From Enterobacteria phage vB_EcoM_IME540: a stretch of 64,000 nucleotides of DNA. The stretch lies in the sequence record MT150133.1; one strand, written 5' to 3'. Below, piece after piece: positions 1 through 64,000 of the stretch. How positions within the stretch are numbered: position 1 is the stretch's first letter; every line of letters begins with the position of its first letter. Position numbers and translations under genes: made by a program. Under the pieces are notes generated by a model. It made no database searches and was not told where the DNA came from. It was given only the letters and a program-made list of their open reading frames with translations.

Positions 1-877
1 AGATTTTGATGTTATTTCTGAAGCTTTTATAACGTATATAAATTCTATACCGGCCAATAGAATAGTTTGTTTAGTATCTTCTGGTAGATTAAATGCTTCA
101 CAAAAACTTATCGATTGGTTCCGTGCAGCAGGAAGTACCGCATTCCCGACTAAATGGTTAATAGACCGGTTTGAGCCATCTTATTCTGCATTTTATGTTT
201 CAGGAAGGAATGCTATAGTAATGGAACATGTGCTTTATAATGATGGGGTGCTTGTCGAAGATGTTTCTACTCCATTAGAAGTGGTATTTGATGATATCAG
301 CGACGTCGGTGGTACAGGATATCCTGTCAGAATTGTTGAAGACGAAAGCACTTATCTAAGCAATGAGGGAGATGAAATTAAGCGATTTCCTACCGAATCT
401 CCTACCACCCCATTAACAGATTATAACATGAAGCCAGGTGAATTCTTTTACCTTAAGTTTCAATTAATGTGTGACCAAGCTTTAAAAGACGTCGGGACCT
501 CTCAGATGTCTGTTAGATTTTTTAATGCCTCAGGTGCTTTAACCGGGACAGTTAATATGGACGTTCCTTCCAACGTTCCTGCTGGTGCATGGATGACATT
601 TGAACGGGTAGTAATGGTTCCTGAAGGTACTACAGACTTTACCCTTTATGCCAGAAAAACAGCTTCGGCCGGACAAGGTGGAGTTCGAAATGTTATGTTC
701 GGTGAGATATCTGAATCAGAACCTCAGCCAAAACCCGCTGAATTTGGTGTTAACGGTATTCGTATGAACTTTGGTACGGAAACTAAAAATATGGGTACTA
801 CCATAGCCCAGCTATATGATAAAACAGGCACTAAACCCGGTCAGGTTTGGGTCGCTGAATTTAGAGAAAAATATTAA
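1..877 (+). CDS. 35: long tail fiber hinge protein gp35, C-terminal part (5' end lies outside window)
   Basis: Frame of track ORF 221..877 stays open back to position 2 with no stop; sits directly upstream of gp36-gp37-gp38 as in T4-like tail fiber operons; identity is by position only. Confidence 0.5.
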   Translation, partial: DFDVISEAFITYINSIPANRIVCLVSSGRLNASQKLIDWFRAAGSTAFPTKWLIDRFEPSYSAFYVSGRNAIVMEHVLYNDGVLVEDVSTPLEVVFDDISDVGGTGYPVRIVEDESTYLSNEGDEIKRFPTESPTTPLTDYNMKPGEFFYLKFQLMCDQALKDVGTSQMSVRFFNASGALTGTVNMDVPSNVPAGAWMTFERVVMVPEGTTDFTLYARKTASAGQGGVRNVMFGEISESEPQPKPAEFGVNGIRMNFGTETKNMGTTIAQLYDKTGTKPGQVWVAEFREKY

Positions 878-905
878 GGAACCTTCGGGTTCCTTTTTCG
901 TTTTT
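878..905 (+). terminator. intrinsic terminator (GGAACC-TTCG-GGTTCC hairpin plus T-run)
   Basis: Perfect 6-bp GC-rich stem with TTCG loop immediately after gp35 stop, followed by TTTTTCGTTTTT. Confidence 0.6.
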
Positions 906-951
906 ACGGCCATAAATATATAAAAGGCTATAACTCCCAAAGGAAACTCAA

Positions 952-1599
952 ATGGCAGATTTAAAATTAGGTTCTACAGCAGGAGGTTCGGTATTATGGC
1001 ACCAAGGTAATTTTCCCTTAACGCCTGTATCAAACGACCTTCTTTACAAAACATATAAAGTTTACACTGAATATAATAAACCACAAGCCGCTGATAACGA
1101 CTTTGTTTCAAAAGCAAACGGCGGCAATTATAAGAATAACGTGTATTTTGAAAAAGGTTTGACCTTTAATGATACCAATGGATATGGTATTAAATTAGGA
1201 GCAAGAACTGGCGGAGCCCCGTTCACAGCTTCTTTCCGTATTAAAGGTGCTTTTGGATATGAAACGGAAGATGGTACACCGTTCGTTATATTTGACCCAA
1301 GTACAGTAGTGGGTGCTAAACGCCTCACAGTAATGGGTGATTCATTATTCCGCCAAGTATATGACGAATCAGGTCGTGTATTCAGCCCAGGCAACACCCC
1401 TACTAAAGCCCAAGTAGGATTATCGTTAGTAGATAACGCAAAACAGGTCCAAATAAATAATACTAACATGCAAACAATGACCGGAGTACTTGCTGCTCCT
1501 AACTTTATTTCGCTGAATCCGGCCTCTGACGCAGGACACGTTCCTCGTTTTGACCAGATTGTTATTAAAGATTCTATTCAAGATTTTGGTTATTATTAA
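952..1599 (+). CDS. 36: long tail fiber distal subunit gp36
   Basis: N-terminus MADLK.GST.GGSV.WHQGNFPL and C-terminus HVPRFDQIVIKDS.QDFGYY match recalled T4 gp36; 215 aa; gene order 36-37. Confidence 0.9.
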   Translation: MADLKLGSTAGGSVLWHQGNFPLTPVSNDLLYKTYKVYTEYNKPQAADNDFVSKANGGNYKNNVYFEKGLTFNDTNGYGIKLGARTGGAPFTASFRIKGAFGYETEDGTPFVIFDPSTVVGAKRLTVMGDSLFRQVYDESGRVFSPGNTPTKAQVGLSLVDNAKQVQINNTNMQTMTGVLAAPNFISLNPASDAGHVPRFDQIVIKDSIQDFGYY

Positions 1600-1607
1600 G
1601 AGGCATT

Positions 1608-4600
1608 ATGGCTACTTTAAAGCAAATCCAATTTAAAAGAAGTAAAGTAGCCGGTGTACGTCCGACACCGGCCCAGTTGGCTGAAGGCGAACTGGCTATT
1701 AACTTAAAGGACCGATTACTTTTTACTAAAGACGATACCGGAGCGATTATCGACCTTGGCTTTGCTAAAGGTGGTAATATTGACGGCAATGTTATTCATA
1801 CCGGTAACTACAATCAAACCGGTGATTATACCCTAAATGGTACCTTTACCCAAACAGGTGATTTTAATTTAACCGGTATTGCTCGCGTAACTCGTGATAT
1901 TATTGCTGCAGGTCAGATAATGACTGAAGGCGGAGAACTTATTTCTAAGAGTGCTTCAACTTCTCATTTGAGATTCTTTGACGGTGCATCACGTGAACGT
2001 GGTATTATCTTTTCTCCTAATAATGCAGGGTTGACAACTCAGGTAGTTAATATCCGTGTTCAAGATTATGCCGCTGGTAGCGAAAGCACTTATGCATTTT
2101 CAGGCAATGGTCAATTTACTTCACCTGAAGTATCGGCATGGAAATCTATTTCATCCCCACAAATTCTGACCGATAAAGTTATTACAAATGGTAAGAAAGC
2201 TGGCGATTATGATATATCTTCATTAGCAAATAATAATTCTGCCACGGATAAAAACTATTTGCGCGTTGTACGTACCGACCCGGCGTCTGCAATGCTCCAT
2301 GAAATTTGTGAAAATAACGGTATCAGTTGGTATTCTGGTTCAACCCCTACTGATTATATGTTGTCTTTTGCTTATTCTGGCGGTTTTCAAGCTGGACATT
2401 CGATTGCAGTAGGTATGGAATCAGGGCCTATGACATATTCAGCCTTAGGTAAAGGTTCTATTGCTTTGGGTGATAATGATACCGGATTAAAATGGCATCA
2501 AGATGGATATTATTTCAGCGTTAATAACGGCACAAGAACTTTACTGTACGGCCCTGCAGAAACAACTAGCCTAAGAAAATTTGTGGCCGGTTATTCTGTA
2601 AACGGTACCGATTTAACCACTCCTCCGTCGGAAAACTATGCATTAGCCACTGTTGTTACTTACCATGATAATAACGCGTATGGTGATGGCCAAACTCTTT
2701 TAGGTTATTATCAAGGTGGTAATTATCACCACTATTTCCGTGGTAAGGGTACTACAAACGTTAACACTGCAGGTGGTCTGTTAGTTACTCCTGGTAATAT
2801 TGATGTTGTTGGTGGTTCGGTTAATATTGACGGCCGCAACAATGCTTCTACTCTGTTTTTCAGAGGAAATACTACAGGAAATAGTTCAGTTGATAACATG
2901 TCTATCAACGTTTGGGGTAACACCTTTAGTACAGTAGATGGCTTTCGTAAAAACGTGATGGAAATATCTGATGATATTAGTTGGATGCATTATATCCAGC
3001 GCAATAAAGATAATACCATTGAGGCTGTATTAAATGGGCAACAAACTATTAACGAAAATCTTGTTGTTAAAAAAGATATTTTGGTTGATAGAGCGGTCCA
3101 CACCGCTGGTGAAATTACTACAAATGCTGTTAACGGGCTCCGCATCTGGAACAACGATTACGGGGTCATTTTTAGACGTTCAGAAGGAAGTCTTCACATT
3201 ATTCCTACTGCATTTGGTGAAGGTAAAAATGGTGATATCGGACCACTTCGTCCATTTAGTTTGGCTTTAGATACCGGTAAGGTTGTTATTCCTGACTTGG
3301 ATTTGAGTTATGCTTCTTTTGCAGCAAACGGCTATATTAAATTCGGTGGACATGGTGCAGGTGCAGGCGGTTACGATATTCAATATGCACAAGCAGCTCC
3401 TGTTTTCCAAGAAATTGATGATGATGCTATAAACAAATATTATCCTATTGTTAAACAGAAGTTTTTAAACAGCAAAGCTGTTTGGTCTTTAGGTACTGAA
3501 ATTAATTCAGGTACATTTGTTTTACACCATATCAAAGAAGATGGTTCACAAGGCCATACATCAAGATTTAACGCTGATGGTACAGTTAACTTTCCGGATA
3601 ACGTTCTGGTCGATGGTGGTATTAACATGAAAGGCGTGATGACTTTTGACGCCGGACATTTAGGATCACAAGATTATTTTAAATTTAACCATTTGGGTGA
3701 TAGTAATAATGCTCGTGATAACATCATCCAGTTAGAAGATAGTCAAGGCGCTCATTTTTCCACTGAACGTACTTTAGCGACAGGTGCAATTAAAACTCGT
3801 TTCTTTGGCGAAACATCCACTGATGGTACATTATACCTAAATCAGATGAATAATAGCTCTGAACGATTCTCTATTAATAATTGGGGAAATTCAGAAGTTG
3901 GTCGCGCGGCAGTGATGGAAGTCAAAGATTCCAAAGGTTATCACTTCTATACTGAACGCAGGACAGATAACAGTTTGAATTTTGATGTTGGTGGCAATTT
4001 TACTGCGCATGGACCTTCCGGAATAACCATCAAAAACTCTGCTGGCGCTCGCCACATCTGGTTTAAAGATGATAGCGAATCGGAAAAGGCTGTTATCTGG
4101 GCTACAGATGAGGGTATTTTACATATACGAAATAATTATGGGGGTTCATTTAGTCATCACTTCCGGGGTGCAATGATTCTAGCGGAAGAGCGTGTTCCAT
4201 ATAATAGTGAATACGCTCTTATCCGTGGTAATATTTCCGGTGGTGCATGGGTAGACTGGCGAGATCGTCCGGCTGGATTGTTGGTAGACTGTCAGGACTC
4301 ACGAAATCAAGCATATAACATTTGGAAAGCTACTCATTGGGGCGAACAGCACATTGCGGCGATGGGTGTTCATGCCGGCGGTGGTAATCCTCATGTTGTA
4401 TTGCATGTGGGTGGGAGTGATTACGCATTTGGATTTAACGGTGATTTTACTGCTGGTGCTGCTGTATATTGTAACGACGTTTATATTCGTTCTGACCGTC
4501 GTCTGAAAATTAATGTTGAAGACTACGAAGAGAATGCGGTGGATAAGGTAAATAAACTCAAAGTTAAAACCTATGATAAAGTTAAATCTCTTTCTGACCG

Positions 4601-4844
4601 CGAAGTTATCGGCCATGAGATTGGTATTATCGCACAGGATTTGCAAGAAGTATTACCGGAAGCTGTTAGCACTTCTAGTGTCGGATCTCAGGATAACCCA
4701 GAAGAAATTTTAACAATTTCTAACTCCGCTGTGAATGCTCTTTTAATTAGGGCCATTCAGGAAATGAGTGAAGAAATTAAAGAATTGAAAACGCCTTTCT
4801 TCACTAAAATTGCTCGCAAAATTGGTAAATACTTTAAATTCTAA
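1608..4844 (+). CDS. 37: long tail fiber distal subunit gp37 with C-terminal intramolecular chaperone-like domain
   Basis: N-terminus MATLKQIQFKRSK.AG.RP...AEGELAINLKDR matches T4 gp37; 1078 aa; C-terminal ~120 aa (DRRLKINVEDY...IGHEIGIIAQDLQEVLPEAV) resembles the self-cleaving chaperone domain of fibers and endosialidases; SD AAGAGG. Confidence 0.93.
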   Translation: MATLKQIQFKRSKVAGVRPTPAQLAEGELAINLKDRLLFTKDDTGAIIDLGFAKGGNIDGNVIHTGNYNQTGDYTLNGTFTQTGDFNLTGIARVTRDIIAAGQIMTEGGELISKSASTSHLRFFDGASRERGIIFSPNNAGLTTQVVNIRVQDYAAGSESTYAFSGNGQFTSPEVSAWKSISSPQILTDKVITNGKKAGDYDISSLANNNSATDKNYLRVVRTDPASAMLHEICENNGISWYSGSTPTDYMLSFAYSGGFQAGHSIAVGMESGPMTYSALGKGSIALGDNDTGLKWHQDGYYFSVNNGTRTLLYGPAETTSLRKFVAGYSVNGTDLTTPPSENYALATVVTYHDNNAYGDGQTLLGYYQGGNYHHYFRGKGTTNVNTAGGLLVTPGNIDVVGGSVNIDGRNNASTLFFRGNTTGNSSVDNMSINVWGNTFSTVDGFRKNVMEISDDISWMHYIQRNKDNTIEAVLNGQQTINENLVVKKDILVDRAVHTAGEITTNAVNGLRIWNNDYGVIFRRSEGSLHIIPTAFGEGKNGDIGPLRPFSLALDTGKVVIPDLDLSYASFAANGYIKFGGHGAGAGGYDIQYAQAAPVFQEIDDDAINKYYPIVKQKFLNSKAVWSLGTEINSGTFVLHHIKEDGSQGHTSRFNADGTVNFPDNVLVDGGINMKGVMTFDAGHLGSQDYFKFNHLGDSNNARDNIIQLEDSQGAHFSTERTLATGAIKTRFFGETSTDGTLYLNQMNNSSERFSINNWGNSEVGRAAVMEVKDSKGYHFYTERRTDNSLNFDVGGNFTAHGPSGITIKNSAGARHIWFKDDSESEKAVIWATDEGILHIRNNYGGSFSHHFRGAMILAEERVPYNSEYALIRGNISGGAWVDWRDRPAGLLVDCQDSRNQAYNIWKATHWGEQHIAAMGVHAGGGNPHVVLHVGGSDYAFGFNGDFTAGAAVYCNDVYIRSDRRLKINVEDYEENAVDKVNKLKVKTYDKVKSLSDREVIGHEIGIIAQDLQEVLPEAVSTSSVGSQDNPEEILTISNSAVNALLIRAIQEMSEEIKELKTPFFTKIARKIGKYFKF

Positions 4845-4877
4845 TAACAAGGGGCAATGCCCCTTTGGAGATAAATT

Positions 4878-5681
4878 ATGGCAGTAGTTGGTGTTCCTGG
4901 TTGGATTGGAAGTTCAGCCGTAAATGAAACGGGCCAGCGCTGGATGAGTCAAGCGGCTGGTCAATTAAGATTAGGTGTTCCTTGCTGGATGAGTCAATTT
5001 GCAGGTCGCTCAAGAGAAATTATTCATACACTTGGAGCGGACCACAACTTTAACGGACAATGGTTTAGAGACCGTTGTTTTGAAGCCGGTGCTGCACCTA
5101 TTGTGTTTAATATTGTAGGCGATATAGTATCTTACGACCGTAACGTTCCGCTGTTCTTTATGAATGGTGATACTCCTAATGAATATGTTACTTTGAATAT
5201 TCATGGTGGGGTTCATATGTGGGGACGTGGTGGTCATGGCGGTTGGACCCACTCAGGTGGAGACGGTAACGGTCAATGGGGTGGCGATTGTATAGTCAAC
5301 CATATAGGTCATAGACTACGTATTTGGAACTATGGGGTTATCTGTGGCGGTGGCGGTGGTGGTGGTGGCATTGCGTATCGTCCTCACTCAGGTGCTAACT
5401 GGCAAGATATCGGTGGTGGTGGTGGACGTCCATTTGGTCCTGGTGGCGGTGGTGGATACTCCGGTGGTGGTGCTTCTTATGAAAGCCCTGGTGGTGGATA
5501 CGATTATGGTAATGCCCACTCAGGTCGTGGCGGTGATGCTGGCGGCGCTGGCGGCAACGCATGGAATGATGGTGGTAAAGTTCTTAAAGTTGGGGCTGGG
5601 GGCGGTTCTGGAGCTGCTGTTGCCATTTCTGCTCCTGCATGGGGCGCGACAGGTACGATTTACGGTCCTTGGCTTAGTTAA
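4878..5681 (+). CDS. 38: tail fiber tip adhesin gp38 (T2/T6-type, glycine-rich motifs)
   Basis: 267 aa directly after gp37; several poly-Gly stretches (GGGGGGGG, GGGGG) separated by short variable segments, as in T2-type receptor-binding gp38; SD GGAG. Confidence 0.8.
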
Positions 5682-5686
5682 GAAAT

Positions 5687-5694
5687 TATAAATA
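5687..5694 (+). promoter_or_regulatory. T4-type late promoter core TATAAATA
   Basis: Exact TATAAATA about 19 nt upstream of holin start, followed by SD AAGGAG. Confidence 0.55.
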
Positions 5695-5712
5695 TCTTTA
5701 AAGGAGAAAAGT

Positions 5713-6366
5713 ATGGAACCAAAAGTAGGAATATCATTATCAGACCTACTTTTTGGACTTCTTGATAGAATTTTTAAAGATACTTCTTCCGGGAAAGTAG
5801 TTTTTTCCCGGGTCCTAGTCGTGATATTATTGTTCTTTATGGCATTGGTTTGGTATAAAGGCGAGTATATTCTAAACTTTTATAAAGAGACAACTTATGC
5901 CTCTTATACTGAAATGATTAGACAAGACCAGGACAATAGATTTAAAATTGCGGCTATCGAGCAGCTCCGAATAGTGCATTCTTCTTCAGGCGCAGACTTC
6001 ACAGCAATATATTCTTTTAGACCAACCAACATGAATTATTTTGTGGATATGGTGGCTTACGAGGGTAAATTACCGGAAACGGTAGACGCAAAAAATACGG
6101 GAGGGTTTCCAATTGACAAAACGTCAGTAGAATATATGGTGGGAGTTAACGGGAACTATTTTGAATCAAGTACCGAAACTGTATTCCTTCCTACAAAGAA
6201 GAAAACACAATTCACGTATATGTTTTCGTGCCCGTTTTTTAATTTGGATAACGTCTACGCCGGCTCGATATCGTTGTACTGGTATGATATCAAACCGGAT
6301 TTAGGATTTCCTAGACTTTCGTCTATGTGCGGTCAGGCTGGGAGGACATTAGGTCGAACACGTTAG
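5713..6366 (+). CDS. t: holin T
   Basis: 217 aa; strong match to recalled T4 holin (LFG.LDR.FKD...GKV..SRV.VVILLF.MA.VWY, YSFRP.N.NYFVD..AYEGKLP, FLPTKK, YMFSCPFFNLDN.YAG). Confidence 0.95.
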   Translation: MEPKVGISLSDLLFGLLDRIFKDTSSGKVVFSRVLVVILLFFMALVWYKGEYILNFYKETTYASYTEMIRQDQDNRFKIAAIEQLRIVHSSSGADFTAIYSFRPTNMNYFVDMVAYEGKLPETVDAKNTGGFPIDKTSVEYMVGVNGNYFESSTETVFLPTKKKTQFTYMFSCPFFNLDNVYAGSISLYWYDIKPDLGFPRLSSMCGQAGRTLGRTR

Positions 6367-6638
6367 AAATTGGAGGTATACATCATTAAGTAACGGTGTA
6401 TATCTTCATACCCTTCATTAAATTGCTCAATAAGAGTGTCACGTTCATCTTCAGTTAATGACTTAAATAATTTGTTATAAGACAAACCATTAAGTTCCTT
6501 TCCATGTTCATTACGAATACCCAACTCATTCAAAAAGGCAATAAACTCATCACGACGTTGCATGATGTCTTCACAATCCGTTTTAATCAAAATGGAAACA
6601 ATAGTAGCAATTTCGGAAACAATTTCAATTTTAGTCAT
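6363..6638 (-). CDS. asiA: anti-sigma70 factor AsiA
   Basis: 91 aa; matches recalled T4 AsiA (ASILIK, FIAFLNE.G, LI.EFNEG.E...RYL.MYT); SD GAAGAGAA. Confidence 0.93.
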   Translation of the reverse strand: MTKIEIVSEIATIVSILIKTDCEDIMQRRDEFIAFLNELGIRNEHGKELNGLSYNKLFKSLTEDERDTLIEQFNEGYEDIHRYLMMYTSNF

Positions 6639-6681
6639 AATATTCTCTTCAATTCAGTACGTGTCATTATCTGATAGGGCT

Positions 6682-6710
6682 ATACTAACATATCCTTAGG
6701 GATTGTAAAC
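6682..6710 (-). promoter_or_regulatory. early sigma70-type promoter (-35 GTTTAC, 17-nt spacer, TGn-extended -10 TAGTAT)
   Basis: GTTTAC at 6705..6710 and TAGTAT at 6682..6687 on minus strand, 43 nt upstream of asiA ATG; leader starts AGCCCTATCA. Confidence 0.5.
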
Positions 6711-6854
6711 ATGTCCTTCGTTCTTTTTAACATATTCCTGATACATCTCTTCTATTGGTTCCTGGAACTTAAAATCAGCTCCCAGGAATTCCTCAAAGCA
6801 CTCCTGATCACGCGTACGCATGCCTGTTACGGTATTCTCTAAGTTATGACTCAT
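6696..6854 (-). CDS. hypothetical small protein (52 aa)
   Basis: Sub-threshold ORF MSHNLENTVTGMRTRDQECFEEFLGADFKFQEPIEEMYQEYVKKNEGHVYNP filling the gap between arn-region gene and asiA; SD-like AAGGGTAAAGG; speculative. Confidence 0.3.
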   Translation of the reverse strand: MSHNLENTVTGMRTRDQECFEEFLGADFKFQEPIEEMYQEYVKKNEGHVYNP

Positions 6855-6943
6855 AGCCTTTACCCTTATGTTTCTGTTTACGTTTAGACTCTTTAAAGTT
6901 TTTCTTCTTATCCTTATGGACAGAAGCCTTATTGAAATCGTGC

Positions 6944-7225
6944 TTAGCTACCAGATTGTTCACGTAATTTCCTTAATTGATATTCAAGAGAGCTGATAAT
7001 TTCTTTATTAGTTGCAATATACATATCACGTAGGAACGGCTTCAACCCTTCCATATTCCCATGGATTGTCTTGGAACTAATATTCTTTATATATTCATGG
7101 TCCAATGCATCCCAAGCTGGTTGGTTGACATAAGTTCCCCAGTTGTCTTCCACCATAACATTAAGACGTTTAATATGGTTAATATGGGCTTCGATTGCAT
7201 CAATCTGGAGTTGTTTAAGATTCAT
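6944..7225 (-). CDS. hypothetical protein (arn-region position)
   Basis: 93-aa ORF in gene string; start overlaps upstream stop (TAATG); T4 Arn is similar in size and position but sequence identity not verified. Confidence 0.6.
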   Translation of the reverse strand: MNLKQLQIDAIEAHINHIKRLNVMVEDNWGTYVNQPAWDALDHEYIKNISSKTIHGNMEGLKPFLRDMYIATNKEIISSLEYQLRKLREQSGS

Positions 7226-7713
7226 TAGTAAAGGTCCTCAGAGTAAAGTTCTTTTTCACTACCACCACGTTCAATACGTACTTGTCCGGCGTAAGTTGCA
7301 ATAATCATTGCTTCTTCACGGGTCCAATAGTTTGAATATTGGTCAATAAAGCCTTGGTCATCACCACAAACATGGTCTGATACAAGTTTATCACTTACCT
7401 GGTCAAGAACTTCAGCCATATCTTTAGAATAATGACGAGCGCCAGGAATAACCAGAGTCCCACCATCTTTTAACTTAAAGCGGTTGGCTGCACACACAAT
7501 TCGACGTTGATATTTTTCATTATTGTTCCAATAGGCAATCTGCCAACAGATTTCAGGAACCTCTTCTAAAACATCCTCTTCCGTATATTTGGTGTAGTCG
7601 CCATAGGCCTGTAATTTAGCTGCTAGACTTTCGGGCGTCTCACGAGAAAGAGCTTTATCTAATAAGGCCATTCGGTCTTTAAAGGATAATTCTTTACCTT
7701 TTAATGGATTCAT
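7225..7713 (-). CDS. hypothetical protein
   Basis: Track ORF begins at TTG; likely ATG start MNPLKGK at 7713 overlapping upstream stop (ATGA). Confidence 0.65.
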
Positions 7714-8039
7714 TTGAACCAACCTTTAACACGTTGCCACAGACTTTTCTGTTGAGCTTTATTAACACCAATTGAACGAATGACAGGTTGTGATTCCTGG
7801 TATTCTTTATAGTCTGCTTTATAAACTTCGTAAGCTGCGTCAACAAAGGAAGAAATAGCTGCCATATAATTTTTACGAATACCGAGTGGTGCTTTTCCAT
7901 CGTCACGATGAATAAAGTATGAACCGGCTTTAATCTTCACAATACTTCCGAGATAAGCACCATGATACCAAATGTCCCAACCTTCTTGAGTAGGTTCTGC
8001 ACAACGACGAAGTTCATTAACAATATTCAGCTTGTTCAT
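7710..8039 (-). CDS. hypothetical protein
   Basis: 109 aa; SD GAGGAAATT before ATG; co-directional in motA-asiA early cluster. Confidence 0.65.
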
Positions 8040-8049
8040 AATAATTTCC

Positions 8050-8682
8050 TCAGATTGCGTTAGTTACGGTTTTGATAACTTCAGATGATACATTTTGGAA
8101 GTCGATATAAGTATTCTTACCACCAGTCTTAATCTTAACATCAAGATTCAAGGAAGTAAACACTTGTTTTTCTTTATCAGTCATATTATAACCGAAGATA
8201 CGCATCATTCCGTCGCGACGGACTTCGATTTGACGAATACCATTGGTGCGTTTAGCGAATCGAACTTCAAGGTTGCTACGGTTTTCAGCAATTTCACGAA
8301 TCTCGATACGGTCTTCTAATAAAGCTTTAACTTCATCAGCCAGAGTTACCATTTCAGGAGTAACACCACGTGAACTGCGTGTTTTACGTTTTTCCAACAT
8401 CTCTGGAGCATTTTCAGAAGCGAACAGGTCGGCAGCTTTTTGAACTAGGTCCATTGCTTCACCTGTAGCCACTAAACCATCACCAGATTTTTCGATGAAT
8501 CCTTTCTTAATCAATACACCGATGTTAGAGTTAACTACCGCAGCACTAAATTGCTCACTCAGGGCTTCACGGACTTCGCCTGAAGTGATGAAGTTATGCT
8601 TGATGATATGTACTAAGATCGAAGCAGTTTTTTCATTCAGGACGTCTTCAGAAGCTTTGATGATATAAGTAATTTTAGACAT
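8050..8682 (-). CDS. motA: middle-transcription activator MotA
   Basis: Matches recalled T4 MotA (MSK.TYIIKAS.DVLNEKTA, VNSNIGVLIKKG..EKSGDGL..TGEA, KRTNGIR, MRIFGY.M); track start is GTG, true start ATG MSKITY with SD GGAGA. Confidence 0.93.
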   Translation of the reverse strand: MSKITYIIKASEDVLNEKTASILVHIIKHNFITSGEVREALSEQFSAAVVNSNIGVLIKKGFIEKSGDGLVATGEAMDLVQKAADLFASENAPEMLEKRKTRSSRGVTPEMVTLADEVKALLEDRIEIREIAENRSNLEVRFAKRTNGIRQIEVRRDGMMRIFGYNMTDKEKQVFTSLNLDVKIKTGGKNTYIDFQNVSSEVIKTVTNAI

Positions 8683-8720
8683 TTTGTATCTCCATTTCAC
8701 TCTATTGTTTTGATAGGTCT

Positions 8721-8749
8721 ATAGTATCATGTTTAAAGCAGAAGTAAAC
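8721..8749 (-). promoter_or_regulatory. early promoter (-35 GTTTAC, TGa-extended -10 TACTAT)
   Basis: Minus strand GTTTAC-TTCTGCTTTAAACATGA-TACTAT, then conserved leader AGACCTATCAA, 38 nt upstream of motA ATG. Confidence 0.6.
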
Positions 8750-8767
8750 ACTTTTTTCACTAAACCC

Positions 8768-8788
8768 AAAAAAGAACCCGAAGGTTCC
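8768..8788 (-). terminator. intrinsic terminator (GGAACC-TTCG-GGTTC hairpin plus TTTTTT)
   Basis: GC stem with TTCG loop and T-run on minus strand right after the micro-ORF that follows gene 52. Confidence 0.6.
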
Positions 8789-8893
8789 TTACTTTTTAAA
8801 GTGGGCCGCTATTAAACCTATAGCTAAGCCTGTCGCCAGGCCTAGAATAACAGCAAAGATACAGAGTAACAAGAACTCGACTCCAAGGCTCAT
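8789..8893 (-). CDS. small hydrophobic peptide (34 aa), translationally coupled to gp52
   Basis: ATG overlaps gp52 TGA stop (ATGA); sequence MSLGVEFLLLCIFAVILGLATGLAIGLIAAHFKK is a single predicted transmembrane helix; sub-threshold ORF. Confidence 0.45.
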   Translation of the reverse strand: MSLGVEFLLLCIFAVILGLATGLAIGLIAAHFKK

Positions 8894-10218
8894 AGAGCCT
8901 CCAAATCTTTAACATACTCAGTTACCACATCAGTGGTTTTCCAGTATTGATGCTCTTCTTTCTTAGCCTTGGCTTCGAGGGCCAGTTTCTTGGCTTCATC
9001 GGATGTGATATGGAAAATGTTCATGGCCACTAGTTTATCGGCATATTCGCCATAGACTTTATTACCAGCCAATTCCTCAGTTAAAACCTTACGGGTCTTA
9101 CCTTGGATAACTACAGTCCCATCAATAACATCTTTGATAAATGTAGCTTTAGCCAATGCTAGTTTAAAAGCTTCTTCGGTTTCGATGATTTTACCATCAA
9201 TACGTTTTTGTACAAAGGTCTTACGGACCTCAACGAAATCACGAATCAGTTCAACTGCATCTTCGTAAACCTTAAGCTTACCTTTTTCATTAATGACGGT
9301 CAGGTTTTGTGAACGACGTTCGATTAACCCGAAGTCCTTCATGAGTTTTTCGTGTTTCTTATCTTCATCAGTAGGCAATTCGTATTCTTTACGAATCTTA
9401 ACCTTGAAGCCAAAACCGTTCTCATCACAGTCATCATCATATGTGATATACCCTTTGTCTTCCAGAGGGTCTAATATCTTAGCCACATATGTTTCACGGT
9501 CATATTTGTACGGGATTTCCGTGATATGCATTTGGGTTCGGGATGTGAACTTATACGTTCCACGAATCTCATAACTACCAGGTTCAATCTCAACAACATC
9601 ACCGCGGAATTCAGGATAAGCCACTTTGGGTTTGGTTACTCGTTTTTCCTGAAGAATTTGCAGTACAGCTTTCTTAACAGAATCAAAACTATGAGGAAGA
9701 ATATTAGTTGCATAACCAGTTGCAATACCGGAAACGCCATTAAGAAGAACAGTAGGAATAATAGGCAGATAAAAAGCCGGTGGCTTATGTTCAACATCCG
9801 CATGAACCGGAGCATATTCTGTGTCCTTATAAACTTTTGCAAAGTTACTTCCAATACGAGCAAAAATATAACGAGAGGCTGCAGCTTTTTGAACCAATCG
9901 GGAACCAAAGTTACCTTGACCGTCTAACAATGGATAGTTGTTGTTCCATGTGTTAGCCATCAAAGCCCCTGCTTCCTGAGCAGAACCTTCACCGTGGTGA
10001 TATCCGAGGTCGGCTACACCACCAGCGATAGAAGCCAGTTTGTGGAATTTTTCTTTATTACCACGAGCCATATCAAGACAACGAGCCACTACAAAACGTT
10101 GTACAGGTTTAAAGCCATCAATCATATTTGGAATGGCTCGGTTTTCGACAGTATACATTGCATAAGCCAATGCTTCGTTGTCGATAATACTTTTTAAACC
10201 ACGAGATGTTAATTCCAT
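8890..10218 (-). CDS. 52: DNA topoisomerase II medium subunit gp52 (GyrA-like)
   Basis: 442 aa; near-identical over long stretches to recalled T4 gp52 (LKSIIDNEALAYAMYTVENRAIPNMIDGFKPVQRF, GNFGSR.VQKAAASRYIFAR). Confidence 0.97.
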   Translation of the reverse strand: MELTSRGLKSIIDNEALAYAMYTVENRAIPNMIDGFKPVQRFVVARCLDMARGNKEKFHKLASIAGGVADLGYHHGEGSAQEAGALMANTWNNNYPLLDGQGNFGSRLVQKAAASRYIFARIGSNFAKVYKDTEYAPVHADVEHKPPAFYLPIIPTVLLNGVSGIATGYATNILPHSFDSVKKAVLQILQEKRVTKPKVAYPEFRGDVVEIEPGSYEIRGTYKFTSRTQMHITEIPYKYDRETYVAKILDPLEDKGYITYDDDCDENGFGFKVKIRKEYELPTDEDKKHEKLMKDFGLIERRSQNLTVINEKGKLKVYEDAVELIRDFVEVRKTFVQKRIDGKIIETEEAFKLALAKATFIKDVIDGTVVIQGKTRKVLTEELAGNKVYGEYADKLVAMNIFHITSDEAKKLALEAKAKKEEHQYWKTTDVVTEYVKDLEAL

Positions 10219-10222
10219 AATT

Positions 10223-10363
10223 TTACCATACTAGTGAATGAATAGCCATAATAACATCGGAAATAAAAAGCACAACTTGGATAAGTCCGAACATTACTCC
10301 GTAATACAGCGCTACTAATAAAGCAGCAAGGGCTAACGAGTAGCCCAGGATTTTATTAATCAT
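10223..10363 (-). CDS. small membrane protein (46 aa)
   Basis: Track ORF starts at TTG; internal ATG gives MINKILGYSLALAALLVALYYGVMFGLIQVVLFISDVIMAIHSLVW, strongly hydrophobic; occupies the T4 ac/stp-like slot between 52 and ndd. Confidence 0.5.
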   Translation of the reverse strand: MINKILGYSLALAALLVALYYGVMFGLIQVVLFISDVIMAIHSLVW

Positions 10364-10517
10364 TTTTAATCGTCTTAAGTAAACCGACAAAAGTAGAAAG
10401 AACCCAACCAATAAGCAGAAAACTTAAGAATATCGGACCAGGGGTCCACACACCTAAAAAGAAGCAAACCGAACAGACTATAGCCGTAATAAGTTCAATA
10501 AAAACTACGATAATCAT
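10356..10517 (-). CDS. small membrane protein (53 aa)
   Basis: Sub-threshold ORF MIIVVFIELITAIVCSVCFFLGVWTPGPIFLSFLLIGWVLSTFVGLLKTIKND with SD GAGGAAAAT; stop overlaps next start (ATGATTAA); a GCGTC-TTCG-GACGC hairpin lies just upstream of its SD. Confidence 0.45.
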   Translation of the reverse strand: MIIVVFIELITAIVCSVCFFLGVWTPGPIFLSFLLIGWVLSTFVGLLKTIKND

Positions 10518-10604
10518 ATTTTCCTCATTAGCGTCCGAAGACGCCTTTAGTTTTAAGATTGTTACGATAGAACTGCATCACATGTTCGTTATGGAAATTA
10601 CTCA

Positions 10605-11054
10605 TTAGTAAGCCTGAAGGATGAATTTAAAGTTATCAGCCAACATACGGTTCATTTCTTCCAGTGTCTGGAGGTCGGAACTATGATTGCGAGTGAAAGC
10701 CATTGCAATTTGACCCTTACCAAAACCAGTAGTCAGAGGTTTCATCTTAGAAGCCGGTACATAAAGAACTTCATACACAACACCGTTCACTGCCATAGTG
10801 CGAGCTGATTGAGAACGTTTCTTACGAATGTTAGCCACGATACCATCGAGACCTTGAGCAGAACGTTGATTACCGACATAAAAACGAGCAGCTACGACAC
10901 GAGAATCAGCACCACCTTTAACAAAGAAGTAGAAGCCTGGTTGAGCAGAGATTTCTTTAGAAGGTTTACCATTTTGGTATTCACCGTTCTTAACATAAGC
11001 AACAGTAGTAGCACCAGCAGACAGAACGTTACGGCGAGTCATATAAGTATTCAT
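10605..11054 (-). CDS. ndd: nucleoid disruption protein Ndd
   Basis: 149 aa; matches recalled T4 Ndd ([52 protein letters not shown]); SD GAGGAAATT. Confidence 0.9.
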
Positions 11055-11103
11055 ATCAATTTCCTCAGTAGATTAATGTTTTGTTATCCGGTCAACGAGA
11101 ACC

Positions 11104-11132
11104 ATTATAACATGATTCTCGAGGTTGTAAAC
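11104..11132 (-). promoter_or_regulatory. early promoter (-35 GTTTAC, 17 nt, -10 TATAAT)
   Basis: Consensus hexamers on minus strand 49 nt upstream of ndd ATG; inverted repeat CGAGAA / TTCTCG brackets the -10. Confidence 0.65.
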
Positions 11133-11476
11133 TATTTTTGTAGCTGTTCTAAAATAAATCCGCTGGTGTAAAGGCTTGCATTATACAGGCGGTCAAGAGA
11201 TAACGAATCCAATCCATAAGCTTCACGAATTGCATTGATAGCACTCTCATAACTTGTATAATAAACATCGCGATAATCGCGGTCCATAGTCATGCGGAAC
11301 TTAATAAATTTGTAGAAACCAGTTTCAGGGTCCTGATAGAATGCAAATTCTGCAGACGCTAAATTTTTAAGGTTAACAGCTTTTGTGTCGCCTGAATAAC
11401 TTAAATCAAATGTTTCTGACATGCTAATCTGTTTAAAGAACATAATGTTGCGATTACCAAAAAATAATTTAGACAT
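11132..11476 (-). CDS. hypothetical protein
   Basis: Track ORF trimmed to ATG MSKLFFG with SD AAGGAAAAT. Confidence 0.6.
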   Translation of the reverse strand: MSKLFFGNRNIMFFKQISMSETFDLSYSGDTKAVNLKNLASAEFAFYQDPETGFYKFIKFRMTMDRDYRDVYYTSYESAINAIREAYGLDSLSLDRLYNASLYTSGFILEQLQK

Positions 11477-11486
11477 AATATTTTCC

Positions 11487-11699
11487 TTATTCAGCGTCAA
11501 CAGAAATAGCCATCAGTTCATCAACAGTAAGGCATTGCACACTAGGGCCTACACAAAAACGCTTAGTTGAATCATAAAGGTCTGTAGCATTAACAGGTTG
11601 TAATTCAGTCCCAACTTGCAAAGGAGAAATGCGAATCAGTTGTTGGCCATTATGCAATACAAAGCTCTCGCCGACTACCACATCTTTAAAAAGTTTCAT
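11487..11699 (-). CDS. hypothetical protein (70 aa)
   Basis: Track ORF starts at TTG; ATG MKLFKDVVV preceded by SD GAGGAAAAT. Confidence 0.55.
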   Translation of the reverse strand: MKLFKDVVVGESFVLHNGQQLIRISPLQVGTELQPVNATDLYDSTKRFCVGPSVQCLTVDELMAISVDAE

Positions 11700-11709
11700 A
11701 ATATTTTCC

Positions 11710-11820
11710 TCAGAAGTTAAAGAATACACGTACATGGTCAATCATAAAAACGATTGGGAAAATGCTCAATACCATTAACAACACAAACATGTTCCAAATT
11801 GCTTTAAGTAAGTTTTTCAT
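11710..11820 (-). CDS. small hydrophobic peptide (36 aa)
   Basis: Sub-threshold ORF MKNLLKAIWNMFVLLMVLSIFPIVFMIDHVRVFFNF directly downstream of an early promoter; SD GGAGA; its stop TGA forms part of the next gene's SD. Confidence 0.4.
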   Translation of the reverse strand: MKNLLKAIWNMFVLLMVLSIFPIVFMIDHVRVFFNF

Positions 11821-11846
11821 AATCATCTCCATTAGTTGATAGGTCT

Positions 11847-11875
11847 ATAATATCATGATTAATGGAGATGTATAC
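11847..11875 (-). promoter_or_regulatory. early promoter-like element (-35 GTATAC, -10 TATTAT with TGa)
   Basis: Same module and leader (AGACCTATCAACTAATGGAG) as other early promoters; spacer ATCTCCATTA is complementary to leader TAATGGAGAT. Confidence 0.5.
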
Positions 11876-11965
11876 TGATTTATGCCAATTTCCACAACAA
11901 TAAACTAAAACATACGCAAATCACTGGGATACAGGCCATCCAAATAAGGCACCACATTTTGCTAC

Positions 11966-12232
11966 TCAAAACACCACCTCTTTTATCTCAATTAATCCCC
12001 TGTGCAATGCAGTACGAAGGTCATAAAGAATATCTATGCCGTCAACATTATCCAGTTTTCCATCAATAAGCTTTTCTAAATCTTCCTTGGATGCGATTAA
12101 GGGGCGGAGAAATTTACATTCAGAAAGAGATAACTCTGTAGTAACATCATCACCTTCACCTGATGCATCATACATAGCGGCAACAACCATACCTGTAACT
12201 TTGTGTTTAGCGTAATATAATTTGATATCCAT
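11966..12232 (-). CDS. hypothetical protein (88 aa)
   Basis: Track ORF begins at GTG inside the promoter; ATG MDIKLYYAK follows SD GAGGAG in conserved leader. Confidence 0.6.
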   Translation of the reverse strand: MDIKLYYAKHKVTGMVVAAMYDASGEGDDVTTELSLSECKFLRPLIASKEDLEKLIDGKLDNVDGIDILYDLRTALHRGLIEIKEVVF

Positions 12233-12260
12233 TTTGTTCTCCTCATTAGTTGATAGGAAG

Positions 12261-12290
12261 ATAGTAACACCATCCATGGCGTATGTAAAC
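12261..12290 (-). promoter_or_regulatory. early promoter (-35 GTTTAC, 18 nt, -10 TACTAT)
   Basis: GTTTAC-ATACGCCATGGATGGTGT-TACTAT then leader CTTCCTATCAACTAATGAGGAG on minus strand. Confidence 0.55.
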
Positions 12291-12306
12291 ACCTATTTTA
12301 AAAAAA

Positions 12307-12864
12307 TTATAAGGCGAGATACCAGCCGTTGTAATTGCTCTTACGGACTAGCTTTGTGATGGCTTCTCTGTCACCAGAGAACTTAGGAGTGAACAGGACA
12401 TCGCCTGCCTCATTTACCGAAGTGTCGAATATAATTATACAATCTGCAACTTTATGATTCAAGAGCGGGCCCAGGTTAATCCCTGTTCCATAAGGGAAGT
12501 CACCGGAGTATCCTGTAGTGCAGGAAATCCACTTAGAATCCGACTGATGGGTCTTGACCTCTACGCGTAGTCCACAGTACATAGGATGAGCTAAAACATC
12601 CCATGCATAGGTATAAGGGTCGTCATGGTCTTCCAGACCACTGTTAACATATCCTTTCAACCAATCGGCAACCATGTACTCGGCGTACGTTGCAATGACA
12701 CACCGAGTCAATACTTCTTTCTTATCTTGGGACGGGTCTTGACTTAAGGAATACAATACGGTATCCTTAATCTTGACCTTCATTTCGCCTGTTAAATCAG
12801 ATGTCTTCAGGGTAAATGTCGGCATCGCTGCCAATCGGAGTAGTCCCGGGTTCGTCTTCACCAT
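12307..12864 (-). CDS. denB: putative endonuclease IV (DenB-like) by position and size
   Basis: From ATG with SD GAGG the product is 185 aa, the size of T4 DenB, and it lies between ndd and rIIB; sequence identity not recalled; start could also be 12825 or 12888. Confidence 0.5.
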   Translation of the reverse strand: MVKTNPGLLRLAAMPTFTLKTSDLTGEMKVKIKDTVLYSLSQDPSQDKKEVLTRCVIATYAEYMVADWLKGYVNSGLEDHDDPYTYAWDVLAHPMYCGLRVEVKTHQSDSKWISCTTGYSGDFPYGTGINLGPLLNHKVADCIIIFDTSVNEAGDVLFTPKFSGDREAITKLVRKSNYNGWYLAL

Positions 12865-13096
12865 AAATGCCTCGAATATGAAGTTCACCGTAATAAATTC
12901 GGTCGTCGGGTTCTAAAGTATCAGAATCTGCTAAAGGAAATTCGCCTTCGACCACCTCATCGCATTCTAGAAAAGCGTAATGAACATCACCCGGGTGTTT
13001 AACGAGCTTAGCACAATAAACAGTACCTGCTTTATGGAATCCACGCAAATTAGAAATCTTGATATCACGTTCACCGACATTCAGGTAATTAATCAT
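12797..13096 (-). CDS. hypothetical protein (99 aa)
   Basis: Track ORF starts at GTG; ATG MINYLNVG with SD GGTGAG; 3' end overlaps denB-like start. Confidence 0.5.
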   Translation of the reverse strand: MINYLNVGERDIKISNLRGFHKAGTVYCAKLVKHPGDVHYAFLECDEVVEGEFPLADSDTLEPDDRIYYGELHIRGIYGEDEPGTTPIGSDADIYPEDI

Positions 13097-13097
13097 T

Positions 13098-13295
13098 TTA
13101 CTCACCGAAATAAGAAATACGAACCTCTAAACAATGAGCATAAGCGCCCATCGCATCCAGTTGTGCAATCAGTAACCCTTGTTGACGGATATCAAGAGTT
13201 TCAAAAACACCACCTTCAATAAAGGTTTCTAGTGCGTTAATTTTAAGAACCAACTGGTCGTATTCTTCAACTACACGTGCTTGGTAACCTAACAT
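13098..13295 (-). CDS. hypothetical protein (65 aa)
   Basis: SD GAGGAATT before ATG; immediately downstream of rIIB. Confidence 0.5.
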   Translation of the reverse strand: MLGYQARVVEEYDQLVLKINALETFIEGGVFETLDIRQQGLLIAQLDAMGAYAHCLEVRISYFGE

Positions 13296-13307
13296 AATTC
13301 CTCATTA

Positions 13308-13323
13308 GGAGGCCGAAGCCTCC
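13308..13323 (-). other. RNA stem-loop (GGAGGC-TTCG-GCCTCC) abutting the next SD
   Basis: 6-bp GC stem with TTCG tetraloop between rIIB stop and downstream SD; no T-run, so more likely a processing or stability element than a terminator. Confidence 0.45.
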
Positions 13324-13332
13324 GTTATTGAT

Positions 13333-14301
13333 TTAGTATTTGTATTCGTTTGCGAACTGTTCGGTGACGTCTTCTAGAACTTCATAATAACATACACGCA
13401 TTTTAGCATCACCGTAATCGACCGGAATACTAACAACATCACGTGGGTTAACTTTACATGAAACCACTTTACAGCTTGAGTTACCAAAATGACCGATATA
13501 ACTACGAGAGCAAACGTGCAGACCACTTGAACAGGTTACTTCATCATCGTCATTTACACGAGAACGAGGCATTTTAACCGGTTTGCCTGGTGAGTTATCA
13601 AACGTACCGGTACGGCAGTCGGTGTAATCGGAGTTAACCACCTTCCACGTAATAAAGTGACCATCTTCAGTAATTTTGATGTCGTTTGCCACCAAGAAGT
13701 CGAACAAACGTTGTACAGCTTTTTCGCTTGGGTTTTCTAACAGGTTCTCAAGGAACGGCAGGTAGAATTCGAAGTCTTCACCGTTTTCCATTGAAGTGAT
13801 AATACGGTCAATCAACCCTGAACGCAATTCAATGCCTTGGTAAACCAGACGTCCACCTTCAATACGAACGTTGCCTTTAACAAAGGCCTTAACGGCTTCT
13901 TTAATGGAAATCAGTTTAATCGCGTCATCGAAACGAGATTCTTTAAGAGCCTGTACGATGGCATCAAAATGTTTGTTCTTATTAGTGGTGTTCCATACTG
14001 TACGACCTTCAGTGATGGATACGAATTTAGAACTCGCGTTCCAGATAATTTCAGGGCGAGAGCCGCCAATAGTAACTTCAACGGGAACTTCACGAGGCTC
14101 GTTAGGAACTGTTACTTTGATATTTCCGGTAATAACTACCTGGGCCTGTCCAGCTCCTTTAGCATTTTTCAGGACTTTACGGATTGTATCAACTGATACA
14201 CCGTACCAGTCAGCCAACTCATTCTGAGTATAATTACCAGAAATATATAACTTAACGATTTCAACTTGCTCAGCGGAGGTCAAACACTTAATATTGTACA
14301 T
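13333..14301 (-). CDS. rIIB: rIIB protein
   Basis: 322 aa; matches recalled T4 rIIB (MYNIKCLT..EQ.EIVKLY.SGNYTQ.ELADW.GVSVDTIR.VLKNA, SRLFDFLVANDI.ITEDG, CS.GLHVCS.SYI.HFG). Confidence 0.95.
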   Translation of the reverse strand: MYNIKCLTSAEQVEIVKLYISGNYTQNELADWYGVSVDTIRKVLKNAKGAGQAQVVITGNIKVTVPNEPREVPVEVTIGGSRPEIIWNASSKFVSITEGRTVWNTTNKNKHFDAIVQALKESRFDDAIKLISIKEAVKAFVKGNVRIEGGRLVYQGIELRSGLIDRIITSMENGEDFEFYLPFLENLLENPSEKAVQRLFDFLVANDIKITEDGHFITWKVVNSDYTDCRTGTFDNSPGKPVKMPRSRVNDDDEVTCSSGLHVCSRSYIGHFGNSSCKVVSCKVNPRDVVSIPVDYGDAKMRVCYYEVLEDVTEQFANEYKY

Positions 14302-14315
14302 AATATTTCCTTAGA

Positions 14316-16526
14316 TTAAGCCGCTTCCACGGCTTTCATGAATTTAACAATTTGAGCTACAGAAGCCTCGGTAATGGATGTTCCACGACGATACATGTAG
14401 TCCGAAACTAAATGGTAATCAGATTCAAACTGTACAGTCATTTTATCATTGTTGCTTGAAGCATTATCAGTCAACTTAAAAAAAGTATTGTTACAAATTT
14501 TCTTGATAACGGAAAGCTTATCATCAGTGATATAACCATGGAAATTCATATAACGGAATATATCATAGAAATTACTCAGACGAGTATATGCTTCAGTTAC
14601 CGGCTTATCACTGAAATACTTGGTCATGAAATTAAGCTGAGGGAACTTAGCAATGATTTCAAGGTAATACCTAGCTCGAGTATTGCTACCAAGGTAGTCA
14701 TCAACATCTACCGCGTCTAAGGCTTCAGCATAAGCTTCTAATGTAGCTTCCATCAAGCATTCGCATTGGCCTAACTTTTTAATCTTTTTGGCAATCTGAG
14801 GGCGAATGATATGGAATTCGGTAGAACCAATCAAATTAGCCATACGACACATGGTAGTGGTATTGATGTCAAAGATACCATAAGCTTCATCCATTCCCAT
14901 AATATCAGAACGACTGCCAAACAGAACATAACCTGTAATTTCTTCTGCTTCGGCAGCAGTCAAATACATGGTCTCTTGTTGCCAGCGCCCGTCTTTAATG
15001 AACCAACGATAAGCACTCGGTGTTTTAGGACGCGGTTCTGATGAACGGACAGTAACCGGAATCCATGGCTTAACAATTTTATTCAGTTCAGAGACTTTAT
15101 AAAAATGAATTGTGTCACCTTTAAAAAGTTCTTTAACCTTTTCAAGTTGTTGCATTTGCAACATTGAATTTGGGTCGACAAAAATAAGGTCAGTTCCGTA
15201 TTTAGGAATATTGTTCTCTTTAACAATTTTCTTAGCCGAAGCACTGTTGTCCATTGCCAGAGCCCAAAGACCTCGAACTAATGGCACACGACCTTTTTCA
15301 TCATCATAAACAACATGGATTTCTTTCTTATTAATGCCTAATAAATTACTAAGTCCTGCTACCGAAGAAGTATTACCACTTGACTTAATTCGTTTCAAAC
15401 GTGGGTCTGAAACGACTTCGTAAACCACACCTAAATTAATAAGGTCGTTTTGAAGGGTATAACGCTGGTATAATTTCTCATATGTCAATTTTTCTGTAGT
15501 AAACAGGCTAGTTCCACCTTTTTTGGTAAGATAGTCACGAGCACTGTAACCAAGGTTAGAAAGGTCACGATAAACATGGCGTGGATTATCAGATTCAACC
15601 CATTCCTGTGTATCGTTTTTAAAGACCACTGCATCCAGTGCTTCGATACGGGTTGCAATATTTTCCATCGTACGTTTATCAAGAGACAACACTTCACGAG
15701 AAGGAGCAATATCCAGTGAACCCATAGGGAACTTAATATAAACTACATCATGGCGAGTACGCATCCACGTGCCTTTATTATAGGCGGAATCCAATGGATA
15801 AACAATACCACCATAAACTGCATAAAGTCCTGAACGTTCGAAGCTGCCATAATTTGTAGTGGTTACAGGATGGTAATCGTCAAATTCAGGGAAATAATCA
15901 ACTTCAACACCGTCTACATCACCAAGACCAATGAAAGGCCGCATGATATAACGAACTTCAGTTTCAAACTTACGGAAATCTTCTTCATCAACAGGAACCG
16001 TGATTTCGATACCTGTTTTATCACCTGGCTGCATAGGTTCTACGAAAGTAGGTTTAATCTGCGGGCCATCACCATCCATATAAGCTACATAACCACGAAC
16101 TTCACCGTTATGCCATGAGGTGATATTAAACGTTTCGGTATAACTGAACGGAGATTTTGAACCAAGGCCAAAGCCACCGATGAAATCGTTAGAAGCCGTT
16201 TTGGATGATGCGAAATAAGAGTTGTACAAACCTGTTTCGTTTTCATCACCACGAATTTGGAAATCACTCATACCCGGACCGAAATCACGACATACAAAGC
16301 GAGGGTCTAGTTTACCAGGAACCTGTACTTTCCAACGTTCTTTATTACCATTTAGAATATGGGCATCAATCATGTTGGTAATTAGTTCACGAACTACGGC
16401 ACGTACTTTATTACTATAAAGGTCTGATGACAAAATTTTAAAGACCTTAGGCGATGCCTGAATAGTAAAGCCTGTGGACTTAGCACCATTACCAATGATT
16501 TGTTCTTTTTCGGTTTCAATAATCAT
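14316..16526 (-). CDS. rIIA: rIIA protein
   Basis: 736 aa immediately upstream of rIIB; GHKL-like N-terminus (VVRELITNMIDAH); conserved rIIA-rIIB arrangement. Confidence 0.93.
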   Translation of the reverse strand: MIIETEKEQIIGNGAKSTGFTIQASPKVFKILSSDLYSNKVRAVVRELITNMIDAHILNGNKERWKVQVPGKLDPRFVCRDFGPGMSDFQIRGDENETGLYNSYFASSKTASNDFIGGFGLGSKSPFSYTETFNITSWHNGEVRGYVAYMDGDGPQIKPTFVEPMQPGDKTGIEITVPVDEEDFRKFETEVRYIMRPFIGLGDVDGVEVDYFPEFDDYHPVTTTNYGSFERSGLYAVYGGIVYPLDSAYNKGTWMRTRHDVVYIKFPMGSLDIAPSREVLSLDKRTMENIATRIEALDAVVFKNDTQEWVESDNPRHVYRDLSNLGYSARDYLTKKGGTSLFTTEKLTYEKLYQRYTLQNDLINLGVVYEVVSDPRLKRIKSSGNTSSVAGLSNLLGINKKEIHVVYDDEKGRVPLVRGLWALAMDNSASAKKIVKENNIPKYGTDLIFVDPNSMLQMQQLEKVKELFKGDTIHFYKVSELNKIVKPWIPVTVRSSEPRPKTPSAYRWFIKDGRWQQETMYLTAAEAEEITGYVLFGSRSDIMGMDEAYGIFDINTTTMCRMANLIGSTEFHIIRPQIAKKIKKLGQCECLMEATLEAYAEALDAVDVDDYLGSNTRARYYLEIIAKFPQLNFMTKYFSDKPVTEAYTRLSNFYDIFRYMNFHGYITDDKLSVIKKICNNTFFKLTDNASSNNDKMTVQFESDYHLVSDYMYRRGTSITEASVAQIVKFMKAVEAA

Positions 16527-16533
16527 ATTTTTC

Positions 16534-16737
16534 TCAATTCAGGTTACGTTTAAAAATGTCTGCCACTTCAAGGAGCTCGTCCTTAGTAGCGATGTCGTTG
16601 AGTATTTTATATCTGATTTCTTTAAAGCGTTCTTTAAAATCCTCAGCCGCATTGATATCAAAAAATCGTTGGATTAACCGGAATTCTTTATGGACGGCTT
16701 TATCGAACAAATCAATATTCACTTTAAAGTTTGTCAT
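16534..16737 (-). CDS. hypothetical protein (rIIA.1-like position)
   Basis: 67 aa, SD GAGGTAG, directly upstream of rIIA. Confidence 0.55.
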   Translation of the reverse strand: MTNFKVNIDLFDKAVHKEFRLIQRFFDINAAEDFKERFKEIRYKILNDIATKDELLEVADIFKRNLN

Positions 16738-17047
16738 TTTTAACTACCTCATGTTGAACATATTCTCTGGTAGAACCTAGTTCAGCCAGAATTCTTCTCA
16801 TAGAACCCATTGTACTCTTGTGATCCCGATGGCGATACATTATCTCTAAAACCTTTTCCTGGACCACAGGAGAGAGCGCCTGGTTATCTTTAATCTTTAA
16901 GGCAATAGATTTTACAGCCTTAAGGTATTCAAGTCCCTTACCGCTTGTAGTCACTATTCCTTCGTCCTTACAATTTCGTATGGCTGTTTCCATAAAGGAT
17001 AGAGCCAGGTTGTCAGTGTTCACTATACTGTTATCTTGCATAATCAT
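16724..17047 (-). CDS. hypothetical protein (107 aa)
   Basis: Track ORF trimmed to ATG MIMQDNSIV after SD AGAGGTGAG. Confidence 0.55.
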   Translation of the reverse strand: MIMQDNSIVNTDNLALSFMETAIRNCKDEGIVTTSGKGLEYLKAVKSIALKIKDNQALSPVVQEKVLEIMYRHRDHKSTMGSMRRILAELGSTREYVQHEVVKNDKL

Positions 17048-17097
17048 ATTCTCACCTCTAGATAATCCTATCATAACCACGGGTCTTTGTAAACCCC

Positions 17098-17118
17098 GAA
17101 AAGGGCCCGAAGGCCCTT
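17098..17118 (-). terminator. intrinsic terminator (GGGCC-TTCG-GGCCC hairpin plus TTTT)
   Basis: GC-rich hairpin with TTCG loop just after the stop at 17125; a -35-like GTTTAC (17089..17094) follows. Confidence 0.6.
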
Positions 17119-17124
17119 ATTAGT

Positions 17125-17286
17125 TTAGTTACTTGAATCGACCTTATAGACTTGTCCGCGGGTTTGGTAAACTTCGCCGTCCCATGTCTCGACTGTAATA
17201 GTCACGTATTCTGCAAACTGAGGTCTAGTATCAGTCCAGATATAACCGTATTCACCGGTGACGAGCGTAACCCAGTACTTTCTCAT
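17125..17286 (-). CDS. hypothetical protein (53 aa)
   Basis: Track ORF trimmed to ATG MRKYWVTLV with SD AAGGAGA; directly downstream of gene 39. Confidence 0.5.
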   Translation of the reverse strand: MRKYWVTLVTGEYGYIWTDTRPQFAEYVTITVETWDGEVYQTRGQVYKVDSSN

Positions 17287-17330
17287 AAAGTCTCCTTTTG
17301 TATGGCACCAATTAGTACCATACATATTTA

Positions 17331-19148
17331 TTACGACATCCAGGCCTTACGGAGTTGAGGGTCATTACCAAGGAGCATTTCGAACTGTTCTTTCCAATCT
17401 TCAGGTAATTGAACAACATCAAATTTAGGGTCTTGAATCATTCGGCGGTATTCAGCTTTCTCAAGAGAACCTAGTCCTTTGATATACCGAATAGAATGTT
17501 TTGGTAGAGAGTCCTTAGCTTTGGTATAACTAGGAACATCATAGAACCATTCCTGTTCTTTACCGACCTGGGCAATAATTACCGGAGTTTTACAGAAACG
17601 TACTCGGCCTTGTTCGAACAATTCAGGCCATTGACTAAAGAAGGCTAGCAATGATGGATAAATCGAACCAGTACCATCCACATCGGCATCGGTCATAATA
17701 GCAATATTACGATAGTTGGTTTTCTCTGCGGGTTCACCAATAACCAATCCAGTGATTGCACAGATATCAAATAGTTCCTTGTTCTTCATGATATCTGTTG
17801 CTGTCATTCCCCAGGTATTCATAACCTTACCACGTAATGGATAGCCACCTTGAAGGTCTTTATTACGGACTTCAATGAAAGGACCCATAGCGGAATCACC
17901 TTCGGTTAGGAACAGGGTTGTATCAGCATCTTTGCCGTATAAGTTAGCTTTAATATGCTTATGGACCTTGGCTTTAGAAGCTTTCTTAGCGGCTTTAGTT
18001 TCAGCGGCCTTTTCAGCTGCTAATTTACGTGCTAAAGCAGCTTCAACGATAGGCATAATCAACCCATCGACCTTAAGAATAGCTGTGGCAATTTTCTTAG
18101 CATCAATTTGGATATGATTGCGAATCTCACCAAAAGGAGAGGTCAAACGTTCTTTAGTCTGTGAATCAAAACGCATGTTGCTCATATCACGAATGAACAT
18201 CACCATCGTAAGGCATTCTTTAACACGAGCTTTAGTTACTTCAATTCCACGGTATTTCTTTTTAATGCCTGGCAGAAGGTGTTCACAAATATCATCGAAT
18301 ACACATTCAACGTGGTGGCCACCATTCTTGGTGTGGATATTGTTTACATAAGTCAGTTGACGGAATCCATCCGGAGAAGGAGTGAACGCCATCGAAACAT
18401 TATCGGTTTCTTGGATTACAAAGTCTTCACCAAATTGCTTAGCATACTTTTTAAAGTTGCCATCTACTTTTTTACCATTAAAAGTAAATTGAATATCAGG
18501 ATAAACTACGGCCAGAGTTTGCAATCGGTCTAATGTAATATCCAGATAAATTTGTGACAGGCTATTTTCTTCGAAATGATTAAAGTCTGGGGTGAATATA
18601 ACCGAAGTACCCTTACCTTTAGATTTCTTAGTAGACCAACCTTTGTTTTCCATTCCGTTTGAACAGTTAACAGTAATCTCATTCTCACCATCAGAGGTGA
18701 TGCCTGTGAACAAAACAGAGAAGATATTAGTTAAACTACTACCGACACCATTCATGCCGCCTGTCTTACGCTCAGCGTCATCTCCAAAGTTACCACCTGC
18801 CTTTGGAATAGTCCATGCAGCTACAGGACCTGGAATCTGTTCACCATTTTGGTCGGTGACCATTGCTTGTGGAATACCACGACCATTATCAGAAACTGAA
18901 ACCTGGTTATTCTTAATTTGAACATCAATTTTATTTGCGAATTTAAAATTGGTACGAATAGCTTCATCGACAGAGTTATCAATGATTTCATCAATTAATT
19001 TAACCAGTCCAGGAACATAGTTTACCTGTGTAAAATTACCAAACAGGAATCGACCGTGAGCTTCATTAGCACTTGAGCCAATATACATCCCACTACGTTT
19101 TTTGATATGTTCAATGTCGGACAGTACTTTAATTTCATTCTTAATCAT
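17331..19148 (-). CDS. 39: DNA topoisomerase II large subunit, uninterrupted gp39+gp60 equivalent (GyrB-like)
   Basis: 605 aa with GHKL ATPase (NSVDEAI, DNGRGIP, GGMNGVGSS) and TOPRIM (LFLTEGDSA, IMTDADVDG) in one frame; SD GAGGAAATAAC. Confidence 0.95.
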   Translation of the reverse strand: MIKNEIKVLSDIEHIKKRSGMYIGSSANEAHGRFLFGNFTQVNYVPGLVKLIDEIIDNSVDEAIRTNFKFANKIDVQIKNNQVSVSDNGRGIPQAMVTDQNGEQIPGPVAAWTIPKAGGNFGDDAERKTGGMNGVGSSLTNIFSVLFTGITSDGENEITVNCSNGMENKGWSTKKSKGKGTSVIFTPDFNHFEENSLSQIYLDITLDRLQTLAVVYPDIQFTFNGKKVDGNFKKYAKQFGEDFVIQETDNVSMAFTPSPDGFRQLTYVNNIHTKNGGHHVECVFDDICEHLLPGIKKKYRGIEVTKARVKECLTMVMFIRDMSNMRFDSQTKERLTSPFGEIRNHIQIDAKKIATAILKVDGLIMPIVEAALARKLAAEKAAETKAAKKASKAKVHKHIKANLYGKDADTTLFLTEGDSAMGPFIEVRNKDLQGGYPLRGKVMNTWGMTATDIMKNKELFDICAITGLVIGEPAEKTNYRNIAIMTDADVDGTGSIYPSLLAFFSQWPELFEQGRVRFCKTPVIIAQVGKEQEWFYDVPSYTKAKDSLPKHSIRYIKGLGSLEKAEYRRMIQDPKFDVVQLPEDWKEQFEMLLGNDPQLRKAWMS

Positions 19149-19172
19149 GTTATTTCCTCATGTAGTAGGAGA

Positions 19173-19199
19173 ATATTATCCCATTTCACTTAAAGCATA
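19173..19199 (-). promoter_or_regulatory. MotA-dependent middle promoter (MotA box TATGCTTTA, 12 nt, -10 TAATAT)
   Basis: MotA-box consensus (a/t)(a/t)TGCTT(t/c)A at the expected distance from a TAnnnT -10, 24 nt upstream of gene 39 ATG. Confidence 0.55.
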
Positions 19200-19216
19200 A
19201 AAGGGCCGAAGCCCTT
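19199..19216 (-). terminator. intrinsic terminator (GGGC-TTCG-GCCC hairpin plus TTTT)
   Basis: Hairpin overlaps stop of lipoprotein gene; T-run merges into the MotA box. Confidence 0.5.
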
Positions 19217-19475
19217 AATCAAATCGAATGGTCGACTTTTTAAAGAATAAACCAGAACAAACAGTCCCTTCAACCCTTTTACCTGTCGGACCCACAGCAA
19301 TAAAGCCTGTACGTTGGAAATCATCTTCAGAACAGCCAAATAGGTTGTATCCTGTGATTTGGATTTGTTCGTAGCCATTTGCATCCAATACACGGGTAGC
19401 ATTATCGCCATCAGTACATCCAACCAACGAAACCGCTAATACGAGAGCTGCAATAGAACGATTAATATATTTCAT
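19215..19475 (-). CDS. predicted lipoprotein (86 aa)
   Basis: N-terminal signal MKYINRSIAALVLAVSLVGC with lipobox LVGC. Confidence 0.6.
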   Translation of the reverse strand: MKYINRSIAALVLAVSLVGCTDGDNATRVLDANGYEQIQITGYNLFGCSEDDFQRTGFIAVGPTGKRVEGTVCSGLFFKKSTIRFD

Positions 19476-19481
19476 AATTTC

Positions 19482-19658
19482 TCACTTAGTCAGCAGGTCG
19501 TAAAAACCGCCATTAACATGTTTAGGAGCCGAGACTAACCGAACAGCCAGCCGATGGCAATCAGGACAAACATCATTATCTCTTTCAGAGATTTTCTTGA
19601 TTTTTTCGTATTCTTTTGCACAGTCTTCAGATTGGCATTTGTAATCATAAAGTGGCAT
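19482..19658 (-). CDS. zinc-ribbon protein, FmdB-like (58 aa)
   Basis: Begins MPLYDYKCQSEDC ... CPDC, the FmdB-type MPxYxYxCxxC...CPxC signature; track ORF has an upstream alternative start. Confidence 0.55.
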   Translation of the reverse strand: MPLYDYKCQSEDCAKEYEKIKKISERDNDVCPDCHRLAVRLVSAPKHVNGGFYDLLTK

Positions 19659-19869
19659 TATAAGTTTCCTTCCAGAAGTCGGTGCCTTCAGCAGTGATTT
19701 CACGGAACACCGCATAGATAGGGTTTTTATCACCTTGATTTTCGTATACATAAACCGATGATAAATGAGAAAACATATCAGAATGTTCCTTTTGGACCAC
19801 GATTAAATCAGGGTTGAACAGAACATCTTCAAATTCTTCACGAGTCGAGTTCATAGTAACTTTAGCCAT
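19645..19869 (-). CDS. hypothetical protein (74 aa)
   Basis: ATG MAKVTMNST with SD GAGAGGAAAAT; downstream of an early promoter-like element. Confidence 0.6.
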   Translation of the reverse strand: MAKVTMNSTREEFEDVLFNPDLIVVQKEHSDMFSHLSSVYVYENQGDKNPIYAVFREITAEGTDFWKETYNATL

Positions 19870-19899
19870 TTTATTTTCCTCTCATTTGTTGATAGGGTA

Positions 19900-19929
19900 A
19901 TCTTATCACTACCCTACCATATTGTATAC
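19900..19929 (-). promoter_or_regulatory. early promoter-like element (-35 GTATAC, -10 TAAGAT, TGa)
   Basis: Weaker hexamers; inverted repeat GGTAGGGTA / TACCCTATC brackets the -10. Confidence 0.4.
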
Positions 19930-19942
19930 TGTTTTTTAAACT

Positions 19943-20509
19943 TTATGCAAAATGAATATCAGCATACTCAACGATAAAGCTCTCAGGAACAACCTTAAAG
20001 GTTCCAAGGAATACGATGTTATAGAGCTTAACGCCTTCTTCAACCCATTGGTCTGTGATGTAACCGGACATACTAGTGGTTTCATAAGTCGGACCATACT
20101 TGCAATTGTATTCAAACGGTTTAGGTGAAACGAAAAAGACACCTTTACCCAATTTCCATTTGAAATCAACACCAACATGAGATTGGTCAATAGTTTCAAC
20201 GTCTTGAGCTACTACGCCACGGATATCATTGCTTTCACATACATACCTATCATGGGATTCAACTTCTTCAACTACAGGAGCGATGTATCCGGTAAATTCA
20301 GTCGATTCCAAGAATTTAGCACGCACATAAGCGAATTGAGTTTCAGTCTGGCCATTTTTAGGAATGATACGCACTTTTACTTCAGAATTTTCTACACTGA
20401 CACCTTCTTTAAGTTGGATGCTAACAACTTCAACTAAACGGCCTGCAGCTTTTGAACGAGACTTTTTGGATACACGAACGATACCGCCGATATCGGAAAT
20501 AGTAATCAT
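19943..20509 (-). CDS. hypothetical protein, paralog of 20583..21338 (shared C-terminal domain)
   Basis: 188 aa; C-terminus GYITDQWVEEGVKLYNIVFLGTFKVVPESFIVEYADI aligns with CGWVTDQWVEDGVELLNVVHAGDFSVVPRSAVVNVLN of the upstream gene. Confidence 0.65.
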   Translation of the reverse strand: MITISDIGGIVRVSKKSRSKAAGRLVEVVSIQLKEGVSVENSEVKVRIIPKNGQTETQFAYVRAKFLESTEFTGYIAPVVEEVESHDRYVCESNDIRGVVAQDVETIDQSHVGVDFKWKLGKGVFFVSPKPFEYNCKYGPTYETTSMSGYITDQWVEEGVKLYNIVFLGTFKVVPESFIVEYADIHFA

Positions 20510-20551
20510 AATTTTTCTCTCTTGGTTAAAGGTTTATAATCCATGAGAGCC

Positions 20552-20580
20552 ATTATAACATGGCTCTCGATAAAGTAAAC
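20552..20580 (-). promoter_or_regulatory. early promoter (-35 GTTTAC, 17 nt, -10 TATAAT)
   Basis: Consensus hexamers; 7-bp inverted repeat GAGAGCC / GGCTCTC flanks the -10. Confidence 0.65.
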
Positions 20581-20582
20581 TA

Positions 20583-21338
20583 TTAATTCAATACATTAAC
20601 CACTGCACTACGAGGTACTACACTAAAATCACCAGCATGGACAACGTTCAGGAGCTCAACACCATCTTCAACCCACTGGTCTGTTACCCAACCACAGATA
20701 GGATTATCAAAAGGACGACGGATAGACACAGCAGCACACAACAGGTCGGTAGGGTCTTGTTCTTCAACTTCTTGGAACAGGATTAACTCTGCTTCATAAA
20801 CCAGGTTTTTCTCTACTTTGTTATTATCTAACCGGCGACCGTGGATGACATAAGATTTGGCAAACCAGTCACTTTTGGCAAATTCTTCAACAATAAATTC
20901 GCCTTCGCCAAAAACAGCAGTCAGAGTTTTATAACCAGAAATCAAGGCCTTAGTTTTAATTTCAGGTTCAACCAGTTTGTAGGTTTTGCCGATTTCGATA
21001 GTCTGAGTAGTCATAGGTGATTCCTTAATTTCCAGTGGTTTAACAGGGCATACATAAGTGCTTAAAACATCAAAATCAATTAGCTGGCTTGCCATTGGGG
21101 CCAAACGAATAAATGAATCAATTTCCCGTTGTGACAAGCGAATGGTGTGGATTTCCGGGACACCGCATTCTTGAACTGTTACAGATTTAATATTATCAAA
21201 CTCATCAGGTTCAATAGAAAGAATACGGAACTCGGTACCTTTAGTCATCTTTTTAAGGATGTCATAAGCTTGGTTGTGGAGCTTAAGGGCTGAAAACGGC
21301 GTAACAATATATTTGGCATTCGGATCAAAAGTGTTCAT
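20583..21338 (-). CDS. hypothetical protein, paralog of 19943..20509
   Basis: 251 aa; start overlaps upstream stop (ATGA); shared C-terminal motif TDQWVE.GV.L.N.V..G.F.VVP. Confidence 0.7.
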   Translation of the reverse strand: MNTFDPNAKYIVTPFSALKLHNQAYDILKKMTKGTEFRILSIEPDEFDNIKSVTVQECGVPEIHTIRLSQREIDSFIRLAPMASQLIDFDVLSTYVCPVKPLEIKESPMTTQTIEIGKTYKLVEPEIKTKALISGYKTLTAVFGEGEFIVEEFAKSDWFAKSYVIHGRRLDNNKVEKNLVYEAELILFQEVEEQDPTDLLCAAVSIRRPFDNPICGWVTDQWVEDGVELLNVVHAGDFSVVPRSAVVNVLN

Positions 21339-21844
21339 AATTTTCTCATTTCAATAAAATCTACAAGTTCGGCATGGGATTTGCGGAACATTACTTGGCG
21401 GCCGCCGATGACAACCTCATCTTCTGGTATTTCGTAAACAGCGAGGTAAAATCCTTTAGAAGATAATTCTTCACGCTCTTCACGAGTGAACCAGCGCATC
21501 ATATCATACTCGCTGGCAAAAGCAAAATGGTAGAGGTTAACAAACCAACCTGGAATATAATCATCAGAGCCTTCATAATCAGACCGTTTCCACTTGGTTC
21601 TAATGGCTTTATTAGAATTTTCTACCAACAACTTATCTTGACCTGGTAGCGGAATATTTTTATTAATGCTATGATGATGCCTAAAATTAGGTCTGTTGAA
21701 ACCTACTTCCAATAACCAACCTTCACTCCACGGGTCCATTGTACTTCTATATGGAGTCATTTGGATACAGAGGTCTCGACGTATTGTTACAGCATCTTCA
21801 TAATCTAGGATACTGAACGATGACTCCACTCGATAAATTTTCAT
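21335..21844 (-). CDS. hypothetical protein (169 aa)
   Basis: ATG MKIYRVESS after SD GAGGAG in conserved leader. Confidence 0.7.
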   Translation of the reverse strand: MKIYRVESSFSILDYEDAVTIRRDLCIQMTPYRSTMDPWSEGWLLEVGFNRPNFRHHHSINKNIPLPGQDKLLVENSNKAIRTKWKRSDYEGSDDYIPGWFVNLYHFAFASEYDMMRWFTREEREELSSKGFYLAVYEIPEDEVVIGGRQVMFRKSHAELVDFIEMRKL

Positions 21845-21871
21845 TTTGTTCTCCTCATGTTGATAGGGTAG

Positions 21872-21900
21872 ATAATATCATGTCATGAGGAGAAGTAAAC
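21872..21900 (-). promoter_or_regulatory. early promoter (-35 GTTTAC, TGa-extended -10 TATTAT)
   Basis: Spacer TTCTCCTCATG is the reverse complement of leader CATGAGGAGAA, which contains the SD. Confidence 0.6.
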
Positions 21901-21904
21901 ATTT

Positions 21905-22579
21905 TTATCGATTTTTTATACTTAATGGGTCAGGATTCTCAGGGACATCTTCCAGGCCCAAAGCGTATCGTTGGGCATATTTAAGCATCAGGATATCCTT
22001 AGCACAGTCATGGATGGAGTCATGGGCAACAAAGCCATTCAATGTTCCGTTAGGCAGAGGACACATGCTCAATCCACGAGTTAGTGAATATGCTTCAATA
22101 GCCGTACGGATATCGCGTTGGTTCCAGAATTTAACCGGTTCTAATTTACTGGTATCAATTTCATTCTCGGGAACACCTTCAGAACGATAAGCATCACGAA
22201 TAAGGTCGACTAAGATAGGAAAGTCAAATGACATTCCACGGCACCACATCTGTGATTTCCATTGGTCTACTTCGTTTTTACGGCAGTATTCCAGGAAATT
22301 GCCAAGGCCGATAGAAGTGGACACATCAATTTCGGATGGCGCCAGGTTTTTACGTGCTTCAGGCCCTTGCTCTTTCCACCACTGCAACGTGCTTTTAGAA
22401 AACAGTCGTCTATCACGTTGAGAAGCGAGGTCAAATTTAATACGAAGGCCTCGTTGAGTAAGCTCTTCAAACGTTTCTACAACCTCTGGATTAGGGTCAT
22501 AAGCAATTACCGCGAGGTCAATAACCGCCGCATTTTGGGTTGTGGCAAAGGTTTCGAAGTCGATAATTATATCTTTCAT
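21905..22579 (-). CDS. dexA: exonuclease A (DexA), DEDDh 3'-5' exonuclease
   Basis: Matches recalled T4 DexA (IIIDFET, AVIDLAVIA.DPNPEVVETF.EL, WCRGMSFDFPILVDLIRD, FVAHDSIHDCAKDILM.KYA). Confidence 0.9.
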   Translation of the reverse strand: MKDIIIDFETFATTQNAAVIDLAVIAYDPNPEVVETFEELTQRGLRIKFDLASQRDRRLFSKSTLQWWKEQGPEARKNLAPSEIDVSTSIGLGNFLEYCRKNEVDQWKSQMWCRGMSFDFPILVDLIRDAYRSEGVPENEIDTSKLEPVKFWNQRDIRTAIEAYSLTRGLSMCPLPNGTLNGFVAHDSIHDCAKDILMLKYAQRYALGLEDVPENPDPLSIKNR

Positions 22580-22815
22580 TTAACATACCTCATAAGGTCA
22601 CGGATTTGACCGACGGTGTAGTCTTCAATATAAACCGAAGAGATATTGTCGTCCATCAGTTTTTGTACAGCAATAAAATCACTTTCAATCTCTTTAAGAG
22701 AATGCAAGACCTTATGAGCCTTGCCACGAATATTTGTATCGTCTTGGTTGACCTTAATAATATATTCGGTTTCAAATTTCAACTTATAAAATTGGTCTTT
22801 AGTTACTTTAATCAT
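22576..22815 (-). CDS. hypothetical protein (79 aa, dda.1-like position)
   Basis: Track ORF trimmed to ATG MIKVTKDQ after SD GAGGAAAAT; stop overlaps dexA start (ATGA). Confidence 0.6.
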   Translation of the reverse strand: MIKVTKDQFYKLKFETEYIIKVNQDDTNIRGKAHKVLHSLKEIESDFIAVQKLMDDNISSVYIEDYTVGQIRDLMRYVK

Positions 22816-22822
22816 ATTTTCC

Positions 22823-24154
22823 TCAAACGTAATAAGCGTCAGTACGAGCACGAGTAATACTAACATAAGCCAGCTGTGAAGCTAAATTCACATCAGCCAT
22901 GTGCATACACGGGGTATAGATGAAACTGTTCTGGACTGTGAGGCCTTGTGATTTATGGACCGTGCTTACAGGAAGAGCTCGAACCTTAGTAAACATTCTC
23001 TTAGCTTTCCAAAAATCAGCCCACTTAGGTTTCTTACCCGTTCCACGCATGGCTTTGTACTCAGTAGCAACCTTAGCCAAGAAATAATGAAACTTCTCAA
23101 CTGAAGCCTCATCGATAACCTTTAAATGCTCTACGTAATACTCATCATCTTCATCGACGGATTCTACTTGAAGGTCCCAGTAATTAATCATTTGACGGGT
23201 GCCTACATCCTTAGCAGACAAGAACAATGAGGTGTGGTTCACATCCAGAATACGAACCATTTGTCCGTTATTAAAAATGGTTTCAGAGAATTTCTTACCG
23301 TCGTATTCAAGTTCCTTCATAAAAGGCTCTTGCATCACTAGGATTTCGCCCTTGATATAAGGCGCATCGGTTTCATAAAGCTTTTTACGAATAATACTAT
23401 TCAGCTTTTCAACCGATTTATTTGTATAAGCAAACATCCTATTTTCAAATAAGGCATCCGCGTCTTTTACGATGGAAAAATAATTCATCATAAAATCTTT
23501 TAAAGCAGTTTGAGATTTAAAGCCATGGACACCATGTCCTTCGAATACACAATCTCTAAACCATCCGCCATTACGGATTTCGGTAGCCACCTCAATGATA
23601 GGAGCATTACTACGCATTACTTCAGTCAAATGCAATTGCTTGATTTTTGGATGAGTAAAGAACGGAGACAACTGTGGACTACCATCACTTCCAGGTTCCA
23701 CTGGCTGTAGCTGAGCTCTGTCGCCAATCCCTAATACAGTACACCATGGCGGCACAGAAGATTCGATAATCTTAAACAGCTTACCGTCAATCATCGAGCC
23801 TTCATCAACGACCAGCACATTACATTTGCTCAAGTCAGGAGCTTCGCGTTGTTCAAAGATGTCCTGGTCTTCGTATGTGGTAGGGTTAATCTTTAAGATT
23901 CTATGGATTGTTGATGCTTCTTGACCTGCGAGTTTCGACAACACCTTTTTGGCCGCATGAGTAGGTGCAGTCAAAATAACTCCGAGTTCACCATTCTTGA
24001 CTAGATGGTCAAGAATAAATTTGGTAAGGGTTGTTTTACCCGTACCGGCAGGGCCATTCAATGTAATCCATTCGCCCTTACGTCGTTTAATGGCTTCAAT
24101 GATTTCTTTAAAAGCCGTCCTCTGGCCGATATTCAAGTCTTCAAATGTAATCAT
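22823..24154 (-). CDS. dda: Dda DNA helicase (SF1B)
   Basis: 443 aa; matches recalled T4 Dda (INGPAGTGKTTLTKFI, ILAAPTHAAKK.LSKL.G.EASTIH, NGQ.VRI, ALP.ST.HK.QG); Walker A present. Confidence 0.95.
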   Translation of the reverse strand: MITFEDLNIGQRTAFKEIIEAIKRRKGEWITLNGPAGTGKTTLTKFILDHLVKNGELGVILTAPTHAAKKVLSKLAGQEASTIHRILKINPTTYEDQDIFEQREAPDLSKCNVLVVDEGSMIDGKLFKIIESSVPPWCTVLGIGDRAQLQPVEPGSDGSPQLSPFFTHPKIKQLHLTEVMRSNAPIIEVATEIRNGGWFRDCVFEGHGVHGFKSQTALKDFMMNYFSIVKDADALFENRMFAYTNKSVEKLNSIIRKKLYETDAPYIKGEILVMQEPFMKELEYDGKKFSETIFNNGQMVRILDVNHTSLFLSAKDVGTRQMINYWDLQVESVDEDDEYYVEHLKVIDEASVEKFHYFLAKVATEYKAMRGTGKKPKWADFWKAKRMFTKVRALPVSTVHKSQGLTVQNSFIYTPCMHMADVNLASQLAYVSITRARTDAYYV

Positions 24155-24450
24155 GCCAATTTTACTCGCTTAACATATAAAGTGTCTAAAACTAATTTAA
24201 GTTCTCGGGCCCGTTCTTCAGTAGGATATACGGTTTTAGTTTCCCGCTTATCAAACCACCATTTTCTAGGTGTGTACACTGTTTCAATGCGTCCCTTACT
24301 TAAATATAGTTTTGTAGTGTATGAATACCCAGCGCATTCTAAATCAGCAGCGGCTTTTGTGGAATATAAGGTCACCTTTCCTTCATATTCCAATGGAATT
24401 TCGTACCCATCTTTGTCCTTGTGAACTAATACGTATGCATAGTACATCAC
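24151..24450 (-). CDS. hypothetical protein (99 aa)
   Basis: SD GAGGT before ATG; stop overlaps dda start (ATGA). Confidence 0.65.
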   Translation of the reverse strand: MMYYAYVLVHKDKDGYEIPLEYEGKVTLYSTKAAADLECAGYSYTTKLYLSKGRIETVYTPRKWWFDKRETKTVYPTEERARELKLVLDTLYVKRVKLA

Positions 24451-24451
24451 G

Positions 24452-25186
24452 TTAACCTCTAATCAGTGAAAAAATTGAAGCATTCAGCGGAAGACCTTTT
24501 TTCAACTTCATTTTGTCAATAAAAGAAAGGTGTTCTAAACGCTCCAGACCTTGAATAATTTTATCATACATATCGTAACGCGTTTCTGCTTCAGACAATT
24601 TAAACTTGACACGCCAATCAGGCCCACCAATTAAAGATTTAAGACCCTTTTCCATAGTACCTATTGAAGCGTTAGAACCGTGGATACGAGCTTTAACCGC
24701 GATAACAGAAGGGGTCTTATCAGTAGCTCCTGATTTAATAAGGTCTTTAAGACGTTTTTCACGCTTTTTAAGACCTCTTTGGGTATCTTTAATATTTTTA
24801 ACGATTTTACGAATTTTATAATAATTATCGGGGGTAACTTTAAAACTATTAGGCATTTTAGAACTACCTGAAATACGGACCGCTAAACGGGTCTGGGCTC
24901 GTTTCAATTCATCTAGAGACAAATCGGCACGTAAACTGTTGTACTTAACTTTAACTGGGATTACATTACCTTCAATATAACCAATATCGTTATTAAAACG
25001 TTCAAATGAAATCTTATCATTAACTGAATTCTCATCAAAGCACTCGCCTGAATAAGCACACACTTTTTGTTCGAGAAGTCTACGAACATACTTACTAGAT
25101 AGGTTGAAGTCCTTACCGCGTTTATAAGCAGAAGCTTTGGTGTGTTTGCGGCGGTTGTAAACCTTTAACTCAAATTCAGTAGTCAT
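24452..25186 (-). CDS. hypothetical protein (Srd-like position, 244-248 aa)
   Basis: Basic, K/R-rich protein downstream of an early promoter; T4 has srd between dda and modA but sequence identity not verified; start 25186 or 25198. Confidence 0.6.
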   Translation of the reverse strand: MTTEFELKVYNRRKHTKASAYKRGKDFNLSSKYVRRLLEQKVCAYSGECFDENSVNDKISFERFNNDIGYIEGNVIPVKVKYNSLRADLSLDELKRAQTRLAVRISGSSKMPNSFKVTPDNYYKIRKIVKNIKDTQRGLKKREKRLKDLIKSGATDKTPSVIAVKARIHGSNASIGTMEKGLKSLIGGPDWRVKFKLSEAETRYDMYDKIIQGLERLEHLSFIDKMKLKKGLPLNASIFSLIRG

Positions 25187-25224
25187 GATTTTTCTCATCT
25201 TACGGACGATTAGTTGATAGGTCT

Positions 25225-25253
25225 ATAGTATCATGTTGCTAGGTAAAGTAAAC
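25225..25253 (-). promoter_or_regulatory. early promoter (-35 GTTTAC, TGa-extended -10 TACTAT)
   Basis: Same module and leader AGACCTATCAACTAA as other early promoters. Confidence 0.6.
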
Positions 25254-25322
25254 ACTTTTTTGCTTTAAATTTTCGACGGTATAATGAATCAAGGACTTTG
25301 CCTTTCAATTAAACCGGGTGGT

Positions 25323-25937
25323 TCAGTAAGAAAGAACGGAAAGATTCCAAATGGTGTAATTATTCCATTTAGGATTTCTCTCAATAGAGTCTATGCGCAG
25401 CGTAGTTCCCGCAGGGAACATCATCTCATCTTCATCATTGATTAATTGTAAGTTTGCTACACGGGTAGATTCAGGAAATGCACCTGGGAACTCTTCAGGG
25501 GGCGCGGCACATAACATTTTAAAGATTTCTTCCTGATAATTGTACACAAATGGTGCATCATTAATACAAAAGATATTAAATGTGCCGTAGAAGTTATAAG
25601 ATGCGAAGTTACGAGCTACATTGAAATCTTTTGAGAAGCTCATTACTCGGTCGAATTCAATTACGGCACCTACACACATAGTAGATTCAAGATATGCCAT
25701 AGTCTTCTTAGAAATCCCACGGTACAACTTGTCAGGCACTGCAGAAGTCAGGTTCTTACGAATAATTTTGTTCAGAGTTTCCTGGATATTATCTGGTTTA
25801 TTTTCCATGCACTGCCAGAGGGTACTCTGTTCTAAATCAGAATACACCTCATCAATTTCTATCTGAGTATTCTCACGGAAATCATCGCATTTGGCATTGT
25901 TGATAAATTCTGCTAATTTATGGCTTGGATATAACAT
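25323..25937 (-). CDS. modA: ADP-ribosyltransferase, ModA-like
   Basis: 204 aa with R-S-E ART signature in order (LYRGIS ... MSFSKD ... YQEEIF); tandem with a second ART as in T4 modA-modB. Confidence 0.7.
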   Translation of the reverse strand: MLYPSHKLAEFINNAKCDDFRENTQIEIDEVYSDLEQSTLWQCMENKPDNIQETLNKIIRKNLTSAVPDKLYRGISKKTMAYLESTMCVGAVIEFDRVMSFSKDFNVARNFASYNFYGTFNIFCINDAPFVYNYQEEIFKMLCAAPPEEFPGAFPESTRVANLQLINDEDEMMFPAGTTLRIDSIERNPKWNNYTIWNLSVLSY

Positions 25938-25962
25938 ATTATTCTCCTCAGTTGGTAGAAAG

Positions 25963-25992
25963 ATAGTACCACAAGCTTCCTTGCCTGTAAAC
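25963..25992 (-). promoter_or_regulatory. early promoter (-35 GTTTAC, 18 nt, -10 TACTAT)
   Basis: Hexamers on minus strand 25 nt upstream of the modA-like ATG; SD GAGGAG. Confidence 0.55.
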
Positions 25993-26561
25993 TAAAAATC
26001 CAACATTTTTAAATGAATTGTTTTATACTCGATTTCGTACGGGTCTCTTTTGACGGTTTCGATTGCAACAATCTCAAATCGCGATTGGCTGGAGACCATG
26101 AACTCACATTCAGTTTCAACCATATCATAGAGGTCAATACGAGTTTCATCAATTTCAAGGTCGTCTACATTCCCTGCAAGAACAAGGTCGATAGCATGGT
26201 TGTAGTAGTCGAAAATGAACGGTGCATTCCTGAGACTTAAAATGGTTTTGGTTCCGTATTCCCATGCCCCTGCAAACTGACGAGCCTGAGAGTATTGTGT
26301 ACTAAAAGAAGTAACGCGACCAGGAGACCATTGACACCCAACAGAAAGAACTTCAAGTTGCTCAAGTTCTCTGGTGGTAATCCCACGATAAAGCTCTACC
26401 GGAACCGCTGAAGTAACATGCTTACGAACTAGCTTATCAAGGTCGTAATGTAAGTTAGGGTCTTTTTTGGCATCTAGACATTTTTCTAAAAGATTCTGTT
26501 CGTGTTTTGAGAATTTGGAATTGATTCGGTCTTGATAAAGACATTTTTGTTCGATGTTCAT
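25992..26561 (-). CDS. modB: ADP-ribosyltransferase, ModB-like
   Basis: 189 aa with R-S-E signature (LYRGIT ... TSFSTQ ... ETECEF); paralog of the downstream ART. Confidence 0.7.
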   Translation of the reverse strand: MNIEQKCLYQDRINSKFSKHEQNLLEKCLDAKKDPNLHYDLDKLVRKHVTSAVPVELYRGITTRELEQLEVLSVGCQWSPGRVTSFSTQYSQARQFAGAWEYGTKTILSLRNAPFIFDYYNHAIDLVLAGNVDDLEIDETRIDLYDMVETECEFMVSSQSRFEIVAIETVKRDPYEIEYKTIHLKMLDF

Positions 26562-26585
26562 ATGACCTCCAGTGATTTAGAGGTC

Positions 26586-26614
26586 ATTATAACATGAAGG
26601 GAGGAGGTGTAAAA
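26586..26614 (-). promoter_or_regulatory. early promoter-like element (-35 TTTTAC, -10 TATAAT)
   Basis: Spacer ACCTCC is complementary to the SD GGAGGT of the downstream gene. Confidence 0.5.
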
Positions 26615-26616
26615 CT

Positions 26617-26805
26617 TTATTTTACCCAAGGAGCCCAGGGTGGAGGGTCTAAGTAATAAGAAGCTAGGTCACTAAGAACATCTTTAGGCAACTTAAAACC
26701 ATGCTTCTGTATAATCATATCAAGTTCGTTGACGAGGTCAACAGGCGGCTCCTGAGTTGTTTCAGGCTCAGGGTCCGGAATGACAAACATATCAAATAAG
26801 TCCAT
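26617..26805 (-). CDS. hypothetical acidic protein (62 aa)
   Basis: ORF in gene string, start abuts upstream stop. Confidence 0.5.
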   Translation of the reverse strand: MDLFDMFVIPDPEPETTQEPPVDLVNELDMIIQKHGFKLPKDVLSDLASYYLDPPPWAPWVK

Positions 26806-27296
26806 TAGTAACCACCGATAGGACCGTAGCCATACATACGAGCTCGCGCCTTAGCATCGCAAATAGCGTCTTCAGTCATGGTAAAGCGCAATCCAATATC
26901 AAAGTGTTTCCAAATCTGACGTTCGACTTCAGTAAGGTCTTCGGTGGTGGAAATCAAATATGTATGACCTTTAAGACGCTCATTTGCCATTTTATCTCTA
27001 TCTTTATAGAAAATGTCCATTGTTCCTTCAGCATAAGGGTCTGCCGGATAACGATAACCCTTGATATGTAATGCTTCGGCCAGGCTAAAAGGACAACCTT
27101 CAGCAACATCAACATTTTTATTATGATACGCCTTCATTAGAATATTTTCTGGCGGCTTAATATCTTTTAATCGTGTTTCTAACTGGGTTATAGAATTCGT
27201 GCCATTATCGACAAGGATAAGACATGCCGTAGCATCATAAGGTCGCGTTTGTCCGGCAGAATCACGTACATGGAATTCGAGTTCATAGACTTTCAT
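26805..27296 (-). CDS. hypothetical protein (163 aa)
   Basis: Co-directional ORF between modB and soc; no motif recognised. Confidence 0.65.
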
Positions 27297-27449
27297 TATA
27301 TTTTCCTCTTTTTAGTTTACCTACTAAAGGACCATCCGGAATTTTATTTTCTTGGATGTATTTCTCGTTTTCTTCCATCATTTTACTACCAATTTTAAGA
27401 AGCAAATCCAGTGCCTCTTTAGCTTGTTTTTCGGCCTCTTCAGTAGTCA
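27291..27449 (-). CDS. hypothetical small protein (about 52 aa)
   Basis: Sub-threshold [39 protein letters not shown]... whose ATG overlaps the upstream stop (ATGA); fills an otherwise non-coding gap; coordinates approximate. Confidence 0.35.
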
Positions 27450-27650
27450 TGATTTATCCCCATAGATGTCACGCATAATTCTAAGAGCTTCGCGTTCTAA
27501 TTTCTTTTCGCGTTCTTCACGGATACCTTTAAGAATCCATTCTTCGGACTCGCGTTTCATTTCTGCATTAGCTTGGTCCAACCACCCGTCATCAAGATAA
27601 TCACCAGGACGGTCTAGCCAATCTTTAAGCCATGATAAAGGTTTCATCAA
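27447..27650 (-). CDS. hypothetical protein (67 aa)
   Basis: ATGA overlap with upstream gene. Confidence 0.55.
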
Positions 27651-27964
27651 TCACACGAGCCGGACGATGAGCCACAGCTTCCTGAGTCAGAATAAGACGA
27701 ATCGCCGGTCCATGAACTAACAGCAGCCGCAACCATAATAGGAGTACTATCAATATGGCTTGTGCGACGAGCTTCTAAATGTTCTTTAAACTTTTTAGAA
27801 TTCAAAGGAAGGGCACCCAGGCCCACATTACCTGCTTTTTCAGGTTGCCGTATAACTTCTTCCATCATACCATCGCCCACATAAACATATTCCTTCAGAC
27901 CTGAGATAGGAACCACCCCTTCACCAGGTTTGGTCTTGAAAAAATTCTTAAGCCAACGAATCAT
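27647..27964 (-). CDS. hypothetical protein (105 aa)
   Basis: ATGA overlap with upstream gene; Ser/Gly/Cys-rich C-terminus. Confidence 0.6.
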   Translation of the reverse strand: MIRWLKNFFKTKPGEGVVPISGLKEYVYVGDGMMEEVIRQPEKAGNVGLGALPLNSKKFKEHLEARRTSHIDSTPIMVAAAVSSWTGDSSYSDSGSCGSSSGSCD

Positions 27965-28170
27965 AGGAAACCTCGTTTAAATTCAACTTTATCAATATCA
28001 TCAGTCTCGTGACGGATTTCGGCATTAAATTCGATAGAACCGTCTTCATGCATCATAAATGAATGGACAATAACTTCGGTATACCAAGGCGTATAGAAGT
28101 ACTTTTTCAATACATGATTAGCGATAATTTCATCTAAAGTTTTATTTGGTTTAATCCAACGATTTAACAT
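27961..28170 (-). CDS. hypothetical protein (69 aa)
   Basis: Track ORF start lies inside the promoter; ATG MLNRWIKPN follows SD GAGGAG. Confidence 0.55.
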   Translation of the reverse strand: MLNRWIKPNKTLDEIIANHVLKKYFYTPWYTEVIVHSFMMHEDGSIEFNAEIRHETDDIDKVEFKRGFL

Positions 28171-28196
28171 AGCATTCTCCTCTATAAGATAAGACC

Positions 28197-28226
28197 ATCT
28201 TAACATAACCTTCTTAGAAAGTAAAC
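28197..28226 (-). promoter_or_regulatory. early promoter-like element (-35 GTTTAC, 18 nt, -10 TAAGAT)
   Basis: Immediately downstream of the soc terminator. Confidence 0.5.
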
Positions 28227-28236
28227 CCTTAAAACC

Positions 28237-28258
28237 AAAAAAGGAACCCGAAGGTTCC
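28237..28258 (-). terminator. intrinsic terminator (GGAACC-TTCG-GGTTCC plus TTTTTT)
   Basis: Same hairpin sequence as at 878 and 62683; directly after soc stop. Confidence 0.65.
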
Positions 28259-28264
28259 TTATAA

Positions 28265-28498
28265 TTAAACTACTGGGGTAGGCGTAAACATCGCCGCGTT
28301 CTTAGTTCGCCAATCGGCTGCATCAGTTACTACAGTAGTGTATGCCGCCTTTTCAGAAGGAAATGTCTGATAGTGTGCATTCGCAATACGATGCTCGTTT
28401 GAATAGATTTCAAACGGAACAGATACTTCAACACCTTTAACTTCTTTACCTTCACCAGCCGGATGCGTAAAGGTTTTGATATTAACGAAACCACCCAT
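28265..28498 (-). CDS. soc: small outer capsid protein Soc
   Basis: 77 aa; matches recalled T4 Soc (G.VNIKTF, AHYQTFPSEKAAY.TV); SD AAGGAG. Confidence 0.9.
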   Translation of the reverse strand: MGGFVNIKTFTHPAGEGKEVKGVEVSVPFEIYSNEHRIANAHYQTFPSEKAAYTTVVTDAADWRTKNAAMFTPTPVV

Positions 28499-28529
28499 AA
28501 TTAACTCCTTTGTTGTTTAATTACAGGTG

Positions 28530-28537
28530 TATTTATA
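28530..28537 (-). promoter_or_regulatory. late promoter core TATAAATA
   Basis: Exact TATAAATA on minus strand 31 nt upstream of soc ATG; soc is a late gene in T4. Confidence 0.6.
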
Positions 28538-28539
28538 AC

Positions 28540-29058
28540 TTAATAACCTCGGTCCTGGCGAGCAAAGTTCTCGGCATTTTTCAGATAATACAGTTTAAAG
28601 ATTTCTTCAGCAGTCAGACCAAGACCTTGGAACATATTCAGAACGAAATGGAGAATATCGATCATTTCAAATTTAATTTCGAGCTGGTCTTCAGGAGACA
28701 AATCGTTAATCAAGGTTTCACGACGTTCAGCATGCTGAGCTTTCCAAGGCTTCCATACTGCTGATGCATCTTTTTCACCATTGCTCATACCACCAAGAGA
28801 AGTCAGAAGTTCACGGAATTCATCATCAATATAATCTTTCTGATTACGCAGCCAATCAACAACTTCACCTGCAGTAGCCAAATCATCAGGATGACGGTTG
28901 TATTCAGGTTTATCTTTAGATAAACGGACCTGTAATGATTTCTGCATATCAAGCATAACCTGCAGAGGGTCTTTATCTTCATGAATCAGAGCATTAAAAT
29001 AAGCTTCCTCAGCTTTATCAACACCAGCAATTAGGTTTGCGCATTCGTTAAAGTGTGC
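28540..29058 (-). CDS. 56: dCTPase/dUTPase gp56 (MazG-like)
   Basis: Matches recalled T4 gp56 (MAHFNECA.LI.GVDKA, DPLQVMLDMQ, CIDDEFRELLTSLG, EEIFKLYYLKN.ENFARQDRGY); track ORF has an upstream alternative start. Confidence 0.92.
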   Translation of the reverse strand, partial: AHFNECANLIAGVDKAEEAYFNALIHEDKDPLQVMLDMQKSLQVRLSKDKPEYNRHPDDLATAGEVVDWLRNQKDYIDDEFRELLTSLGGMSNGEKDASAVWKPWKAQHAERRETLINDLSPEDQLEIKFEMIDILHFVLNMFQGLGLTAEEIFKLYYLKNAENFARQDRGY

Positions 29059-29151
29059 CATTATATTTTTCCTTTTCAATTCATTAGTAAGTTAGATAAT
29101 TATAAACTGTTAGATTAAAGCGAATAAATATTAATTTAACAGGAGGATAAC

Positions 29152-29352
29152 ATGGGCAGTATTTTTTACCAAATCTGGAAATTGGCCGAAAAGAAAGACA
29201 AGAAAATGATGTTAGGTTTTCTTGCGCTAGACGTATTCCTTTGGAATCTTTTAGTAGTCCCTGTAGCCGCTAGCCAAGGGATAATTTTACCAGCGGTTAC
29301 AATGGAACACGTATTAAGCATAATTGGATTCTTTAGCGGAATTCCTGCCTAA
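29152..29352 (+). CDS. small membrane protein (66 aa) on the opposite strand
   Basis: Strong SD AGGAGG 5 nt before ATG; hydrophobic segments (MMLGFLALDVFLWNLLVVPVAA, VLSIIGFFSGIPA); late-promoter-like AATAAATA about 22 nt upstream; 3' end converges on the primase stop. Confidence 0.5.
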   Translation: MGSIFYQIWKLAEKKDKKMMLGFLALDVFLWNLLVVPVAASQGIILPAVTMEHVLSIIGFFSGIPA

Positions 29353-30377
29353 ATTTTGGAATATTTCGAAAGTCTCATTTTAGCCATTAGACCTTGGGCT
29401 ATATTAGCTTTCATATATGCCAGTACATCATTTATATCAGCTTTATCTTTCATAATCATATCATTTATATCTTTAGAAGGCCATGGAGCCTTGTCCCAGA
29501 ATAGAACCCTTTCGCCGGCATCAACTAATCGTTGCATACGCTTAATTGTGTCAGGATGGCGGGGTTCATTGTCCATTACCCAGGCACGAGTTTCTTTACA
29601 TGGAACCATAGCCAAGTCCAACGACCCGCCAGTAATTGCTATTGCATTCGGTACGAATAATGAATCGATAGGACCTTCCATTACCCACACCAACTGACGT
29701 TCGTCGACAGTATCCATTCCATATATTTTTGTAGCTTGGTCATGAGCTTTTATTGTAATATATTTTTGTGGAGCATCTTTACGTAAGGCTCGACCCTGAA
29801 AACTTTCTATTTGTTTATCCTTATTGAAAATAGGAATAACCAAACGAGGCTCAGGCATTTCTTTAGAATAGGTCCCTGGATTGACAGAGTTCACCAATGC
29901 CGGCCATTCTTTAGTAAACCATAAGCGATTCCATTTGTTTTCAGGAATGCAACGTAGTGTTACATATTTGATAATAGGATGGTCCTTCGGCATTCTATCT
30001 AATCGTTCGCAGAAATTAAGCTTTTCGATAACGGGCATCTTAGCTTTAATTTTTTCAGATATCTCCACCTTAGGTGCAGCTTGTCTCCCGAACGATTGCT
30101 CTTTATGTTTCTCAAGAATATATTCTCGATATAAATCCGGCTCGTATTCGTATAGATACTTCTTAATTCCTGCCGAATAGTCGCAGTTAAAACAGTGCAG
30201 CATTACGGAGCCATCATTAGCCGGATAGGCCCAAAAACGAGCTTTGTTCTCATCTTTTTGGGAGTCGCCACATACACGACAACGACAGTTTAATTTAAAA
30301 TCACTACCAGTTACTTGTCTGAATTTAGGTTGGTAATTCAAGGCACGTACAGCAAATTCTCTATCGACATATGACAT
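29349..30377 (-). CDS. 61: DNA primase gp61
   Basis: 342 aa; matches recalled T4 gp61 (zinc ribbon CRVCGDS...NK.R.W, EPRLVIPI.N, FQGRALKKDAPQKYITI, LDNEPRHPDTIKRM.KLVDAGERV.FWDK, NIAQGLMAKMRLSKY.KI). Confidence 0.95.
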   Translation of the reverse strand: MSYVDREFAVRALNYQPKFRQVTGSDFKLNCRCRVCGDSQKDENKARFWAYPANDGSVMLHCFNCDYSAGIKKYLYEYEPDLYREYILEKHKEQSFGRQAAPKVEISEKIKAKMPVIEKLNFCERLDRMPKDHPIIKYVTLRCIPENKWNRLWFTKEWPALVNSVNPGTYSKEMPEPRLVIPIFNKDKQIESFQGRALRKDAPQKYITIKAHDQATKIYGMDTVDERQLVWVMEGPIDSLFVPNAIAITGGSLDLAMVPCKETRAWVMDNEPRHPDTIKRMQRLVDAGERVLFWDKAPWPSKDINDMIMKDKADINDVLAYMKANIAQGLMAKMRLSKYSKI

Positions 30378-30389
30378 TATTTTTCCTTG

Positions 30390-30415
30390 GGCTCTAAATT
30401 AATAGAGCCATTATA
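30390..30415 (-). promoter_or_regulatory. TGa-extended -10 TATAAT followed by 7-bp hairpin in primase leader
   Basis: TATAAT 32 nt upstream of gene 61 ATG, then GGCTCTA-TTAATT-TAGAGCC and SD AAGGAAAAA; no good -35. Confidence 0.4.
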
Positions 30416-30577
30416 TCATTCGTTTTCGGATTTTTCTTTACGCTTTTTAGATGGGATTTGTTCAGGCCCTTTGTTGACGACCGCGCCTGAGGTAGTTCCG
30501 GAGGCAATATTAGATGGGTTACCACCTGCATCGCCTGCGACCATATCTTCGTTCATAACTTCTTTAAAAGATTTCAT
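30416..30577 (-). CDS. hypothetical small hydrophilic protein (53 aa)
   Basis: Sub-threshold ORF MKSFKEVMNEDMVAGDAGGNPSNIASGTTSGAVVNKGPEQIPSKKRKEKSENE with SD AGGAG and a late promoter TATAAATA just upstream; a TTG-initiated plus-strand track ORF overlaps antisense. Confidence 0.4.
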   Translation of the reverse strand: MKSFKEVMNEDMVAGDAGGNPSNIASGTTSGAVVNKGPEQIPSKKRKEKSENE

Positions 30578-30590
30578 AGGCTCCTGGCCT

Positions 30591-30598
30591 TATTTATA
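30591..30598 (-). promoter_or_regulatory. late promoter core TATAAATA
   Basis: Exact TATAAATA on minus strand overlapping the stop of ORF 30594..30785. Confidence 0.4.
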
Positions 30599-30785
30599 TT
30601 ACGAAAATAGCTTTATCACCATTCGCATCAGTGACTTCATAGGTATCTTCATGATACAGTGGGATAATCCAAGTCACACCATCACCGGCAATAATATGGA
30701 TAGCTTCTTGGTCCTTTGATACGATTTCATACTCTTCGAATAATTCGAATACAGAAATCTTAGAGCCCGTACACATTGCACTCAT
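30594..30785 (-). CDS. hypothetical protein (63 aa)
   Basis: Co-directional ORF in gene string. Confidence 0.5.
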   Translation of the reverse strand: MSAMCTGSKISVFELFEEYEIVSKDQEAIHIIAGDGVTWIIPLYHEDTYEVTDANGDKAIFVI

Positions 30786-30981
30786 ATTGTTCCCTTCTTT
30801 TAATCAGTTTACGATGAGCCTTTTTAAGTTTACGAAGCTGGCGTTTAGTTGGTCGCGCAACATAAGCTTGAGTAGTTACTCGTCCAAAAACACCGTACTT
30901 AGGTGAAGGAGAATCGATAAAGACTTCCCACTGACAAGAGTAACTATACACTGCTTTAGAGAATTGGGTTAAGACAAACAT
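30760..30981 (-). CDS. small basic protein, PTKRQ-motif paralog family (copy A)
   Basis: 73 aa; C-terminal motif ARPTKRQLRKLKK shared with ORFs at 31769, 55872 and 62703. Confidence 0.55.
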   Translation of the reverse strand: MFVLTQFSKAVYSYSCQWEVFIDSPSPKYGVFGRVTTQAYVARPTKRQLRKLKKAHRKLIKRREQYECNVYGL

Positions 30982-30982
30982 A

Positions 30983-31423
30983 TTAACCTCGATTCATAAA
31001 AGCATTAAAAATTTGGTCATCAATTGAATAAACCGGGGCTTCCAGAATTTTCAACAGACTATTTTTGATATACTTGCTAGGGATATCCATGTTAATGCCG
31101 TCATTCAATTCATTGTCCGGGAGGATATCTTTAAATTCAAACCCATCAAACTCAACCCTATCAGGAATACCATCAGCGAAAAAATAAACCAATTGGTGCA
31201 TTGCATTGCACGAAAATAATTTAGACTTGACCGCAATAAGTTCTTGCCAATGGTTTAATTCTCTGTTAAGGAGTTTACGAGCAAATATAATTCTATCATC
31301 ACTATCAACAAGAAAATAACCTAGGTATTGGTGGTCGTCGCTCCAATACATCCTGTATGCTTGCGCATTTGGATTTTTACAACGAAGTTTTTTGATAACT
31401 AAATTTCTGTTAATCTTATTCAC
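30983..31423 (-). CDS. hypothetical protein (146 aa)
   Basis: ORF in 61-to-41 intergenic gene set. Confidence 0.65.
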   Translation of the reverse strand: MNKINRNLVIKKLRCKNPNAQAYRMYWSDDHQYLGYFLVDSDDRIIFARKLLNRELNHWQELIAVKSKLFSCNAMHQLVYFFADGIPDRVEFDGFEFKDILPDNELNDGINMDIPSKYIKNSLLKILEAPVYSIDDQIFNAFMNRG

Positions 31424-31709
31424 CTGTCACCTCTTTAACGATATTTTTGTTATCGAAATTGGCATCGCAATACAAAACATAGTTATATTGCATAACACCG
31501 CCTGAAGCTAATTGGTCTGACACTTCTTTAGCCATATCAGGGCGGTCGCGTTTAGTGATGTTCATTATATCAGCATAAATCTGATGTTCGACTGATTCTT
31601 GGTCTGCAGTCATAGACCATTCACAAAGGTCTTTATCCAATCCAGCCGTAACTGGAGCGGTGCCACATGATGCTACTGTAAGGATTGCTGCGATTAATAA
31701 CTTTTTCAT
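31416..31709 (-). CDS. sp: spackle periplasmic protein Sp (superinfection exclusion, lysozyme inhibitor)
   Basis: Track ORF trimmed to ATG MKKLLIAAILTVASC; matches recalled T4 Sp (DKDLCEWSMTADQ, IMNI.KRDRP.M, GGVMQYNYVLYCD.NF.NKNI); 97 aa. Confidence 0.85.
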   Translation of the reverse strand: MKKLLIAAILTVASCGTAPVTAGLDKDLCEWSMTADQESVEHQIYADIMNITKRDRPDMAKEVSDQLASGGVMQYNYVLYCDANFDNKNIVKEVTGE

Positions 31710-31737
31710 TTTTAACTCCTCGTTAGTTGATAGGTCT

Positions 31738-31767
31738 ATAGTATCACTACCATAGACCGTTGTAAAC
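31738..31767 (-). promoter_or_regulatory. early promoter (-35 GTTTAC, 18 nt, TGa-extended -10 TACTAT)
   Basis: Followed by leader AGACCTATCAACTAACGAGGAG; spacer GGTCTAT is complementary to leader ATAGACC. Confidence 0.6.
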
Positions 31768-31768
31768 A

Positions 31769-32008
31769 CTATTTCAACGAATCTTCCAAATAAATTTTAC
31801 GGAATTTACGTTTTGTCTGACGAATCTGACGCTTAGTAGGTTTCACAGGAAAATCGAAGAACTCTACGTATTCTTGTTCATAATCGTTGTGACCGACTGA
31901 AAGAACCAGTTCCCAGTTGCTTACGGTACGTTGGATAAACATGTTATGCTTACCAAAAGATTTATTCCAAAAAGAACTAGGAGTTGGTTTCATTAAGGTA
32001 ATATTCAT
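31769..32008 (-). CDS. small basic protein, PTKRQ-motif paralog family (copy B)
   Basis: 79 aa; motif VKPTKRQIRQTKRKFRK. Confidence 0.6.
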   Translation of the reverse strand: MNITLMKPTPSSFWNKSFGKHNMFIQRTVSNWELVLSVGHNDYEQEYVEFFDFPVKPTKRQIRQTKRKFRKIYLEDSLK

Positions 32009-32149
32009 TTATTCCTCACCTTCATGTTTATGAGCAATTTCTTCGAATTCGCTGTCACAGTCTAAACAGGTTGCGTTATCCCAAGCATCAAATACCGCTT
32101 GGTCTTCATAGACTGAACAACCACATACTACACATTCAAATTCTTCCAT
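32009..32149 (-). CDS. hypothetical zinc-ribbon micro-protein (46 aa)
   Basis: Sub-threshold ORF MEEFECVVCGCSVYEDQAVFDAWDNATCLDCDSEFEEIAHKHEGEE with two CxxC pairs; ATG directly after dmd stop, using SD GAGGAAAT at the dmd 3' end. Confidence 0.4.
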   Translation of the reverse strand: MEEFECVVCGCSVYEDQAVFDAWDNATCLDCDSEFEEIAHKHEGEE

Positions 32150-32344
32150 TTAGATTTCCTCAATGCGAGCATCATGTTCATAAACTTCTACGTCGTCGAC
32201 ATAGGCCTTGACTAGAATACTATTGACTTCAGCGAATTGGGTAGCCACCCACACAATATCGTTTTCACGCACTGAAGCTTCTTTGGTAGCGGTATCACCG
32301 TTGGCGAAATGGCCGACAAATTTTACTTTAATTGATTCAGACAT
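32150..32344 (-). CDS. dmd: Dmd antitoxin (inhibitor of host RnlA/LsoA RNase toxins)
   Basis: 64 aa; matches recalled T4 Dmd (VWVATQFAEVN..LVKA..DD..V versus T4 VQWATTQYAEVNKALVKAFIDDKKV); located between 61 and 41. Confidence 0.8.
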   Translation of the reverse strand: MSESIKVKFVGHFANGDTATKEASVRENDIVWVATQFAEVNSILVKAYVDDVEVYEHDARIEEI

Positions 32345-32662
32345 TTAGATTTCCTCGCAGAAGGCCCATTCAGCATGATAAACCGTAGCGCCTTTAGTAT
32401 CATTTAAACAAACCACATCCACCGGAGCAATTACACGATAAAGACGGGGTTCTCCTCCCACTGAACGAGCTGCACGTCCAGCATAAATCTTAGCCAAACC
32501 GATATCTTCAGTAAAGAACACACGATTTAGGTTTTTCTTACGACCGGTTTCAGACAGAACTCCTGTTTCCTCAGGAGGACAAAGCATATTACCGATATTA
32601 GCGACACTACAACTTCCATGGTAATACACTTTATATTCTGCTTTACAGTCGATGGTTTTCAT
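32345..32662 (-). CDS. hypothetical protein (105 aa)
   Basis: Track ORF begins at TTG; ATG MKTIDCK after SD GGAGAA; contains YYHGS and RLYRV motifs of unknown significance. Confidence 0.6.
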   Translation of the reverse strand: MKTIDCKAEYKVYYHGSCSVANIGNMLCPPEETGVLSETGRKKNLNRVFFTEDIGLAKIYAGRAARSVGGEPRLYRVIAPVDVVCLNDTKGATVYHAEWAFCEEI

Positions 32663-32686
32663 TTTGTTCTCCAAGTTGATAGGTCT

Positions 32687-32715
32687 ATAGTATCACGCCT
32701 ACAGGAGATGTAAAC
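32687..32715 (-). promoter_or_regulatory. early promoter (-35 GTTTAC, TGa-extended -10 TACTAT)
   Basis: Immediately downstream of the gene 41 terminator; leader AGACCTATCAACTTGGAG. Confidence 0.6.
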
Positions 32716-32719
32716 CCTT

Positions 32720-32745
32720 AAAAACAAAAAAGGAGCCGAAGCTCC
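32720..32745 (-). terminator. intrinsic terminator (GGAGC-TTCG-GCTCC plus TTTTTTGTTTTT)
   Basis: Hairpin begins at the gene 41 stop codon and is followed by a long T-run. Confidence 0.65.
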
Positions 32746-34185
32746 TTAAAATTTGATAGATGCTGCTAAATCGTCCAAATCACTTCTATTAACACGCGTC
32801 TGTCGATTGACCTCGGCCTGGCGATTCATCTCACCTGTAGCCTCACGAACAGTGTTCACTGGGCCTGGGTTGGAATCATCTTCAACTTCGTACCAACGTT
32901 GATTTCCTTTCTTAACGCCAATCTTAAATTTGTTGTAGTAGCTCTTATCGCCATAACGAGATTTAAGCTGCTTAACCATCTGCATACCCATCTGAGCGAA
33001 CTCTTCTGTCTCGACCACACCCAACATGAAGTCTGCAGTATGTGCAATACCAAAGGATTCAGCAATATCGGCCATATCGATTTCGGCTGCAACGTTCGCA
33101 CCACGAGTAGTCTGGGCTGCAGTCCACAACAGTAATTTCTTCTCTACTGCAAGTCCACGTAGTTCTTCAGCAACCATCTTAATCAATCCGTAACTGTTTT
33201 CAGAGAAAACTTTCGTACGAGACGATGCACAGATAGCCAAGTAGTCAACGATAACGACCTGTGGGACAAAGTTTTGTTTGAGCTTGTATTCGTTTAATAA
33301 TGCACGGAATGTATCGGCATTAGCACCGCCAGTAGGATACTGTTTAATCTTTAAACGACCCAAGGTAGCAGTTGAACGCCATTTATCCATCTTAGCTTTA
33401 TATTCAGGCCAAGAGACGTGACCATCGTCAATATCGTCTAGTGATACATCCAGAAGGTTGGCATCGATACGCTTAGCACATACTTCCTCTGCCATCTCCA
33501 TGGAGATATAAAGAACATCGTAACCCGATTGAAGATAATCAGCAGCCAATGAACACAGACCCAGAGACTTACCTACGTTTGTTCCTGCCAACAATACGTT
33601 TTCAGTACCAAACTCAGCACCACCCTTGGTAATCTTATTCAGAATATTAAGACGGAATGGAACCTTACGTGCTTTATCAGAATAACTTTTGAATCGTTCT
33701 TCATAGTCATCCATCCAGTCATGACCTAATTCAGAATCGAAACAAATCGATAATGCATCACGCATGATATCTGGAATAGCACCAATACCTGGAAGTTTTC
33801 TATTTTGTTGCTCAACTGGAAGGTCGGCATTAGTTTGGATTTCAATGATTTTTGAAGTTGCATTATACATCGCTGCTTTCTGAACGTATTTCTCCGTCTC
33901 TTTAACCAACCATTCTTGGTCTTCAGGCCCGGAGTTCAGCGAACTTAAAAGCTCTTTAGCGCCTTGATGTTCAACTTCTGAAAGCGTACTGTTATCTAAT
34001 GCAATGCTCAATGCGTTCTTAGAAGGCACTGCATTATATTCATTGACGTGTTTTTTAATTTCTTTGAAAAGGGTCTTTGCAGGACCCTGGTCAAAATAAG
34101 AATCATTCATATAAGGCCAGACCTTAGTGAAATAATCACTATTGCCTAGCAGTTGAGCCAAAATAGTTTCTACCACTTCCACCAC
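32746..34185 (-). CDS. 41: replicative DNA helicase gp41 (DnaB-like)
   Basis: 479 aa; matches recalled T4 gp41 over long stretches (WLVKETEKYVQ, NATSKIIEIQTNA, KARKVPF.L.ILNKITKGGAE.GT, NVGKSLGLCSLAADYLQ, YISMEMAEEVCAKRIDAN). Confidence 0.97.
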   Translation of the reverse strand: MVEVVETILAQLLGNSDYFTKVWPYMNDSYFDQGPAKTLFKEIKKHVNEYNAVPSKNALSIALDNSTLSEVEHQGAKELLSSLNSGPEDQEWLVKETEKYVQKAAMYNATSKIIEIQTNADLPVEQQNRKLPGIGAIPDIMRDALSICFDSELGHDWMDDYEERFKSYSDKARKVPFRLNILNKITKGGAEFGTENVLLAGTNVGKSLGLCSLAADYLQSGYDVLYISMEMAEEVCAKRIDANLLDVSLDDIDDGHVSWPEYKAKMDKWRSTATLGRLKIKQYPTGGANADTFRALLNEYKLKQNFVPQVVIVDYLAICASSRTKVFSENSYGLIKMVAEELRGLAVEKKLLLWTAAQTTRGANVAAEIDMADIAESFGIAHTADFMLGVVETEEFAQMGMQMVKQLKSRYGDKSYYNKFKIGVKKGNQRWYEVEDDSNPGPVNTVREATGEMNRQAEVNRQTRVNRSDLDDLAASIKF

Positions 34186-34499
34186 CTCTTAGATTTAATT
34201 TTATCCAGTTCTTCTTGTATTTGCATTGTAACACATTTTTCTACATGAAGCGCTAGCTCTTCTTTTCGGTCTTCGGAAGGTGTTCCGAAATCAACCGACA
34301 CTTTTCCATCTTTCTCAATAACAATATTCATCACATAAACGATGTGAGCAGTGCCATCGGGTAAAGTAAGCATAATTTCCTGCTTAACCGATCCCATTGA
34401 CTTACGGATTATATCTAATGATTTCTCATAATAACGAGGGTCACTAGGACCCTCTTCGGTATCTTTAACGAAATTATCTAAATCAGATAAATCAGTCAT
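34170..34499 (-). CDS. 40: hypothetical protein in the gene 40 position
   Basis: 109 aa between uvsX and 41, the T4 uvsX-40-41 arrangement; sequence identity to T4 gp40 not verified. Confidence 0.55.
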   Translation of the reverse strand: MTDLSDLDNFVKDTEEGPSDPRYYEKSLDIIRKSMGSVKQEIMLTLPDGTAHIVYVMNIVIEKDGKVSVDFGTPSEDRKEELALHVEKCVTMQIQEELDKIKSKRWWKW

Positions 34500-35664
34500 C
34501 TAAATCCATCTCTTCCAAATCGTTTTCGATATCAGCGGCGCTTTGGGCATTACCACCTAATTTAACAGCAACGTTCTTAGAGACACGAGAGTTAATAAGG
34601 TCGTTCACTGCATCGTCAACTTCTTTAATAGAATTAATTGCACCGAGCTTATACTTATTCTCGATTGCTTCACGGAACGGGGCATGTTTAAACAGCGGTC
34701 CCCAGAACTCGACACAATCGGTAGCTTTAGCACGCCATGCTTTTTCTTCTTGAACCATTTCGCCTGTGGTTTCGTCAAGGAATGCACGATTATACCAGCC
34801 AGCTTTAGGTTTCACGACAAAGCCAATATCAGTAGCCATTTCAAGCAATCCACTGAATGGGTCGATACCACCTTCGAAGTTAACGGTGATAGGGAACGTT
34901 GATTTCTCTTTAACCGTACGAGATTTCTCAGCCTTCAGTGTGAAGTCATAACCAGTGAGCTCGGTACCATCTTTAACCTGACGTTTAGAGATAAAGAACA
35001 CGGTAGAAGCAGAGTACAGAATACCAGTACCACCACCCATAATCTCTTTAGGATACATTCCACCAATTTCCATAGCCGTGTGGTTGATTGCTACACAAGG
35101 GATATCTTTGATAGTCAGATAAGGTGTTACGATACGGAACAGAGATTTCAGTGACTTAGCACGGGTCATATCACCTACAACTTTCTCGTTCAAAGCATCT
35201 TCGGTTTCTTTCTTAGAAGCAGTGTTACCAATGGAGTCGATAAAGATAATAACCTTTTCGCCACGAGTAATTTCTTCTAACTGGTTGGTCATATCAACTT
35301 TAAGCTGTTCGACTGACTGGATTGGTGTATGAACCACACGTTCCAAATCAACACCCATCGAACGGAAATAAGATTCTGAAGCACCAAACTCAGAGTCATA
35401 GAACAAACAAATTGCGTCTGGATATTTCTTCATATATGCCGCAACCATGGTAAGTCCAAACAACGTTTTAAAGTGTTTAGATGGAGCAGCAAAGATTGTC
35501 AAACCTGATTGTAAGCCTGCATTCAACGCACCGCCTAATGCAATATTCAGCATAGGGATACGAGTAGGAACTTCGTCACGACCATTAAACAATTTAGATT
35601 TGGTCAGGTCGGCGGTCATTTTAGAAGTAGAAGCTTTAATCAAACGGGATTTTAAATCAGACAT
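34492..35664 (-). CDS. uvsX: UvsX recombinase (RecA-like)
   Basis: 390 aa; near-identical N-terminus to recalled T4 UvsX (MSDLKSRLIKASTSK), Walker A region, NEKVV.DMTRAK..KSLFRIVTPY. Confidence 0.97.
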   Translation of the reverse strand: MSDLKSRLIKASTSKMTADLTKSKLFNGRDEVPTRIPMLNIALGGALNAGLQSGLTIFAAPSKHFKTLFGLTMVAAYMKKYPDAICLFYDSEFGASESYFRSMGVDLERVVHTPIQSVEQLKVDMTNQLEEITRGEKVIIFIDSIGNTASKKETEDALNEKVVGDMTRAKSLKSLFRIVTPYLTIKDIPCVAINHTAMEIGGMYPKEIMGGGTGILYSASTVFFISKRQVKDGTELTGYDFTLKAEKSRTVKEKSTFPITVNFEGGIDPFSGLLEMATDIGFVVKPKAGWYNRAFLDETTGEMVQEEKAWRAKATDCVEFWGPLFKHAPFREAIENKYKLGAINSIKEVDDAVNDLINSRVSKNVAVKLGGNAQSAADIENDLEEMDLDD

Positions 35665-35741
35665 TATATTTTTCCATAGGCATCATTATATTTTACTCAC
35701 GTTTTAAGATAGGGTAATTATATCACTTCACATTTACAGCG

Positions 35742-36635
35742 TTAAAGGACCACGTCCTCATAACTTGGCATTTCGTGCTCAGAATGGATGTGGGCACCGA
35801 AATAAATGAATTCAGCCAGACCAGGATGGAATACTAAACTGGGATTCTCATGATAAATGATATGAGGTCTTGATTTCAGAATCTGATAATATTCAACCTT
35901 ACTCGGTTTGAATTTAATAATCTCTACATCAGGACGATGGTCTTCACGCTTAAATGAATCATTCGGATCGGTGATATAAAGGCGAGAACCTTCAGCCGCA
36001 GCTTGGTCTACAACTCTTTCGAATTGATAGCATTTATCTGAGATACGGAATGGATGGAAAATACCATCAATTTTAATAGGCGCTAGACCTTCAGAGTAAC
36101 GCTCAATTACTGCGGGATTAATTACCTTTTGGTCTACAAAAATCTTATCAGAGGACGCACCTCGTGACACCAGGACGTCTTTCTGACATTGATTCAAGAC
36201 TGTAGTATAAATCGAACGTTCAACTGAGGACACGTCGGTATCAATAAACTCGTCGATATAATAACGAGGAACTTCAGGGTCCATTGTAATGTTAAAGTTG
36301 AATTGTACAGTCTGAGTGCCATCATAACCTGTGATATCGGTTACCAATCCTGAGCAGTCATAGTATTCGATTAACGAATCAACAACGAACTCGTTTTCAG
36401 ACCAAAAATGTTTACGAGTTTCATAAGCATTTTCTTTATACCAAAGCGGTACAAAATTCAGTTCAGGAAATAATTCAATGCATTCTTTGATATCGCTCGA
36501 ATTTCTAGGATAAGCCAGATAATCACCTGGGCAAGCACGGTTTAAATGGAGTTGAAAATTACCGTCCTTAAGGACGGCATATTCACCTGTTTCGTAACTA
36601 CGCATACTGAAAATAGGAACGATAAACAAACTCAT
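35742..36635 (-). CDS. hypothetical protein in the beta-glucosyltransferase slot; candidate DNA-sugar transferase
   Basis: 297 aa between uvsX and 42 where T4 has bgt; no similarity to recalled T4 beta-GT; ATG overlaps gp42 stop (ATGA); function inferred from context only. Confidence 0.4.
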   Translation of the reverse strand: MSLFIVPIFSMRSYETGEYAVLKDGNFQLHLNRACPGDYLAYPRNSSDIKECIELFPELNFVPLWYKENAYETRKHFWSENEFVVDSLIEYYDCSGLVTDITGYDGTQTVQFNFNITMDPEVPRYYIDEFIDTDVSSVERSIYTTVLNQCQKDVLVSRGASSDKIFVDQKVINPAVIERYSEGLAPIKIDGIFHPFRISDKCYQFERVVDQAAAEGSRLYITDPNDSFKREDHRPDVEIIKFKPSKVEYYQILKSRPHIIYHENPSLVFHPGLAEFIYFGAHIHSEHEMPSYEDVVL

Positions 36636-37330
36636 TTCAGGAATCCTCGAACGTAGTCAAAATCACGTTCAAATACGTGTGCACTAACCATAGTATGGGA
36701 ATACGTACCCAGACCAACACCACACTGTTCAGCAATAAAGGCCATCAGTTTACCCTGCAGATAGAAATCCAGCTGCATAACAATAGCACAGTTCTGTGAA
36801 CGCATATGGGTATGTGCATAAAGACGTCCATCACGAATATAATATGTCACTGAATCAGTACATGGATATTCTAAGGATTCGTCAGAATCAAGGAGGGCTT
36901 GGTCTTGTTCTTGGAGAATTTGGAACACAACTCGTCTTGAGTTAGGCTTCTCTTTAAGCTCTTTAAGTAAGGCTGGGAGTTGGGCCACAATTCTAGGTCC
37001 ATAGAAAGTGTTGAAGTTTGCAGGCAATACGTCACTTTTCGGCTTATCAATGAACTTAGCAACATTAGGGTATTCCTTAAATGCTTCGGCGGCGTCAGTA
37101 CCACCAGAAATCATAAACTTCCAGAAAGATTCGGCATAATCATAGTTGATACGATTAATACGAGGGTCGGTGAATTTATAGGTGCTTGCATCCAGTACTT
37201 CTACCGAAGCAGAACCAATTTCATAACAACAGCCGATACGAGAATCAACTGCAAACTGTGGAGCTTCCAGGATTTCTTCGTTCATTTGCTTAAACGCGTT
37301 TTCAAAACTAACAGCGGTAATGTGTTTCAT
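36632..37330 (-). CDS. 42: dCMP hydroxymethylase gp42 (thymidylate-synthase fold)
   Basis: 232 aa; TS-family core PCTDSVTYYIRDGRLYAHTHMRSQNCAIVMQLDF parallels T4 gp42 MCTNTVQYLIRDKKINAVVNMRSNDVVFGFRND; SD AAGGTGA. Confidence 0.8.
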   Translation of the reverse strand: MKHITAVSFENAFKQMNEEILEAPQFAVDSRIGCCYEIGSASVEVLDASTYKFTDPRINRINYDYAESFWKFMISGGTDAAEAFKEYPNVAKFIDKPKSDVLPANFNTFYGPRIVAQLPALLKELKEKPNSRRVVFQILQEQDQALLDSDESLEYPCTDSVTYYIRDGRLYAHTHMRSQNCAIVMQLDFYLQGKLMAFIAEQCGVGLGTYSHTMVSAHVFERDFDYVRGFLK

Positions 37331-37863
37331 TTATTCACCTTATTTTCAATATATTCATTCAGACGTTTTAATTCTACCATATCGACGTTAAGCAAGTTAT
37401 TATGGCCGTCGTGATTTAAGATTTTAAACACGTTTTCAAAACATGTTTCATATTGCCGGATAGTTAGGTTGAACTCATCTTTGGTTAATTTAATAAGGTC
37501 ATCTTCAAAGTCTTTATCCAGTGGATTACGGGTTAAAATAACCTCAATAATATTGAATTCAGATTTAAACCCTTTCCAATCTTCCAGTTCTACATAAGGG
37601 TCCATTTCACCACGAAGGAATCCAGAGTAAACAATATTACTAGGATACCCACGGTCTAAGATGTAGACAAAATTAGGGTCTAAAAACTTATACAACGTCT
37701 CGACTAAAGCCTTGTCATTATCAGTCCCTAATGAAATGCATTTGCCATTAATCTTTTTAGGGAAATCAATAAGACGATATTTCTTATCAGATAAAAGTGA
37801 TTCAATTAAAGTAGACTTCCCGGAATTATCCGGGCCGTCGATAACAATGATTTTTGGTTTCAC
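37327..37863 (-). CDS. P-loop kinase, thymidylate-kinase-like
   Basis: 178 aa; Walker A IVIDGPDNSGKST and TMPK-like LDRGYPSNIVYSG; GTG start overlapping the upstream stop (GTGA); no early in-frame ATG. Confidence 0.65.
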   Translation of the reverse strand: MKPKIIVIDGPDNSGKSTLIESLLSDKKYRLIDFPKKINGKCISLGTDNDKALVETLYKFLDPNFVYILDRGYPSNIVYSGFLRGEMDPYVELEDWKGFKSEFNIIEVILTRNPLDKDFEDDLIKLTKDEFNLTIRQYETCFENVFKILNHDGHNNLLNVDMVELKRLNEYIENKVNK

Positions 37864-38219
37864 GGATGATATGCCTTATAGGTTTCAAGAGTTCCTTCAC
37901 GAACCATTTCTTTAAAGTGGTCAGGACGGATTGCTCGGTCATCGATGATAAAAGTATAACTCGGCTTATGTGTAAGCAGATTGTGATATTTCAATCCAAT
38001 CTTTTCAAGGTTCTTAACTAATGCAGGAACTACTTCAACCAAGATTCGACCTGGGCCGCATGAAGTCATACCACGGGCAGTGAACAAGGTAATCTCGTAC
38101 CCTTCATCATAAAGCTTATTAATCACGGACACCATTTCGGTGTCCGGTTTAAAGTTTTCGTAATCACGGTCATCTTGCCAGTGAGTAATGGTATTATCGA
38201 TATCAAAACACAGATGCAT
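37860..38219 (-). CDS. HAD-superfamily phosphatase
   Basis: 119 aa; HAD motif I FDIDNTIT near N-terminus; ATG overlaps upstream stop (TAATG). Confidence 0.65.
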   Translation of the reverse strand: MHLCFDIDNTITHWQDDRDYENFKPDTEMVSVINKLYDEGYEITLFTARGMTSCGPGRILVEVVPALVKNLEKIGLKYHNLLTHKPSYTFIIDDRAIRPDHFKEMVREGTLETYKAYHP

Positions 38220-39892
38220 TAAATTTTCTTCCATTGTTTGTGGAGTTCGGTAGAACCTGTAGGTTTATATTTTACACCAGTTTCCTGGTCAAGCAAAACC
38301 CACTTATCAGGACAACGAGTGATAATTTGAGCCGTGATAGGGTCGCGAACTTCATCAACGAATTCACCTGTGATAAGCTTACGCTTACGAGGATGCCGCT
38401 TCAGCAGCACACTCAGTTGATATAGCCCATTGTAATAAGCGCCCAGAGCTTTCAGAGGGTTATTTTTAAAGTAACCTGCCAATGCCATCCAGATAACAGC
38501 AATCCAGAGCTTGTGCTTAAATGTACACATCGGAATATCATCTAAAGGCATAACCTTTTCAATATCAACGAATACACGAGTTCCGTTACGAGTTAAGCCA
38601 CCCCATAGAGGGTCAGAGTTAAATTTGTCATAACCATCGATAGAATAAAGCACCTTAGCTTCATCATAAATCGCAGGGCCTTTAGAACTATTACCAAAAT
38701 AACCACGTGGGTCGATGATTTTAATATTACCTTCGTCCGACAACATAATATTACTGTAGTGCGGGTCGCCATGAATAAGTTGGTACGGTTCTTTATGTTC
38801 AGACAGAATTTCTAAGGCGTGACGAAGAAGTTTTTCTGGGTCGCCTACCTTGAAGTCGTTAACATGGGTAATACCCTGTGGAGCAAAGCCTTCAATCAAT
38901 CCGGCAATAGAAGCATTACGAATAAGGACCTTGTCCAATACTTCTTTCTTAACATCAGAATACCATTGCTCATCGGATGGATTATCGATAGTTCCACCGA
39001 ATGAACGTAATGCACTAATGACCTTATAAACCATGAGGACTTTAGTTTCTTTAGACATAAACCGATAGGCGTCTGCCATGGTGCGACCAAAGATACGTTC
39101 CATTTTAATGAATTCACCTGGAGCAAAGTCTACAATGCTAGGAACGAATTCAGAATCAATAGAATTGTACCAATTGATTTCTTTAGATTGGATTTCTTTA
39201 CCTAATTCGTTTGTAGGTACTTTAATAGCTAGATTCTCAGTGAACTCTAATTTATTAAATTCACGGTTAATTTCAGAATCTTCATGGGCCTTAGCCAGTT
39301 TCAGTTTGTCACCAACATCAACTACAAAGTCTAACTTACGTTCAGTCAAATGGACCATTGAATCCAGGTTGTCAGCAAGGTCTTCACCATAATTAGAACG
39401 GTCGAAACCTGTCCAATTAGCCACCTGATACAAGCCAACTACGCCACCACCGGTACCAATTTCACGCAAGTACGGTTCTTCAAATGTAAAACGACAGTCA
39501 GTCCCATAGGTATAACAGTAGTCGTTATCCCACTCAACTTTATGACCTTCAGGAATAATATCACACCAGTTAAACAAGACATTGTGCCCAATGATATCTT
39601 CGGCAATGCAATCGATAGCATGAGCCGAACCATTGGCAACATCAACGTTACGAATAGTGAATTTAGGCTTATCACTATTAATCATGTTAATGGATTTAAT
39701 ATAGCCTTTAACGAGGTCGTTAAATTTGCTGTGAATAACCAGAATAATTTCATCTGATTGATTACTATACAAATCATACAAATGTTTTAATACAGTATGT
39801 TGTTTGTAGTTAACCAGTACCTTCGGGATTTCGTTGGTAATTGGATACAACCGTGAGCCAAGACCCGCGCCTAAAATAACAACCTTTTTCAT
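38219..39892 (-). CDS. bifunctional protein: N-terminal sugar-phosphate nucleotidyltransferase, C-terminal APH/choline-kinase-like kinase
   Basis: N-terminus VVILGAGLGSRLYPITNEIPKVLV fits the G-x-G-x-R-x-P...PK signature; C-terminus LIHGDPHYSNIML ... IKIIDPRG fits a protein-kinase-like fold; start at ATG MKKVVIL after SD GAGGAA. Confidence 0.7.
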   Translation of the reverse strand: MKKVVILGAGLGSRLYPITNEIPKVLVNYKQHTVLKHLYDLYSNQSDEIILVIHSKFNDLVKGYIKSINMINSDKPKFTIRNVDVANGSAHAIDCIAEDIIGHNVLFNWCDIIPEGHKVEWDNDYCYTYGTDCRFTFEEPYLREIGTGGGVVGLYQVANWTGFDRSNYGEDLADNLDSMVHLTERKLDFVVDVGDKLKLAKAHEDSEINREFNKLEFTENLAIKVPTNELGKEIQSKEINWYNSIDSEFVPSIVDFAPGEFIKMERIFGRTMADAYRFMSKETKVLMVYKVISALRSFGGTIDNPSDEQWYSDVKKEVLDKVLIRNASIAGLIEGFAPQGITHVNDFKVGDPEKLLRHALEILSEHKEPYQLIHGDPHYSNIMLSDEGNIKIIDPRGYFGNSSKGPAIYDEAKVLYSIDGYDKFNSDPLWGGLTRNGTRVFVDIEKVMPLDDIPMCTFKHKLWIAVIWMALAGYFKNNPLKALGAYYNGLYQLSVLLKRHPRKRKLITGEFVDEVRDPITAQIITRCPDKWVLLDQETGVKYKPTGSTELHKQWKKI

Positions 39893-39952
39893 TATCTGTT
39901 CCTCAAGTGAATGTAGGTACATTATACACTATTTTTAATAAATTGGTATTGC

Positions 39953-40453
39953 TTAAATCTTATCTTTACCGATTTCAATACACTGTTCTATTGCCGCCGG
40001 TGCTTTGGTCTTGAGCTTATCGATTTGTTTCTTATAATCACGAGCTTTACCGAAGCTCTCGGTTTCGAGCATTTCGTAATAACGAGCCTCGTGGATGGAA
40101 ATCTGTAGATTGATATGGTTTACGCACATCGCATACAGTTTCTGCTTTTTGTACAAATCATCTTGACGCTTCATTTCTGCCTGGTGTTTGGCTAGTACCG
40201 CTTCACGCTTGGACTCTTGTTCACGTTGGAATTCGATTTCTTGTTGAGCATATTTTGCACAGTTATTACCGCATTGATTATTAGCTCGGGTGTACACAAG
40301 TCCAGAACCTGCACGGAATTTCATTTCGCCATCGAATTGTTTCTGTTCAGCTGCGATACGAGCTTTACCAACTTCATCGGCCGAAACTGTATCACCATAT
40401 TGGACCGCGCAACCTGATAGGAGCATACTCATTGCGATAATTAACTTTTTCAT
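39953..40453 (-). CDS. predicted lipoprotein (166 aa), coiled-coil rich
   Basis: Signal MKKLIIAMSMLLSGC with lipobox LLSGC; lies two genes downstream of imm; SD GAGGA. Confidence 0.65.
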   Translation of the reverse strand: MKKLIIAMSMLLSGCAVQYGDTVSADEVGKARIAAEQKQFDGEMKFRAGSGLVYTRANNQCGNNCAKYAQQEIEFQREQESKREAVLAKHQAEMKRQDDLYKKQKLYAMCVNHINLQISIHEARYYEMLETESFGKARDYKKQIDKLKTKAPAAIEQCIEIGKDKI

Positions 40454-40460
40454 AATATCC

Positions 40461-40598
40461 TCAATTAAAACAGTTATACTTAATTTGTGCTATAAGAATA
40501 ATCCATCCAATGATGAGTGTCGGAATCATTGGGGGAATTGCCACTGCCCAATAAATGGTAAAGGCAGTCATTATAAGAAATAAAATAATTATTTTCAT
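40461..40598 (-). CDS. small hydrophobic peptide (45 aa), translationally coupled to imm
   Basis: ATG overlaps imm TGA stop (ATGA); MKIIILFLIMTAFTIYWAVAIPPMIPTLIIGWIILIAQIKYNCFN; its stop sits within the lipoprotein SD. Confidence 0.45.
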   Translation of the reverse strand: MKIIILFLIMTAFTIYWAVAIPPMIPTLIIGWIILIAQIKYNCFN

Positions 40599-40831
40599 TG
40601 CTTAACAATAATGATTTGTGCGTTTGATTTACGTTCAGCGACGATAGCCCAGATTAAAGCCACTACCCAACCAATCATCGTCCAGCCTAACAGGAGATTA
40701 AGGAAGAAAATTCCGACATTACTACGAGTGCCTCGCAGAAGAGCCAGAATCCATGGTAAAAAGTAACCGATGAACATAATAACCAGAGAACCGAATCCTA
40801 AAACACCAGCACTAACGATTAAAGCTTCCAT
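40595..40831 (-). CDS. imm: superinfection immunity protein Imm-like membrane protein
   Basis: 78 aa, two predicted TM helices, motif LLGWTMIGWVVALIWA; located between 42 cluster and 43 as T4 imm; call rests on motif memory and position. Confidence 0.65.
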   Translation of the reverse strand: MEALIVSAGVLGFGSLVIMFIGYFLPWILALLRGTRSNVGIFFLNLLLGWTMIGWVVALIWAIVAERKSNAQIIIVKQ

Positions 40832-40861
40832 TGTAATTTCCTCATGTAGTTGATAGGAAGG

Positions 40862-40891
40862 ATACTACCACGTTCCTTGTGGTATGTAAAC
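40862..40891 (-). promoter_or_regulatory. early promoter (-35 GTTTAC, 18 nt, -10 TAGTAT)
   Basis: Overlaps the 3' end of gene 43; leader CCTTCCTATCAACTACATGAGGAAATT. Confidence 0.55.
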
Positions 40892-40893
40892 AC

Positions 40894-43605
40894 TTAAAAG
40901 TCGAACATATCAAATAATGTTGCTTTTTTCTCGTAGTCGATTTTAGCAGACTCAGTAAAACCGGTCAGAGGTTTGATAAAGGTCTTTTGGAACAGTACGT
41001 TGTAGTCCATCCAACGGAGGACTTGGTCACGAATCTGAACCGGAAGTTCAATACCTGACGGCCATGCCATACAAGCTTCACCAAACGGGTTGCCTTCTTT
41101 AAGTGGCAGTACATATACCTTTTCACCATCAACGATACGAGGCATAGTCAAATCACCTGCAGAAGCACGCATGTAAGCTAAGCAACCTTTGATGTGGTAT
41201 GGACATTTAGAACCCGGGAATCCACCTTCATTATATTTCTCGATGTTGTTAGCACTGGATACTGCTGCAATGCTTACATAATCGAGTTCGTTAAATTCCT
41301 TATTAAACTGTTTGAAATATTCTTGCAAAGATGCCTCGCCTTCCTGAAGCATACGACGGATACATTCCTTCAGAGCTTTCTGAACTGCTTTAGGTGTACT
41401 TGATTTCTGAGTTTCGAGACCCATGATTTTCAAGTGTGGTTCAGCATAACGAGTACCTTCCATGTCCCAAACGTTAAGTGCATAACGTTTCTTGCCTGTC
41501 CAGAATCCACCAAGGCCTTTAGAACCAAGTGGAGGACCTGCGATAGCTTCTCGGTCCATGAACATCAAGTGTTGTTTGTTGTTCATGTATTCGCACATCT
41601 CACGGAAGCCTGCATCAATAGCTGGTTCCATACGTTCACGTGCAAATTTATCTAAGAAGTCTACCCAGTGGTTAGTATCACGGAATTTATCTTCGCCTAC
41701 TTTATTGATGATTGCATCTGCCTTAACATAAATGGAGTCAGTATCACCGTAGAGCACGAACTTCTGGTTTTCAGTCTTACACACGCTATTCAGATATTCG
41801 TTAACCTTACGTTCAATCCATTGGAGGGCCATTTGACCAAACAATGTGATTGCAGTTGCGTTCCTGAGGTCATAGTAACGGAACCATACGTTACCAAGTG
41901 CACCATAAAGGGAGTTGATAAGCAACTTACGGTTAATCTGAGCAGTGTTACCTGCAACTTCAGTGAGCTCGGCTTTCTTCAACATTTCTCTTAAAGAAGG
42001 CGCTGACAGTGCTTTAATCTGGGCTTTTATTTCGTCAGAGAAGTCAAAACGATAATCGATATCCAGTGGACTATCAACTGAGAGATTAGGATTTTCCAAT
42101 GCTTCTTTAATTAACTCACCATTACGTTGAGCTGCAAGCATGTAACCTTTATGTTCTTTACGCTGCAAGAATACCTTGGTGATTTCTGTCGGAATCACAC
42201 CTTCACGGTCTTTATAGTACATCATGCCGTTAGGAGAGCAACTGTAGGTGTCGCTAGGACGCTGAGCAGTTCCGGCAATATATTCATGTATCGGTGCGTT
42301 AGCGAATGTCCCTGCGATGGTCTCTGGGCTTATATTCACTTGTCGAATGATACTCGGATACAGAGATGTAAGGTCGAAACTCATTACATATTTGTAAGCG
42401 TTAGGAATCGGTTCCTTAACGAAAGCACCAGGATAAGGTTGGACCACGTGCGAACGAGCTTGTGGAATTACCTTGCCTTGTTCTTTAAGGCTATTAAAGA
42501 TAATAGCGTCCCAAGTCTTAATTGGGCTGAACACCGACTGAATCTGCATCTTGGCATAATAACCCATGTCCAAACTCAGAAGAATGAACTGACGCTTCAT
42601 ATCAATCTGCACTACACGATATACGTCGATAATGTTATAGGAAATATATCGTTGGTGGTTCGTCTCACGTAACTTGGAGATTGGGCCATCATATTTCAAC
42701 TTACCTACTTTCAATTCATATTCAGAAACATAATCCAGAGAATAAGAAGGCTGGTTGGTGAAGCTGAATTTTTTATAGAGGTCGATATAATCCAGAACAG
42801 AGATACCGAACAATGTAATGATTTCACGAGCACCGTACATGTTCTCAATAACTTTAACACGAGTTTTACGATGTGGGCTTAATCGCTTAGCAGTGTTCTC
42901 ACCGAACAGATTTTTCAGACGGTTATAAACGTACGGTACGTCAAACGACTCAACGTTCCATCCAGTCAAAATCACAGGAGTTTTCTGTTGCCAGAAATTC
43001 AAGTACTCAAGCATCATTTCTTCTTCAGAATTAAACGGAAGATAAACGATTTTGTCAATGATTTCCTGTGGAACTTCGTCACCACCTTCGTCTTGGAGTT
43101 TCTCAGCGATTTTAATCGACCACTCTTCAACAGTACCATAAGGCGAAACTAAAAGGTCGAATACATAGAATTTATCGTCAATCGAGTCGTAGTGGGTAAT
43201 GGCATCGATAGGATGTTTAGCCTGAGCTGGTTCAGGGAATCCATCAGGAGATGTTACCTCGATGTCGAAGTTAGCAATACGAATCTTAGAAGAATCATAT
43301 TTGATTTCTTTACGATAGGTATCAGACAAATAGGCTAATTTATAGTCGTCCATACCCAGGGCTTCGAGACCCATATCATCCATACGTTTCATCCATTGGG
43401 ATGCATCACGCATAGAATCGAATTCTTTCTTAACACAACCCTTACCATAGATATCAATGTATTTTACGGCTTGCTCTGGATTAGCATGCATAAACATTGT
43501 AGGCTTGTATGGAACTTCACGACTACGTTCGTTACCATTTTTATCGATGTAACGTTCGAGAATATTATCACCGATTTGTTCGACTGTCAAATAGAATTCT
43601 TGCAT
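40894..43605 (-). CDS. 43: DNA polymerase gp43 (family B)
   Basis: From ATG MQEFYLTVEQIGDNILERY; long near-identical stretches to recalled RB69/T4 gp43 (FDIEVT exo motif, SLYPSIIRQVNISPETI, YGDTDS, KKRYALNVWDMEG); track ORF extends 20 codons further upstream. Confidence 0.97.
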   Translation of the reverse strand: MQEFYLTVEQIGDNILERYIDKNGNERSREVPYKPTMFMHANPEQAVKYIDIYGKGCVKKEFDSMRDASQWMKRMDDMGLEALGMDDYKLAYLSDTYRKEIKYDSSKIRIANFDIEVTSPDGFPEPAQAKHPIDAITHYDSIDDKFYVFDLLVSPYGTVEEWSIKIAEKLQDEGGDEVPQEIIDKIVYLPFNSEEEMMLEYLNFWQQKTPVILTGWNVESFDVPYVYNRLKNLFGENTAKRLSPHRKTRVKVIENMYGAREIITLFGISVLDYIDLYKKFSFTNQPSYSLDYVSEYELKVGKLKYDGPISKLRETNHQRYISYNIIDVYRVVQIDMKRQFILLSLDMGYYAKMQIQSVFSPIKTWDAIIFNSLKEQGKVIPQARSHVVQPYPGAFVKEPIPNAYKYVMSFDLTSLYPSIIRQVNISPETIAGTFANAPIHEYIAGTAQRPSDTYSCSPNGMMYYKDREGVIPTEITKVFLQRKEHKGYMLAAQRNGELIKEALENPNLSVDSPLDIDYRFDFSDEIKAQIKALSAPSLREMLKKAELTEVAGNTAQINRKLLINSLYGALGNVWFRYYDLRNATAITLFGQMALQWIERKVNEYLNSVCKTENQKFVLYGDTDSIYVKADAIINKVGEDKFRDTNHWVDFLDKFARERMEPAIDAGFREMCEYMNNKQHLMFMDREAIAGPPLGSKGLGGFWTGKKRYALNVWDMEGTRYAEPHLKIMGLETQKSSTPKAVQKALKECIRRMLQEGEASLQEYFKQFNKEFNELDYVSIAAVSSANNIEKYNEGGFPGSKCPYHIKGCLAYMRASAGDLTMPRIVDGEKVYVLPLKEGNPFGEACMAWPSGIELPVQIRDQVLRWMDYNVLFQKTFIKPLTGFTESAKIDYEKKATLFDMFDF

Positions 43606-43663
43606 TTCATTTCCTTTATAGACGAGTGATTGTCTTTTGTTTGTTGATGAATCATTATACTCC

Positions 43664-43681
43664 AAAAGGGACCGAAGTCCC
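43664..43681 (-). terminator. intrinsic terminator (GGGAC-TTCG-GTCCC plus TTTT)
   Basis: Hairpin after the small ORF downstream of regA; a TATAAT at 43654..43659 and a 48-nt leader precede the gene 43 ATG. Confidence 0.6.
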
Positions 43682-43686
43682 TTTGC

Positions 43687-43902
43687 TTAAATTTCTATTG
43701 TCTGACGTTTAATAGTTGAATTACCATCTTCGTCTTTAGTTTTAATCATAGCCTGGAAGACTTGCTGGCCAGGATGTAGTAACTTTTGGAGGTCCTTTTG
43801 AAATTCTATTTGGAGCTCTTCGGAAAGGTCAAAAATCGTTTGAGTTGGAGAAAGTCCGTATACCTCTTTAAGACGTTCACACGTTTCAATTTCAAGAATC
43901 AT
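43687..43902 (-). CDS. hypothetical protein (about 71 aa) between regA and 43
   Basis: Track ORF trimmed to ATG overlapping regA stop; no recalled T4 counterpart at this position. Confidence 0.4.
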   Translation of the reverse strand: MILEIETCERLKEVYGLSPTQTIFDLSEELQIEFQKDLQKLLHPGQQVFQAMIKTKDEDGNSTIKRQTIEI

Positions 43903-43903
43903 A

Positions 43904-44266
43904 TTAATTACCAATGGTATACTTAGACAGTAGTTCCCAGTCATTTTTCTGCTTAAAGGAAATGACACGGAAATTATTAGTGATTTCGAACAGCTCAGAG
44001 TCGTCTACTATATCAATCAGTCCCCACTCCTTAAGAAGCTGGGCAATTGAATCACGACGTTGGTAGTCTTCACCATCGATATCAACTTGGCGGCCATCCA
44101 TACGTAACATCTCTTTAAAGTGGACGATATAATATAGCCCTTGCTTTTGCAGAATGTGGCAGGATTGATATAGTTTCTTTTCTTTATTATTAGCGATACC
44201 CATACGAGTTAGGGTCTCTTTCACTTTCAAGAAGTCTTCAGGTTGTTTCAGAGTAATTTCAATCAT
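43904..44266 (-). CDS. regA: translational repressor RegA
   Basis: 120 aa; near-identical to recalled T4 RegA (MIEITLK.PEDFLKVKETLTRMGIANNK, LYQSCHILQK.GLYYIVHFKEMLRMDGRQV, NNFRVISFKQK). Confidence 0.95.
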   Translation of the reverse strand: MIEITLKQPEDFLKVKETLTRMGIANNKEKKLYQSCHILQKQGLYYIVHFKEMLRMDGRQVDIDGEDYQRRDSIAQLLKEWGLIDIVDDSELFEITNNFRVISFKQKNDWELLSKYTIGN

Positions 44267-44272
44267 TTTAAT

Positions 44273-44845
44273 TTACCATTCCAATGCTTTCTTTTTCAAG
44301 TCTTTTTGTTCTTTAACATTTTTGGTTACGGATTTCAGGAACTCGTCCGTAACCAACCCTTTCATCTTCTTAAGCATCGCCGGAAGATGGCCTTTAATTT
44401 TATAAGTCTCGAGATAACGATAAGCGTCATCATTATTAATTGAATGGTATTTCATCAATAAACGAGTAATAAAAACTACACTAACTTCATCATCATGGGC
44501 CTTAGCCCATTTACCAAATCTCTTACCCTTAGGAACCGCGTGTAAAAGATAGTTAAAATGACTTTGGTCATCAAGTTTCAAACAGTTAACCATTGCAGCT
44601 TGCATAATGCAATCCACATGTTGGCTCAAACTATTATCGAGCCAAAATTGATTGTAGTTTTCCGACTGAGCCAAGTTACGTTGGTTCTTACCATATGTGA
44701 TATCGTTCATAATGGCAAACAATTCGTTTTCAGCCTTTTCTTTAAATGAATCGGCCAAGGCTTGAATAGCGGCATCGTTACGTTGTTTCCAAGCAACTTC
44801 ATGTTCGTTCAGTTCGACGTCATCATCAAAAAGACTTATAGCCAT
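44273..44845 (-). CDS. 62: clamp loader small subunit gp62
   Basis: 190 aa; matches recalled T4 gp62 (LNEH.VAW, ADSFKEKAENE.F, GKR.GKWAK, LKGLVTD.FLK.VTKNVKEQK.LKK.ALEW). Confidence 0.93.
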   Translation of the reverse strand: MAISLFDDDVELNEHEVAWKQRNDAAIQALADSFKEKAENELFAIMNDITYGKNQRNLAQSENYNQFWLDNSLSQHVDCIMQAAMVNCLKLDDQSHFNYLLHAVPKGKRFGKWAKAHDDEVSVVFITRLLMKYHSINNDDAYRYLETYKIKGHLPAMLKKMKGLVTDEFLKSVTKNVKEQKDLKKKALEW

Positions 44846-45795
44846 TGGAGCTCCAGAGCAAGTTGGATGAACAGATAAGTCATGTGAATTTCTGGGTTAG
44901 CCGCAATACCGTGGTATTGGTTATTTTCACCGACAATTTCATACATTCTAACAATGCTTGGCCCAGGCAATTTACCATAGAGTTCGTTAGCCAGCGCCAT
45001 AATAAAGTTGGAATAGTCATTGACATGGCGTGGAGCTAATGCACGGAGTTCTTTAAAGTTTTTATCTTTAAGTGCAGCCACTACTTCATCAATAGGCGAA
45101 TTGGTATTCATTACAATACTCAAAATGCCTGTATCGATTTTACCACTGGATGAGTAACGGTCTAGTTGGTTAACTGTTTTACGGAAGTCAGGAAAGTTTT
45201 GTTTAACTAAGGCAGCAATAACTTTAAGGTCTTCGACTTCGATATTTTCGTTTTTACAGATTGCTACAGCACGATGAATCATTTCTTTCATCATGGATGT
45301 TTGGTCGGCCGGAGTGGCTTCACCAAATTTAATAACACGACAACGGGATTGAAGTGGACCGATAATACCATCAATATTGTTTGCTGTAATAATTACAGAA
45401 CAGTTTGAGGAATAGGCTTCTAAGAACGAACGAAGGTGACGTTGAGCTTCAGCAACACCGGCGCGGTCGAATTCGTCGATAACAATTACCTTACGCTTAC
45501 CTTCGATAGATTTGGAAGATGCAAAACGAGTAAGTTCATTACGAACGAAATCAATACGGCAGTCAGAACCGTTAACAAACAACATGTCTGAATTTGTATC
45601 AGCACACAATGCTTTAGCTACGGTAGTTTTACCTGTGCCTGGTGAAGCAGAGACTAGGATAATGTTAGGGATTAGGCCCTTATTAACAATGGCTTGGAGG
45701 GTTTCTTTATCATGCGCAGGCAGAATACACTCAGATAAAGTACCTGGACGATATTTCTGTTCGAACATGAATTCATTATTGTTTACTGTAAGCAT
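44836..45795 (-). CDS. 44: clamp loader large subunit gp44 (AAA+)
   Basis: 319 aa; matches recalled T4 gp44 (EQKYRP, SPGTGKTTVAKALC, KVIVIDEFDR, RSFMEAYSSNCS.IITANNIDGII.PLQSRCRVI, MYEIVGENNQYHGIAAN). Confidence 0.97.
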   Translation of the reverse strand: MLTVNNNEFMFEQKYRPGTLSECILPAHDKETLQAIVNKGLIPNIILVSASPGTGKTTVAKALCADTNSDMLFVNGSDCRIDFVRNELTRFASSKSIEGKRKVIVIDEFDRAGVAEAQRHLRSFLEAYSSNCSVIITANNIDGIIGPLQSRCRVIKFGEATPADQTSMMKEMIHRAVAICKNENIEVEDLKVIAALVKQNFPDFRKTVNQLDRYSSSGKIDTGILSIVMNTNSPIDEVVAALKDKNFKELRALAPRHVNDYSNFIMALANELYGKLPGPSIVRMYEIVGENNQYHGIAANPEIHMTYLFIQLALELQWL

Positions 45796-45857
45796 ATTAA
45801 TTTCCTCAGGTTTGTTTTTACATTATACTCCAAGGGAGGAATATTCCTCCCTATGCT

Positions 45858-46556
45858 TTAGAACGAGTGGCTTGAGCCTGCTTCCATAGCCAATACATAA
45901 GAAGCTTGTGAACCTTCAAACTTGGCTGCGAAACGAGCGTCCTGGCCTTCACCACGGGCCCATAACAATACATGGTAATCGGCAGGCATCATTTTCATAT
46001 TAGTTTTGTTGATAATGAATTTGAATTCAGGGCCATCATGGTCTGCAACCACTAAGGAATACAATGGACGGGCCAGGTCCTTATCATCAACTTGTTTGTA
46101 GCCATTGATTACAATTTTACCATTGTCTACAGTAATAGCAAATGTATCAATACTCAGTCCAGAGGACACACGCATCAACTGTTGGTAATCTTCGGCTTTA
46201 AGGTCAAAAATAACTTCAGCCACCGGGAACGGAATAGCTTTGCTTGGGAATGCAATTGTACTTGGGTCGGCAATAGGCCACTTAATAGTTGAACGTTGGT
46301 CTTTAATAATTAGAGTGGTTTGGTCTTCACTTACCGAAACTTCAGCACTATCAGATACCAATGACAGAATACTTAAGAAGCCGTTCAAATCATAGATTGC
46401 GGCTTCGATATCAAAGGTATCACTTACAGTAGCTTCACCATAACTTGCACCCGTTACTGAACGAGTTAGAATAGTGTTACCAGGCTTAAGCATGATACCT
46501 GGGTTAATACTGGAGAAGTTTTTCAGAATGTTCAGAGTTTCTTTAGAGAATTTCAT
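45858..46556 (-). CDS. 45: sliding clamp gp45
   Basis: 232 aa; matches recalled T4 gp45 (AIYDLNGFL.ILSLV.D.AE.S, ST..WP.ADPST, LRVS.GL.IDT.AITV, FKF.INK.NMKM.P..Y.LLLWA). Confidence 0.95.
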   Translation of the reverse strand: MKFSKETLNILKNFSSINPGIMLKPGNTILTRSVTGASYGEATVSDTFDIEAAIYDLNGFLSILSLVSDSAEVSVSEDQTTLIIKDQRSTIKWPIADPSTIAFPSKAIPFPVAEVIFDLKAEDYQQLMRVSSGLSIDTFAITVDNGKIVINGYKQVDDKDLARPLYSLVVADHDGPEFKFIINKTNMKMMPADYHVLLWARGEGQDARFAAKFEGSQASYVLAMEAGSSHSF

Positions 46557-46580
46557 AATGTTTCCTTATCAAGTCAAAAA

Positions 46581-46994
46581 TTAAGCAATAACGATCATTT
46601 GTTTACGAATGGATTCAGGCAGAGATTCAATATACTCTGGAATCTGGGAAGCAACAATAGCACCAGCTTCAAGCAGTTGTTCGTCAAAATCTACACAATA
46701 ATCATCTTCGAGACGTTCAGAACCATCACGGTCGATAACCAGTTTAGCACCTGCGGCCAGTGAATCATTATAGTGGCGACGCATAATTTCTACCCACTTA
46801 TCGGATACGTCGTTATCAATGATACCGTAGAGCATGAACTTAGTTTCTTGTGGAAGAGACTGCAGACGACGTGCAGAGTCGGTATCAATATTCAGTACCC
46901 ATGATTTACGGATACGGTTTTGATTATGTGGGTTGGAATCAGTACGAATGGTTTTAACTTGGATATCTTTAACAGTAATAGCGTTAGCAAACAT
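46581..46994 (-). CDS. rpbA: hypothetical protein in the rpbA position (RNA polymerase binding protein A-like)
   Basis: Located between 45 and 46 as T4 rpbA; trimmed to ATG MFANAITVKD with SD-like AGAGA; sequence identity not verified. Confidence 0.5.
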   Translation of the reverse strand: MFANAITVKDIQVKTIRTDSNPHNQNRIRKSWVLNIDTDSARRLQSLPQETKFMLYGIIDNDVSDKWVEIMRRHYNDSLAAGAKLVIDRDGSERLEDDYCVDFDEQLLEAGAIVASQIPEYIESLPESIRKQMIVIA

Positions 46995-47024
46995 AATATT
47001 TTCTCTCATTTGGTTGGTAGATGT

Positions 47025-47050
47025 ATTATAAATCAATATTTTAAAGCACT
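47025..47050 (-). promoter_or_regulatory. candidate MotA-dependent middle promoter (MotA box AGTGCTTTA, 11 nt, -10 TATAAT)
   Basis: MotA-box-like 9-mer at the expected spacing from a consensus -10, 30 nt upstream of the rpbA-like ATG. Confidence 0.45.
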
Positions 47051-47054
47051 TAAT

Positions 47055-47246
47055 TTAATCAAAGTATTCATAAACGAACCAGGCAGGATTCCTGTTCGAC
47101 ATGATTCTATCATACTCTGACTTAAAAGCATTTCGGAGATAATCTTCAGTAACAAGATGTTCGTCTCCAGAGAAGTTATTAACTAAAACATACCGCTTTA
47201 GTTCAGGAACGGCCAACAAATGCTGGCCTGTTATAAAATCACTCAT
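47055..47246 (-). CDS. hypothetical protein (63 aa)
   Basis: ORF between 46 and rpbA-like gene. Confidence 0.55.
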   Translation of the reverse strand: MSDFITGQHLLAVPELKRYVLVNNFSGDEHLVTEDYLRNAFKSEYDRIMSNRNPAWFVYEYFD

Positions 47247-48925
47247 TCCAACACCGTGAATCGTCCAACTTTCTTCATTTGAAGATGTTGGCCATAAGCT
47301 TGTGGGTCATGGTCTCGGTGAGAGATAATGAACACGTTCGTATCCTCAAGGCTATTCAAGATGGTTGCAATGGTCTTAACGCCTTCAGCGTCAGTAGCAC
47401 TGTCAAATACCTCATCAAGAATTAACGTGCTGATATTAACACCTGATACCTTAGAAGCAATATCGCGCCATGTAAAAAGTAGTGCGATATCAATACGTGC
47501 TTTCTCACCCTGTGAAAATGAAGCATAACTAAAGTCTTCACGTCCACGTGATTTAATCGTCTCATTGAACTCTTCGTCTAGTGTAAAGACGTAGTCAGCT
47601 TCCATAATCTTCAAATAAGAATTTATCTGCTTATTAAAGATAGGAATGTATTTCTTAATAATGGAACCTTTAATACCAGTATCCTTCAACATTTCTGTCA
47701 GAATTCCACGATGATATTTTTCCATTACTAAGGACGATTTGGTAGAGACGATTTTATCAAGCTCTGCTTGAAGCGCGGCAATCTCTTCGGCATTACTTAC
47801 GAACTCAGCAGCTGCTTGGTCAATTAATACCTTAACTTTTTTGGCTTTCTCTACAGCAGTAATAGCTTGTTGCTTATGAGTAGCTATCTGAGATTTAATA
47901 GCCAGCGCTTTATTACGTTGTTCGGTTACTTGGTCCTTAATGAGCTTGAGTTCTTGGTACTGCTCATTAATCTTATCCAAAGATTTTTGAAGCTCAAAAT
48001 TCTTATCCTTAATTTTAGTAAGGATATTTCCATGCTCTTCCAATCCTTGCATACATGTAGGACAACTACCACCGGTTTCGTATAACTTAACAACCTTAGT
48101 AAAGGTCGCCATATCATTCTTGATTGCAAATCCTTTATTGCTCAGGTCACTCATAGAGTCGCTAGGGTCATCATCGACGATGACATTGAGTAATTCATCA
48201 GTTAGTTTTTCTATATTGCCCTTCGCAGTCCTGGCTTCTTTAACGAGCTCGTCATACATTACTTGTAGACGTGCTGCGTTCTCGCCGGATAATTTACGCT
48301 GTCGTTCTTCGTTATCATTATAAATTTTAATTTGCTGGGTAATAGAATCCTGTTTAACATCGATTACTTGGATTTGGCTATTAGTCTCACGAATCAAAGA
48401 TTTGTTCAACTTATCCATATCCGCTAATACAGAAACCTCTAAGAGGTCTTCGACGAGTTTTCTTCTTGCAGGAGTGGATAGGCCCATAAAAGGGGTATAT
48501 CCAGCTGTGCCGAGTACGACAATCTGTTTGAAGCTTGTGTAGGACATTCCGATAAGCTGTTCAAATTCCGCTTGGAAGTCTTTACTGCTGGCAGATTCAT
48601 CAAGACGTTCACCGTCACAAGAGATTTCAAAAACGTTGGGTTTTTGCCCGCGTTTGATGTAGTATTCTTTGCCATCATATTCCATCCACAGTTCGACCAA
48701 AAGGTCTTTCTTATTACTTGAGTTAATCAACTGCCCTTTCTTAACATCACGAAAAGGCTTACCGAACAGAGCAAATGTAACGGCTTCAAGGAACGTAGAT
48801 TTCCCTGCGCCGTTTTTACCCGTGACTAAGGTCTTTTGGACCTTATCAAGTTGGATTGTAATAGGTTGCTGGCCTACCGACATAATATTTTTATATGTTA
48901 CTTTCTTTAACTTAAAAGTCTTCAT
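47243..48925 (-). CDS. 46: recombination endonuclease subunit gp46 (Rad50/SbcC-like ATPase)
   Basis: Walker A TGKNGAGKST near N-terminus; matches recalled T4 gp46 (KYKNIMSVGQ, IQLDKVQKTL); start at ATG MKTFKLKK with SD AAGGA. Confidence 0.93.
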   Translation of the reverse strand: MKTFKLKKVTYKNIMSVGQQPITIQLDKVQKTLVTGKNGAGKSTFLEAVTFALFGKPFRDVKKGQLINSSNKKDLLVELWMEYDGKEYYIKRGQKPNVFEISCDGERLDESASSKDFQAEFEQLIGMSYTSFKQIVVLGTAGYTPFMGLSTPARRKLVEDLLEVSVLADMDKLNKSLIRETNSQIQVIDVKQDSITQQIKIYNDNEERQRKLSGENAARLQVMYDELVKEARTAKGNIEKLTDELLNVIVDDDPSDSMSDLSNKGFAIKNDMATFTKVVKLYETGGSCPTCMQGLEEHGNILTKIKDKNFELQKSLDKINEQYQELKLIKDQVTEQRNKALAIKSQIATHKQQAITAVEKAKKVKVLIDQAAAEFVSNAEEIAALQAELDKIVSTKSSLVMEKYHRGILTEMLKDTGIKGSIIKKYIPIFNKQINSYLKIMEADYVFTLDEEFNETIKSRGREDFSYASFSQGEKARIDIALLFTWRDIASKVSGVNISTLILDEVFDSATDAEGVKTIATILNSLEDTNVFIISHRDHDPQAYGQHLQMKKVGRFTVLE

Positions 48926-49175
48926 CGTTATAAGCATCCTTGATGCATGATTCAGCCATATGAATTAATGTTTCTGGAGTATCATCTACCATTACATTAA
49001 AGCTAAATTCCACAGCCCAATCGGTAGCAACATAGACTTTAATAAGCTCGTTGGTATCGCGAGTGCTCACGGCTTCAAACCAGAACTTGATTGTACTAGG
49101 CTGTCCATCGTCATCAATAACGATACAGTCGTGTTCTAGTTCGAGGCCTGATTTTTTGAATTCATCTAAAGTCAT
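48912..49175 (-). CDS. hypothetical protein (87 aa)
   Basis: ORF between 47 and 46. Confidence 0.6.
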   Translation of the reverse strand: MTLDEFKKSGLELEHDCIVIDDDGQPSTIKFWFEAVSTRDTNELIKVYVATDWAVEFSFNVMVDDTPETLIHMAESCIKDAYNDEDF

Positions 49176-50194
49176 CGTGTAACCTCATTATAAAGTTGTG
49201 CAGCCATGGTCTTAAGGGCTTTAACATCGTCTTCAGTGTGGCCGTCAGGAAGGGCATCGATATAATCATACATCATATCCAAGAGGGACTTGACTTCATC
49301 TTCCTCTTCAGAATCATCGATATCAACACTGTTATCTACCTTAGACACAATACGTAAAGAATGGACGACCTTTTCAAGCTCTGATTCGAACTTGGTAAGC
49401 CCGTCATCAATTTTATCGACTATAACACGAACCGCAATATTTGTAAAATCTTTGTAATCGATAGTCGCATTCGGATAATGAATCTTACGATGCCAACAAG
49501 TTTCATTGATGATGAAATCCATTTTATGGGTTTCTGTATCGAAAATCCAGAAGCCACGAGGGTCGTTCTCATCACCTGCAGTCAGGGTCCATGGCGTACC
49601 AATATACTTAACGTTTGCTGCATCAGAAATAGTGTGGAAGTGCCCAGACCATACCTGCTTATACTTCTTAAGGAAATCAGGTTCTAAACCATGAGATTTC
49701 ATTCCTTTATAGAAATAGAAACCATTTAATTCCCAGTGACCTATACAGAAATCTGCTGTGGTATTTTTGATATGGTCCATGATATCGGTCGTGTTTTCTT
49801 CACACATCCATGGAATCAAATCAATTTCGGTGCCATCAAAGTTAACCGTAGTGGGTTTCTCAATAACCTTGATATGGTCATATTTACCCAGAACTTCAGA
49901 AGCAGCGTTCGGTGTCAAGGTATTTTTGTAGTGGGCATCGTGGTTGCCTACGACAGTATACATGGTAATGCCGTTGGTTTTAAGCAAATCTGAAATATGT
50001 CTAGCAAATTCCATGCACTTATGAGTAATTGCTTTACGAACATCAAATATATCACCGTACTGAATCCATACAGTAATGCCATTTGCTTTAGAATAATTGA
50101 TGGCATCTTTGATGCCGGCCAATTGGATGTTTTGCACCCAAGGGTCGTCGTTCTTCACTCCAAGGTGCCAGTCACCCGTATTAAGAATTTTCAT
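49172..50194 (-). CDS. 47: recombination endonuclease subunit gp47 (Mre11/SbcD-like)
   Basis: Calcineurin-like phosphoesterase motifs (ILNTGDWHLG, GDIFD, VVGNHD, GHWE); track ORF extends 24 codons upstream of the likely ATG MKILNTGD. Confidence 0.92.
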   Translation of the reverse strand: MKILNTGDWHLGVKNDDPWVQNIQLAGIKDAINYSKANGITVWIQYGDIFDVRKAITHKCMEFARHISDLLKTNGITMYTVVGNHDAHYKNTLTPNAASEVLGKYDHIKVIEKPTTVNFDGTEIDLIPWMCEENTTDIMDHIKNTTADFCIGHWELNGFYFYKGMKSHGLEPDFLKKYKQVWSGHFHTISDAANVKYIGTPWTLTAGDENDPRGFWIFDTETHKMDFIINETCWHRKIHYPNATIDYKDFTNIAVRVIVDKIDDGLTKFESELEKVVHSLRIVSKVDNSVDIDDSEEEDEVKSLLDMMYDYIDALPDGHTEDDVKALKTMAAQLYNEVTR

Positions 50195-50798
50195 TACGTA
50201 TTCGTTCCCACATTTTGGAGGCTGCTTTAGAAGCAGAGCCAGGAAGTTTACCTTTGACCCACCCATCAGGAATATTAGATGGGTTAATCAGTTTATGTTC
50301 TATTCCGTTATTATACCACTTCCTGCCCTTATTATGACTAGATGCTTTATAATTAGGTGAACGACCTTCTACGTATCCTTCCGGGACTGTAGGTGCAAAG
50401 GTTTGTTCCAATGTAACAGGATTATAGGAATGAATATACCCTTTAGCATTATGAGAGCCGTAAAGAGGGTGTTGCTCTTTAGGTAGCGAAAGCCCAAAGA
50501 ATCCTTTAGGAGCTGCGACAGCCCTATTAAAGAATAGAGGATTTTGGGCCGCATCGGTTCTTAACTGGTACATTCTTTCAGCTTCTAAAGCCTCTTCTCT
50601 TGTAGGGTGTTCACTTACAATACACGAGTCAAATAATTCTGGATGCTCTAAAAGCTCATTTTTATAGATTTCTTTATATGCTTTAGAAAGGACACTCCCG
50701 TGATATCCTTTTAAATGCTTCTCTAAAGTGGTAGACCCTATATAAAACGGTGGAAGCTTAGTCCCGGAATATATTGTCAGGTATGTGATGTATTTCAT
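50181..50798 (-). CDS. GIY-YIG family homing endonuclease (Seg-like)
   Basis: N-terminal YITYLTIYSG...PFYIGST with downstream conserved R/E and N; C-terminal NUMOD3-like NKGRKWYNNGIEHKLINPSNIPDGWVKG. Confidence 0.65.
   Translation of the reverse strand: MKYITYLTIYSGTKLPPFYIGSTTLEKHLKGYHGSVLSKAYKEIYKNELLEHPELFDSCIVSEHPTREEALEAERMYQLRTDAAQNPLFFNRAVAAPKGFFGLSLPKEQHPLYGSHNAKGYIHSYNPVTLEQTFAPTVPEGYVEGRSPNYKASSHNKGRKWYNNGIEHKLINPSNIPDGWVKGKLPGSASKAASKMWERIRNENS
50181..50798 (-). mobile_element. free-standing homing endonuclease gene inserted between genes 47 and 55
   Basis: Seg-type endonuclease ORF at a locus that in T4 carries a-gt and mob/seg elements; bounded upstream by a terminator. Confidence 0.5.
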
Positions 50799-50826
50799 AG
50801 ATTTATTTTATCATCCATTCAGAAAG

Positions 50827-50847
50827 CAAAAAAGGAGCCTAAGCTCC
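50827..50847 (-). terminator. intrinsic terminator (GGAGC-TTAG-GCTCC plus TTTTTT)
   Basis: Hairpin with T-run upstream of the homing endonuclease gene; overlaps stop of a small ORF. Confidence 0.55.
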
Positions 50848-51012
50848 TTTACCAACTAATACACCATACAGAGGTTCATGAGAAGACCTGAACTTAATAG
50901 GCTTATATGTAATAGTACCTTCATTTTCTGCTTTAATACGAGCGGCTTCAAATTGAAGAATCATCTCGTTTTTGTCAGATTTAATCTTATCAAAATCCAT
51001 CGAATTCGTCAT
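50839..51012 (-). CDS. hypothetical small protein (57 aa)
   Basis: Sub-threshold ORF MTNSMDFDKIKSDKNEMILQFEAARIKAENEGTITYKPIKF... with SD AAGAGG; stop lies in terminator loop; coordinates approximate. Confidence 0.35.
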   Translation of the reverse strand: MTNSMDFDKIKSDKNEMILQFEAARIKAENEGTITYKPIKFRSSHEPLYGVLVGKGA

Positions 51013-51070
51013 TCATACAACCTCTTAAACTTTTTCGTATTCGTCTTTCATTAGCCGCCTGTCCACGTTA

Positions 51071-51271
51071 TCATCGTTGCCACCATTTCTTAAGTTGATG
51101 AGAATCTACCCAAACCTTGGCTACGGGCTCAATCCGAAAAATTCCATCGGAATACTGGCCGACCATTTTATATTCGGTTTCGGACTGCTTAATACAGATA
51201 TTACCGTATGAGCGAAGTCTAAAGGCGGCTCCAATAAGAAGCCGTTTAAAGGGTTTATTTACTAGGGCCAT
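51071..51271 (-). CDS. hypothetical protein (66 aa)
   Basis: Track ORF in gene string, overlaps 3' end of upstream ORF; weak support. Confidence 0.35.
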   Translation of the reverse strand: MALVNKPFKRLLIGAAFRLRSYGNICIKQSETEYKMVGQYSDGIFRIEPVAKVWVDSHQLKKWWQR

Positions 51272-51566
51272 TGACGATTTCCCAAATTTGTTTGCGGGTA
51301 GATTCCCACATCAATTGAACAAGTTCATCAGTAACAGGTTGACGGTAAATACCACGTAATTTAATTAAAGCGTACTTATATGCTTCAAAGTTGTTTTCAA
51401 GTACAGCGCCTTGGGCATGGAGATTTAAACGACGGATTTCACGAGCATTCTTCTTAAGAATCTTGGCCGCTTGAGAATTAGCTTCTTTAATATTGTGCTC
51501 TTCTAAACGTTGCTGGGCTTCTTCAATTTGCTCATCAGTCAATTGAGAAATGTCATGGCTTTGCAT
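51255..51566 (-). CDS. hypothetical protein (103 aa)
   Basis: ORF downstream of gene 55. Confidence 0.6.
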   Translation of the reverse strand: MQSHDISQLTDEQIEEAQQRLEEHNIKEANSQAAKILKKNAREIRRLNLHAQGAVLENNFEAYKYALIKLRGIYRQPVTDELVQLMWESTRKQIWEIVNGPSK

Positions 51567-51567
51567 A

Positions 51568-51798
51568 TTAATCCTTTGGAGTCAATTCAATAGTGAAGTA
51601 GAAATTAGCGTTCTCAACATGATAACGGTAATCTACGTTATTGTCAGGAGAAGTGAATTCAATATTCCTGACGTTAAGTGGGTCAATATCAATAGGAAGA
51701 CCTTTAACATCCCGTAATATCAATTTAATAAAATAAGGGAGTGCTTCAAAGTCTTCCATTCCATCTAAAAGTGGAGTGATATTAATCTGATGTTCCAT
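51568..51798 (-). CDS. hypothetical protein (76 aa)
   Basis: Track ORF trimmed to [11 protein letters not shown], which overlaps the gp55 3' end. Confidence 0.55.
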
Positions 51799-52339
51799 AT
51801 AAAAAATCCAGTTCACCAACTTTAGGTTCGGCACTCTTATCAGACCCTGGCGCTTTAGTTAAAGAGGTTTCATACTGTGTCATTTTATCGTAGATATCTT
51901 GGATAAAGGTTTCATCTGCAATACCTACCATATCGTCATCATTACTGTCATAGACATTATGGACGAAGTAGCTATATTTCTTTGCCATTTCTTTACGTTC
52001 TTTTTTGATACGCTGAACGAAGGCATTAAAACAAGCCATAGTGATATATGCATGCGGGTTGTCGTATTTTGTTTCGTCGAAGTTGTGAAGACCTTTAATC
52101 GAAGCTTCGATTCCATCAGCAATCATTTCTTGCTTCCAAGATTGGGTATATCCTGAGAAGTTGAAACGTTTACTTAGTCCTTCAGCAATGAGCATAATAG
52201 CCAAGCCGATAACGTCGTTCTGGCGAACTATTTTATTAGGATCGGTATTTTCTCTAAGCTCTGTTTTCCATTGGGTAATAGCTTTCAGAAGCTCCTTATT
52301 ATTTACATAGTTATTTTTAGTCAGTTTAATTTCGGTCAT
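51782..52339 (-). CDS. 55: late-transcription sigma factor gp55
   Basis: 185 aa; near-identical to recalled T4 gp55 ([81 protein letters not shown]); SD GAGGT. Confidence 0.95.
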
Positions 52340-52370
52340 TGTTACCTCAGATAACTCAAATCATAGGTCT

Positions 52371-52379
52371 ATTATATCA
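52371..52379 (-). promoter_or_regulatory. TGa-extended -10 TATAAT upstream of gene 55
   Basis: TGATATAAT followed by AGACCTATGA leader; no convincing -35 or correctly spaced MotA box. Confidence 0.35.
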
Positions 52380-52405
52380 TAGTATTTGAAGACCCTTTTA
52401 AAGCA

Positions 52406-52669
52406 TCAACGGAGTAAGCAATAAGCCTGAAATACGGTTTCAAGGATTTGTGTGAACTCGGAATAAGAAATTGTATCAGTACATCCATGTTCAGACATAT
52501 ATCCACAAAATTCTTTAAAAAGACCTGGATATTCGCGATGGTTGTATTTGGAAATATGAGACTTCCATACTAAAGAAGTCTCACCACAAACAAACTCAAC
52601 ATCCATACAGTTATCTATTAAGAAAAATCCGAGACCTTCGTAGGCGAGGGTGGTGGATATGGGTTTCAT
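52406..52669 (-). CDS. hypothetical protein (87 aa)
   Basis: ORF in small-gene array upstream of 55. Confidence 0.55.
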   Translation of the reverse strand: MKPISTTLAYEGLGFFLIDNCMDVEFVCGETSLVWKSHISKYNHREYPGLFKEFCGYMSEHGCTDTISYSEFTQILETVFQAYCLLR

Positions 52670-52932
52670 TGTAGGAATCGAGCTCCTTCCAAGGCATCAT
52701 CTAGGTTATCGAACTCGTCGACGTAATCAACACCGCCAACCTCATCTTTTGCATACAGCCAATACTGTTTAAACTCGTATTCAATAATAAAGTGGTCGCC
52801 TTCAATTTGAAGAACCCCATCACCATTAAATTGAACTGCATAACCTGTAAAGCGGACATCATTCAAGAGTTCTTCTTTCATAGCAATCATTTCCAAGTTT
52901 TTATCGTAATTAGAGAGTTTTATTTTAATCAT
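52666..52932 (-). CDS. hypothetical protein (88 aa)
   Basis: ATGA overlap with neighbours. Confidence 0.55.
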   Translation of the reverse strand: MIKIKLSNYDKNLEMIAMKEELLNDVRFTGYAVQFNGDGVLQIEGDHFIIEYEFKQYWLYAKDEVGGVDYVDEFDNLDDALEGARFLQ

Positions 52933-53258
52933 TTCGCTGCCTTAACAATTTTCAGGTCAACGAATTTTTTCTTACGTTGGTTTTTCATACGACGGATAGT
53001 TTTATCAGAGATTTCACCAGGGGCCCAAGCTTTAGATTCTACACCAAAGGCAGCGACATCGAATTCATCGAGGATATATTGAACCAGAATTTCACGAATA
53101 CCGTTCTTACCAATTTTCTGGTCTTTAGAGTGCATGATAGGTAACAGTTCAGCAACCCATTGGTCAAGAACCTGAGGAGTTACAAAACCAGTTTTCATCA
53201 GTTCGTTTACTTTATCGAAAGCGAAAGAGTTCAGTACGTTTTTAATAGCTTGTGACAT
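52929..53258 (-). CDS. hypothetical protein (109 aa)
   Basis: Track ORF start lies in the promoter -10; ATG MSQAIKNV follows SD GAGGAAATT. Confidence 0.6.
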   Translation of the reverse strand: MSQAIKNVLNSFAFDKVNELMKTGFVTPQVLDQWVAELLPIMHSKDQKIGKNGIREILVQYILDEFDVAAFGVESKAWAPGEISDKTIRRMKNQRKKKFVDLKIVKAAK

Positions 53259-53297
53259 AATAATTTCCTCAGTTTTAAATTTATAATCCGTAGGACC

Positions 53298-53327
53298 ATT
53301 ATACTCTGGTCCCAAGAGTTTGTAAAC
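53298..53327 (-). promoter_or_regulatory. early promoter (-35 GTTTAC, 18 nt, -10 TATAAT)
   Basis: Consensus hexamers; -35 overlaps upstream stop codon; inverted repeat GGACCA / TGGTCC brackets the -10. Confidence 0.65.
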
Positions 53328-53527
53328 TATTTTTGTGTTTTGGCGCCTTTCCAACCTTCATACATCATTGCTGCGGAAATTAACAAAGCACCTGAGCAAC
53401 TTGAATATTTGTGATTCCAAAACCAGTTCAGAAAAACTTCATCATCAATACCTTGGGCCATCATATTTTCAAAGAACTGACGACGGGCTTCAGCAATTCG
53501 CTGTGATAATTTAGATTCAGGATTCAT
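53327..53527 (-). CDS. hypothetical protein (66 aa)
   Basis: ORF in gene string. Confidence 0.5.
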   Translation of the reverse strand: MNPESKLSQRIAEARRQFFENMMAQGIDDEVFLNWFWNHKYSSCSGALLISAAMMYEGWKGAKTQK

Positions 53528-53659
53528 TTAAATTTTCCAATTGCCATTTTCATCAATGAATTTAACCCAGTCATTTACTGACCACTTGGTTGTATCGCCT
53601 TTTGGAGCAGAATTTAAAGTATATAGTCCTTGCTTAAAAAGCATTCGTTTGATATTCAT
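53528..53659 (-). CDS. hypothetical protein (43 aa)
   Basis: Track ORF trimmed to ATG MNIKRMLF after SD GAGGAAAAT. Confidence 0.45.
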   Translation of the reverse strand: MNIKRMLFKQGLYTLNSAPKGDTTKWSVNDWVKFIDENGNWKI

Positions 53660-53666
53660 ATTTTCC

Positions 53667-53960
53667 TCAGCTGTAACGATAGCACTCGTTTGATTTACGT
53701 TTTGCAACTCGATGAGAAGTATTGTAATCAGGTTCATCATCGTTGTAAACATCTTTTTTCAGCTTTCTTACTTCTTTACGAAGCTGTCGATTCATTTCAT
53801 TCTTAACTTCAGAATCAACGCCTCTCATACGTTTCCACTTGTCAGAACGGAAGATATTTTCTTCAACCAAATCCTGACTTACGCCGTCTGGTGCTTTACG
53901 ACGTCCGGAATAATAAAAATCTTTTACAGACAATTCTTTACGACGGATAGTTTTACCCAT
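53667..53960 (-). CDS. hypothetical basic protein (97 aa)
   Basis: K/R-rich ORF in gene string. Confidence 0.55.
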   Translation of the reverse strand: MGKTIRRKELSVKDFYYSGRRKAPDGVSQDLVEENIFRSDKWKRMRGVDSEVKNEMNRQLRKEVRKLKKDVYNDDEPDYNTSHRVAKRKSNECYRYS

Positions 53961-53962
53961 AG

Positions 53963-54217
53963 TTACCTCAGCAGTTTGTATCCAATAAGATTTTTAATGT
54001 ATTGGACATCTTTGACATCCAAATCCAACTTAATATCTTTCAGGCGTTCAGCCAGAGTAAGAAATGTTACACGTTTCCAATTCTTAACAGGACAGCAATA
54101 AGTTTTTGGGCCGTTAGCGATTTCAATATTTTTATCAGTGATGGTGAGAAAAATCAGGCGCTCATCATCCAGATTAAGGGTGACGATATTTTTCATTGAA
54201 TGTAATTTCAGGCTCAT
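53963..54217 (-). CDS. hypothetical protein (84 aa)
   Basis: SD AAGGAAAT; ATG overlaps upstream stop. Confidence 0.55.
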   Translation of the reverse strand: MSLKLHSMKNIVTLNLDDERLIFLTITDKNIEIANGPKTYCCPVKNWKRVTFLTLAERLKDIKLDLDVKDVQYIKNLIGYKLLR

Positions 54218-54390
54218 AATTTGATTTCCTTAGCTATCGAACAAAATACACCACGGTCACAAATCATTTTAATATTAAGATCAATTATGATATACCACAC
54301 ATCCAGGCTAGATATTTCAGTTACTAGAACAGCTTTGCCGTTGATTGAATAATACTGGTCGACTTTAATTTCTTTATCTTGGATAGTCAT
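54214..54390 (-). CDS. hypothetical small protein (58 aa)
   Basis: Sub-threshold ORF MTIQDKEIKVDQYYSINGKAVLVTEISSLDVWYIIIDLNIKM... after SD GAGGAG in conserved leader; stop overlaps next ATG (ATGA). Confidence 0.4.
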   Translation of the reverse strand: MTIQDKEIKVDQYYSINGKAVLVTEISSLDVWYIIIDLNIKMICDRGVFCSIAKEIKL

Positions 54391-54419
54391 AATGTTCTCC
54401 TCATGTGTTGATAGGATAG

Positions 54420-54448
54420 ACTATAACACATGAGGAGAGGAAGTAAAC
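54420..54448 (-). promoter_or_regulatory. early promoter (-35 GTTTAC, TGt-extended -10 TATAGT)
   Basis: Spacer CTCCTCATGTG is complementary to leader CACATGAGGAG, which contains the SD. Confidence 0.55.
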
Positions 54449-54449
54449 A

Positions 54450-54815
54450 CTAATCTTCAATTAAATCTCGGTCATAACCAAGTTCAATCAAAAGTGACTT
54501 AAAGGCAGGAATATTTTCTATTTTCTTATTATCGACAAAGATGACAGGATAGCGTATCGCTAAGCTCTTGAAACCGGCGCGTTTGGCCAATGATACTATA
54601 AGAGGCTTGTCATATACTGCGCCTGACGGCGTCTGGTTAATCACAGGATAGAAAGTATGTGGGATAGAAAGGGAATTTAGGAGCGATAGAACTGCAATGC
54701 ACCCTGGACAGCGCATGACTGTCTCAGGGATGCCATAGATTTCGATTTTAGTTAACTTTTGGTCCACAGGAAATAACTCCTTGGTAGTCCCAAGTTTTGA
54801 TAACTTCGTCTTCAT
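54450..54815 (-). CDS. thioredoxin-fold redox protein with CPGC active site (NrdH/glutaredoxin-like)
   Basis: KIEIYGIPETVMRCPGCIAV resembles a glutaredoxin-type beta1-CxxC-alpha1 start; start uncertain (ATG at 54815 without SD, or GTG at about 54767 after SD AAGGAG). Confidence 0.55.
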   Translation of the reverse strand: MKTKLSKLGTTKELFPVDQKLTKIEIYGIPETVMRCPGCIAVLSLLNSLSIPHTFYPVINQTPSGAVYDKPLIVSLAKRAGFKSLAIRYPVIFVDNKKIENIPAFKSLLIELGYDRDLIED

Positions 54816-55044
54816 TAGTTCTGTATGGGACGTAAATCTGTACAAGGAAACCTGTGTCATCAAAAGAGAAGTAGACAGTAGGTTTAATACCATGAATCTC
54901 TGACAGAGCATAGATGTCTTTAAGGTCTTCTTCCTTACCTTTAAAGAATTCAGGGTTCAGGTCACAGTCATGGAAGTACCAGTCATCACCGAACTTTTCC
55001 CAAGTGGTCCAATTCAAAGCTACATACTCTTCAAAACGTTTCAT
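54748..55044 (-). CDS. hypothetical protein (98 aa)
   Basis: ORF in gene string; 3' end overlaps next gene. Confidence 0.5.
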   Translation of the reverse strand: MKRFEEYVALNWTTWEKFGDDWYFHDCDLNPEFFKGKEEDLKDIYALSEIHGIKPTVYFSFDDTGFLVQIYVPYRTNEDEVIKTWDYQGVISCGPKVN

Positions 55045-55268
55045 TCTTTCACCTTCATCATTTTTGCAATAACACTATGAACAGCCTGGATTCGTTTGTC
55101 GAACTCGGCCCCTTCAAGACCTTTTTCAGTACTCAGAGCACCAATAATCATGAACAGCAATCCAAACGGAATAGCCAGGATTAAAAGGCATACGATAAAC
55201 AGAACCAATGTTATATTAGCCAGGATATCAGAAACAGCATTACGAAATTTATTCATACGATAGTCCAT
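55041..55268 (-). CDS. hypothetical membrane protein (75 aa)
   Basis: Central hydrophobic stretch ITLVLFIVCLLILAIPFGLLFMIIGAL. Confidence 0.55.
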   Translation of the reverse strand: MDYRMNKFRNAVSDILANITLVLFIVCLLILAIPFGLLFMIIGALSTEKGLEGAEFDKRIQAVHSVIAKMMKVKE

Positions 55269-55362
55269 GTATTAGTTACAACAAATAACCATTGAGCAGG
55301 ATACTCAACACCCATGCGCCGGATAATATCATTCATAGATTCGGTTAAGCCATAAAAATTAA

Positions 55363-55836
55363 TCATTTAAGCGATTTCCTCAGTTGTTTTTTGAATGAAT
55401 CCACCATTTGTTTCTTAGTGTCAGATTCATTATAAGTCATTCCATGTGAAAGCATTTCAGCAATCATTTCTTCCTTACCCAACCTGCTGAACTCTTTGGT
55501 TTTATCAGGAACGAAATTAGGATGAATATTGTTTTCAGTATAATCAGCTTTCAGATAGACCAGCAAATTCTCTAACCATTCGAGGTAGTCAACGTTTTGA
55601 CCTTTAAGACCAGAACGGTTGAACTTATGCTTCATTTGTCCTTCTGCAGCATTGCACAGGTTACATAGTAAACCACGAACCTTACCGGCTTTTGGCCCGT
55701 TTAACTCGTGGTCGTGGTCAAGGTGGTTACTTTGAACATCAGGGTTTAATTCACGTTTACAAATCAAACACTTACCACATTGTGCATCATAAAGTTTTTG
55801 TTTTTCTTCTTTGTATAATTTGCCGGTCAACAACAT
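55363..55836 (-). CDS. 49: endonuclease VII gp49 (Holliday junction resolvase)
   Basis: 157 aa; near-identical to recalled T4 gp49 (MLLTGKLYKEEKQK.YDAQ.GKCLIC.RELNPDVQ.NHLDHDHELNGPKAGKVRGLLCNLCNAAEGQMKHKFNRSGLKGQ). Confidence 0.95.
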   Translation of the reverse strand: MLLTGKLYKEEKQKLYDAQCGKCLICKRELNPDVQSNHLDHDHELNGPKAGKVRGLLCNLCNAAEGQMKHKFNRSGLKGQNVDYLEWLENLLVYLKADYTENNIHPNFVPDKTKEFSRLGKEEMIAEMLSHGMTYNESDTKKQMVDSFKKQLRKSLK

Positions 55837-55841
55837 AATAA

Positions 55842-55873
55842 ACCCTTACCATTATTAGATAAGGGTATTTATT
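55842..55873 (-). promoter_or_regulatory. gene 49 leader: late-promoter-like AATAAATA abutting a hairpin that contains the SD
   Basis: Minus strand AATAAATA then ACCCTTA-(11 nt)-TAAGGGT; the 3' arm includes the SD; resembles the T4 gene 49 early-versus-late translational control. Confidence 0.4.
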
Positions 55874-56057
55874 ATTTTTCAAATGTACTATAAAACGAGC
55901 GATGCAACCGTTTAAATTGTCGAAGCATCTTTTTAGTAGGACGGGTGTATAATCCTACACAGGTGGCCATAAACTGGTCGGTAGGACTTCCTTTAATAAG
56001 AAGTTTCCAGACCTTACCACCGTTTAACTTTTCGGTATAAATCAATTCAGTTTTCAT
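55872..56057 (-). CDS. small basic protein, PTKRQ-motif paralog family (copy C)
   Basis: Track ORF begins at TTG; ATG MKTELIY; motif TRPTKKMLRQFKRLHR. Confidence 0.55.
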   Translation of the reverse strand: MKTELIYTEKLNGGKVWKLLIKGSPTDQFMATCVGLYTRPTKKMLRQFKRLHRSFYSTFEK

Positions 56058-56103
56058 AGTAAAACCCAAACTCCATATCAATTAAATCATTGTTTGAAGG
56101 TTC

Positions 56104-56133
56104 ATTATACTCTATTTCGGAATCGTTGTAAAC
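56104..56133 (-). promoter_or_regulatory. early promoter (-35 GTTTAC, 18 nt, -10 TATAAT)
   Basis: Consensus hexamers upstream of paralog copy C. Confidence 0.6.
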
Positions 56134-56179
56134 AGGTTCCTCTGGCTCGACAGTTTCCCATCGAGCGGTATACCATGGC

Positions 56180-56488
56180 TTAACGGTCACACCACCAACT
56201 ACTTACTTCAAAATCAGGTTCACCGTGTTCCCAGTACCAAGGGCCGACTGGATGCCAATCACCGTGTTCATCTTCTTCAAATTCTTCAGATTCAAGCCCA
56301 ACGTATTGCCATTGGACTTCATAAGCAGTACCACCGATTACAACGGTGTTCTCGCCATATGGATGGGCTACAACAAAGTCAATACCTTCTGCTTTGGCTA
56401 ACCAAACCATATATTCGTATAGTTTATATTCCAGGTCATCTTCGGTGCCATCACCTAGAAAAATGGTTTGTTCGTTTAATTCAATCAT
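56180..56488 (-). CDS. hypothetical acidic protein (102 aa)
   Basis: ATGA overlap with upstream ORF; Trp- and acid-rich. Confidence 0.55.
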   Translation of the reverse strand: MIELNEQTIFLGDGTEDDLEYKLYEYMVWLAKAEGIDFVVAHPYGENTVVIGGTAYEVQWQYVGLESEEFEEDEHGDWHPVGPWYWEHGEPDFEVSSWWCDR

Positions 56489-56673
56489 AACTCCACCATA
56501 AATTCAAATAGCTGGCCATGTACACAGGTATCAGTCCAACCCCATTCGTTGGCTTCTTCTTTTAACCAATCCGGGAGATTTGCCAATACGGTTTCTTTAC
56601 TAGGCGCAGGAGTATTAAACTCACTTGCAAACTCTCTTGCGCAGGTTTCATAAGCTGTATCAAATTCGGTCAT
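56485..56673 (-). CDS. hypothetical protein (62 aa)
   Basis: ATG overlaps stop of upstream micro-ORF (ATGA). Confidence 0.55.
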   Translation of the reverse strand: MTEFDTAYETCAREFASEFNTPAPSKETVLANLPDWLKEEANEWGWTDTCVHGQLFEFMVEL

Positions 56674-56831
56674 TTAAAGTTCCAGAATGAAGCACCAACC
56701 AGAAATAAAGGCCAACAAATCATAGACGTCAGCCACCAACAAAAATCACCGGAATCATCTAATTTAGCTAGGGTCTTAGCATAACCAATACCGATGATAA
56801 GATACAAAACAACCAACATTAATTCAATCAT
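56670..56831 (-). CDS. small membrane peptide (53 aa), translationally coupled to nrdC
   Basis: ATG overlaps nrdC TGA stop; MIELMLVVLYLIIGIGYAKTLAKLDDSGDFCWWLTSMICWPLFLVGASFWNFK with two hydrophobic segments; sub-threshold ORF. Confidence 0.45.
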   Translation of the reverse strand: MIELMLVVLYLIIGIGYAKTLAKLDDSGDFCWWLTSMICWPLFLVGASFWNFK

Positions 56832-57091
56832 TTGAAATAAGCTCGCAGTCGGTCAAAGCCACCAATAGAAGTTCCGTCCGGAGCAAATACCTGAGGCATA
56901 GTCAAACCTACCTGAGATTCGCGACCAAGAGCAGTCAAGAGTTCAGCAATCTTCTCATCATCAAATACACCTTTTTCCGGCATCACGTTAATGAATTCGT
57001 AAGGTTGTTTCTTAACATCAAGCAGACGTTTGGCATTATCACAGAAAACACAACGGTGGATATTTGAATCGTAACCATAAACTTTAAACAT
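56828..57091 (-). CDS. nrdC: glutaredoxin NrdC (T4 thioredoxin)
   Basis: 87 aa; near-identical to recalled T4 NrdC (MFKVYGYDSNIH.CV.CDNAKRLL.VKKQP.EFIN.MPEKGVFDDEKIAELLT.LGR, GLTMPQVFAPDG); CxxC = CVFC. Confidence 0.88.
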   Translation of the reverse strand: MFKVYGYDSNIHRCVFCDNAKRLLDVKKQPYEFINVMPEKGVFDDEKIAELLTALGRESQVGLTMPQVFAPDGTSIGGFDRLRAYFK

Positions 57092-57092
57092 T

Positions 57093-57332
57093 TTAAATTC
57101 CTAATATTTGTTTGAATGCTTCAGAACGGTCGAGTTCTGTTCCATATTTTTCCATGTGCTCATATTTTAAATTATACACATCAGATAGTATATTATTATA
57201 CGAGCGAGTTAAAGCAGATTTTAAAACTGAATAACTGTCTGGGAATTTACCATGCTCTTTATAATAAGCTAGGGTAAGTTCGCGGACCGCCTTATCGGCC
57301 GCCTCTACATATTCTTTGCGCTTTGCCATTTT
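57093..57332 (-). CDS. hypothetical protein (80 aa)
   Basis: Track ORF trimmed to ATG MAKRKEY; still overlaps the upstream ORF by about 40 nt, so one of the two boundaries is uncertain. Confidence 0.45.
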
Positions 57333-57627
57333 CGTCTCGCTCAAATCGGTGTTTACAATGACGGCATTTGTAACGAAGATTACTAGTCTGCCAATGGACC
57401 AATTGGACCTGTTCTGTACCGCACTCAGGACAGTTAGGAACATCCTTAGAAGCTTGTTCTCGTCGTGCGACCATAGCCATTACAGCATCCCAATTAACGG
57501 CATCACCATAATCATCACAACCATGAATTTTACCAACCAATTCAACTTCAACATCCTCGGCTTTAATAAATTTCAATAAACCAGTATTAGATGCTGAAGC
57601 AATATCTTCAGCTAAACGTTGTTTCAT
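57292..57627 (-). CDS. hypothetical zinc-ribbon protein (111 aa)
   Basis: C-terminal CPECG ... CRHC cysteine pairs; ATG overlaps upstream stop (ATGA). Confidence 0.5.
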
Positions 57628-58634
57628 TTCAGCAGCTCCAGAGCCTGTTCAAGACGGTCTAAACGATTGGTAGACTCTTCCCAAAGTTTCTTGGCGGCGG
57701 TATATTGGCCAGTCAGTTTTTTGTTGATAGCAAGGGCGTCTTTATACGCTTTTTCCAAGGCAACGACTTCCGGTAACTTGGATTTAGTAATTGGTGTAGG
57801 GGCCATGATAGGGCTGTTCAAGTCGTTAATCAAGTCTTCTAATGTAGCAGGCTCTTTATCAGTGTTCACAATTTCCTCACATTTTTCTTTGTAAATTTCA
57901 GCATCAGTTTTTGGAACGGTACATTTGATTTCACGGACTGTTACTAAGACCTCATATCCTTTCCAGCCTAAGTGGTGTTTAACTTCTTGGGTCTCATATT
58001 TCTCTACGGTATCCATCAGAGCTAAAGCTTGTTCGATAGTATTCAAGGTATCGTAAGCAATATCTTGATACTTTACAACTTCCGCATCATCTTTAGGTTT
58101 CCTATTAGGTGACCAAATAACAGAAATAATAGCTTTTCCTTTATAACTATTTGTTTTAATCATGCAATTAGCCATCGGGTGAATAGTACGACAATCACCG
58201 GAAACTATAGTTTTAGAGGCCGCTTTGAGAATTAATGCAGAGTTAGCCTTGAATTCGCTAACCCAACGTTGCGGAAATAAACTATTAGGGTCCATACCTT
58301 TAATTTTGATATAACCTTTTATGGTATCACCAAACCATTTGTAGCTAACAACACGGTTGGAACCTGGATATTTCTCTTTACCGAACTCAGAAAGGATGTC
58401 CTTATTGACCAGGCGCGAAAGCAGTCGAGAACCTTTAAATGTTTTAATGATATCATGAATGCACAAACGGCCTGCAATCTTTTCGATTTCAGCTTTGAAA
58501 CAGCGCGATAATGCATCATCAATTTGGTCGACCCATTTATTGATATTAGAAACTATTACCTCGTATGGGGTTAACGGAGGGGTGTTGGTAGTGATATACG
58601 TAGTAAAGGCATTGATGTATTCAGTACGAGTCAT
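57624..58634 (-). CDS. hypothetical protein (336 aa)
   Basis: Track ORF start lies in the promoter -10; ATG MTRTEYINAF follows SD GAGGAG; no motif recognised. Confidence 0.7.
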   Translation of the reverse strand: MTRTEYINAFTTYITTNTPPLTPYEVIVSNINKWVDQIDDALSRCFKAEIEKIAGRLCIHDIIKTFKGSRLLSRLVNKDILSEFGKEKYPGSNRVVSYKWFGDTIKGYIKIKGMDPNSLFPQRWVSEFKANSALILKAASKTIVSGDCRTIHPMANCMIKTNSYKGKAIISVIWSPNRKPKDDAEVVKYQDIAYDTLNTIEQALALMDTVEKYETQEVKHHLGWKGYEVLVTVREIKCTVPKTDAEIYKEKCEEIVNTDKEPATLEDLINDLNSPIMAPTPITKSKLPEVVALEKAYKDALAINKKLTGQYTAAKKLWEESTNRLDRLEQALELLK

Positions 58635-58661
58635 GATATTCTCCTCAGTAGATTTAAAAAG

Positions 58662-58691
58662 ATTATACTCCATCCGTCCTTGGATGTAAAC
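58662..58691 (-). promoter_or_regulatory. early promoter (-35 GTTTAC, 18 nt, -10 TATAAT)
   Basis: Consensus hexamers; leader CTTTTTAAATCTACTGAGGAG. Confidence 0.6.
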
Positions 58692-58692
58692 A

Positions 58693-59574
58693 TTATTTTA
58701 GAGCTAATACTGCCGCGCTAAGCTTGTCACGCTGGATTTCCATGTTCTTGATGCGAATCAATACGTCTTGAATACTCTTTTTCTCATCTTCGATCTGGCC
58801 GTTTAAACGGTGGATTGATTCCTGGAGGTGGTCCTCATGATACTTCTCGATAGGTTTCATCGTAGGGTTAGTAACAACCAAAGAATTATCAGGTTTAATT
58901 TTCCAATGATACGGTTCAGAATTGAATGGACTCGGTACAGCCGTGGTTTTGAATCTGTCATAGGCTGCATACTGGCCTACGCTGTCACATGATACTGCAG
59001 AGATACGTCGTTCCATTTCCGGTTCCTTTTGTTGGGATTGATAAGGGGCATAAGACAAAAGATATTCACGAGTTAGTTTAACATTAAAATACACTGCATC
59101 GGGCCGTCCGGAACAATCAGCATATTCATCTGTTGTAACCTTATATGATTCTACAGCCTTAATACGGGTCATTGCTTCCCTGAATAAGGTTTCAAATGCT
59201 TCACGAAGGGCCTTATTACCTTTTGAGGTAGGACGGAAACGAACTTGAATGCCGTCATTCAGAATATTAATGACTAGGTTACGAGCCGTAAAATTAATAT
59301 TCTTGATATTGACAGGAACCGTAGAAATACGTCCCGCGGTAGCCAAGAGGTCTTTGATATTAGCTCGCAATGTTACACCAAACAGGTGGGCTGGGCCACG
59401 GCAATAATCGTTCAAAGAACTAATATAAGTCCCTTTACGACCTACACCATAAGTATAATTACCATTACAAATATGGCCGAAGTCGGCCAGCCGATCGATA
59501 GCGATACGCTTGGTTACACCAAAATCATATCGGGAATATTCTTTACGTGTTTTAATGTTCATATTAAAGTCCAA
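58693..59574 (-). CDS. hypothetical protein (293 aa)
   Basis: Co-directional ORF with C-terminal coiled-coil-like region. Confidence 0.7.
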   Translation of the reverse strand: MDFNMNIKTRKEYSRYDFGVTKRIAIDRLADFGHICNGNYTYGVGRKGTYISSLNDYCRGPAHLFGVTLRANIKDLLATAGRISTVPVNIKNINFTARNLVINILNDGIQVRFRPTSKGNKALREAFETLFREAMTRIKAVESYKVTTDEYADCSGRPDAVYFNVKLTREYLLSYAPYQSQQKEPEMERRISAVSCDSVGQYAAYDRFKTTAVPSPFNSEPYHWKIKPDNSLVVTNPTMKPIEKYHEDHLQESIHRLNGQIEDEKKSIQDVLIRIKNMEIQRDKLSAAVLALK

Positions 59575-59779
59575 ATAATTTTTTATAGAATTTAGCCATA
59601 GGCCACACTATAGCCAGAACAATACCTGTAACCCAGAATATAGGCCAGGCGAGAGTAGTGAACACTGCATCATACTCATCACCTTTTTCAAAACAGCTGT
59701 CAAATTTGTGGATTAATACAGTAGTAATGAATCCTATCACAAGGTATCCAAAAATAGAACCAATAATTAAAGTAGCCAT
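59564..59779 (-). CDS. hypothetical membrane protein (71 aa)
   Basis: Two hydrophobic segments (LIIGSIFGYLVIGFITTVLI, AWPIFWVTGIVLAIVW). Confidence 0.6.
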   Translation of the reverse strand: MATLIIGSIFGYLVIGFITTVLIHKFDSCFEKGDEYDAVFTTLAWPIFWVTGIVLAIVWPMAKFYKKLFGL

Positions 59780-59780
59780 A

Positions 59781-60620
59781 TTAATCCTTAAGAAGATTTA
59801 GGATATCGATATATTTCTGGCGTTCAGCCTTGGCTTTAGCATTCAAACCAGAGAGTCGGAAAATCTCATCATCTTGTTGCTGAATTGTAACATTCAAGCA
59901 AGTAAGCAAATTGCTAAAATACTCGATTTGAGCTTGATGCTTCTCATTGCTGCGCACTGGTACAGGTTCCGGTTTAGGAGCTTCTGAATGACTCTTAACT
60001 TCATTACCTGGCTTAACAAGTTTAATACGCCAGCCTGTACTGGTATTAACATTATCGAAGGTAAGAATACCGCTACGTTCGAGTTCAGACAAAGCCAATC
60101 GAAGATGGAATTTCCAGTTGTCATATTGACAACCACTAAAAGTTGAAGTAAGATACTCGTTTTCGTTACCTGGTTGGTTGACAATATTAAAGATAATCCA
60201 ATCGCCTGAACCATTAGTCTTAAATGGCATTTGCTTATCTTTACCTAAAGCTAGACGAGCACCCAGTGCTAGTAAACGTCGTTGGTTAGTACGAAGGTCT
60301 TTAACAACTTCATCAAATGACATCGCCGGGATTAAACGACCATAGAGGTCATAGCCTTTGTTATAATTTCTAAGAATAATTCTGGCGTTAGCACGAGTCA
60401 ACATACCGGCCCTGTGAAGAGATTTCATGACTCGGTCTTCTAACGTAAACATCCTAGTCTTGTCAAAGATTTTAGTGAATTCATCTACAGAAATACAAAC
60501 TTCAAACTTTTCCCACATCATGGCCAAAACCTTTTCAACCACTTCTTTAGAACTCGGAATACGTCCGAATTTAACAACTTTTTTAACTTCAGAACGAATT
60601 TGATTAATTGCCTGTGACAT
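59781..60620 (-). CDS. hypothetical protein (279 aa)
   Basis: Co-directional ORF; no motif recognised. Confidence 0.7.
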   Translation of the reverse strand: MSQAINQIRSEVKKVVKFGRIPSSKEVVEKVLAMMWEKFEVCISVDEFTKIFDKTRMFTLEDRVMKSLHRAGMLTRANARIILRNYNKGYDLYGRLIPAMSFDEVVKDLRTNQRRLLALGARLALGKDKQMPFKTNGSGDWIIFNIVNQPGNENEYLTSTFSGCQYDNWKFHLRLALSELERSGILTFDNVNTSTGWRIKLVKPGNEVKSHSEAPKPEPVPVRSNEKHQAQIEYFSNLLTCLNVTIQQQDDEIFRLSGLNAKAKAERQKYIDILNLLKD

Positions 60621-60683
60621 AATAATTTCCTCAGTAAGTAATTAAGAACCTAGAACCATTATACCATCCTTGGTATAAAGCGT

Positions 60684-61208
60684 TTATGCGAGAACCGTCT
60701 TTAAACGCTCTTCAAATTTCTGAAGCAGAGCTTGGCGTTCAGCTCGTTGTGATTTGTACTGCTCGATACGACCTGAAGTGAGGGCGTACTGTTCGTTTAC
60801 TGATTCCCGCATGAATTCAGGAATCTCTTTACAAGCTTTGATTTCGTCAAACTTATCAATAACAGCTTGTTGTTCAGCAATCAGATTATCGAAATAAGCG
60901 ATATCAGATTTAACGTTTGCCAGGTCGGATTCGGTAGGCATTAAACGTTTGTTACGTTCAGCTTGATAAGCTTGATTGGTTTCACGGCTCCAGTGAAGAG
61001 TACGTTTTTTGTTGGTGTTTTTATAGAGCTCTACAATACCAACTGAATCGATGATAACAATCCAGTTCCAACGGCTTTTGTAAATCTCTCCTCCAGATAC
61101 AGTAATCTCATTACCACAAGCAACGTCGTTAAAGAACTTGCTTTGTTTTTCAGATTTGAAATTACCGTTGTTGAAATTAATCAGTGAAAAAATATCTTTA
61201 GCGTTCAT
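60684..61208 (-). CDS. hypothetical protein (174 aa)
   Basis: ATG after SD GGAGG in conserved leader. Confidence 0.7.
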   Translation of the reverse strand: MNAKDIFSLINFNNGNFKSEKQSKFFNDVACGNEITVSGGEIYKSRWNWIVIIDSVGIVELYKNTNKKRTLHWSRETNQAYQAERNKRLMPTESDLANVKSDIAYFDNLIAEQQAVIDKFDEIKACKEIPEFMRESVNEQYALTSGRIEQYKSQRAERQALLQKFEERLKTVLA

Positions 61209-61234
61209 GATAACCTCCAGTAGTTGATATGTCT

Positions 61235-61263
61235 ATAGTATCATTTCTACTGGAGATGTAAAC
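61235..61263 (-). promoter_or_regulatory. early promoter (-35 GTTTAC, TGa-extended -10 TACTAT)
   Basis: Spacer CTCCAGTAG is complementary to leader CTACTGGAG, which contains the SD. Confidence 0.6.
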
Positions 61264-61265
61264 AA

Positions 61266-61607
61266 CTAATAGAAACTTTTTTCACCTGCTTGTCCACTAA
61301 ACCACGCTGATTGGGTCACAGTTTTCCTTTGTTGAGCGATACGCTCTTGATAATCACTACGAATGGCGCGCTGCTTATCTCTGAAGTCGCCTGCCAACTT
61401 TACCTGCTTGCGGTCTAGATTTATTAAGGCCTGGGTCTTCGCGGCCAAGAGCAATCTCCTGTAGTCTCCTTCTTCGGATTCAGTTTTATAAACTCTATTA
61501 GTATATCCGTCGACAACTTCTTTATCATAGTCCTCGACGGACTGTTTCATGGCATCACGATGGGCCAAACCTGCGTTATAAAGATTGTAAATAAATTGTT
61601 CGAACAT
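61266..61607 (-). CDS. hypothetical protein (113 aa)
   Basis: Co-directional ORF. Confidence 0.65.
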   Translation of the reverse strand: MFEQFIYNLYNAGLAHRDAMKQSVEDYDKEVVDGYTNRVYKTESEEGDYRRLLLAAKTQALINLDRKQVKLAGDFRDKQRAIRSDYQERIAQQRKTVTQSAWFSGQAGEKSFY

Positions 61608-61616
61608 AATTTATCC

Positions 61617-62597
61617 TTATTTCAGAAGTGTAACTTCAGAGATTTCACCCCAGTCATTTTTATCGGTGGCAATGAAATCCGCCAGATAAAGAGCTGTACG
61701 TAATGATACGTTACGAAGACGAGATACATTAGCCTTCATCCATGCTAAAGCTTGGTAAGTCTCGGCGTCAGTCAGACCACGGTTTTGCATCATATCAGTG
61801 GACAGGATAACGTCTTCAACACGAACCATAATCTCTTCGTTCGAGTGAACTCCGAGGTCTAAGTAAACTGAACGCGATACTAAAGCCTGGAGGTGTGGAG
61901 CAAGTTTAGTTCCACGCTCTAATTCACGGTCGATATCAACGTTGGTGATGAACACGATGGTGCCTTCGTATTCGAATTCTTTATCGATGTTTTTATCATC
62001 GAGATAAGAACTTGAAGTGCTCCAGCACACCTTACGTTTTTCACCGGTATCCAATGCCGCTTTCAGAAGGTTCAGGATATCCATATCAGAGAATACATCA
62101 ACATCATCGATAAGAAGAACACTATTAGGGCCGCGGTTATTCCAAAGCTGCTCGTAAAGACCGATTCCACTAATCTTTCCGTTGATTGATTTATATTCGA
62201 TAGTTTCATTTTCGTGGGCATTCTGTAATGCTTTATCCAAAGAATACGTTTTACCAATACCTGCGGCACCAGAGATGATAAGGGAACGAATTTTACCATC
62301 GATGATTCCGTTGGTCATCATGTTCATTACTTTAAAACGTTTGTTGATGCGATGTTTCATTTCTTCAGCGGATTCAGTAACAACTGCAGGAGCTTCAGCA
62401 CCTTCGGTTTCGATATCACATTTGAACACCCATACACCACGTTCAACACCATCAATCTGTACGAATACCTTGCCATCACCGAGGTGAGCTTCGGATTCAT
62501 GAATTTTATTAGGGAACCAGGTTTTACCTGAACTCATGAACGTACCAGAGATTACATTACCGCGATAGATACCTTTGTTGATTTTGATAGTTAACAT
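61617..62597 (-). CDS. AAA+ family ATPase (327 aa)
   Basis: Walker A GAAGIGKT and Walker B LLIDDVD; track ORF extends upstream through the promoter, true start ATG MLTIKINKG after SD GGAGAA. Confidence 0.7.
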   Translation of the reverse strand: MLTIKINKGIYRGNVISGTFMSSGKTWFPNKIHESEAHLGDGKVFVQIDGVERGVWVFKCDIETEGAEAPAVVTESAEEMKHRINKRFKVMNMMTNGIIDGKIRSLIISGAAGIGKTYSLDKALQNAHENETIEYKSINGKISGIGLYEQLWNNRGPNSVLLIDDVDVFSDMDILNLLKAALDTGEKRKVCWSTSSSYLDDKNIDKEFEYEGTIVFITNVDIDRELERGTKLAPHLQALVSRSVYLDLGVHSNEEIMVRVEDVILSTDMMQNRGLTDAETYQALAWMKANVSRLRNVSLRTALYLADFIATDKNDWGEISEVTLLK

Positions 62598-62634
62598 TAT
62601 ATTCTCCATTTCACTCAGTAGATTTGATAGGTCC

Positions 62635-62663
62635 ATAATAACATGCTCTACGAGAGTGTAAAC
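62635..62663 (-). promoter_or_regulatory. early promoter (-35 GTTTAC, 17 nt, -10 TATTAT)
   Basis: Directly downstream of terminator at 62683; leader GGACCTATCAAATCTACTGAG. Confidence 0.6.
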
Positions 62664-62682
62664 TCTTTTTTGCACTAAACCC

Positions 62683-62703
62683 AAAAAGGAACCCGAAGGT
62701 TCC
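62683..62703 (-). terminator. intrinsic terminator (GGAACC-TTCG-GGTTCC plus TTTTT)
   Basis: Same hairpin sequence as at 878 and 28237; starts in the stop codon of the upstream gene. Confidence 0.65.
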
Positions 62704-62891
62704 TAAATTGCATTCCAATAATTATGGAAGCGGATATTATTAATGGCCCACTCAACAAATCGTCTTATCTGTTTAGGCGTTGGTTTACATACGTACTTGA
62801 TATTGCCGCGGCGTCCAGTTTCTTTACATACTGCTTCAAGATACCATCGGCGAGTTTTATGAGGCCTTCCATATGATAAAAAGACCTTCAT
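62703..62891 (-). CDS. small basic protein, PTKRQ-motif paralog family (copy D)
   Basis: Track ORF begins at TTG; ATG MKVFLSYGRPHK; motif CKPTPKQIRRF. Confidence 0.55.
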   Translation of the reverse strand: MKVFLSYGRPHKTRRWYLEAVCKETGRRGNIKYVCKPTPKQIRRFVEWAINNIRFHNYWNAI

Positions 62892-62898
62892 TTCTTCG

Positions 62899-63909
62899 TT
62901 ATCGATAATAAGCGTTGTGATTGTCAAGGTATACCTCTTCAACAAACTTGTCCCAGAACTTCATATCTACCTTCTCAGGCATACCGTTCTTAGCAGCCTG
63001 GATGGCTAGGACTTCAACCAAATCAACAGTATCTTCAAGAAGTTCTTGAACTTCTTTAAATGGTAATTCACCGGCTTTAATAAGCTTAATGATAGAGGCT
63101 TCGCGCAATGGGAACACCAGGTCGCCTGTTTGGTAGATTTCCAACAATTGATACCCTGCGCGATAAGCATGGCTCAGAGCTTTCCAGTCAATACCTTCGT
63201 TAGCTTCAGCTTTACGGGCCCGTTCACCATATTCCGCATCGAGCTTATTCAGAGATTGCTTGAGCTCGATTAAAGATAAAGTAGTTTGGTACTTACGTCC
63301 GAGAACAGTATAGAACGTTTGAGGGCCTGTTTTCTCATGGTTATGGAATACCCATTCACAGAACTCGTTTTCAGGGAGTCGATGTTTAATATCTTCTACA
63401 CGAGTACGACGTTGCTTAGTCGAACCATCTTCTTGATAATCGACCCACTGTTCAGGAATCTGGTTGACTATTGCCAATACACCACGCAGAGCAGCCAGAC
63501 GAGAACCCTTAACACCATATTTAGAAGCTTGCTTGCGGACGTACCCTAAATAGGCTTTCATGTTGGTTGTATAGAACCGTGAACGGTTGTCTTGGATAAA
63601 TTTCCATACATCAGGTAAATCAGATTTAACCACCATTTCGGGTGGAGTGTGGAGCATATCCAGAGCAACGGTTTCGCCATCAGCAGCCAGTTTAAAGAAA
63701 TATTTCAGGCTATAAAGCTCATGGTCAACATCATCTTTAGTGTTTTTGGAAGCAGTGTTATTCGTGTTCAGGTTGGTATGGTTCATAGCCGTACCTAACA
63801 GAATATCACGCGGATGCGGAACAAAGATTTCTTTAAAATCGACATCAGATTCCGGAGTACTTGTTCCATAAAGGTGGCTACCGAAGTAGCCCTTCATAAT
63901 TGTTCTCAT
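62899..63909 (-). CDS. Pol-beta-superfamily nucleotidyltransferase of unknown substrate
   Basis: N-terminal GS-x(10)-DVD motif (YFGSHLYGTSTPESDVDF) with a later acidic residue (VALDML); track ORF begins at GTG at 63939, likely ATG at 63909 or 63897. Confidence 0.65.
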   Translation of the reverse strand: MRTIMKGYFGSHLYGTSTPESDVDFKEIFVPHPRDILLGTAMNHTNLNTNNTASKNTKDDVDHELYSLKYFFKLAADGETVALDMLHTPPEMVVKSDLPDVWKFIQDNRSRFYTTNMKAYLGYVRKQASKYGVKGSRLAALRGVLAIVNQIPEQWVDYQEDGSTKQRRTRVEDIKHRLPENEFCEWVFHNHEKTGPQTFYTVLGRKYQTTLSLIELKQSLNKLDAEYGERARKAEANEGIDWKALSHAYRAGYQLLEIYQTGDLVFPLREASIIKLIKAGELPFKEVQELLEDTVDLVEVLAIQAAKNGMPEKVDMKFWDKFVEEVYLDNHNAYYR

Positions 63910-64000
63910 TCTTTGTTCTCGAAGTGGATTACAGGACACATCTTAGATTTACGAGCTTTAATGTATTGAATAACGATATTTTCTTTAATTTCCTTTCCTT

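Follow-up and report, generated by a model that had tools for sequence, protein, structure and literature searches.

Products of the motB and motB.1 genes of a Dhakavirus: a shared C-terminal domain on different N-terminal modules

The MotB protein of bacteriophage T4, an early protein described as a 'modifier of transcription', is a tight but sequence-nonspecific DNA binder that copurifies with H-NS and StpA and alters the H-NS footprint; it doubles the burst size and is toxic in E. coli (PMC6070864, PMC7827196). According to the authors, DNA binding could reside in either of its two domains; weak HHpred matches, eIF5A being the published one, were the basis for assigning the C-terminal domain (CTD) to the OB folds (PMC7827196). 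A CTD common to MotB and MotB.1, the differing N-termini and the idea of a duplication were published in the same work, a table of which also lists MX01_10 and VR5_011, counterparts of the 251-aa protein analysed here (Patterson-West et al., 2021; PMC7827196). T4 MotB.1 is a dispensable early protein, the deletion of which has no phenotype under laboratory conditions (PMC12152347), and its N-terminal barrel has been described as LSm/SH3-like and as a relative of GoF (Kim et al., 2025; PMC12152347).

The DNA analysed here, a stretch of 64 kb referred to as the window, is that of a Dhakavirus and matches Salmonella phage ABTNLsp5 at 98%. Three genes of the minus strand are considered:

19943..20509, minus strand: motB, 188 aa (coordinates include the stop codon); PF17613 E 1.3e-61, phrog_1671 E 1.7e-71
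20583..21338, minus strand: motB.1 orthologue, long variant, 251 aa (stop codon included); phrog_2333 E 1.6e-78
21335..21844, minus strand: motB.2, 169 aa, from the open reading frame list; phrog_1106; annotated motB.2 in IME08 and VR5

The 188-aa protein is 100% identical to IME540 protein P0121 and scores 207.6 bits with Pfam PF17613 (cutoff 25). Its best stretch corresponds to profile positions 65-161, the N-terminal domain (NTD) scanned alone corresponds to positions 2-67, and the phrog_1671 match spans residues 5-188. In the 251-aa protein the phrog_2333 match spans residues 80-251; T4 MotB.1 matches the same family (E 1.8e-68), and the counterpart VR5_011 is already annotated MotB.1. The motB family PF17613 also scores 35.3 bits on residues 211-246 of MotB.1, above the same cutoff of 25.

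The gene order dexA, motB.2, motB.1, motB, cef, 39.2, 39.1, 39 is that of T4, IME08 and VR5. Within this dexA-39 early region, motB lies between motB.1 and cef, and motB.1 lies, in the direction of transcription, downstream of motB.2 and immediately upstream of motB. Synteny of the motB/motB.1 locus holds with T4, IME08, ABTNLsp5 and VR5, which bears out the placement of the pair at the T4 motB region in the initial annotation; the 188-aa product is MotB itself, as identified by PF17613. The same annotation had put the pair upstream of dexA, but because both genes are on the minus strand they are transcriptionally downstream of it. The motB and motB.1 pair was found in hundreds of phage records (about 700), T4 included. 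As a whole, these observations are best explained, with high probability, by the two genes being Dhakavirus orthologues of T4 motB and motB.1 and old tandem paralogues of each other. The open reading frames that the region has on its plus strand are short and merely shadow the genes of the minus strand. A scan of positions 19000-23000 with Rfam gave nothing near any gathering score, and the composition profile of the region revealed no anomaly.

Two features carry the similarity between the proteins:

19946..20182, minus strand: MotB CTD, aa 110-188; predicted five-strand beta domain of the MotB type with a long first hairpin
20586..20762, minus strand: MotB.1 CTD, aa 193-251; predicted shared beta domain of the MotB.1 type, acidic

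The motif on which the initial annotation was based is present in both proteins, as TDQWVEEGVKLYNIVFLGTFKVVPESFIV in MotB and as TDQWVEDGVELLNVVHAGDFSVVPRSAVV in MotB.1, and the pattern DQW.E.G has just these two matches in a six-frame translation of the 64-kb window. In BLASTP the C-terminal segments of MotB and MotB.1 are identical at 19/34 positions and positive at 26/34 (E 4e-11), and no significant similarity was detected between the N-terminal parts; the claim of a closely similar C-terminal segment attached to unrelated N-terminal regions is thus confirmed. The family profiles of MotB 100-182 and MotB.1 187-249 also align, over 63 columns (hhalign, 98.3%, E 1.9e-14), around a core that reads G(W/Y)(V/I)TDQW(V/I)E(D/E)GV.L.N.V..G...V.P.S. 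The shared segment had been given as about 35 aa; the shared unit is really about 60-80 aa.

Structure prediction with AlphaFold2 (AF2) places five strands in this segment in both proteins, at 123-135, 141-157, 160-167, 170-175 and 179-182 in MotB (pLDDT 79-93) and at 203-206, 214-224, 227-234, 237-242 and 246-249 in MotB.1 (pLDDT 62-77). In both proteins a stretch of pLDDT below 50 sets the CTD off from the N-terminal part, and the first hairpin of the MotB CTD carries insertions of 7 and 11 residues. On these models the shared CTD is a discrete five-strand beta domain, as had been proposed for verification. Net charges are +5 for the MotB NTD, -2 for the MotB CTD and -6 for the MotB.1 CTD.

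CTDs of the MotB.1 type are 62-84% identical to one another, and comparisons across types give 34-43%; the MotB.1 CTD of the window is 84% identical to that of T4 MotB.1 and 40-42% identical to MotB CTDs. The probability that the similarity arose by chance, through faulty assembly or through recent duplication on the spot, the last being a reservation raised in the initial annotation, is practically nil, and this explanation is already refuted: nothing speaks for it except the adjacency of the two copies, with a 60-nt direct repeat of 73% identity, whereas nucleotide identity of the motB and motB.1 cores is merely 62%, third codon positions are near saturation (14/34 identical, or 41%, as opposed to 71-74% at the first and second positions), the regions that flank the core show no relationship between the two genes, the pair is present in T4 and the other records counted above, and the two E-values are highly significant. 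Judged from these sequence comparisons, the paralogue duplication is old and under purifying selection and is not an artefact.

The N-terminal part of MotB comprises two features:

20300..20509, minus strand: MotB NTD, aa 1-70; predicted basic KOW/SH3-like beta domain with a conserved RVSxxSRSKAAG segment
20183..20299, minus strand: MotB linker, aa 71-109; predicted disordered, pLDDT below 50 (AF2)

AF2 models the NTD, for which the KOW label is taken from PMC7827196, as a four-strand domain (10-13, 25-32, 43-48 and 58-63; pLDDT 64-88), and V13, S14, S17, S19 and G23 are invariant among 46 homologues. The linker holds a 21-aa segment, VESHDRYVCESNDIRGVVAQD, which is lacking in T4 MotB and which, in the family alignment, is present in some members of the MotB family and absent in others; MAFFT aligns it with the linker motif of the PEi20, Potts1 and Aplg8 proteins.

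Upstream of its CTD, MotB.1 is composed of three features:

20763..21005, minus strand: MotB.1 central barrel, aa 112-192; predicted GoF-like LSm/SH3-type module, equivalent of the T4 MotB.1 NTD
21006..21089, minus strand: MotB.1 linker, aa 84-111; conserved, predicted disordered, motif LIDFDVxSTYVCPVKPLEIKE
21090..21338, minus strand: extra N-terminal module, aa 1-83; in a few Dhakavirus-type phages only

The AF2 model of MotB.1 is modest (mean pLDDT 63.5). Its central barrel, residues 112-192, which align with the T4 MotB.1 NTD, has the order beta-alpha-beta-beta-beta-alpha-beta (pLDDT 76-84), and a weak match to the GoF family phrog_622 was obtained with whole MotB.1 (E 3.6e-4) and with the module alone (E 8e-3). 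The linker is modelled at pLDDT 23-31; D88, D90, S93, Y95, K100, P101 and L102 are nearly invariant in it, and it runs up to Met109, ahead of which lies AAGGA. In Aplg8, PEi20 and Potts1 the linker motif stands between the barrel and the CTD.

The extra module was detected by tblastn in 9 phage records, which correspond to 6 phages, and a phmmer search of 1.84 billion representatives returned its own cluster. Two other phmmer matches, a T9SS cargo protein and a TPR-STAND protein, were rejected as chance matches inflated by repeats. The module has no PHROG or Pfam match, and BLASTP comparisons with IME08 GoF and with the rest of MotB.1 were not significant. In the AF2 model its secondary-structure elements follow the order of those in the central barrel, with low confidence (pLDDT 54-60); the module aligned with a broadened barrel profile over 64-68 colinear columns (hhalign, E 1.1e-3, probability 20%) and not significantly with a narrow one. 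The goF gene is absent from the 64-kb window, and we considered the module as a GoF-derived replacement of the missing gene; goF and the module occur together in VR5 and IME341, therefore there is no replacement relationship and this idea was rejected. Over the first 84 motB.1 codons dN/dS amounts to 0.13-0.16, a value as low as that of the CTD. We found no description of an extra N-terminal module in the papers on MotB and MotB.1 that we consulted; on sequence grounds, a module of about 83 aa in MotB.1 that is rare and under selection is a new, minor detail.

These codons would be untranslated if the 251-aa reading frame were over-extended and the real MotB.1 started at Met109, as a 143-aa protein with 108 untranslated codons upstream. 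T4 MotB.1 aligns from Met109, AAGGA lies 7 nt upstream of it, residues 78-111 are predicted to be disordered, and a 141-aa product starting at this Met is annotated in some records (PP01). We nevertheless regard this start as very unlikely: dN/dS is CTD-like across the first 84 codons, the amino-acid sequence of the linker motif hardly varies, and the long reading frame is uninterrupted, with an ATG that shares bases with the motB.2 stop codon in the manner typical of coupled translation. The '141-aa MotB.1 type' was rejected as an argument for internal initiation: in PP01 the reading frame is open over 180 aa, and its annotation selects a shorter start. Both motB.1 starts could be in use. The predicted expression signals of the region are as follows:

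20552..20580, minus strand: motB early-type sigma-70 promoter, GTTTAC, 17 nt, TATAAT, with TG upstream
20545..20568, minus strand: hairpin GAGAGCCAT-GTTATA-ATGGCTCTC, enclosing the motB -10 element, 3' of the motB.1 stop codon
21872..21900, minus strand: early-type promoter upstream of motB.2, GTTTAC, 17 nt, TATTAT, one mismatch, from the promoter scan
21849..21894, minus strand: hairpin around the -10 element of the motB.2 promoter, RNA fold -19.5 kcal/mol, z -4.6

All promoter calls are consensus matches. The motB promoter has zero mismatches to the pattern, was also returned by the promoter scan and lies inside the 73-bp motB.1-motB spacer. It is conserved in T4, IME08, VR5, NC-G, pSs-1 and Aplg8; VR26 has GTGTAC/GTTTAG aligned at the -35 element, with no intact GTTTAC. 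The hairpin at 20545-20568 (RNA fold -21.2 kcal/mol, z -5.4) keeps its pairing with different stems in T4, pSs-1, VR26, PEi20 and Potts1. GAGGAG, the Shine-Dalgarno sequence of motB.2, falls within the 3' arm of the hairpin at 21849-21894. The start codon of motB.1 and the stop codon of motB.2 overlap (ATGA at 21335-21338), so that the two genes are probably co-translated and co-transcribed, and the sequence at 21872-21900 is likely to be the promoter for motB.2 and motB.1. Each gene of the pair had been credited with an early promoter of its own. This is so for motB (GTTTAC-17-TATAAT, 20580-20552) but not for motB.1, for which the next promoter lies upstream of motB.2. As far as sequence can tell, motB would be expressed from its own strong early-type promoter, and motB.1 would be the second gene of a motB.2-motB.1 unit under the promoter upstream of motB.2.

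Comparison of family members gave several architectures: barrel and CTD in the T4 type; barrel, linker motif and CTD in the Aplg8 type; linker motif, barrel and CTD in the IME08 type; two tandem barrels in the UPEC01/VR26 type (hhalign 97.4%, E 1.6e-11); and extra module, linker motif, barrel and CTD in the type present here. At the sequence level the family is thus a mosaic of small barrels, linker motif and CTD, again a new but minor detail. A homologue search with the CTD alone yielded four short proteins only and therefore provides no census of architectures. The single-copy proteins of PEi20 and Potts1 are matched full length by the MotB family and over the CTD by the MotB.1 family.

The duplicated module with a diversified N-terminus proposed in the initial annotation is supported by these data, and had already been stated in the literature (PMC7827196). 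The sequences suggest a likely history in which an ancestral gene made of a KOW domain and a MotB.1-type CTD was duplicated. One copy would have kept the KOW domain, while its CTD diverged and gained the hairpin insertion; the other would have kept the CTD and swapped its N-terminus for GoF-like barrels. Single-copy genes with a KOW domain and a MotB.1-type CTD exist in Kanagawavirus and Marfavirus, where the ancestral type of gene would have persisted. A less probable alternative is that recombination joined a free-standing or foreign CTD to different N-terminal barrels, with no whole-gene duplication followed by N-terminus replacement. The mosaic architectures listed above agree with such shuffling, as do stand-alone CTD-only short reading frames of 35-101 aa, the CTD-type 29-aa peptide reported in RB69 (PMC7827196) and GoF, in which a barrel of this type goes with another C-terminus. 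However, in hundreds of genomes motB and motB.1 lie side by side and point the same way, as expected for the product of a tandem duplication; moreover, shuffling and duplication are not mutually exclusive, and either leads to the same present-day anatomy.

The shared CTD would be a common anchoring or partner-binding module, joined via a disordered linker to a basic KOW/SH3-like domain in MotB and to a GoF-type LSm/SH3-like barrel, plus the module of about 83 aa, in MotB.1. Ligand specificity would come from the N-terminal barrels, the basic KOW domain recognizing duplex DNA in MotB and the LSm-like barrels recognizing RNA or some other ligand in MotB.1. Because the CTD is acidic in both proteins, which is an indirect argument, we consider it more likely to bind a protein partner or to self-associate than to touch DNA directly. 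A more specific proposal, which we hold to be rather doubtful, is that the CTD is an acidic SH3/Tudor-like adaptor to one partner (H-NS/StpA, the nucleoid, or each other) and not an OB-fold DNA binder, and that MotB.1 of this lineage is a three-barrel protein whose extra module is a highly diverged third GoF-type barrel. If this were true, MotB.1 would couple an array of RNA- or ligand-binding barrels to the target that MotB reaches via DNA.

In conclusion, the observation is correct but ordinary: paralogy, the shared CTD and the duplication origin were already known, the pair is already annotated as motB and motB.1 and is caught by one Pfam family, and the main value of the analysis is that of a clean negative. 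The module map, according to which small beta barrels, linker motif and CTD recombine freely in T-even early regions, the single-copy genes, and the charge pattern, which suggests which MotB domain to examine first for DNA binding, could help groups that work on MotB and H-NS; the overall picture is unchanged.

Searches of PDB sequences, at E up to 10 with the MotB family profile, gave nothing, and MotB and MotB.1 sequences gave nothing meaningful against the same sequences. The best structural matches to both models, with marginal scores, were tandem Tudor/KOW arrays (53BP1, UHRF1, Spt5 KOW6-7) and eIF5A (KOW + OB), which are likewise strings of small SH3-like beta barrels on linkers, a resemblance of fold class only. 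GoF (phrog_622) is weakly matched by the MotB.1 central barrel, and AlphaFold work groups both (PMC12152347); GoF and Frd.2 lack a MotB-type CTD, unlike MotB.1. T4 MotB.1 (NP_049627; phrog_2333) occupies the same locus, has a CTD 84% identical to that of the 251-aa protein and an LSm-like NTD homologous to its central barrel; it is 143 aa long versus 251 aa here, the approximately 108 extra N-terminal residues corresponding to the module of about 83 aa and the linker motif. Finally, T4 MotB (PF17613; Patterson-West et al., 2018, 2021) is homologous over its full length (54% identity to T4-type cluster P0187), lies at the same position between motB.1 and cef behind the same early-type promoter, and has the same two-domain plan, a basic KOW-like NTD followed by a beta CTD.

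Two minus-strand ORFs of 188 and 251 aa were found where the initial annotation had placed them. The locus comprises:

17331..19148, minus strand, gene 39
19645..19869, minus strand, cef (Pfam T4_Cef, E 1e-33)
19943..20509, minus strand, motB, 188 aa (ORF list)
20583..21338, minus strand, motB.1, 251 aa (ORF list)
21335..21844, minus strand, motB.2, 169 aa (ORF list)
21905..22579, minus strand, dexA

By rising coordinate, this strand carries 39, a 39.1-like ORF, a Zn-ribbon 39.2-like ORF, cef, motB, motB.1, motB.2, dexA and dda. T4 is transcribed in the order dda, dexA.2, dexA.1, dexA, motB.2, motB.1, motB, cef, goF, 39.2, 39.1, 39, and the annotations of IME08 and VR5 keep that order, which identifies the 188-, 251- and 169-aa genes as motB, motB.1 and motB.2. 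The pair thus occupies the T4 motB position, as had been proposed; being on the minus strand, it lies transcriptionally downstream of dexA and not upstream. Two Dhakavirus members come close to the region, Salmonella phage vB_SalM_ABTNLsp5 at 98% identity and Escherichia phage MX01 at 95%, and the region has matches in about 700 T-even phage records. In IME08, VR5, IME341 and T4 goF is present; here, and in ABTNLsp5 and MX01, it is missing from the interval between 39.2 and cef (19482-19869, minus strand). The 89-aa ORF at 19482..19751 (minus strand), which overlaps the cef end, over-extends the 59-aa Zn-ribbon 39.2 gene.

BLASTP aligned MotB 147-180 with MotB.1 214-247 without gaps (19/34 identical, 26/34 positive, E 4e-11) and detected no further significant similarity between the two proteins outside these segments, in agreement with the shared C-terminus and unrelated N-terminal regions first described. 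Profiles from family alignments of 46 MotB and 40 MotB.1 sequences matched over 63 columns with 98.3% probability and E 1.9e-14 (MotB 100-182 vs MotB.1 187-249), with two MotB insertions of 7 and 11 residues inside the match; the common unit is therefore about 60-80 residues long, not about 35 as had been estimated. In AF2 models built on the same alignments (mean pLDDT 71.5 for MotB, 63.5 for MotB.1), the shared segment is predicted to form a small, separate beta domain in each protein, which answers the question of a discrete C-terminal fold. It is a five-strand meander in which a one-turn helix precedes the last strand (MotB 123-135, 141-157, 160-167, 170-175 and 179-182, pLDDT 79-93; five strands within MotB.1 203-249, pLDDT 62-77). 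In MotB, a disordered stretch (71-109) follows an N-terminal beta domain, classed as KOW in PMC7827196 (strands 10-13, 25-32, 43-48, 58-63). MotB.1 has three folded parts: residues 12-79 (beta-alpha-beta-beta-beta-alpha, pLDDT 54-60), residues 119-191 (the same order plus a last strand, pLDDT 76-84), separated from the first by disordered residues 78-111, and the C-terminal domain.

A six-frame translation of the window contains the C-terminal motif just twice. Between motB and motB.1 the 34-codon core has 62% nucleotide identity, with 24/34 first, 25/34 second and 14/34 third positions matching; the longest direct DNA repeat that the two genes share measures 60 nt, at 73% identity. Third positions near saturation beside a conserved protein indicate an ancient duplication kept by purifying selection; together with the 62% core identity, they rule out a recent duplication or artefact, the alternative that the initial annotation had raised. 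Identity of the C-terminal domain is 62-84% within the MotB.1 type, including the single-copy proteins of PEi20 and Potts1, 34-43% between MotB and MotB.1 types, and 55% between the window's MotB and T4 MotB. The MotB.1-type domain is far more conserved than any N-terminal module.

An architecture map of MotB.1 was drawn from its family alignment and a MAFFT alignment including the PEi20 and Potts1 proteins, "barrel" denoting the GoF-like LSm/SH3-type module:

T4 type: barrel, C-terminal domain
Aplg8 type: barrel, linker motif, C-terminal domain
IME08 / pSs-1 type: short leader, linker motif, barrel, C-terminal domain
UPEC01 / VR26 type: linker motif, barrel, barrel, C-terminal domain
Window type: extra module, linker motif, barrel, C-terminal domain

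The second barrel of the UPEC01/VR26 type is a clear duplicate (hhalign 97.4%, E 1.6e-11). By this tandem duplication, MotB.1 of VR26 (locus L007, 913-1665) and of the UPEC01 type (proteins P0108-P0119) reaches 250-251 aa, similar to the window's MotB.1, which instead has an extra N-terminal module. The linker motif, ..(I/V)D(F/M)D(V/I)..(T/M)Y....(K/L)P, is nearly invariant and predicted to be disordered; in the window it reads LIDFDVxSTYVCPVKPLEIKE (MotB.1 aa 84-111, 21006-21089, minus strand). Its position varies among MotB.1 variants and it recurs in single-copy MotB-like proteins, so that the segment behaves like a short linear motif, which we take to be loosely reminiscent of acidic-hydrophobic clamp-binding peptides. 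The window's MotB linker contains a 21-aa insertion (aa 85-105, 20195-20257, minus strand; VESHDRYVCESNDIRGVVAQD), predicted disordered, variably present among close relatives and not found in T4 MotB; MAFFT sets it (RYVCESNDIRGVV...) against the linker motif, a placement that carries no significance score. In PP01, the 141-aa annotation of MotB.1 (L011, 1084-1626) reflects a short start choice inside an open 180-aa ORF. The tandem array of PF17613 genes has three members in PP01 and Aplg8, namely motB.1, motB and a second motB-like gene.

Most MotB.1 relatives have about 180 aa, and T4 MotB.1 has 143. Residues 1-84 of the 251-aa protein were found in only nine phage records, representing six phages (ABTNLsp5, MX01, IME341, ESCO10, VR5 and NC-G), and phmmer, run exhaustively against 1.84 billion representatives, matched the extra module (aa 1-83) to its own cluster only; the two remaining matches were rejected as chance, repeat-inflated hits. 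Judged from its dN/dS vs VR5 and NC-G (0.13-0.16, the same as for the C-terminal domain) and from the overlap of the motB.1 ATG with the motB.2 stop, the module is translated. Its predicted secondary-structure order is that of the central barrel (aa 112-192), and the linker motif follows it here as it follows the barrel in Aplg8 MotB.1. A broadened barrel profile aligned colinearly with it over 64-68 columns (E 1.1e-3, probability just 20%); a narrower barrel profile found nothing in it. We lean towards regarding the extra module as a third GoF-type barrel that has diverged from the others. Met109, where T4 MotB.1 begins, has AAGGA 7 nt before it (21012-21030, minus strand), as part of the conserved IKE codons; a 143-aa isoform from this internal start is conceivable.

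Where the E. coli T-evens carry two genes, Edwardsiella phage PEi20 (Kanagawavirus) and Klebsiella phage Potts1 (Marfavirus) each carry one:

L009 637-1071, single-copy gene of Potts1
L010 625-1080, single-copy gene of PEi20

Each product joins a MotB-type KOW N-terminus and the linker motif to a MotB.1-type C-terminal domain devoid of the MotB hairpin insertion. This combination cannot arise from today's paralogues by a simple deletion, because motB.1 lies 5' of motB. The PEi20/Potts1 architecture may be the ancestral form. In the simplest history, such a gene would have duplicated in the E. coli T-even lineage; the KOW-bearing copy would then have diverged in its C-terminal domain and the other would have exchanged its N-terminus for GoF-like barrels. 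Module shuffling in place of whole-gene duplication is a viable alternative, favoured by stand-alone ORFs of 35-101 aa (P0235-P0238, phage and metagenome records) that are essentially a MotB.1-type C-terminal domain only, comparable to a 29-aa RB69 peptide (PMC7827196).

Each gene had been credited with its own early promoter, which holds for motB and not for motB.1, whose start has no spacer ahead of it:

20580-20552, minus strand, motB early-type promoter, GTTTAC-17-TATAAT with TG upstream, zero mismatches, in the 73-bp motB.1-motB spacer
21900-21872, minus strand, nearest early-type promoter for motB.1, one mismatch, upstream of motB.2
20545-20568, minus strand, 9-bp hairpin GAGAGCCAT/ATGGCTCTC, -21.2 kcal/mol, z -5.4
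21849-21894, minus strand, hairpin at the motB.2 promoter
Near 61263, 54448, 26614 and 11875, minus strand, starts of promoters with like hairpins

The motB promoter is conserved in T4, IME08, VR5, NC-G, pSs-1 and Aplg8; in the alignment, VR26 shows a variant -35 element (GTGTAC/GTTTAG). The 20545-20568 hairpin, just 3' of the motB.1 stop codon, encloses the -10 element. Across the window and loci L001 and L006-L010, pairing is kept with other stem sequences (GGGACCA/TGGTCCC in T4 and pSs-1, one G.U pair in VR26, GTAGG/CCTAC in PEi20, GGTAGGA/TCCTACC in Potts1), which suggests selection for structure. A canonical terminator was rejected, the hairpin having no U tail; it may serve to stabilise the 3' end of read-through RNA or to signal its processing. 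Several early-type promoters in the window lie within strong hairpins (z -3.9 to -7.8). At 21900, 61263, 54448 and 11875 the 5' arm is in the spacer (CTCC...) and the 3' arm contains the Shine-Dalgarno sequence (GGAG) of the gene that follows; at 26614 the whole stem is downstream of the -10 element. Transcripts from the promoter itself would not contain the 5' arm and would leave the Shine-Dalgarno sequence free, and read-through RNA from upstream would occlude it, a principle known for T4 genes e, soc, 49 and I-TevI (PMC3014915).

According to published work, T4 MotB binds DNA, modified or not, tightly and irrespective of sequence; it also copurifies with H-NS and StpA, changes the H-NS footprint, is toxic in E. 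coli and has a two-fold effect on burst size. Either of its domains could be the DNA binder (PMC7827196). The MotB N-terminal domain has a charge of +5 and an invariant RVSxxSRSKAAG segment; the C-terminal domain is acidic in both proteins (MotB -2, MotB.1 -6), as is its invariant core, TDQWxE(D/E)G. From this charge pattern and the high conservation of the MotB.1-type domain, we infer that the C-terminal domain would be a shared module for partner binding or self-association, and that ligand specificity would come from the N-terminal barrels.

In conclusion, the proposed duplicated module with a diversified N-terminus is supported, and it is a rediscovery: the common C-terminal domain, the differing N-termini and the idea of a duplication were all put forward by Patterson-West et al. 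2021. The Pfam motB model PF17613 reaches 207.6 bits for the 188-aa protein and 35.3 bits (cutoff 25) at residues 211-246 of the 251-aa protein, and is present in all homologues retrieved with either as query; public domain databases thus already unite motB and motB.1. What is added here to a published family are refinements of low general interest: how large the shared domain is, the rare extra module, the map of mosaic architectures, the single-copy form joining KOW to a MotB.1-type C-terminal domain and the promoter correction. In that family, 40 phage genomes beyond T4 have both motB and motB.1, and 102 homologues fall in four N-terminus categories (Patterson-West et al. 2021, PMC7827196).

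Follow-up and report, generated by a model that had tools for sequence, protein, structure and literature searches.

Promoter-early stem-loops (PeSLs) are cassettes of T4-type phages that have been described in RB49/phi1 (Arbiol et al. 2010, PMC2839356) and in PST/T4 and nt-1/KVP40, where they include middle-promoter versions (PmSLs) (Comeau et al. 2014, PMC4122927). At the T-even internal-protein loci, early-promoter elements have stem-loops that are weaker and AT rich (Repoila et al. 1994, as cited by Arbiol et al. 2010). One PeSL stem-loop lowered reporter expression in the manner of a strong terminator (Arbiol et al. 2010), and the cassettes have been proposed to terminate or attenuate upstream transcription and to take part in gene shuffling (Arbiol et al. 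2010; Comeau et al. 2014). The Dhakavirus/JS98 group is mentioned in the PeSL papers only for PeSL-like sequences near gene 43. A different kind of hairpin is found at T4 genes e, soc, 49, and I-TevI and at mobE of Aeh1, where it covers the ribosome-binding site (RBS) and has a promoter inside (Uzan and Miller 2010, PMC3014915).

We studied inverted repeats in the early promoters of a T4-like, Dhakavirus-like coliphage (a myovirus), the early region of which makes up the window (i.e., the whole 64-kb stretch of DNA that was analyzed). The 4 kb around one such repeat at positions 20545 to 20568 (here, the flagged site) shares 97.9% identity with Salmonella phage vB_SalM_ABTNLsp5 and 94 to 96% with phages IME08, MX01, and QL01. 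IME08 has been assigned to Dhakavirus (Straboviridae, Tevenvirinae). Beyond about 6.4 kb, the window has its genes on the minus strand, and all promoters and hairpins treated here read on this strand.

At the flagged site, the minus strand reads GTTTAC-tttatc-GAGAGCCAT-GTTATA-ATGGCTCTC-atgg and is preceded by an AT-rich attaata. The -35 box (20575 to 20580) is separated by a 17-nt spacer from the -10 box TATAAT (20552 to 20557), and the gene that starts downstream (ATG at 20507 to 20509) is a motB homologue. The two arms form a perfect 9-bp hairpin (20545 to 20568) with the loop GTTATA; the 5' arm (20560 to 20568) lies in the spacer, and the 3' arm (20545 to 20553) runs from inside the -10 box to about position +1. 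The site has a sigma-70-type promoter, a stable stem overlapping the -10 box, and a downstream Shine-Dalgarno (SD) sequence with a start codon, and it fits the PeSL subclass defined by such an overlap. Like PeSLs, the elements studied here have an AT-rich stretch followed by -35 and -10 boxes, with a stem-loop that lies between these boxes or overlaps them, and then a small early gene with its SD and ATG; their stems contain G-T pairs, and the cassettes recur and appear to move among genes. The genes downstream of the stems are motB, ndd, cef, sp, and small open reading frames (ORFs) of unknown function. We argue below that RNA hairpins of two classes (A and B), embedded in sigma-70 early promoters, probably mark read-through RNA.

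Two classes of hairpin in the early promoters

The early promoters of this phage have the form GTTTAC-N17/18-TATAAT, and we located them with a phage-specific weight matrix (PWM). The matrix found 23 early-promoter-like sites on the minus strand of the window and almost none on the plus strand; over all loci, it gave 329 sense matches versus 1 antisense match. One site (37632), with TGAAAT as its -10 box and without a downstream start codon, was excluded as doubtful, which left 22 promoters for analysis. Generic consensus scans were uninformative both for sigma-70 promoters (56 found versus 56 expected) and for terminators (14 found versus 13 expected), and no Rfam family matched anywhere in the window.

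All seven inverted repeats cited in the earlier note are present on the minus strand inside promoters. Additional sites, beyond those listed there, were found at 11824 to 11870 (class B) and at 19890 to 19919 and 31733 to 31758 (class A). A stem is missing from about 10 of the 22 promoters, among them the promoters of motA (8749), asiA (6710), and an srd-like gene (25253). Two promoters without a stem (58691 and 40891) nonetheless abut the upstream stop codon. A promoter hairpin is not obligatory, since so many promoters do without one, some of them abutting the upstream stop codon.

In class A (5 or 6 of the 22 promoters, with the flagged site among them), the stem brackets the -10 box, reaches to about position +1, and leaves the SD untouched. 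These promoters are located at 20580 (motB), 11132 (ndd), 53327 (55.2-like), 19929 (cef), 31767 (sp), and, weakly, 53750. The ndd-like promoter has the arms GAGAATCAT / ATGGTTCTC with one U.G pair (11097 to 11120; -10 box at 11104 to 11109), and the promoter of a 109-aa gene has TGGGACCA / TGGTCCTA (53291 to 53314). This gene is 67% identical to a T4 gene that we take, from its position, to be 55.2. The cef stem consists of 12 bp with G.U pairs (TGGTAGGGTAGT / ATTACCCTATCA; 19890 to 19919; folding z = -4.4), and the spackle (sp) promoter has GGTCTATGGTA / TACTATAGACC (31733 to 31758; z = -3.65). The stem at the promoter of a 43-aa ORF (CGATGA-GAA / TTC-TCATCG; 53710 to 53739) is weak and interrupted, with a whole-segment z of about 0. 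A PeSL-subclass element lies at 25969 to 25990 (z = -2.2).

The tails that follow class A stems (AUGGAUUAUAAA, UUGACCGG, and UACGGAUUAU) contain no U-run, and class A hairpins are therefore not canonical intrinsic terminators. For the flagged site itself, we rejected this identity: it has no U-tract, and it was not among the matches of the terminator scan.

In class B (5 of the 22 promoters: 61263, 54448, 26614, 21900, and 11875), the 5' arm lies in the spacer and pairs with the SD; at 26587, the 5' arm instead runs from the end of the -10 box into the discriminator. The cost of opening the SD was calculated as the free energy of unpairing the stretch from -15 to +3 relative to the start codon. 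Local RNA was taken to begin 7 nt past the -10 box and read-through RNA 60 nt upstream of the -35 box; the difference in cost between the two (read-through minus local) is given below as ddG in kilocalories per mole. At the motB.2 promoter, an 11-bp hairpin (21849 to 21894) joins the spacer TTCTCCTCATG to the SD region CATGAGGAGAA (z = -5.4; ddG, +16.4), with the -10 box (21872 to 21877) in the loop and the ATG at 21842 to 21844. The promoter of a 58-aa ORF has a 14-bp hairpin (TCTCCTCATGTGTT / AACACATGAGGAGA; 54396 to 54438; z = -7.6; ddG, +21.1). Hairpins of 11 bp are found at the promoters of a 174-aa ORF (ATCTCCAGTAG / CTACTGGAGGT; 61213 to 61257; z = -4.05; ddG, +14.8) and a 36-aa ORF (CATCTCCATTA / TAATGGAGATG; 11824 to 11870; z = -3.8; ddG, +12.8).

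The fifth site, at the promoter of a ModB-like ADP-ribosylase (26562 to 26587), is a variant. The spacer there had been noted earlier to pair with the SD, and the complementarity (CCTCC/GGAGG) does exist, but the predicted dominant hairpin is ATGACCTCTA / TGGAGGTCAT (z = -3.97; ddG, +14.9). Its 5' arm is not the spacer but the final 2 nt of the -10 box together with the discriminator, and its 3' arm covers the SD up to the ATG. A weak bipartite stem (CACTC..GTAGA / TCTAC.GAGTG; 62612 to 62658; z = -1.3) pairs the spacer with GAGTG, an SD-like sequence that precedes what is probably the real SD, and a canonical terminator lies just upstream of it.

That read-through would fold the SD into a stem, as the earlier note had it, is borne out in the predictions for the five class B sites but not for the flagged site and the other stems bracketing the -10 box. 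At the class B sites, opening the SD-to-AUG region is predicted to cost 1 to 4 kcal/mol in the local transcript versus 14 to 24 kcal/mol in the read-through transcript (a difference of 13 to 21 kcal/mol). At all other promoters, the change is at most 5 kcal/mol. The calculation found no SD masking by class A stems (difference between transcript classes of 0 to 5 kcal/mol), and at the flagged site (ddG, 1.2) the hairpin does not mask the RBS, as the cost hardly differs between transcript classes. We also rejected an indirect sequestration of the SD by class A stems, of which the opening energies give no sign except at motB, where the 5' arm keeps the CUCUC of the 3' arm from pairing with the GAGAG of the SD.

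Class B hairpins are thus predicted to mask the SD and/or the AUG in read-through transcripts. Shuffling of the spacer removed the masking at the four class B sites with a spacer arm and had no effect at 26562 to 26587. When strong SD-covering hairpins were sought on the coding strand of the window without reference to promoters, every one of them turned out to be a class B unit.

Statistical excess and covariation of the paired arms

Each spacer was paired with its own downstream sequence (from the -10 box to the ATG) and with the corresponding sequences of all other promoters. Over the 22 promoters, the free energy of the spacer/downstream duplex was -11.6 kcal/mol for matched versus -7.8 kcal/mol for mismatched pairs (z = -6.4; P < 1e-5), and for 11 of them the spacer's own partner ranked first or second among the 22. 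The earlier note held that the hairpins should be more stable than shuffled controls. This is the case for 8 of the 22 promoter-to-ATG segments, in which the folding z ranged from -3.6 to -7.6 and none of 200 dinucleotide shuffles folded as well (z = -3.96 for the segment with the flagged site); some of the cited class A stems barely beat full-segment shuffles and are marginal (z = -1.8 at 53327 and -1.4 at 11132). Of the 15 perfect hairpin helices of at least 9 bp that the window contains, 5 span an early promoter, against an eligible share of the window of just 1.2% (P = 6e-7).

Relatives were represented by 75 IMG/VR loci, retrieved with four flanking proteins, together with T4 and IME08. 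They yielded 184 unique promoter units, which we grouped into 82 clusters. Across these clusters, the difference between matched and mismatched pairing reached a z of -13.7. A two-way 5% criterion was passed by 27 of the 82 clusters (fewer than 1 expected), with 15 belonging to class A and 12 to class B. When motifs were kept fixed and the remainder was shuffled within segments to obtain expectations, helices of at least 10 bp that straddle the start site were in excess both with the 3' arm at the SD (12 versus 0.6 expected) and with the 3' arm at -10/+1 (7 versus 0.1 expected). In the family-wide clusters, we found no SD-covering helix of at least 10 bp lying wholly inside the local transcript. 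This helix census was run at 8 to 10 bp, since at 7 bp it was too noisy. The earlier note's description of these stems as a general design of early units is overstated, given that in the window the SD type accounts for about 5 and the -10 type for 5 or 6 of the 22 promoters.

The pairing of promoter spacers is highly nonrandom. One could suppose that it is a by-product of composition or of the promoter motifs (a pyrimidine-rich spacer facing a purine-rich SD) or that the repeats are operators for dimeric proteins. Mismatched spacer/SD pairs already average -7.8 kcal/mol, as given above, and segment-wise shuffles leave a nontrivial background at 7 to 8 bp. The matched pairs nevertheless exceed the mismatched ones by 6 to 14 standard deviations, the arms covary outside the SD core (see below), and the types of mismatch are asymmetric between strands. 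Chance or composition as the cause was ruled out by the matched-versus-mismatched, shuffle, and position statistics. A common protein operator was likewise rejected, because the arm sequences differ from promoter to promoter and covary. This explanation is hardly credible and has been largely refuted.

Covariation was evident in both classes. In an alignment of 17 class A sequences, 98.3% of cells were paired, and both sides changed in 6 of the 7 pairs. The covariation score was 0.73 versus 0.335 in shuffles (0 of 500 as high), and when the partners were slid by 1 to 3 columns only 36 to 47% could pair. Apart from the loop-closing pair, all departures in this alignment were G.U. The motB series GGGACCA/TGGTCCC, GGGGCCA/TGGTCCC, and GGGGTCA/TGACCCC runs through such a G.U intermediate. 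For 15 class B units, RNAalifold gave an 11-bp consensus helix in which 5 compensatory pairs flank an invariant CUCC/GGAG core, and the class B arms fall into at least 11 distinct families.

The stem bracketing the -10 box upstream of the 55.2-like gene has been kept through at least 12 different arm pairs, among them GGACCA/TGGTCC, GAGAGA/TCTCTC, GAGGAC/GTCCTC, TAGCCAT/ATGGCTA, GGGGTCAT/ATGACCCC, and GGAGATTT/AAATCTCC. In distant genera, a middle promoter with a MotA box has the same bracketing stem at this gene.

Single mismatches in the 45 unique helices with at least 8 Watson-Crick pairs were G.T or T.G in 13 cases versus A.C or C.A in 2 (P = 0.007), in a test with small counts and some related stems. 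The excess of G.T over A.C implies that the folded strand is the sense strand. Folding of the sense strand as RNA is the simplest reading, and a DNA hairpin of the sense strand would fit the G.T bias too.

The repeats could instead act on the DNA, as PeSL recombination cassettes that shuffle small early genes through homologous or hairpin-mediated exchange, with RNA structure being incidental. A 35-nt promoter-hairpin cassette (GTTTACAAACTCTTGGGACCAGAGTATAATGGTCC) is identical at window position 53327 (the 55.2-like gene; hairpin at 53291 to 53314) and at T4 PmotB, while the window's own motB promoter has arms that differ from those of the T4 cassette; the same cassette at different genes in the two phages fits the mobility of PeSLs. 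Orthologous genes also vary among class A, class B, terminator, and middle-promoter versions, and mini-circles and indels have been documented at PeSLs (Arbiol et al. 2010; Comeau et al. 2014). In T4, PmotB belongs to class A and PmotB.2 to class B (TTCCTCGGTTAG / CTACTGAGGA), and the stem of Pcef is 13 bp long. Recombination, however, requires identity between cassettes and not complementarity within one, and here the arms differ between cassettes and covary within them. The asymmetry of G.U over A.C singles out the sense strand, and the class B 3' arms are placed exactly on the SD. Recombination is compatible with an RNA function; only as the sole function does it seem rather unlikely.

Presumed read-through transcription and the proposed role of the stems

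At promoters with a stem, the upstream stop codon lies 0 to 4 nt before the -35 box, and no terminator intervenes. In most clusters, the 5' arm starts 5 to 11 nt (class A) or 8 to 13 nt (class B) after this stop codon. In contrast, promoters that follow GGAACCTTCGGGTTCC-T6-type terminators (62663, 28226, and 8749) have no strong stem. A stem was present in 1 of 16 clusters with an upstream canonical terminator versus 26 of 66 without one (Fisher P = 0.016), so that promoter stems and upstream canonical terminators are nearly exclusive.

For this phage, we infer the start sites, the read-through, the folding in vivo, and every functional effect; the sequence itself, the statistical excess, the covariation, the strand asymmetry of mismatches, and the predicted energetics are direct results. 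If the hairpins mark read-through RNA, as we favor, the difference would lie in the position of the 5' arm, upstream of the start of transcription (in the spacer or, at 26587, in the stretch from the last part of the -10 box through the discriminator). A transcript arriving from the upstream gene would carry both arms and fold, and the local transcript would be unable to form the stem because the 5' arm precedes its start site. This logic, already put forward in the earlier note, is robust, since the arm lies upstream of the -10 box or, at 26587, of the start site. In class B, the folded stem would block ribosome binding on read-through RNA, and the gene could be translated essentially only from the transcript of its own early promoter. 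Synthesis of the product would then be confined to the brief period in which early promoters fire and would end when they are shut off.

The spacing to the stop codon also bears on translational coupling, in which the class B SD would stay closed until a ribosome finishing the upstream gene melts the 5' arm; read-through RNA would then be translated together with that gene instead of being silent. The upstream stop codon lies 1 to 6 nt before the -35 box, and the first paired base lies 8 to 13 nt past the stop codon in 9 of the 12 class B clusters, i.e., within or at the edge of the footprint of a terminating ribosome. At this distance, however, the ribosome would open at most the outer 0 to 3 bp of helices of 11 to 14 bp, and most of the helix would persist because the SD pairs with the outer-to-middle part of the 5' arm. 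Coupling also has no need of a strong promoter inside the hairpin, and the absence of the device after terminators fits insulation as well as it fits coupling. We regard coupling as distinctly unlikely as the explanation of class B. A terminating ribosome may nonetheless partly melt the stem, and cotranscriptional translation could alter the outcome of the folding proposed here.

Class A stems leave the SD free, and they most likely act as an attenuator or as a hairpin that forms or stabilizes the 3' end of the upstream message. This effect on upstream RNA is the least certain part of the proposal and its weakest link, because the stems lack a U-tract. Attenuation is indirectly supported by the replacement of the stem by a terminator in orthologues and by the exclusivity between stems and terminators: in T4-type phages, a canonical terminator (AAGGGCttcgGCCCTTTTTT) stands in the place of the class A stem upstream of the homologue of the 109-aa gene. 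Class A stems are most likely functionally interchangeable with terminators.

Some class A hairpins outlast their promoters. In one phage (L035), the -10 box upstream of the 55.2-like gene has been lost and a GAGGAC-ctagt-GTCCTC hairpin has been kept, and two cef orthologues (L009 and L010) retain the hairpin without a promoter. A GGAT(T/A)ATAAA box, conserved 3' of class A stems, persists in the promoterless orthologues as well. This box would suit a role of the stems mainly in RNA decay, in which class A would create RNase E sites (a stem-loop plus an AU-rich stretch) that cut polycistronic RNA into stable units, and class B would protect GGAG-containing SDs on read-through (middle-mode) RNA against the RegB endoribonuclease. 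GGAG is present in every class B SD, and RegB is inhibited by secondary structure. The SDs of many promoters without a stem contain GGAG too, however, and the RNase E part draws on a consensus sequence. An explanation mainly by decay appears very unlikely, and it overlaps the marking of read-through RNA rather than replacing it.

A broader generalization can be offered only tentatively, and we would not be surprised to see it fail. A sizeable fraction of T-even-like early genes may carry a translation license tied to the promoter of origin, with the spacer serving as the anti-Shine-Dalgarno strand. Only promoter-born RNA would then be translated and exposed to RegB, and read-through or middle-mode RNA would be silent and protected from nucleases. 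This would amount to a general, evolvable rule by which products such as the ModB-like ADP-ribosylase and MotB.2 are made in the immediate-early period only.

If class B works as predicted, the promoter spacer holds a second, RNA-level code, and the origin of a transcript decides whether the next gene can be translated. The tightly packed early genes would gain insulation cassette by cassette and a built-in off-switch without the need for terminators. The same arrangement could account for the inactivation by RegB of early transcripts but not of middle ones with the same GGAG sites, and it is a candidate explanation for the poor expression of some T4 genes from delayed-early read-through RNA. 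For annotation and engineering, it would mean that when an early promoter is shifted or removed, the RBS of the neighboring gene can become silenced or exposed.

Comparison with known stem-loop systems

Class A and B stems occupy the same slot as an intrinsic terminator combined with an early promoter, between a stop codon and the next gene. They differ from intrinsic terminators in that they have no U-tract, are less GC rich, and overlap the promoter rather than precede it.

The layout of class A is already published as the PeSL. In detail, the stems of RB49 PeSLs are polyG/polyC, and in PST/T4 the stems were located immediately before the promoter. Of the five stem positions described in the PeSL papers, none involves pairing with the SD; these papers stress DNA recombination and never discuss translation. 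What is new beside these papers is the evidence of RNA-level constraint from covariation and G.U pairs and the exclusivity with terminators. If our reading is right, PeSL cassettes are RNA regulatory elements under strong structural selection, beyond being sites of recombination.

The version that hides the SD within an early promoter (class B) appears to be new. We found no description of pairing between an early promoter and the SD in the full-text literature searched, which included Nolan 2006 and had Miller et al. 2003 (PMC150520) and Repoila et al. 1994 (PMC395341) outside its scope.

The closest relatives of class B are T4 e, soc, 49, and I-TevI, in which the SD or AUG is likewise masked in long transcripts and the transcript of an internal promoter lacks the 5' strand. 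The parallel with e, 49, and soc drawn in the earlier note is apt for class B in this respect, and the five class B sites of the window show the same masking in silico, but the T4 promoters are late and those studied here are sigma-70 early promoters. In T4, late promoters (TATAAATA, recognized with gp55) delay expression until late in infection, and no TATAAATA occurs within the class B hairpins. Class B hairpins contain a sigma-70 early promoter instead, with the -35/-10 spacer itself serving as the 5' strand. The predicted timing is the opposite of that in the T4 late cases, with expression restricted to the immediate-early phase. Unlike the T4 examples, which are single-gene curiosities, class B recurs at about 15% of the early promoter clusters (12 of 82).

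Two promoter sub-families and the motB leader

All 22 early promoters analyzed in the window split into two sub-families. The first carries TATAAT-GG... and has the class A stems, which bracket the -10 box; its Shine-Dalgarno sequences (SDs) are of the GAGGAAA type, without GGAG. The second carries TA(C/T)TAT-AGACCTATCAAC, has SDs with GGAG, and takes in all class B units (hairpins predicted to bury the next gene's SD in read-through RNA) whose 5' arm lies in the promoter spacer. GGAG is the target motif of RegB.

At the motB promoter, the SD GAGAGA is complementary to the 3' arm of the class A hairpin, ...GCUCUC (window 20514-20520 and 20545-20553, respectively, minus strand). When the spacer was shuffled, the motB SD became sequestered (10.8 versus 4.0 kcal/mol; z = -3). 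In these folding predictions, the 5' arm of the motB hairpin behaves as an anti-anti-SD, a behavior seen at the motB promoter only.

A shared cassette and a conserved box

A 35-nt promoter-hairpin cassette, GTTTACAAACTCTTGGGACCAGAGTATAATGGTCC, precedes the 55.2-like gene in the window (53293-53327, minus strand) and motB in T4 (7181-7215, minus strand), and the two copies are identical. The hairpin arms at the window phage's own motB promoter differ from this cassette. From the sequences, its occurrence in both phages looks like an exchange of cassettes between unrelated genes.

We also observed a conserved box, GGAT(T/A)ATAAA, 3' of the class A stems (window positions of about 20533-20543, 53279-53289, and 11085-11093, minus strand). 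Upstream of the 55.2-like gene (loci L017-L035 of the relatives), the box is retained in orthologues in which a terminator or a promoter-less hairpin replaces the promoter. It may act as a leader element or as a site of the RNase E type, either role being a guess.

Other sites in the window

Near-identical terminator-plus-promoter modules occur on the minus strand at about 62680-62700, 28241-28260, 8770-8790, and 32730-32750. One example, ggaaccttcgggttcc-T5/6-gggtttagtg(c/a)aaaaaag-GTTTAC, is found upstream of both the 62663 gene and motA (8749). These modules are the subclass of promoter-early stem-loop cassettes (PeSLs; Arbiol 2010, Comeau 2014) whose stem precedes the promoter.

The promoter-like sites 56133 and 53750 (minus strand; T4 homologous sites 47452 and 41261) apparently lie inside or at the extreme end of the upstream coding sequence, with no separate intergenic space apparent. 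A conserved 43-codon open reading frame (ORF) follows the 53750 site.

On the plus strand, a 12-bp hairpin (CTGTTAGATTAA / TTAATTTAACAG; window 29107-29142) with aataaata within its loop stands immediately 5' of the GAGGAtaacATG of a 66-codon plus-strand ORF; the surrounding genes are on the minus strand. Judged by sequence, it may be a masked start of the late-promoter type, or it may be spurious.

Stems in T4 and more distant genera

A perfect 13-bp stem, ATCAGTAGTTGAT / ATCAACTACTGAT, is found at the cef promoter of T4 (about 6580-6630, minus strand). The spacer contains the 5' arm of this stem, and the 3' arm is located directly past +1, 5' of a short upstream ATG.

In T4-like genera that are more distant (L030, L033, L036-L048, and L050), a MotA-box-like middle promoter (TTTGCTA...TAAGAT) stands before the 55.2-like gene, and a stem of 8 to 12 bp, G.U pairs included, brackets the -10 box of this promoter. 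This arrangement is like the middle-promoter counterparts of PeSLs, the PmSLs, reported for nt-1.

Follow-up and report, generated by a model that had tools for sequence, protein, structure and literature searches.

A small, conserved and probably late-expressed membrane-protein gene convergent with the DNA primase gene of T-even phages

The short plus-strand open reading frame (ORF) located between genes 56 and 61 of Enterobacteria phage vB_EcoM_IME540 is best explained as a genuine gene of the PHROG 2024 family, which belongs to a late-promoter cassette inserted beside gene 61 and would encode a membrane accessory factor. We give this account as a whole a probability of about 0.75. The window analysed here is a stretch of 64,000 nucleotides of this phage (record MT150133.1). 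The 1.9 kb around the ORF share 96.6% identity with Escherichia phages QL01 and LHE83, 96.4% with WG01 and about 94% with JS98, and therefore the window represents a Dhakavirus, i.e., a T4-type phage of the JS98/QL01 kind.

The ORF layout contains, as the original prediction stated, a plus-strand gene among minus-strand early genes. The features of this locus are the following:

28540..29061, minus strand: gene 56, dCTPase, the divergent neighbour (from the ORF list)
29099..29122, minus strand: possible middle-type promoter for gene 56 (read from the sequence)
29123..29130, plus strand: late-promoter-like box AATAAATA, equal to the T4 consensus TATAAATA with A at -13
29141..29146, plus strand: Shine-Dalgarno sequence AGGAGG, with a spacer of 5 nt (ATAAC) to the ATG
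29152..29352, plus strand: small membrane-protein coding sequence, PHROG 2024 subtype A (T4 "dam.1" family), 66 codons
29152 and 29350-29352, plus strand: start codon ATG and stop codon TAA of the small ORF
29349..29352: tail-to-tail stop-codon overlap CTAA of 4 nt, between TAA of the small ORF (plus) and TAG of gene 61 (minus)
29349..30377, minus strand: gene 61, DNA primase of 342 aa, the convergent neighbour (from the ORF list)

The near-perfect Shine-Dalgarno sequence with its 5-nt spacing and the late-promoter-like sequence upstream of it, both claimed earlier, are present at these sites, and so is the convergent arrangement with the primase gene: the stop codon TAG of gene 61 is the complement of 29349-29351, which results in the 4-nt overlap with the small ORF. 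The sequence across 29100-29360 contains gcgAATAAATAttaatttaacAGGAGGataacATG. Gene 56 starts with the ATG at 29061 and not with the upstream TTG at 29079 (522 nt are annotated for this gene in WG01), the gene 41 helicase is located upstream at 32746-34185, and soc is located further downstream. On the minus strand upstream of gene 56, the heptamer CGCTTTA (29122..29116), which we take to be MotA-box-like, is followed after 11 nt by TATAAT (29104..29099), and this putative promoter region is arranged back-to-back with the late box. In addition, the minus strand harbours an antisense shadow ORF of 51 aa at 29166..29321.

A small ORF of this kind could be a chance ORF in an AT-rich spacer that is conserved via the minus-strand signals, or else the antisense 51-aa ORF could be the real gene: the small ORF is short, it is shadowed by an ORF on the minus strand, and it is unannotated in JS98, JS10 and the T4 reference. 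However, among 13 homologous loci +1 is the sole frame of six that is open in all of them, and the minus-strand frames are broken in six loci (ZX14, ESCO47, KP1079, Merlin, STP4-a, and L017), so we rejected the antisense ORF as a real gene. The substitutions also match the codon-position pattern of the plus-strand frame, with differences concentrated at third codon positions (for example, 17/10/39 by codon position). Between subtype A genes of different genera, pS is about 0.8 (0.73-0.96, saturated) and pN is 0.16-0.31. Moreover, the protein profile matches relatives in unrelated genomic contexts, and an Rfam scan of positions 28000-30500 matched no RNA family. The substitution pattern, the profile matches and the frame conservation thus refute, at the level of sequence comparison, the chance-ORF explanation, the probability of which we consider negligible. 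Conservation of the frame in relatives had been named in the original prediction as a test of the gene, and the outcome was favourable, since every relative examined has the ORF undisrupted at the syntenic position, including those in which mobE or other genes are inserted upstream. Judging by frame conservation and purifying selection together, the small ORF is a genuine, conserved protein-coding gene, as had been proposed.

A tblastn search with the 66-aa product gave matches in 478 phage records. Identity exceeds 95% in Dhakaviruses, amounts to 71-77% in Marfavirus and Gaprivervirus and to about 59% in Kanagawavirus and Mosigvirus, and decreases to about 35% (Jiaodavirus, Moonvirus) and about 27% (Gelderlandvirus); the matches in Tequatrovirus, T4 and T2 included, are weak but syntenic. 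Homologues at the syntenic position come from no fewer than nine genera of T-even phages (Tequatro-, Mosig-, Dhaka-, Gapriver-, Kanagawa-, Moon-, Gelderland-, Jiaoda-, and Marfavirus), as well as in metagenomic T4-like phages. In the fetched loci, the homologues occupy the strand opposite to the early genes and lie tail-to-tail on the gene 61 stop, usually with the same 4-nt overlap, which was seen in T4, WG01, Merlin, STP4-a, VR25, VR5, and the metagenomic locus L017.

The window protein is 98.5% identical to ORF29 of WG01 (AND75701.1), and the gene is annotated as a hypothetical protein in WG01, VR5 (VR5_029), QL01 and many other phages, though not in JS98 and JS10. It is therefore already known as an annotated hypothetical protein and is not a new kind of element. 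The T4 homologue, a 66-aa ORF between dam and gene 61, is called dam.1 in the T4T record (ADJ39749.1), and in the T4 reference NC_000866.4 the ORF is intact at 17738-17938 (plus strand), with one residue different from other T4 isolates, but unannotated. In the literature on dam.1, T4 small proteins, translation profiling, transcription start sites and antisense transcripts we found no paper naming this ORF. Several database names given to family members are erroneous: "DNA packaging ATPase" in SAKp28, "dCTP pyrophosphatase" in dhabil and SEA1, and "thymidylate synthase" in SHP1.

The product matches the PHROG 2024 profile with E=4.8e-28 (residues 1-64 versus profile positions 1-64 of 65). All tested members, belonging to three subtypes and including the T4 and KP1079 homologues, match it at E values of 1e-24 to 1e-31. 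PHROG 2024 is a family without an assigned function, with homologues of 62-74 aa. Subtype A (MGxxFYQIWKL...) is the form present in the window, subtype B (MxxKLxxLxxAIKGxKK...ALVGLI) is the form present in T4, and subtype C (MSE...) occurs in Jiaoda-, Moon- and Gelderlandvirus; the A and B subtypes are arranged in tandem in VR25 and ESCO47. An exhaustive profile search across 1.8 billion representatives returned only 18 clusters at 50% identity, and by this measure the family is small and phage-restricted. Searches of Pfam, NCBIfam and PDB sequences with single sequences and the family profile gave nothing meaningful, and Foldseek comparison of the AlphaFold2 model with viral structures (BFVD) retrieved only members of the same family, all other matches having E>1.

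The window gene thus shares with T4T "dam.1", WG01 ORF29 and VR5_029 the PHROG 2024 family, size, position, orientation and gene 61 overlap, as well as the Shine-Dalgarno sequence, the late-like motif and the W-N...P-x-A...G-x-x-L-P motif. It differs from T4 dam.1 in subtype (A versus B, with about 20% identity between the proteins) and in the upstream neighbour, which is gene 56 in the window and dam in T4. By contrast with the proteins, the promoter and leader are near-identical between the window and T4, reading ATAAATATTAATTTAA[C]AGGAGGATA.

The upstream motif is itself conserved: NATAAATA occurs 20-30 nt before the ATG in 9/11 T4-like lineages. The box reads AATAAATA in Dhakavirus, GATAAATA in Tequatrovirus, TATAAATA in Marfavirus and Kanagawavirus, and CATAAATA in Gapriver-, Mosig- and Jiaodavirus and in two metagenomic T4-like phages, while the Moonvirus and Gelderlandvirus homologues have TATTAAATA in place of NATAAATA. 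In tandem pairs, the late motif precedes only the first gene, and every homologous locus keeps AGGAGG or GGAGG ahead of the leading gene of its unit. In the window, AATAAATA at 29123-29130 is followed by the AT-rich segment TTAATTTAA, and the record of phage Lutter has an 8-nt plus-strand promoter annotated at the homologous site.

The late motif of the window is a variant and not a perfect TATAAATA. The late promoter of T4 has the consensus TATAAATA, spanning -13 to -6; 32/50 T4 sites are perfect and 9/50 carry A at -13, which makes A(-13) the commonest natural variant among T4 late promoters (PMC2988020). Relatives of T4 often have A or T at position -13 (PMC1524935). The AATAAATA octamer is not enriched in the window (4 found versus 8.5 expected), and TATAAATA is depleted across these 64 kb (3 found versus 6.9 expected). 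The ATAAATA core has only eight sites in the window on both strands, each ahead of a gene start:

911, plus strand: ATAAATA ahead of a gp36-like tail-fibre gene
1452, plus strand: ATAAATA inside the 3' end of the gp36-like gene, ahead of the next gene
5687, plus strand: ATAAATA ahead of the T-type holin
17332, minus strand: ATAAATA ahead of a 53-aa ORF
28537, minus strand: ATAAATA ahead of soc
29123, plus strand: ATAAATA ahead of the small membrane-protein ORF
30598, minus strand: ATAAATA ahead of a 61.1-like 53-aa ORF
55873, minus strand: ATAAATA ahead of a gene 49-like endonuclease VII

The chance of finding the core within a given 45-nt upstream window is about 0.3%, and sigma-70-like matches on the plus strand are no commoner than in shuffled sequences. 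A part of the motif conservation could come from the minus-strand promoter region with which the late box is back-to-back; in the homologous spacer of T4, the early promoter P(E)17.40 is annotated for dam.

In T4, early and middle transcripts are all of one polarity, while late transcripts have either (PMC2988020). Because early and middle transcription has the opposite polarity, the small gene would be transcribed only late. The conserved NATAAATA motif and the occurrence of the A(-13) variant in T4 point in the same direction, and the suggestion of late expression made in the original prediction is therefore supported from the sequence side: the small membrane gene is probably expressed in the late phase of infection. 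Transcription is predicted to begin at about 29136, which would give a leader of about 16 nt.

A search for terminators and folding after the stop of the small ORF revealed no terminator (folding z = -0.08), and no plus-strand terminator-like site was found from 29352 to 30577, the interior of gene 61 included. The first such site, a weak one, is located at 30578, beyond gene 61. Since there is no terminator, the late transcript is expected to continue antisense through gene 61, and we consider read-through into this gene plausible.

One can suggest that the selected function resides mainly in the RNA, the late antisense transcript silencing or destabilising gene 61 mRNA and the peptide being secondary. 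The convergent arrangement with its 4-nt overlap is kept across genera, no terminator separates the small ORF from gene 61, and both T4 strands give rise to transcripts at differing times at several sites (PMC2988020). Nevertheless, the homologues found in siphovirus-like elements point the same way as the genes around them, no primase being located close by, and outgroup T4-like phages manage without the gene. In addition, purifying selection at the amino-acid level together with saturated synonymous sites indicates that the protein itself is selected, and we regard the RNA-level function as very unlikely.

The arrangement of genes in more distant T4-like phages suggests how the locus was formed. 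In five of them (PhaR5, PMBT1, Margaery, Sf20, and TG1) no convergent ORF follows gene 61: gene 56 lies within 7-14 nt of gene 61 on the same strand in Slopekvirus PMBT1, Pseudotevenvirus Margaery and Krischvirus Sf20, the next co-directional gene is found within 7-14 nt of gene 61 in Acinetobacter phage PhaR5, and two small co-directional ORFs are located between genes 61 and 56 in Tegunavirus TG1. The small gene together with its promoter may therefore be considered as a cassette inserted in a subset of T-even phages. Its upstream side is occupied by dam in T4, by mobE in VR5 and IME08, by a 94-aa ORF similar to NTP pyrophosphohydrolases in several genera, and by an extra 186-aa ORF in T2-like phages. 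In the loci compared, the upstream side is an insertion hotspot, tandem paralogues included, and the gene 61 junction never changes.

Beyond the T4-like phages, distant members of the family are found among the late or accessory genes of temperate siphovirus-like elements and at the very end of an E. coli prophage. In two siphovirus-like metagenomic contigs, tail tip genes are followed by genes for a 94-98-aa transmembrane/coiled-coil protein and endonuclease VII, then by the PHROG 2024 member, and finally by genes for a 179-aa protein (with a stop/start overlap) and a 106-aa protein; in one of the contigs, a serine recombinase comes next. For the co-occurring proteins of 179-196 aa and 106 aa, a weak match to a "minor tail protein" PHROG was the sole one. 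An E. coli prophage that is integrated in yegD has the PHROG 2024 member as its last gene; a DUF2730-family protein and a soluble lysozyme are encoded about 2 kb away, and no obvious holin was detected at that locus. One short contig has the member upstream of a RelA/SpoT-domain gene.

These contexts resemble those of morons such as lambda lom and bor or cor of phi80 and N15: the gene is small and autonomous, has a putative promoter of its own and lies between genes that are adjacent in relatives, its homologues occur at prophage ends, and the product is a membrane protein. With respect to a moron-like cassette, the flanking genes are adjacent in the relatives devoid of the insert and a promoter-like box is present, while a terminator was not found. 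Expression from the prophage and, as a rule, a terminator characterise classic morons, whereas the window gene has a predicted promoter of the T4 late type, belongs to a strictly lytic phage and lacks a terminator.

The product may accordingly be suspected to be a moron-type protective factor that works from the inner membrane, for instance by excluding superinfecting phages or by countering competing phages or host systems. This agrees with an inserted cassette that has its own putative promoter and is absent from outgroups, with homologues located at a prophage end or between tail genes and integrase (typical moron sites), and with the subtype diversification and tandem paralogues (VR25, ESCO47), a pattern of arms-race genes. 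However, late expression would be odd for exclusion in a lytic phage, as imm and sp, which are known to act in T4 exclusion, belong to the early genes. Selection within subtype A is strongly purifying rather than diversifying, and no homology to known exclusion or defence families was detected in the Pfam, NCBIfam and PDB searches. For these reasons, a protective role of this type appears unlikely, if conceivable.

The protein was originally described as a 66-aa hydrophobic ORF. The 66 codons are there, but the hydrophobicity is not uniform, the protein having one clear transmembrane helix and a short hydrophobic C-terminal helix. Hydropathy reaches its maximum of 2.05 over residues 20-39, and AlphaFold2 with the family alignment predicts helices at residues 2-11, 14-41 and 51-62 (mean pLDDT 72, moderate confidence). 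Residues W31, N32 and P37 are invariant or nearly so across subtypes, and A39, G43, L46, P47 and an acidic residue near position 52 (E52 in the window protein) are strongly conserved. The core motif of the family, (W/Y)(N/D)-x4-P-x-A-x3-G-x2-(L/I)-P-x-h-x-h-(E/D), is present in the window protein.

The charge distribution is strongly biased: the number of K+R averages 4.96 before the hydrophobic core and 0.19 in the 25 residues after it, all 136 members (136/136) being biased in this way. The C-terminal 25 residues are mildly acidic (D+E mean 1.63), and the protein ends in a hydrophobic stretch. By the positive-inside rule, the K/R-rich N-terminus and the K/R-free C-terminal tail predict an N-in/C-out orientation. 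The product is predicted to be a single-pass inner-membrane protein of this topology or, possibly, a helical hairpin. The earlier proposal of a small membrane protein thus agrees with the charge bias, with the hydropathy and with the modelled helix 14-41.

The same N-terminal part can be read as a cleavable signal peptide (residues 1-40), in which case the active product would be the remaining acidic hydrophobic stretch of about 25 residues, set free on the periplasmic side. After the positive N-region come a hydrophobic core and a conserved Pro, small residues form an AxA-like pattern behind this Pro and directly before a conserved (H/Q)-G (IALA|HG, IAIA|HG, FALA|YG, VAA|SQG), suggesting that signal-peptidase cleavage may occur, and the C-terminal part is free of K/R. 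However, the hydrophobic core of 20-22 residues is longer than the h-region of about 7-15 residues in Sec signals, and it is preceded by a long, helical N-region of about 18 residues. Moreover, the core holds the only invariant residues of the family, W31, N32 and P37, which is unexpected for a disposable signal and argues for a functional membrane anchor. We consider release of a periplasmic peptide improbable and prefer the reading as a membrane-anchored protein.

A small, membrane-embedded and presumably late protein may be a holin, antiholin or pinholin-like lysis protein setting the time of lysis together with the canonical T holin. Two database records (KP1079 and OE5505) name homologues "holin", the E. 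coli prophage member is located about 2 kb from the cluster of soluble lysozyme and DUF2730-family protein, and in the siphovirus-like contigs the member follows a transmembrane/coiled-coil protein. The Mu gp25 "releasin" belongs to DUF2730 (PMC9239132). However, the "holin" names are automatic labels and were rejected, as the protein fails the criteria for holins: at least one transmembrane domain is predicted, but a charged C-terminal domain (C-terminal K+R mean 0.19) and linkage to an endolysin in T-even phages are lacking. The match of the prophage protein to DUF2730 has 22.3 bits versus the Pfam cut-off of 24.9, and being below the threshold, the link to lysis is treated as a lead only. 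No Pfam holin was matched even at E<=10, and a full-length T-type holin (217 aa, start 5713) is encoded elsewhere in the window. Since the charged tail and the endolysin linkage are missing and a separate T-type holin is available, we do not file the protein as a holin and consider a direct role of this kind unlikely.

Comparison with the known lysis proteins leads to the same distinctions. With the T4 class III holin T and antiholin RI, the window protein has in common the predicted N-in/C-out single pass and the presumed late expression and action at the inner membrane, but no similarity of sequence or fold was detected, and its periplasmic segment would have only 25 residues, as opposed to the large periplasmic domain of T and RI. 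Class II holins and pinholins (phage 21 S68, about 70 aa, two transmembrane domains) are similar in length and in the polar intramembrane residues, and a two-helix hairpin is possible if the C-terminal segment of the window protein re-enters the membrane. Unlike them, the window protein has no charged cytoplasmic tail at its C-terminus, and its second hydrophobic segment has only about 12 residues.

Returning to the account of an inserted late cassette encoding a membrane accessory factor, we suppose that the cassette comprises the late promoter AATAAATA (8 bp, gp55-type), a strong Shine-Dalgarno sequence within a leader of about 16 nt and the 66-codon ORF, and that some T-even phages acquired it between genes 61 and 56, in the orientation opposite to theirs. 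Transcription would start late, once gp55, gp33 and gp45 are present, and the transcript would run on antisense into gene 61. The product would enter the inner membrane such that its Lys-rich N-terminus stays cytoplasmic, spanning the membrane by one transmembrane helix with the invariant Trp-Asn...Pro-x-Ala motif, and would expose to the periplasm an acidic K/R-free C-terminal segment of 25 residues composed of G-x-x-L-P-x-V-x-L-E and a short hydrophobic helix. Helix-helix association, which may involve either self-association or a partner membrane protein, is suggested by three residues, namely the buried Asn and the conserved Pro and acidic residue.

We speculate that the protein is not a core replication or assembly protein. 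It may instead be, again as a speculation, a dispensable accessory factor that acts late at the cell envelope and modulates lysis timing, lysis inhibition or exclusion. A narrower version, in which the late inner-membrane component of T-even phages acts via its Trp-Asn/Pro helix on a partner (the T holin/RI or a host envelope protein), tuning lysis or protecting the cell, is tentative, and we treat it as possible rather than probable.

Since the T4 reference omits the ORF, transcriptomic, proteomic and genetic screens based on that annotation have left the gene unscored. The locus clearly illustrates how a presumably late cassette on the opposite strand can be embedded in a cluster of early replication genes, with a predicted transcript antisense through the primase gene, and its product is a conserved small membrane protein with an unusually conserved intramembrane Trp-Asn...Pro motif and no known relatives outside its family. 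If it is indeed a partner-binding late membrane component, it would be a new player in the much-studied T4 system, and the same gene would be common to T-even phages and temperate E. coli prophages.

The T4-type late-promoter motif is rarer than expected in the window, with three occurrences of TATAAATA found against 6.9 expected, and its ATAAATA core is present at only 8 sites in the 64 kb, both strands included.

911, 1452, 5687 and 29123, plus strand: ATAAATA core sites
17332, 28537, 30598 and 55873, minus strand: ATAAATA core sites

A gene start lies downstream of every core (8/8), and the genes concerned comprise gp36-like, holin t-like, soc, the gene 49-like endonuclease VII and small ORFs. 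Judging by the sequence, spurious late promoters appear to have been purged from the genome.

The core at 29123 is part of the late box that precedes the small ORF (29152-29352, plus strand), which encodes a 66-aa predicted membrane protein of PHROG 2024, and this box stands back-to-back with a middle-promoter-like element upstream of gene 56.

29099-29122, minus strand: MotA-box-like CGCTTTA, 11 nt, then TATAAT

Because of this back-to-back arrangement, the 90-bp spacer between gene 56 and the small ORF looks like a divergent promoter region, from which the minus strand would be expressed at the middle stage and the plus strand late.

Features were also noted at two further minus-strand boxes, the first of them beside the gene 61 primase.

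30591-30598, minus strand: perfect late box TATAAATA, immediately 5' of the 53-aa ORF
30416-30577, minus strand: 53-aa ORF (MKSFKEVMNEDMVAGDAGG...) in a 61.1-like position, adjoining the primase gene

Since the perfect box and the AGGAG that follows it lie directly upstream, the arrangement suggests that this ORF is a small gene of the early strand that is expressed late. In the Sf20 record, that phage's own 61.1-like ORF is labelled "putative structural protein". The second is in 55836-55873 (minus strand), where the interval separating the AATAAATA box from the ATG of the gene 49-like endonuclease VII contains a perfect CCCTTA-N11-TAAGGG hairpin with TTTATT after it; this may act as a terminator, as a regulatory structure or as a hairpin in the leader.

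The T4 reference NC_000866.4 holds an intact 66-aa homologue of the small ORF (locus positions 218-418, record 17738-17938, plus strand), which differs from that of other T4 isolates by one residue (A/T), has no CDS feature in this record and is named dam.1 in T4T. Two other genera carry tandem paralogues of subtypes A and B, the order of the subtypes being reversed between the genera.

495-901 of the VR25 locus (Gaprivervirus): subtypes A and B in tandem
701-1094 of the ESCO47 locus (Mosigvirus): subtypes A and B in tandem

Within each pair the late box and strong SD are found only at the first gene, which the second overlaps or abuts.

Product names of family members are clearly wrong in SAKp28 ("DNA packaging ATPase"), in dhabil_90 and, via the UniRef name, SEA1 ("dCTP pyrophosphatase"), and in SHP1, where a "thymidylate synthase" feature covers the family ORF; "holin" in KP1079 and OE5505 is an untested label.

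Among distant members, WP_047667744.1 is located at the end of an E. coli EC28 prophage inserted in yegD (locus positions 20778-23214). About 2 kb upstream is a DUF2730-family (Mu releasin family) protein beside a soluble lysozyme encoded on the opposite strand, and no obvious holin occurs among the prophage annotations. Another member of 59 aa, P0127, is separated by 17 nt from the downstream gene for a RelA/SpoT-domain protein of 352 aa (positions 129-1383 of a metagenomic contig of 2.2 kb); the pair may form a toxic module of the small-alarmone-synthetase type in which a membrane protein is the partner.

The gene 61-gene 56 spacer was compared in relatives (loci L001, L011, L020, L004, L005 and L008), in which the 3' junction of the small gene with gene 61 is invariant. 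Inserts are found upstream of the small gene.

T4: dam
T2/Lutter type: 186-aa ORF
VR5, IME08: mobE homing endonuclease
ZX14, Merlin, F48: 94-aa NTP-pyrophosphohydrolase-like ORF

The region upstream of the small gene is thus an insertion hotspot in these relatives.
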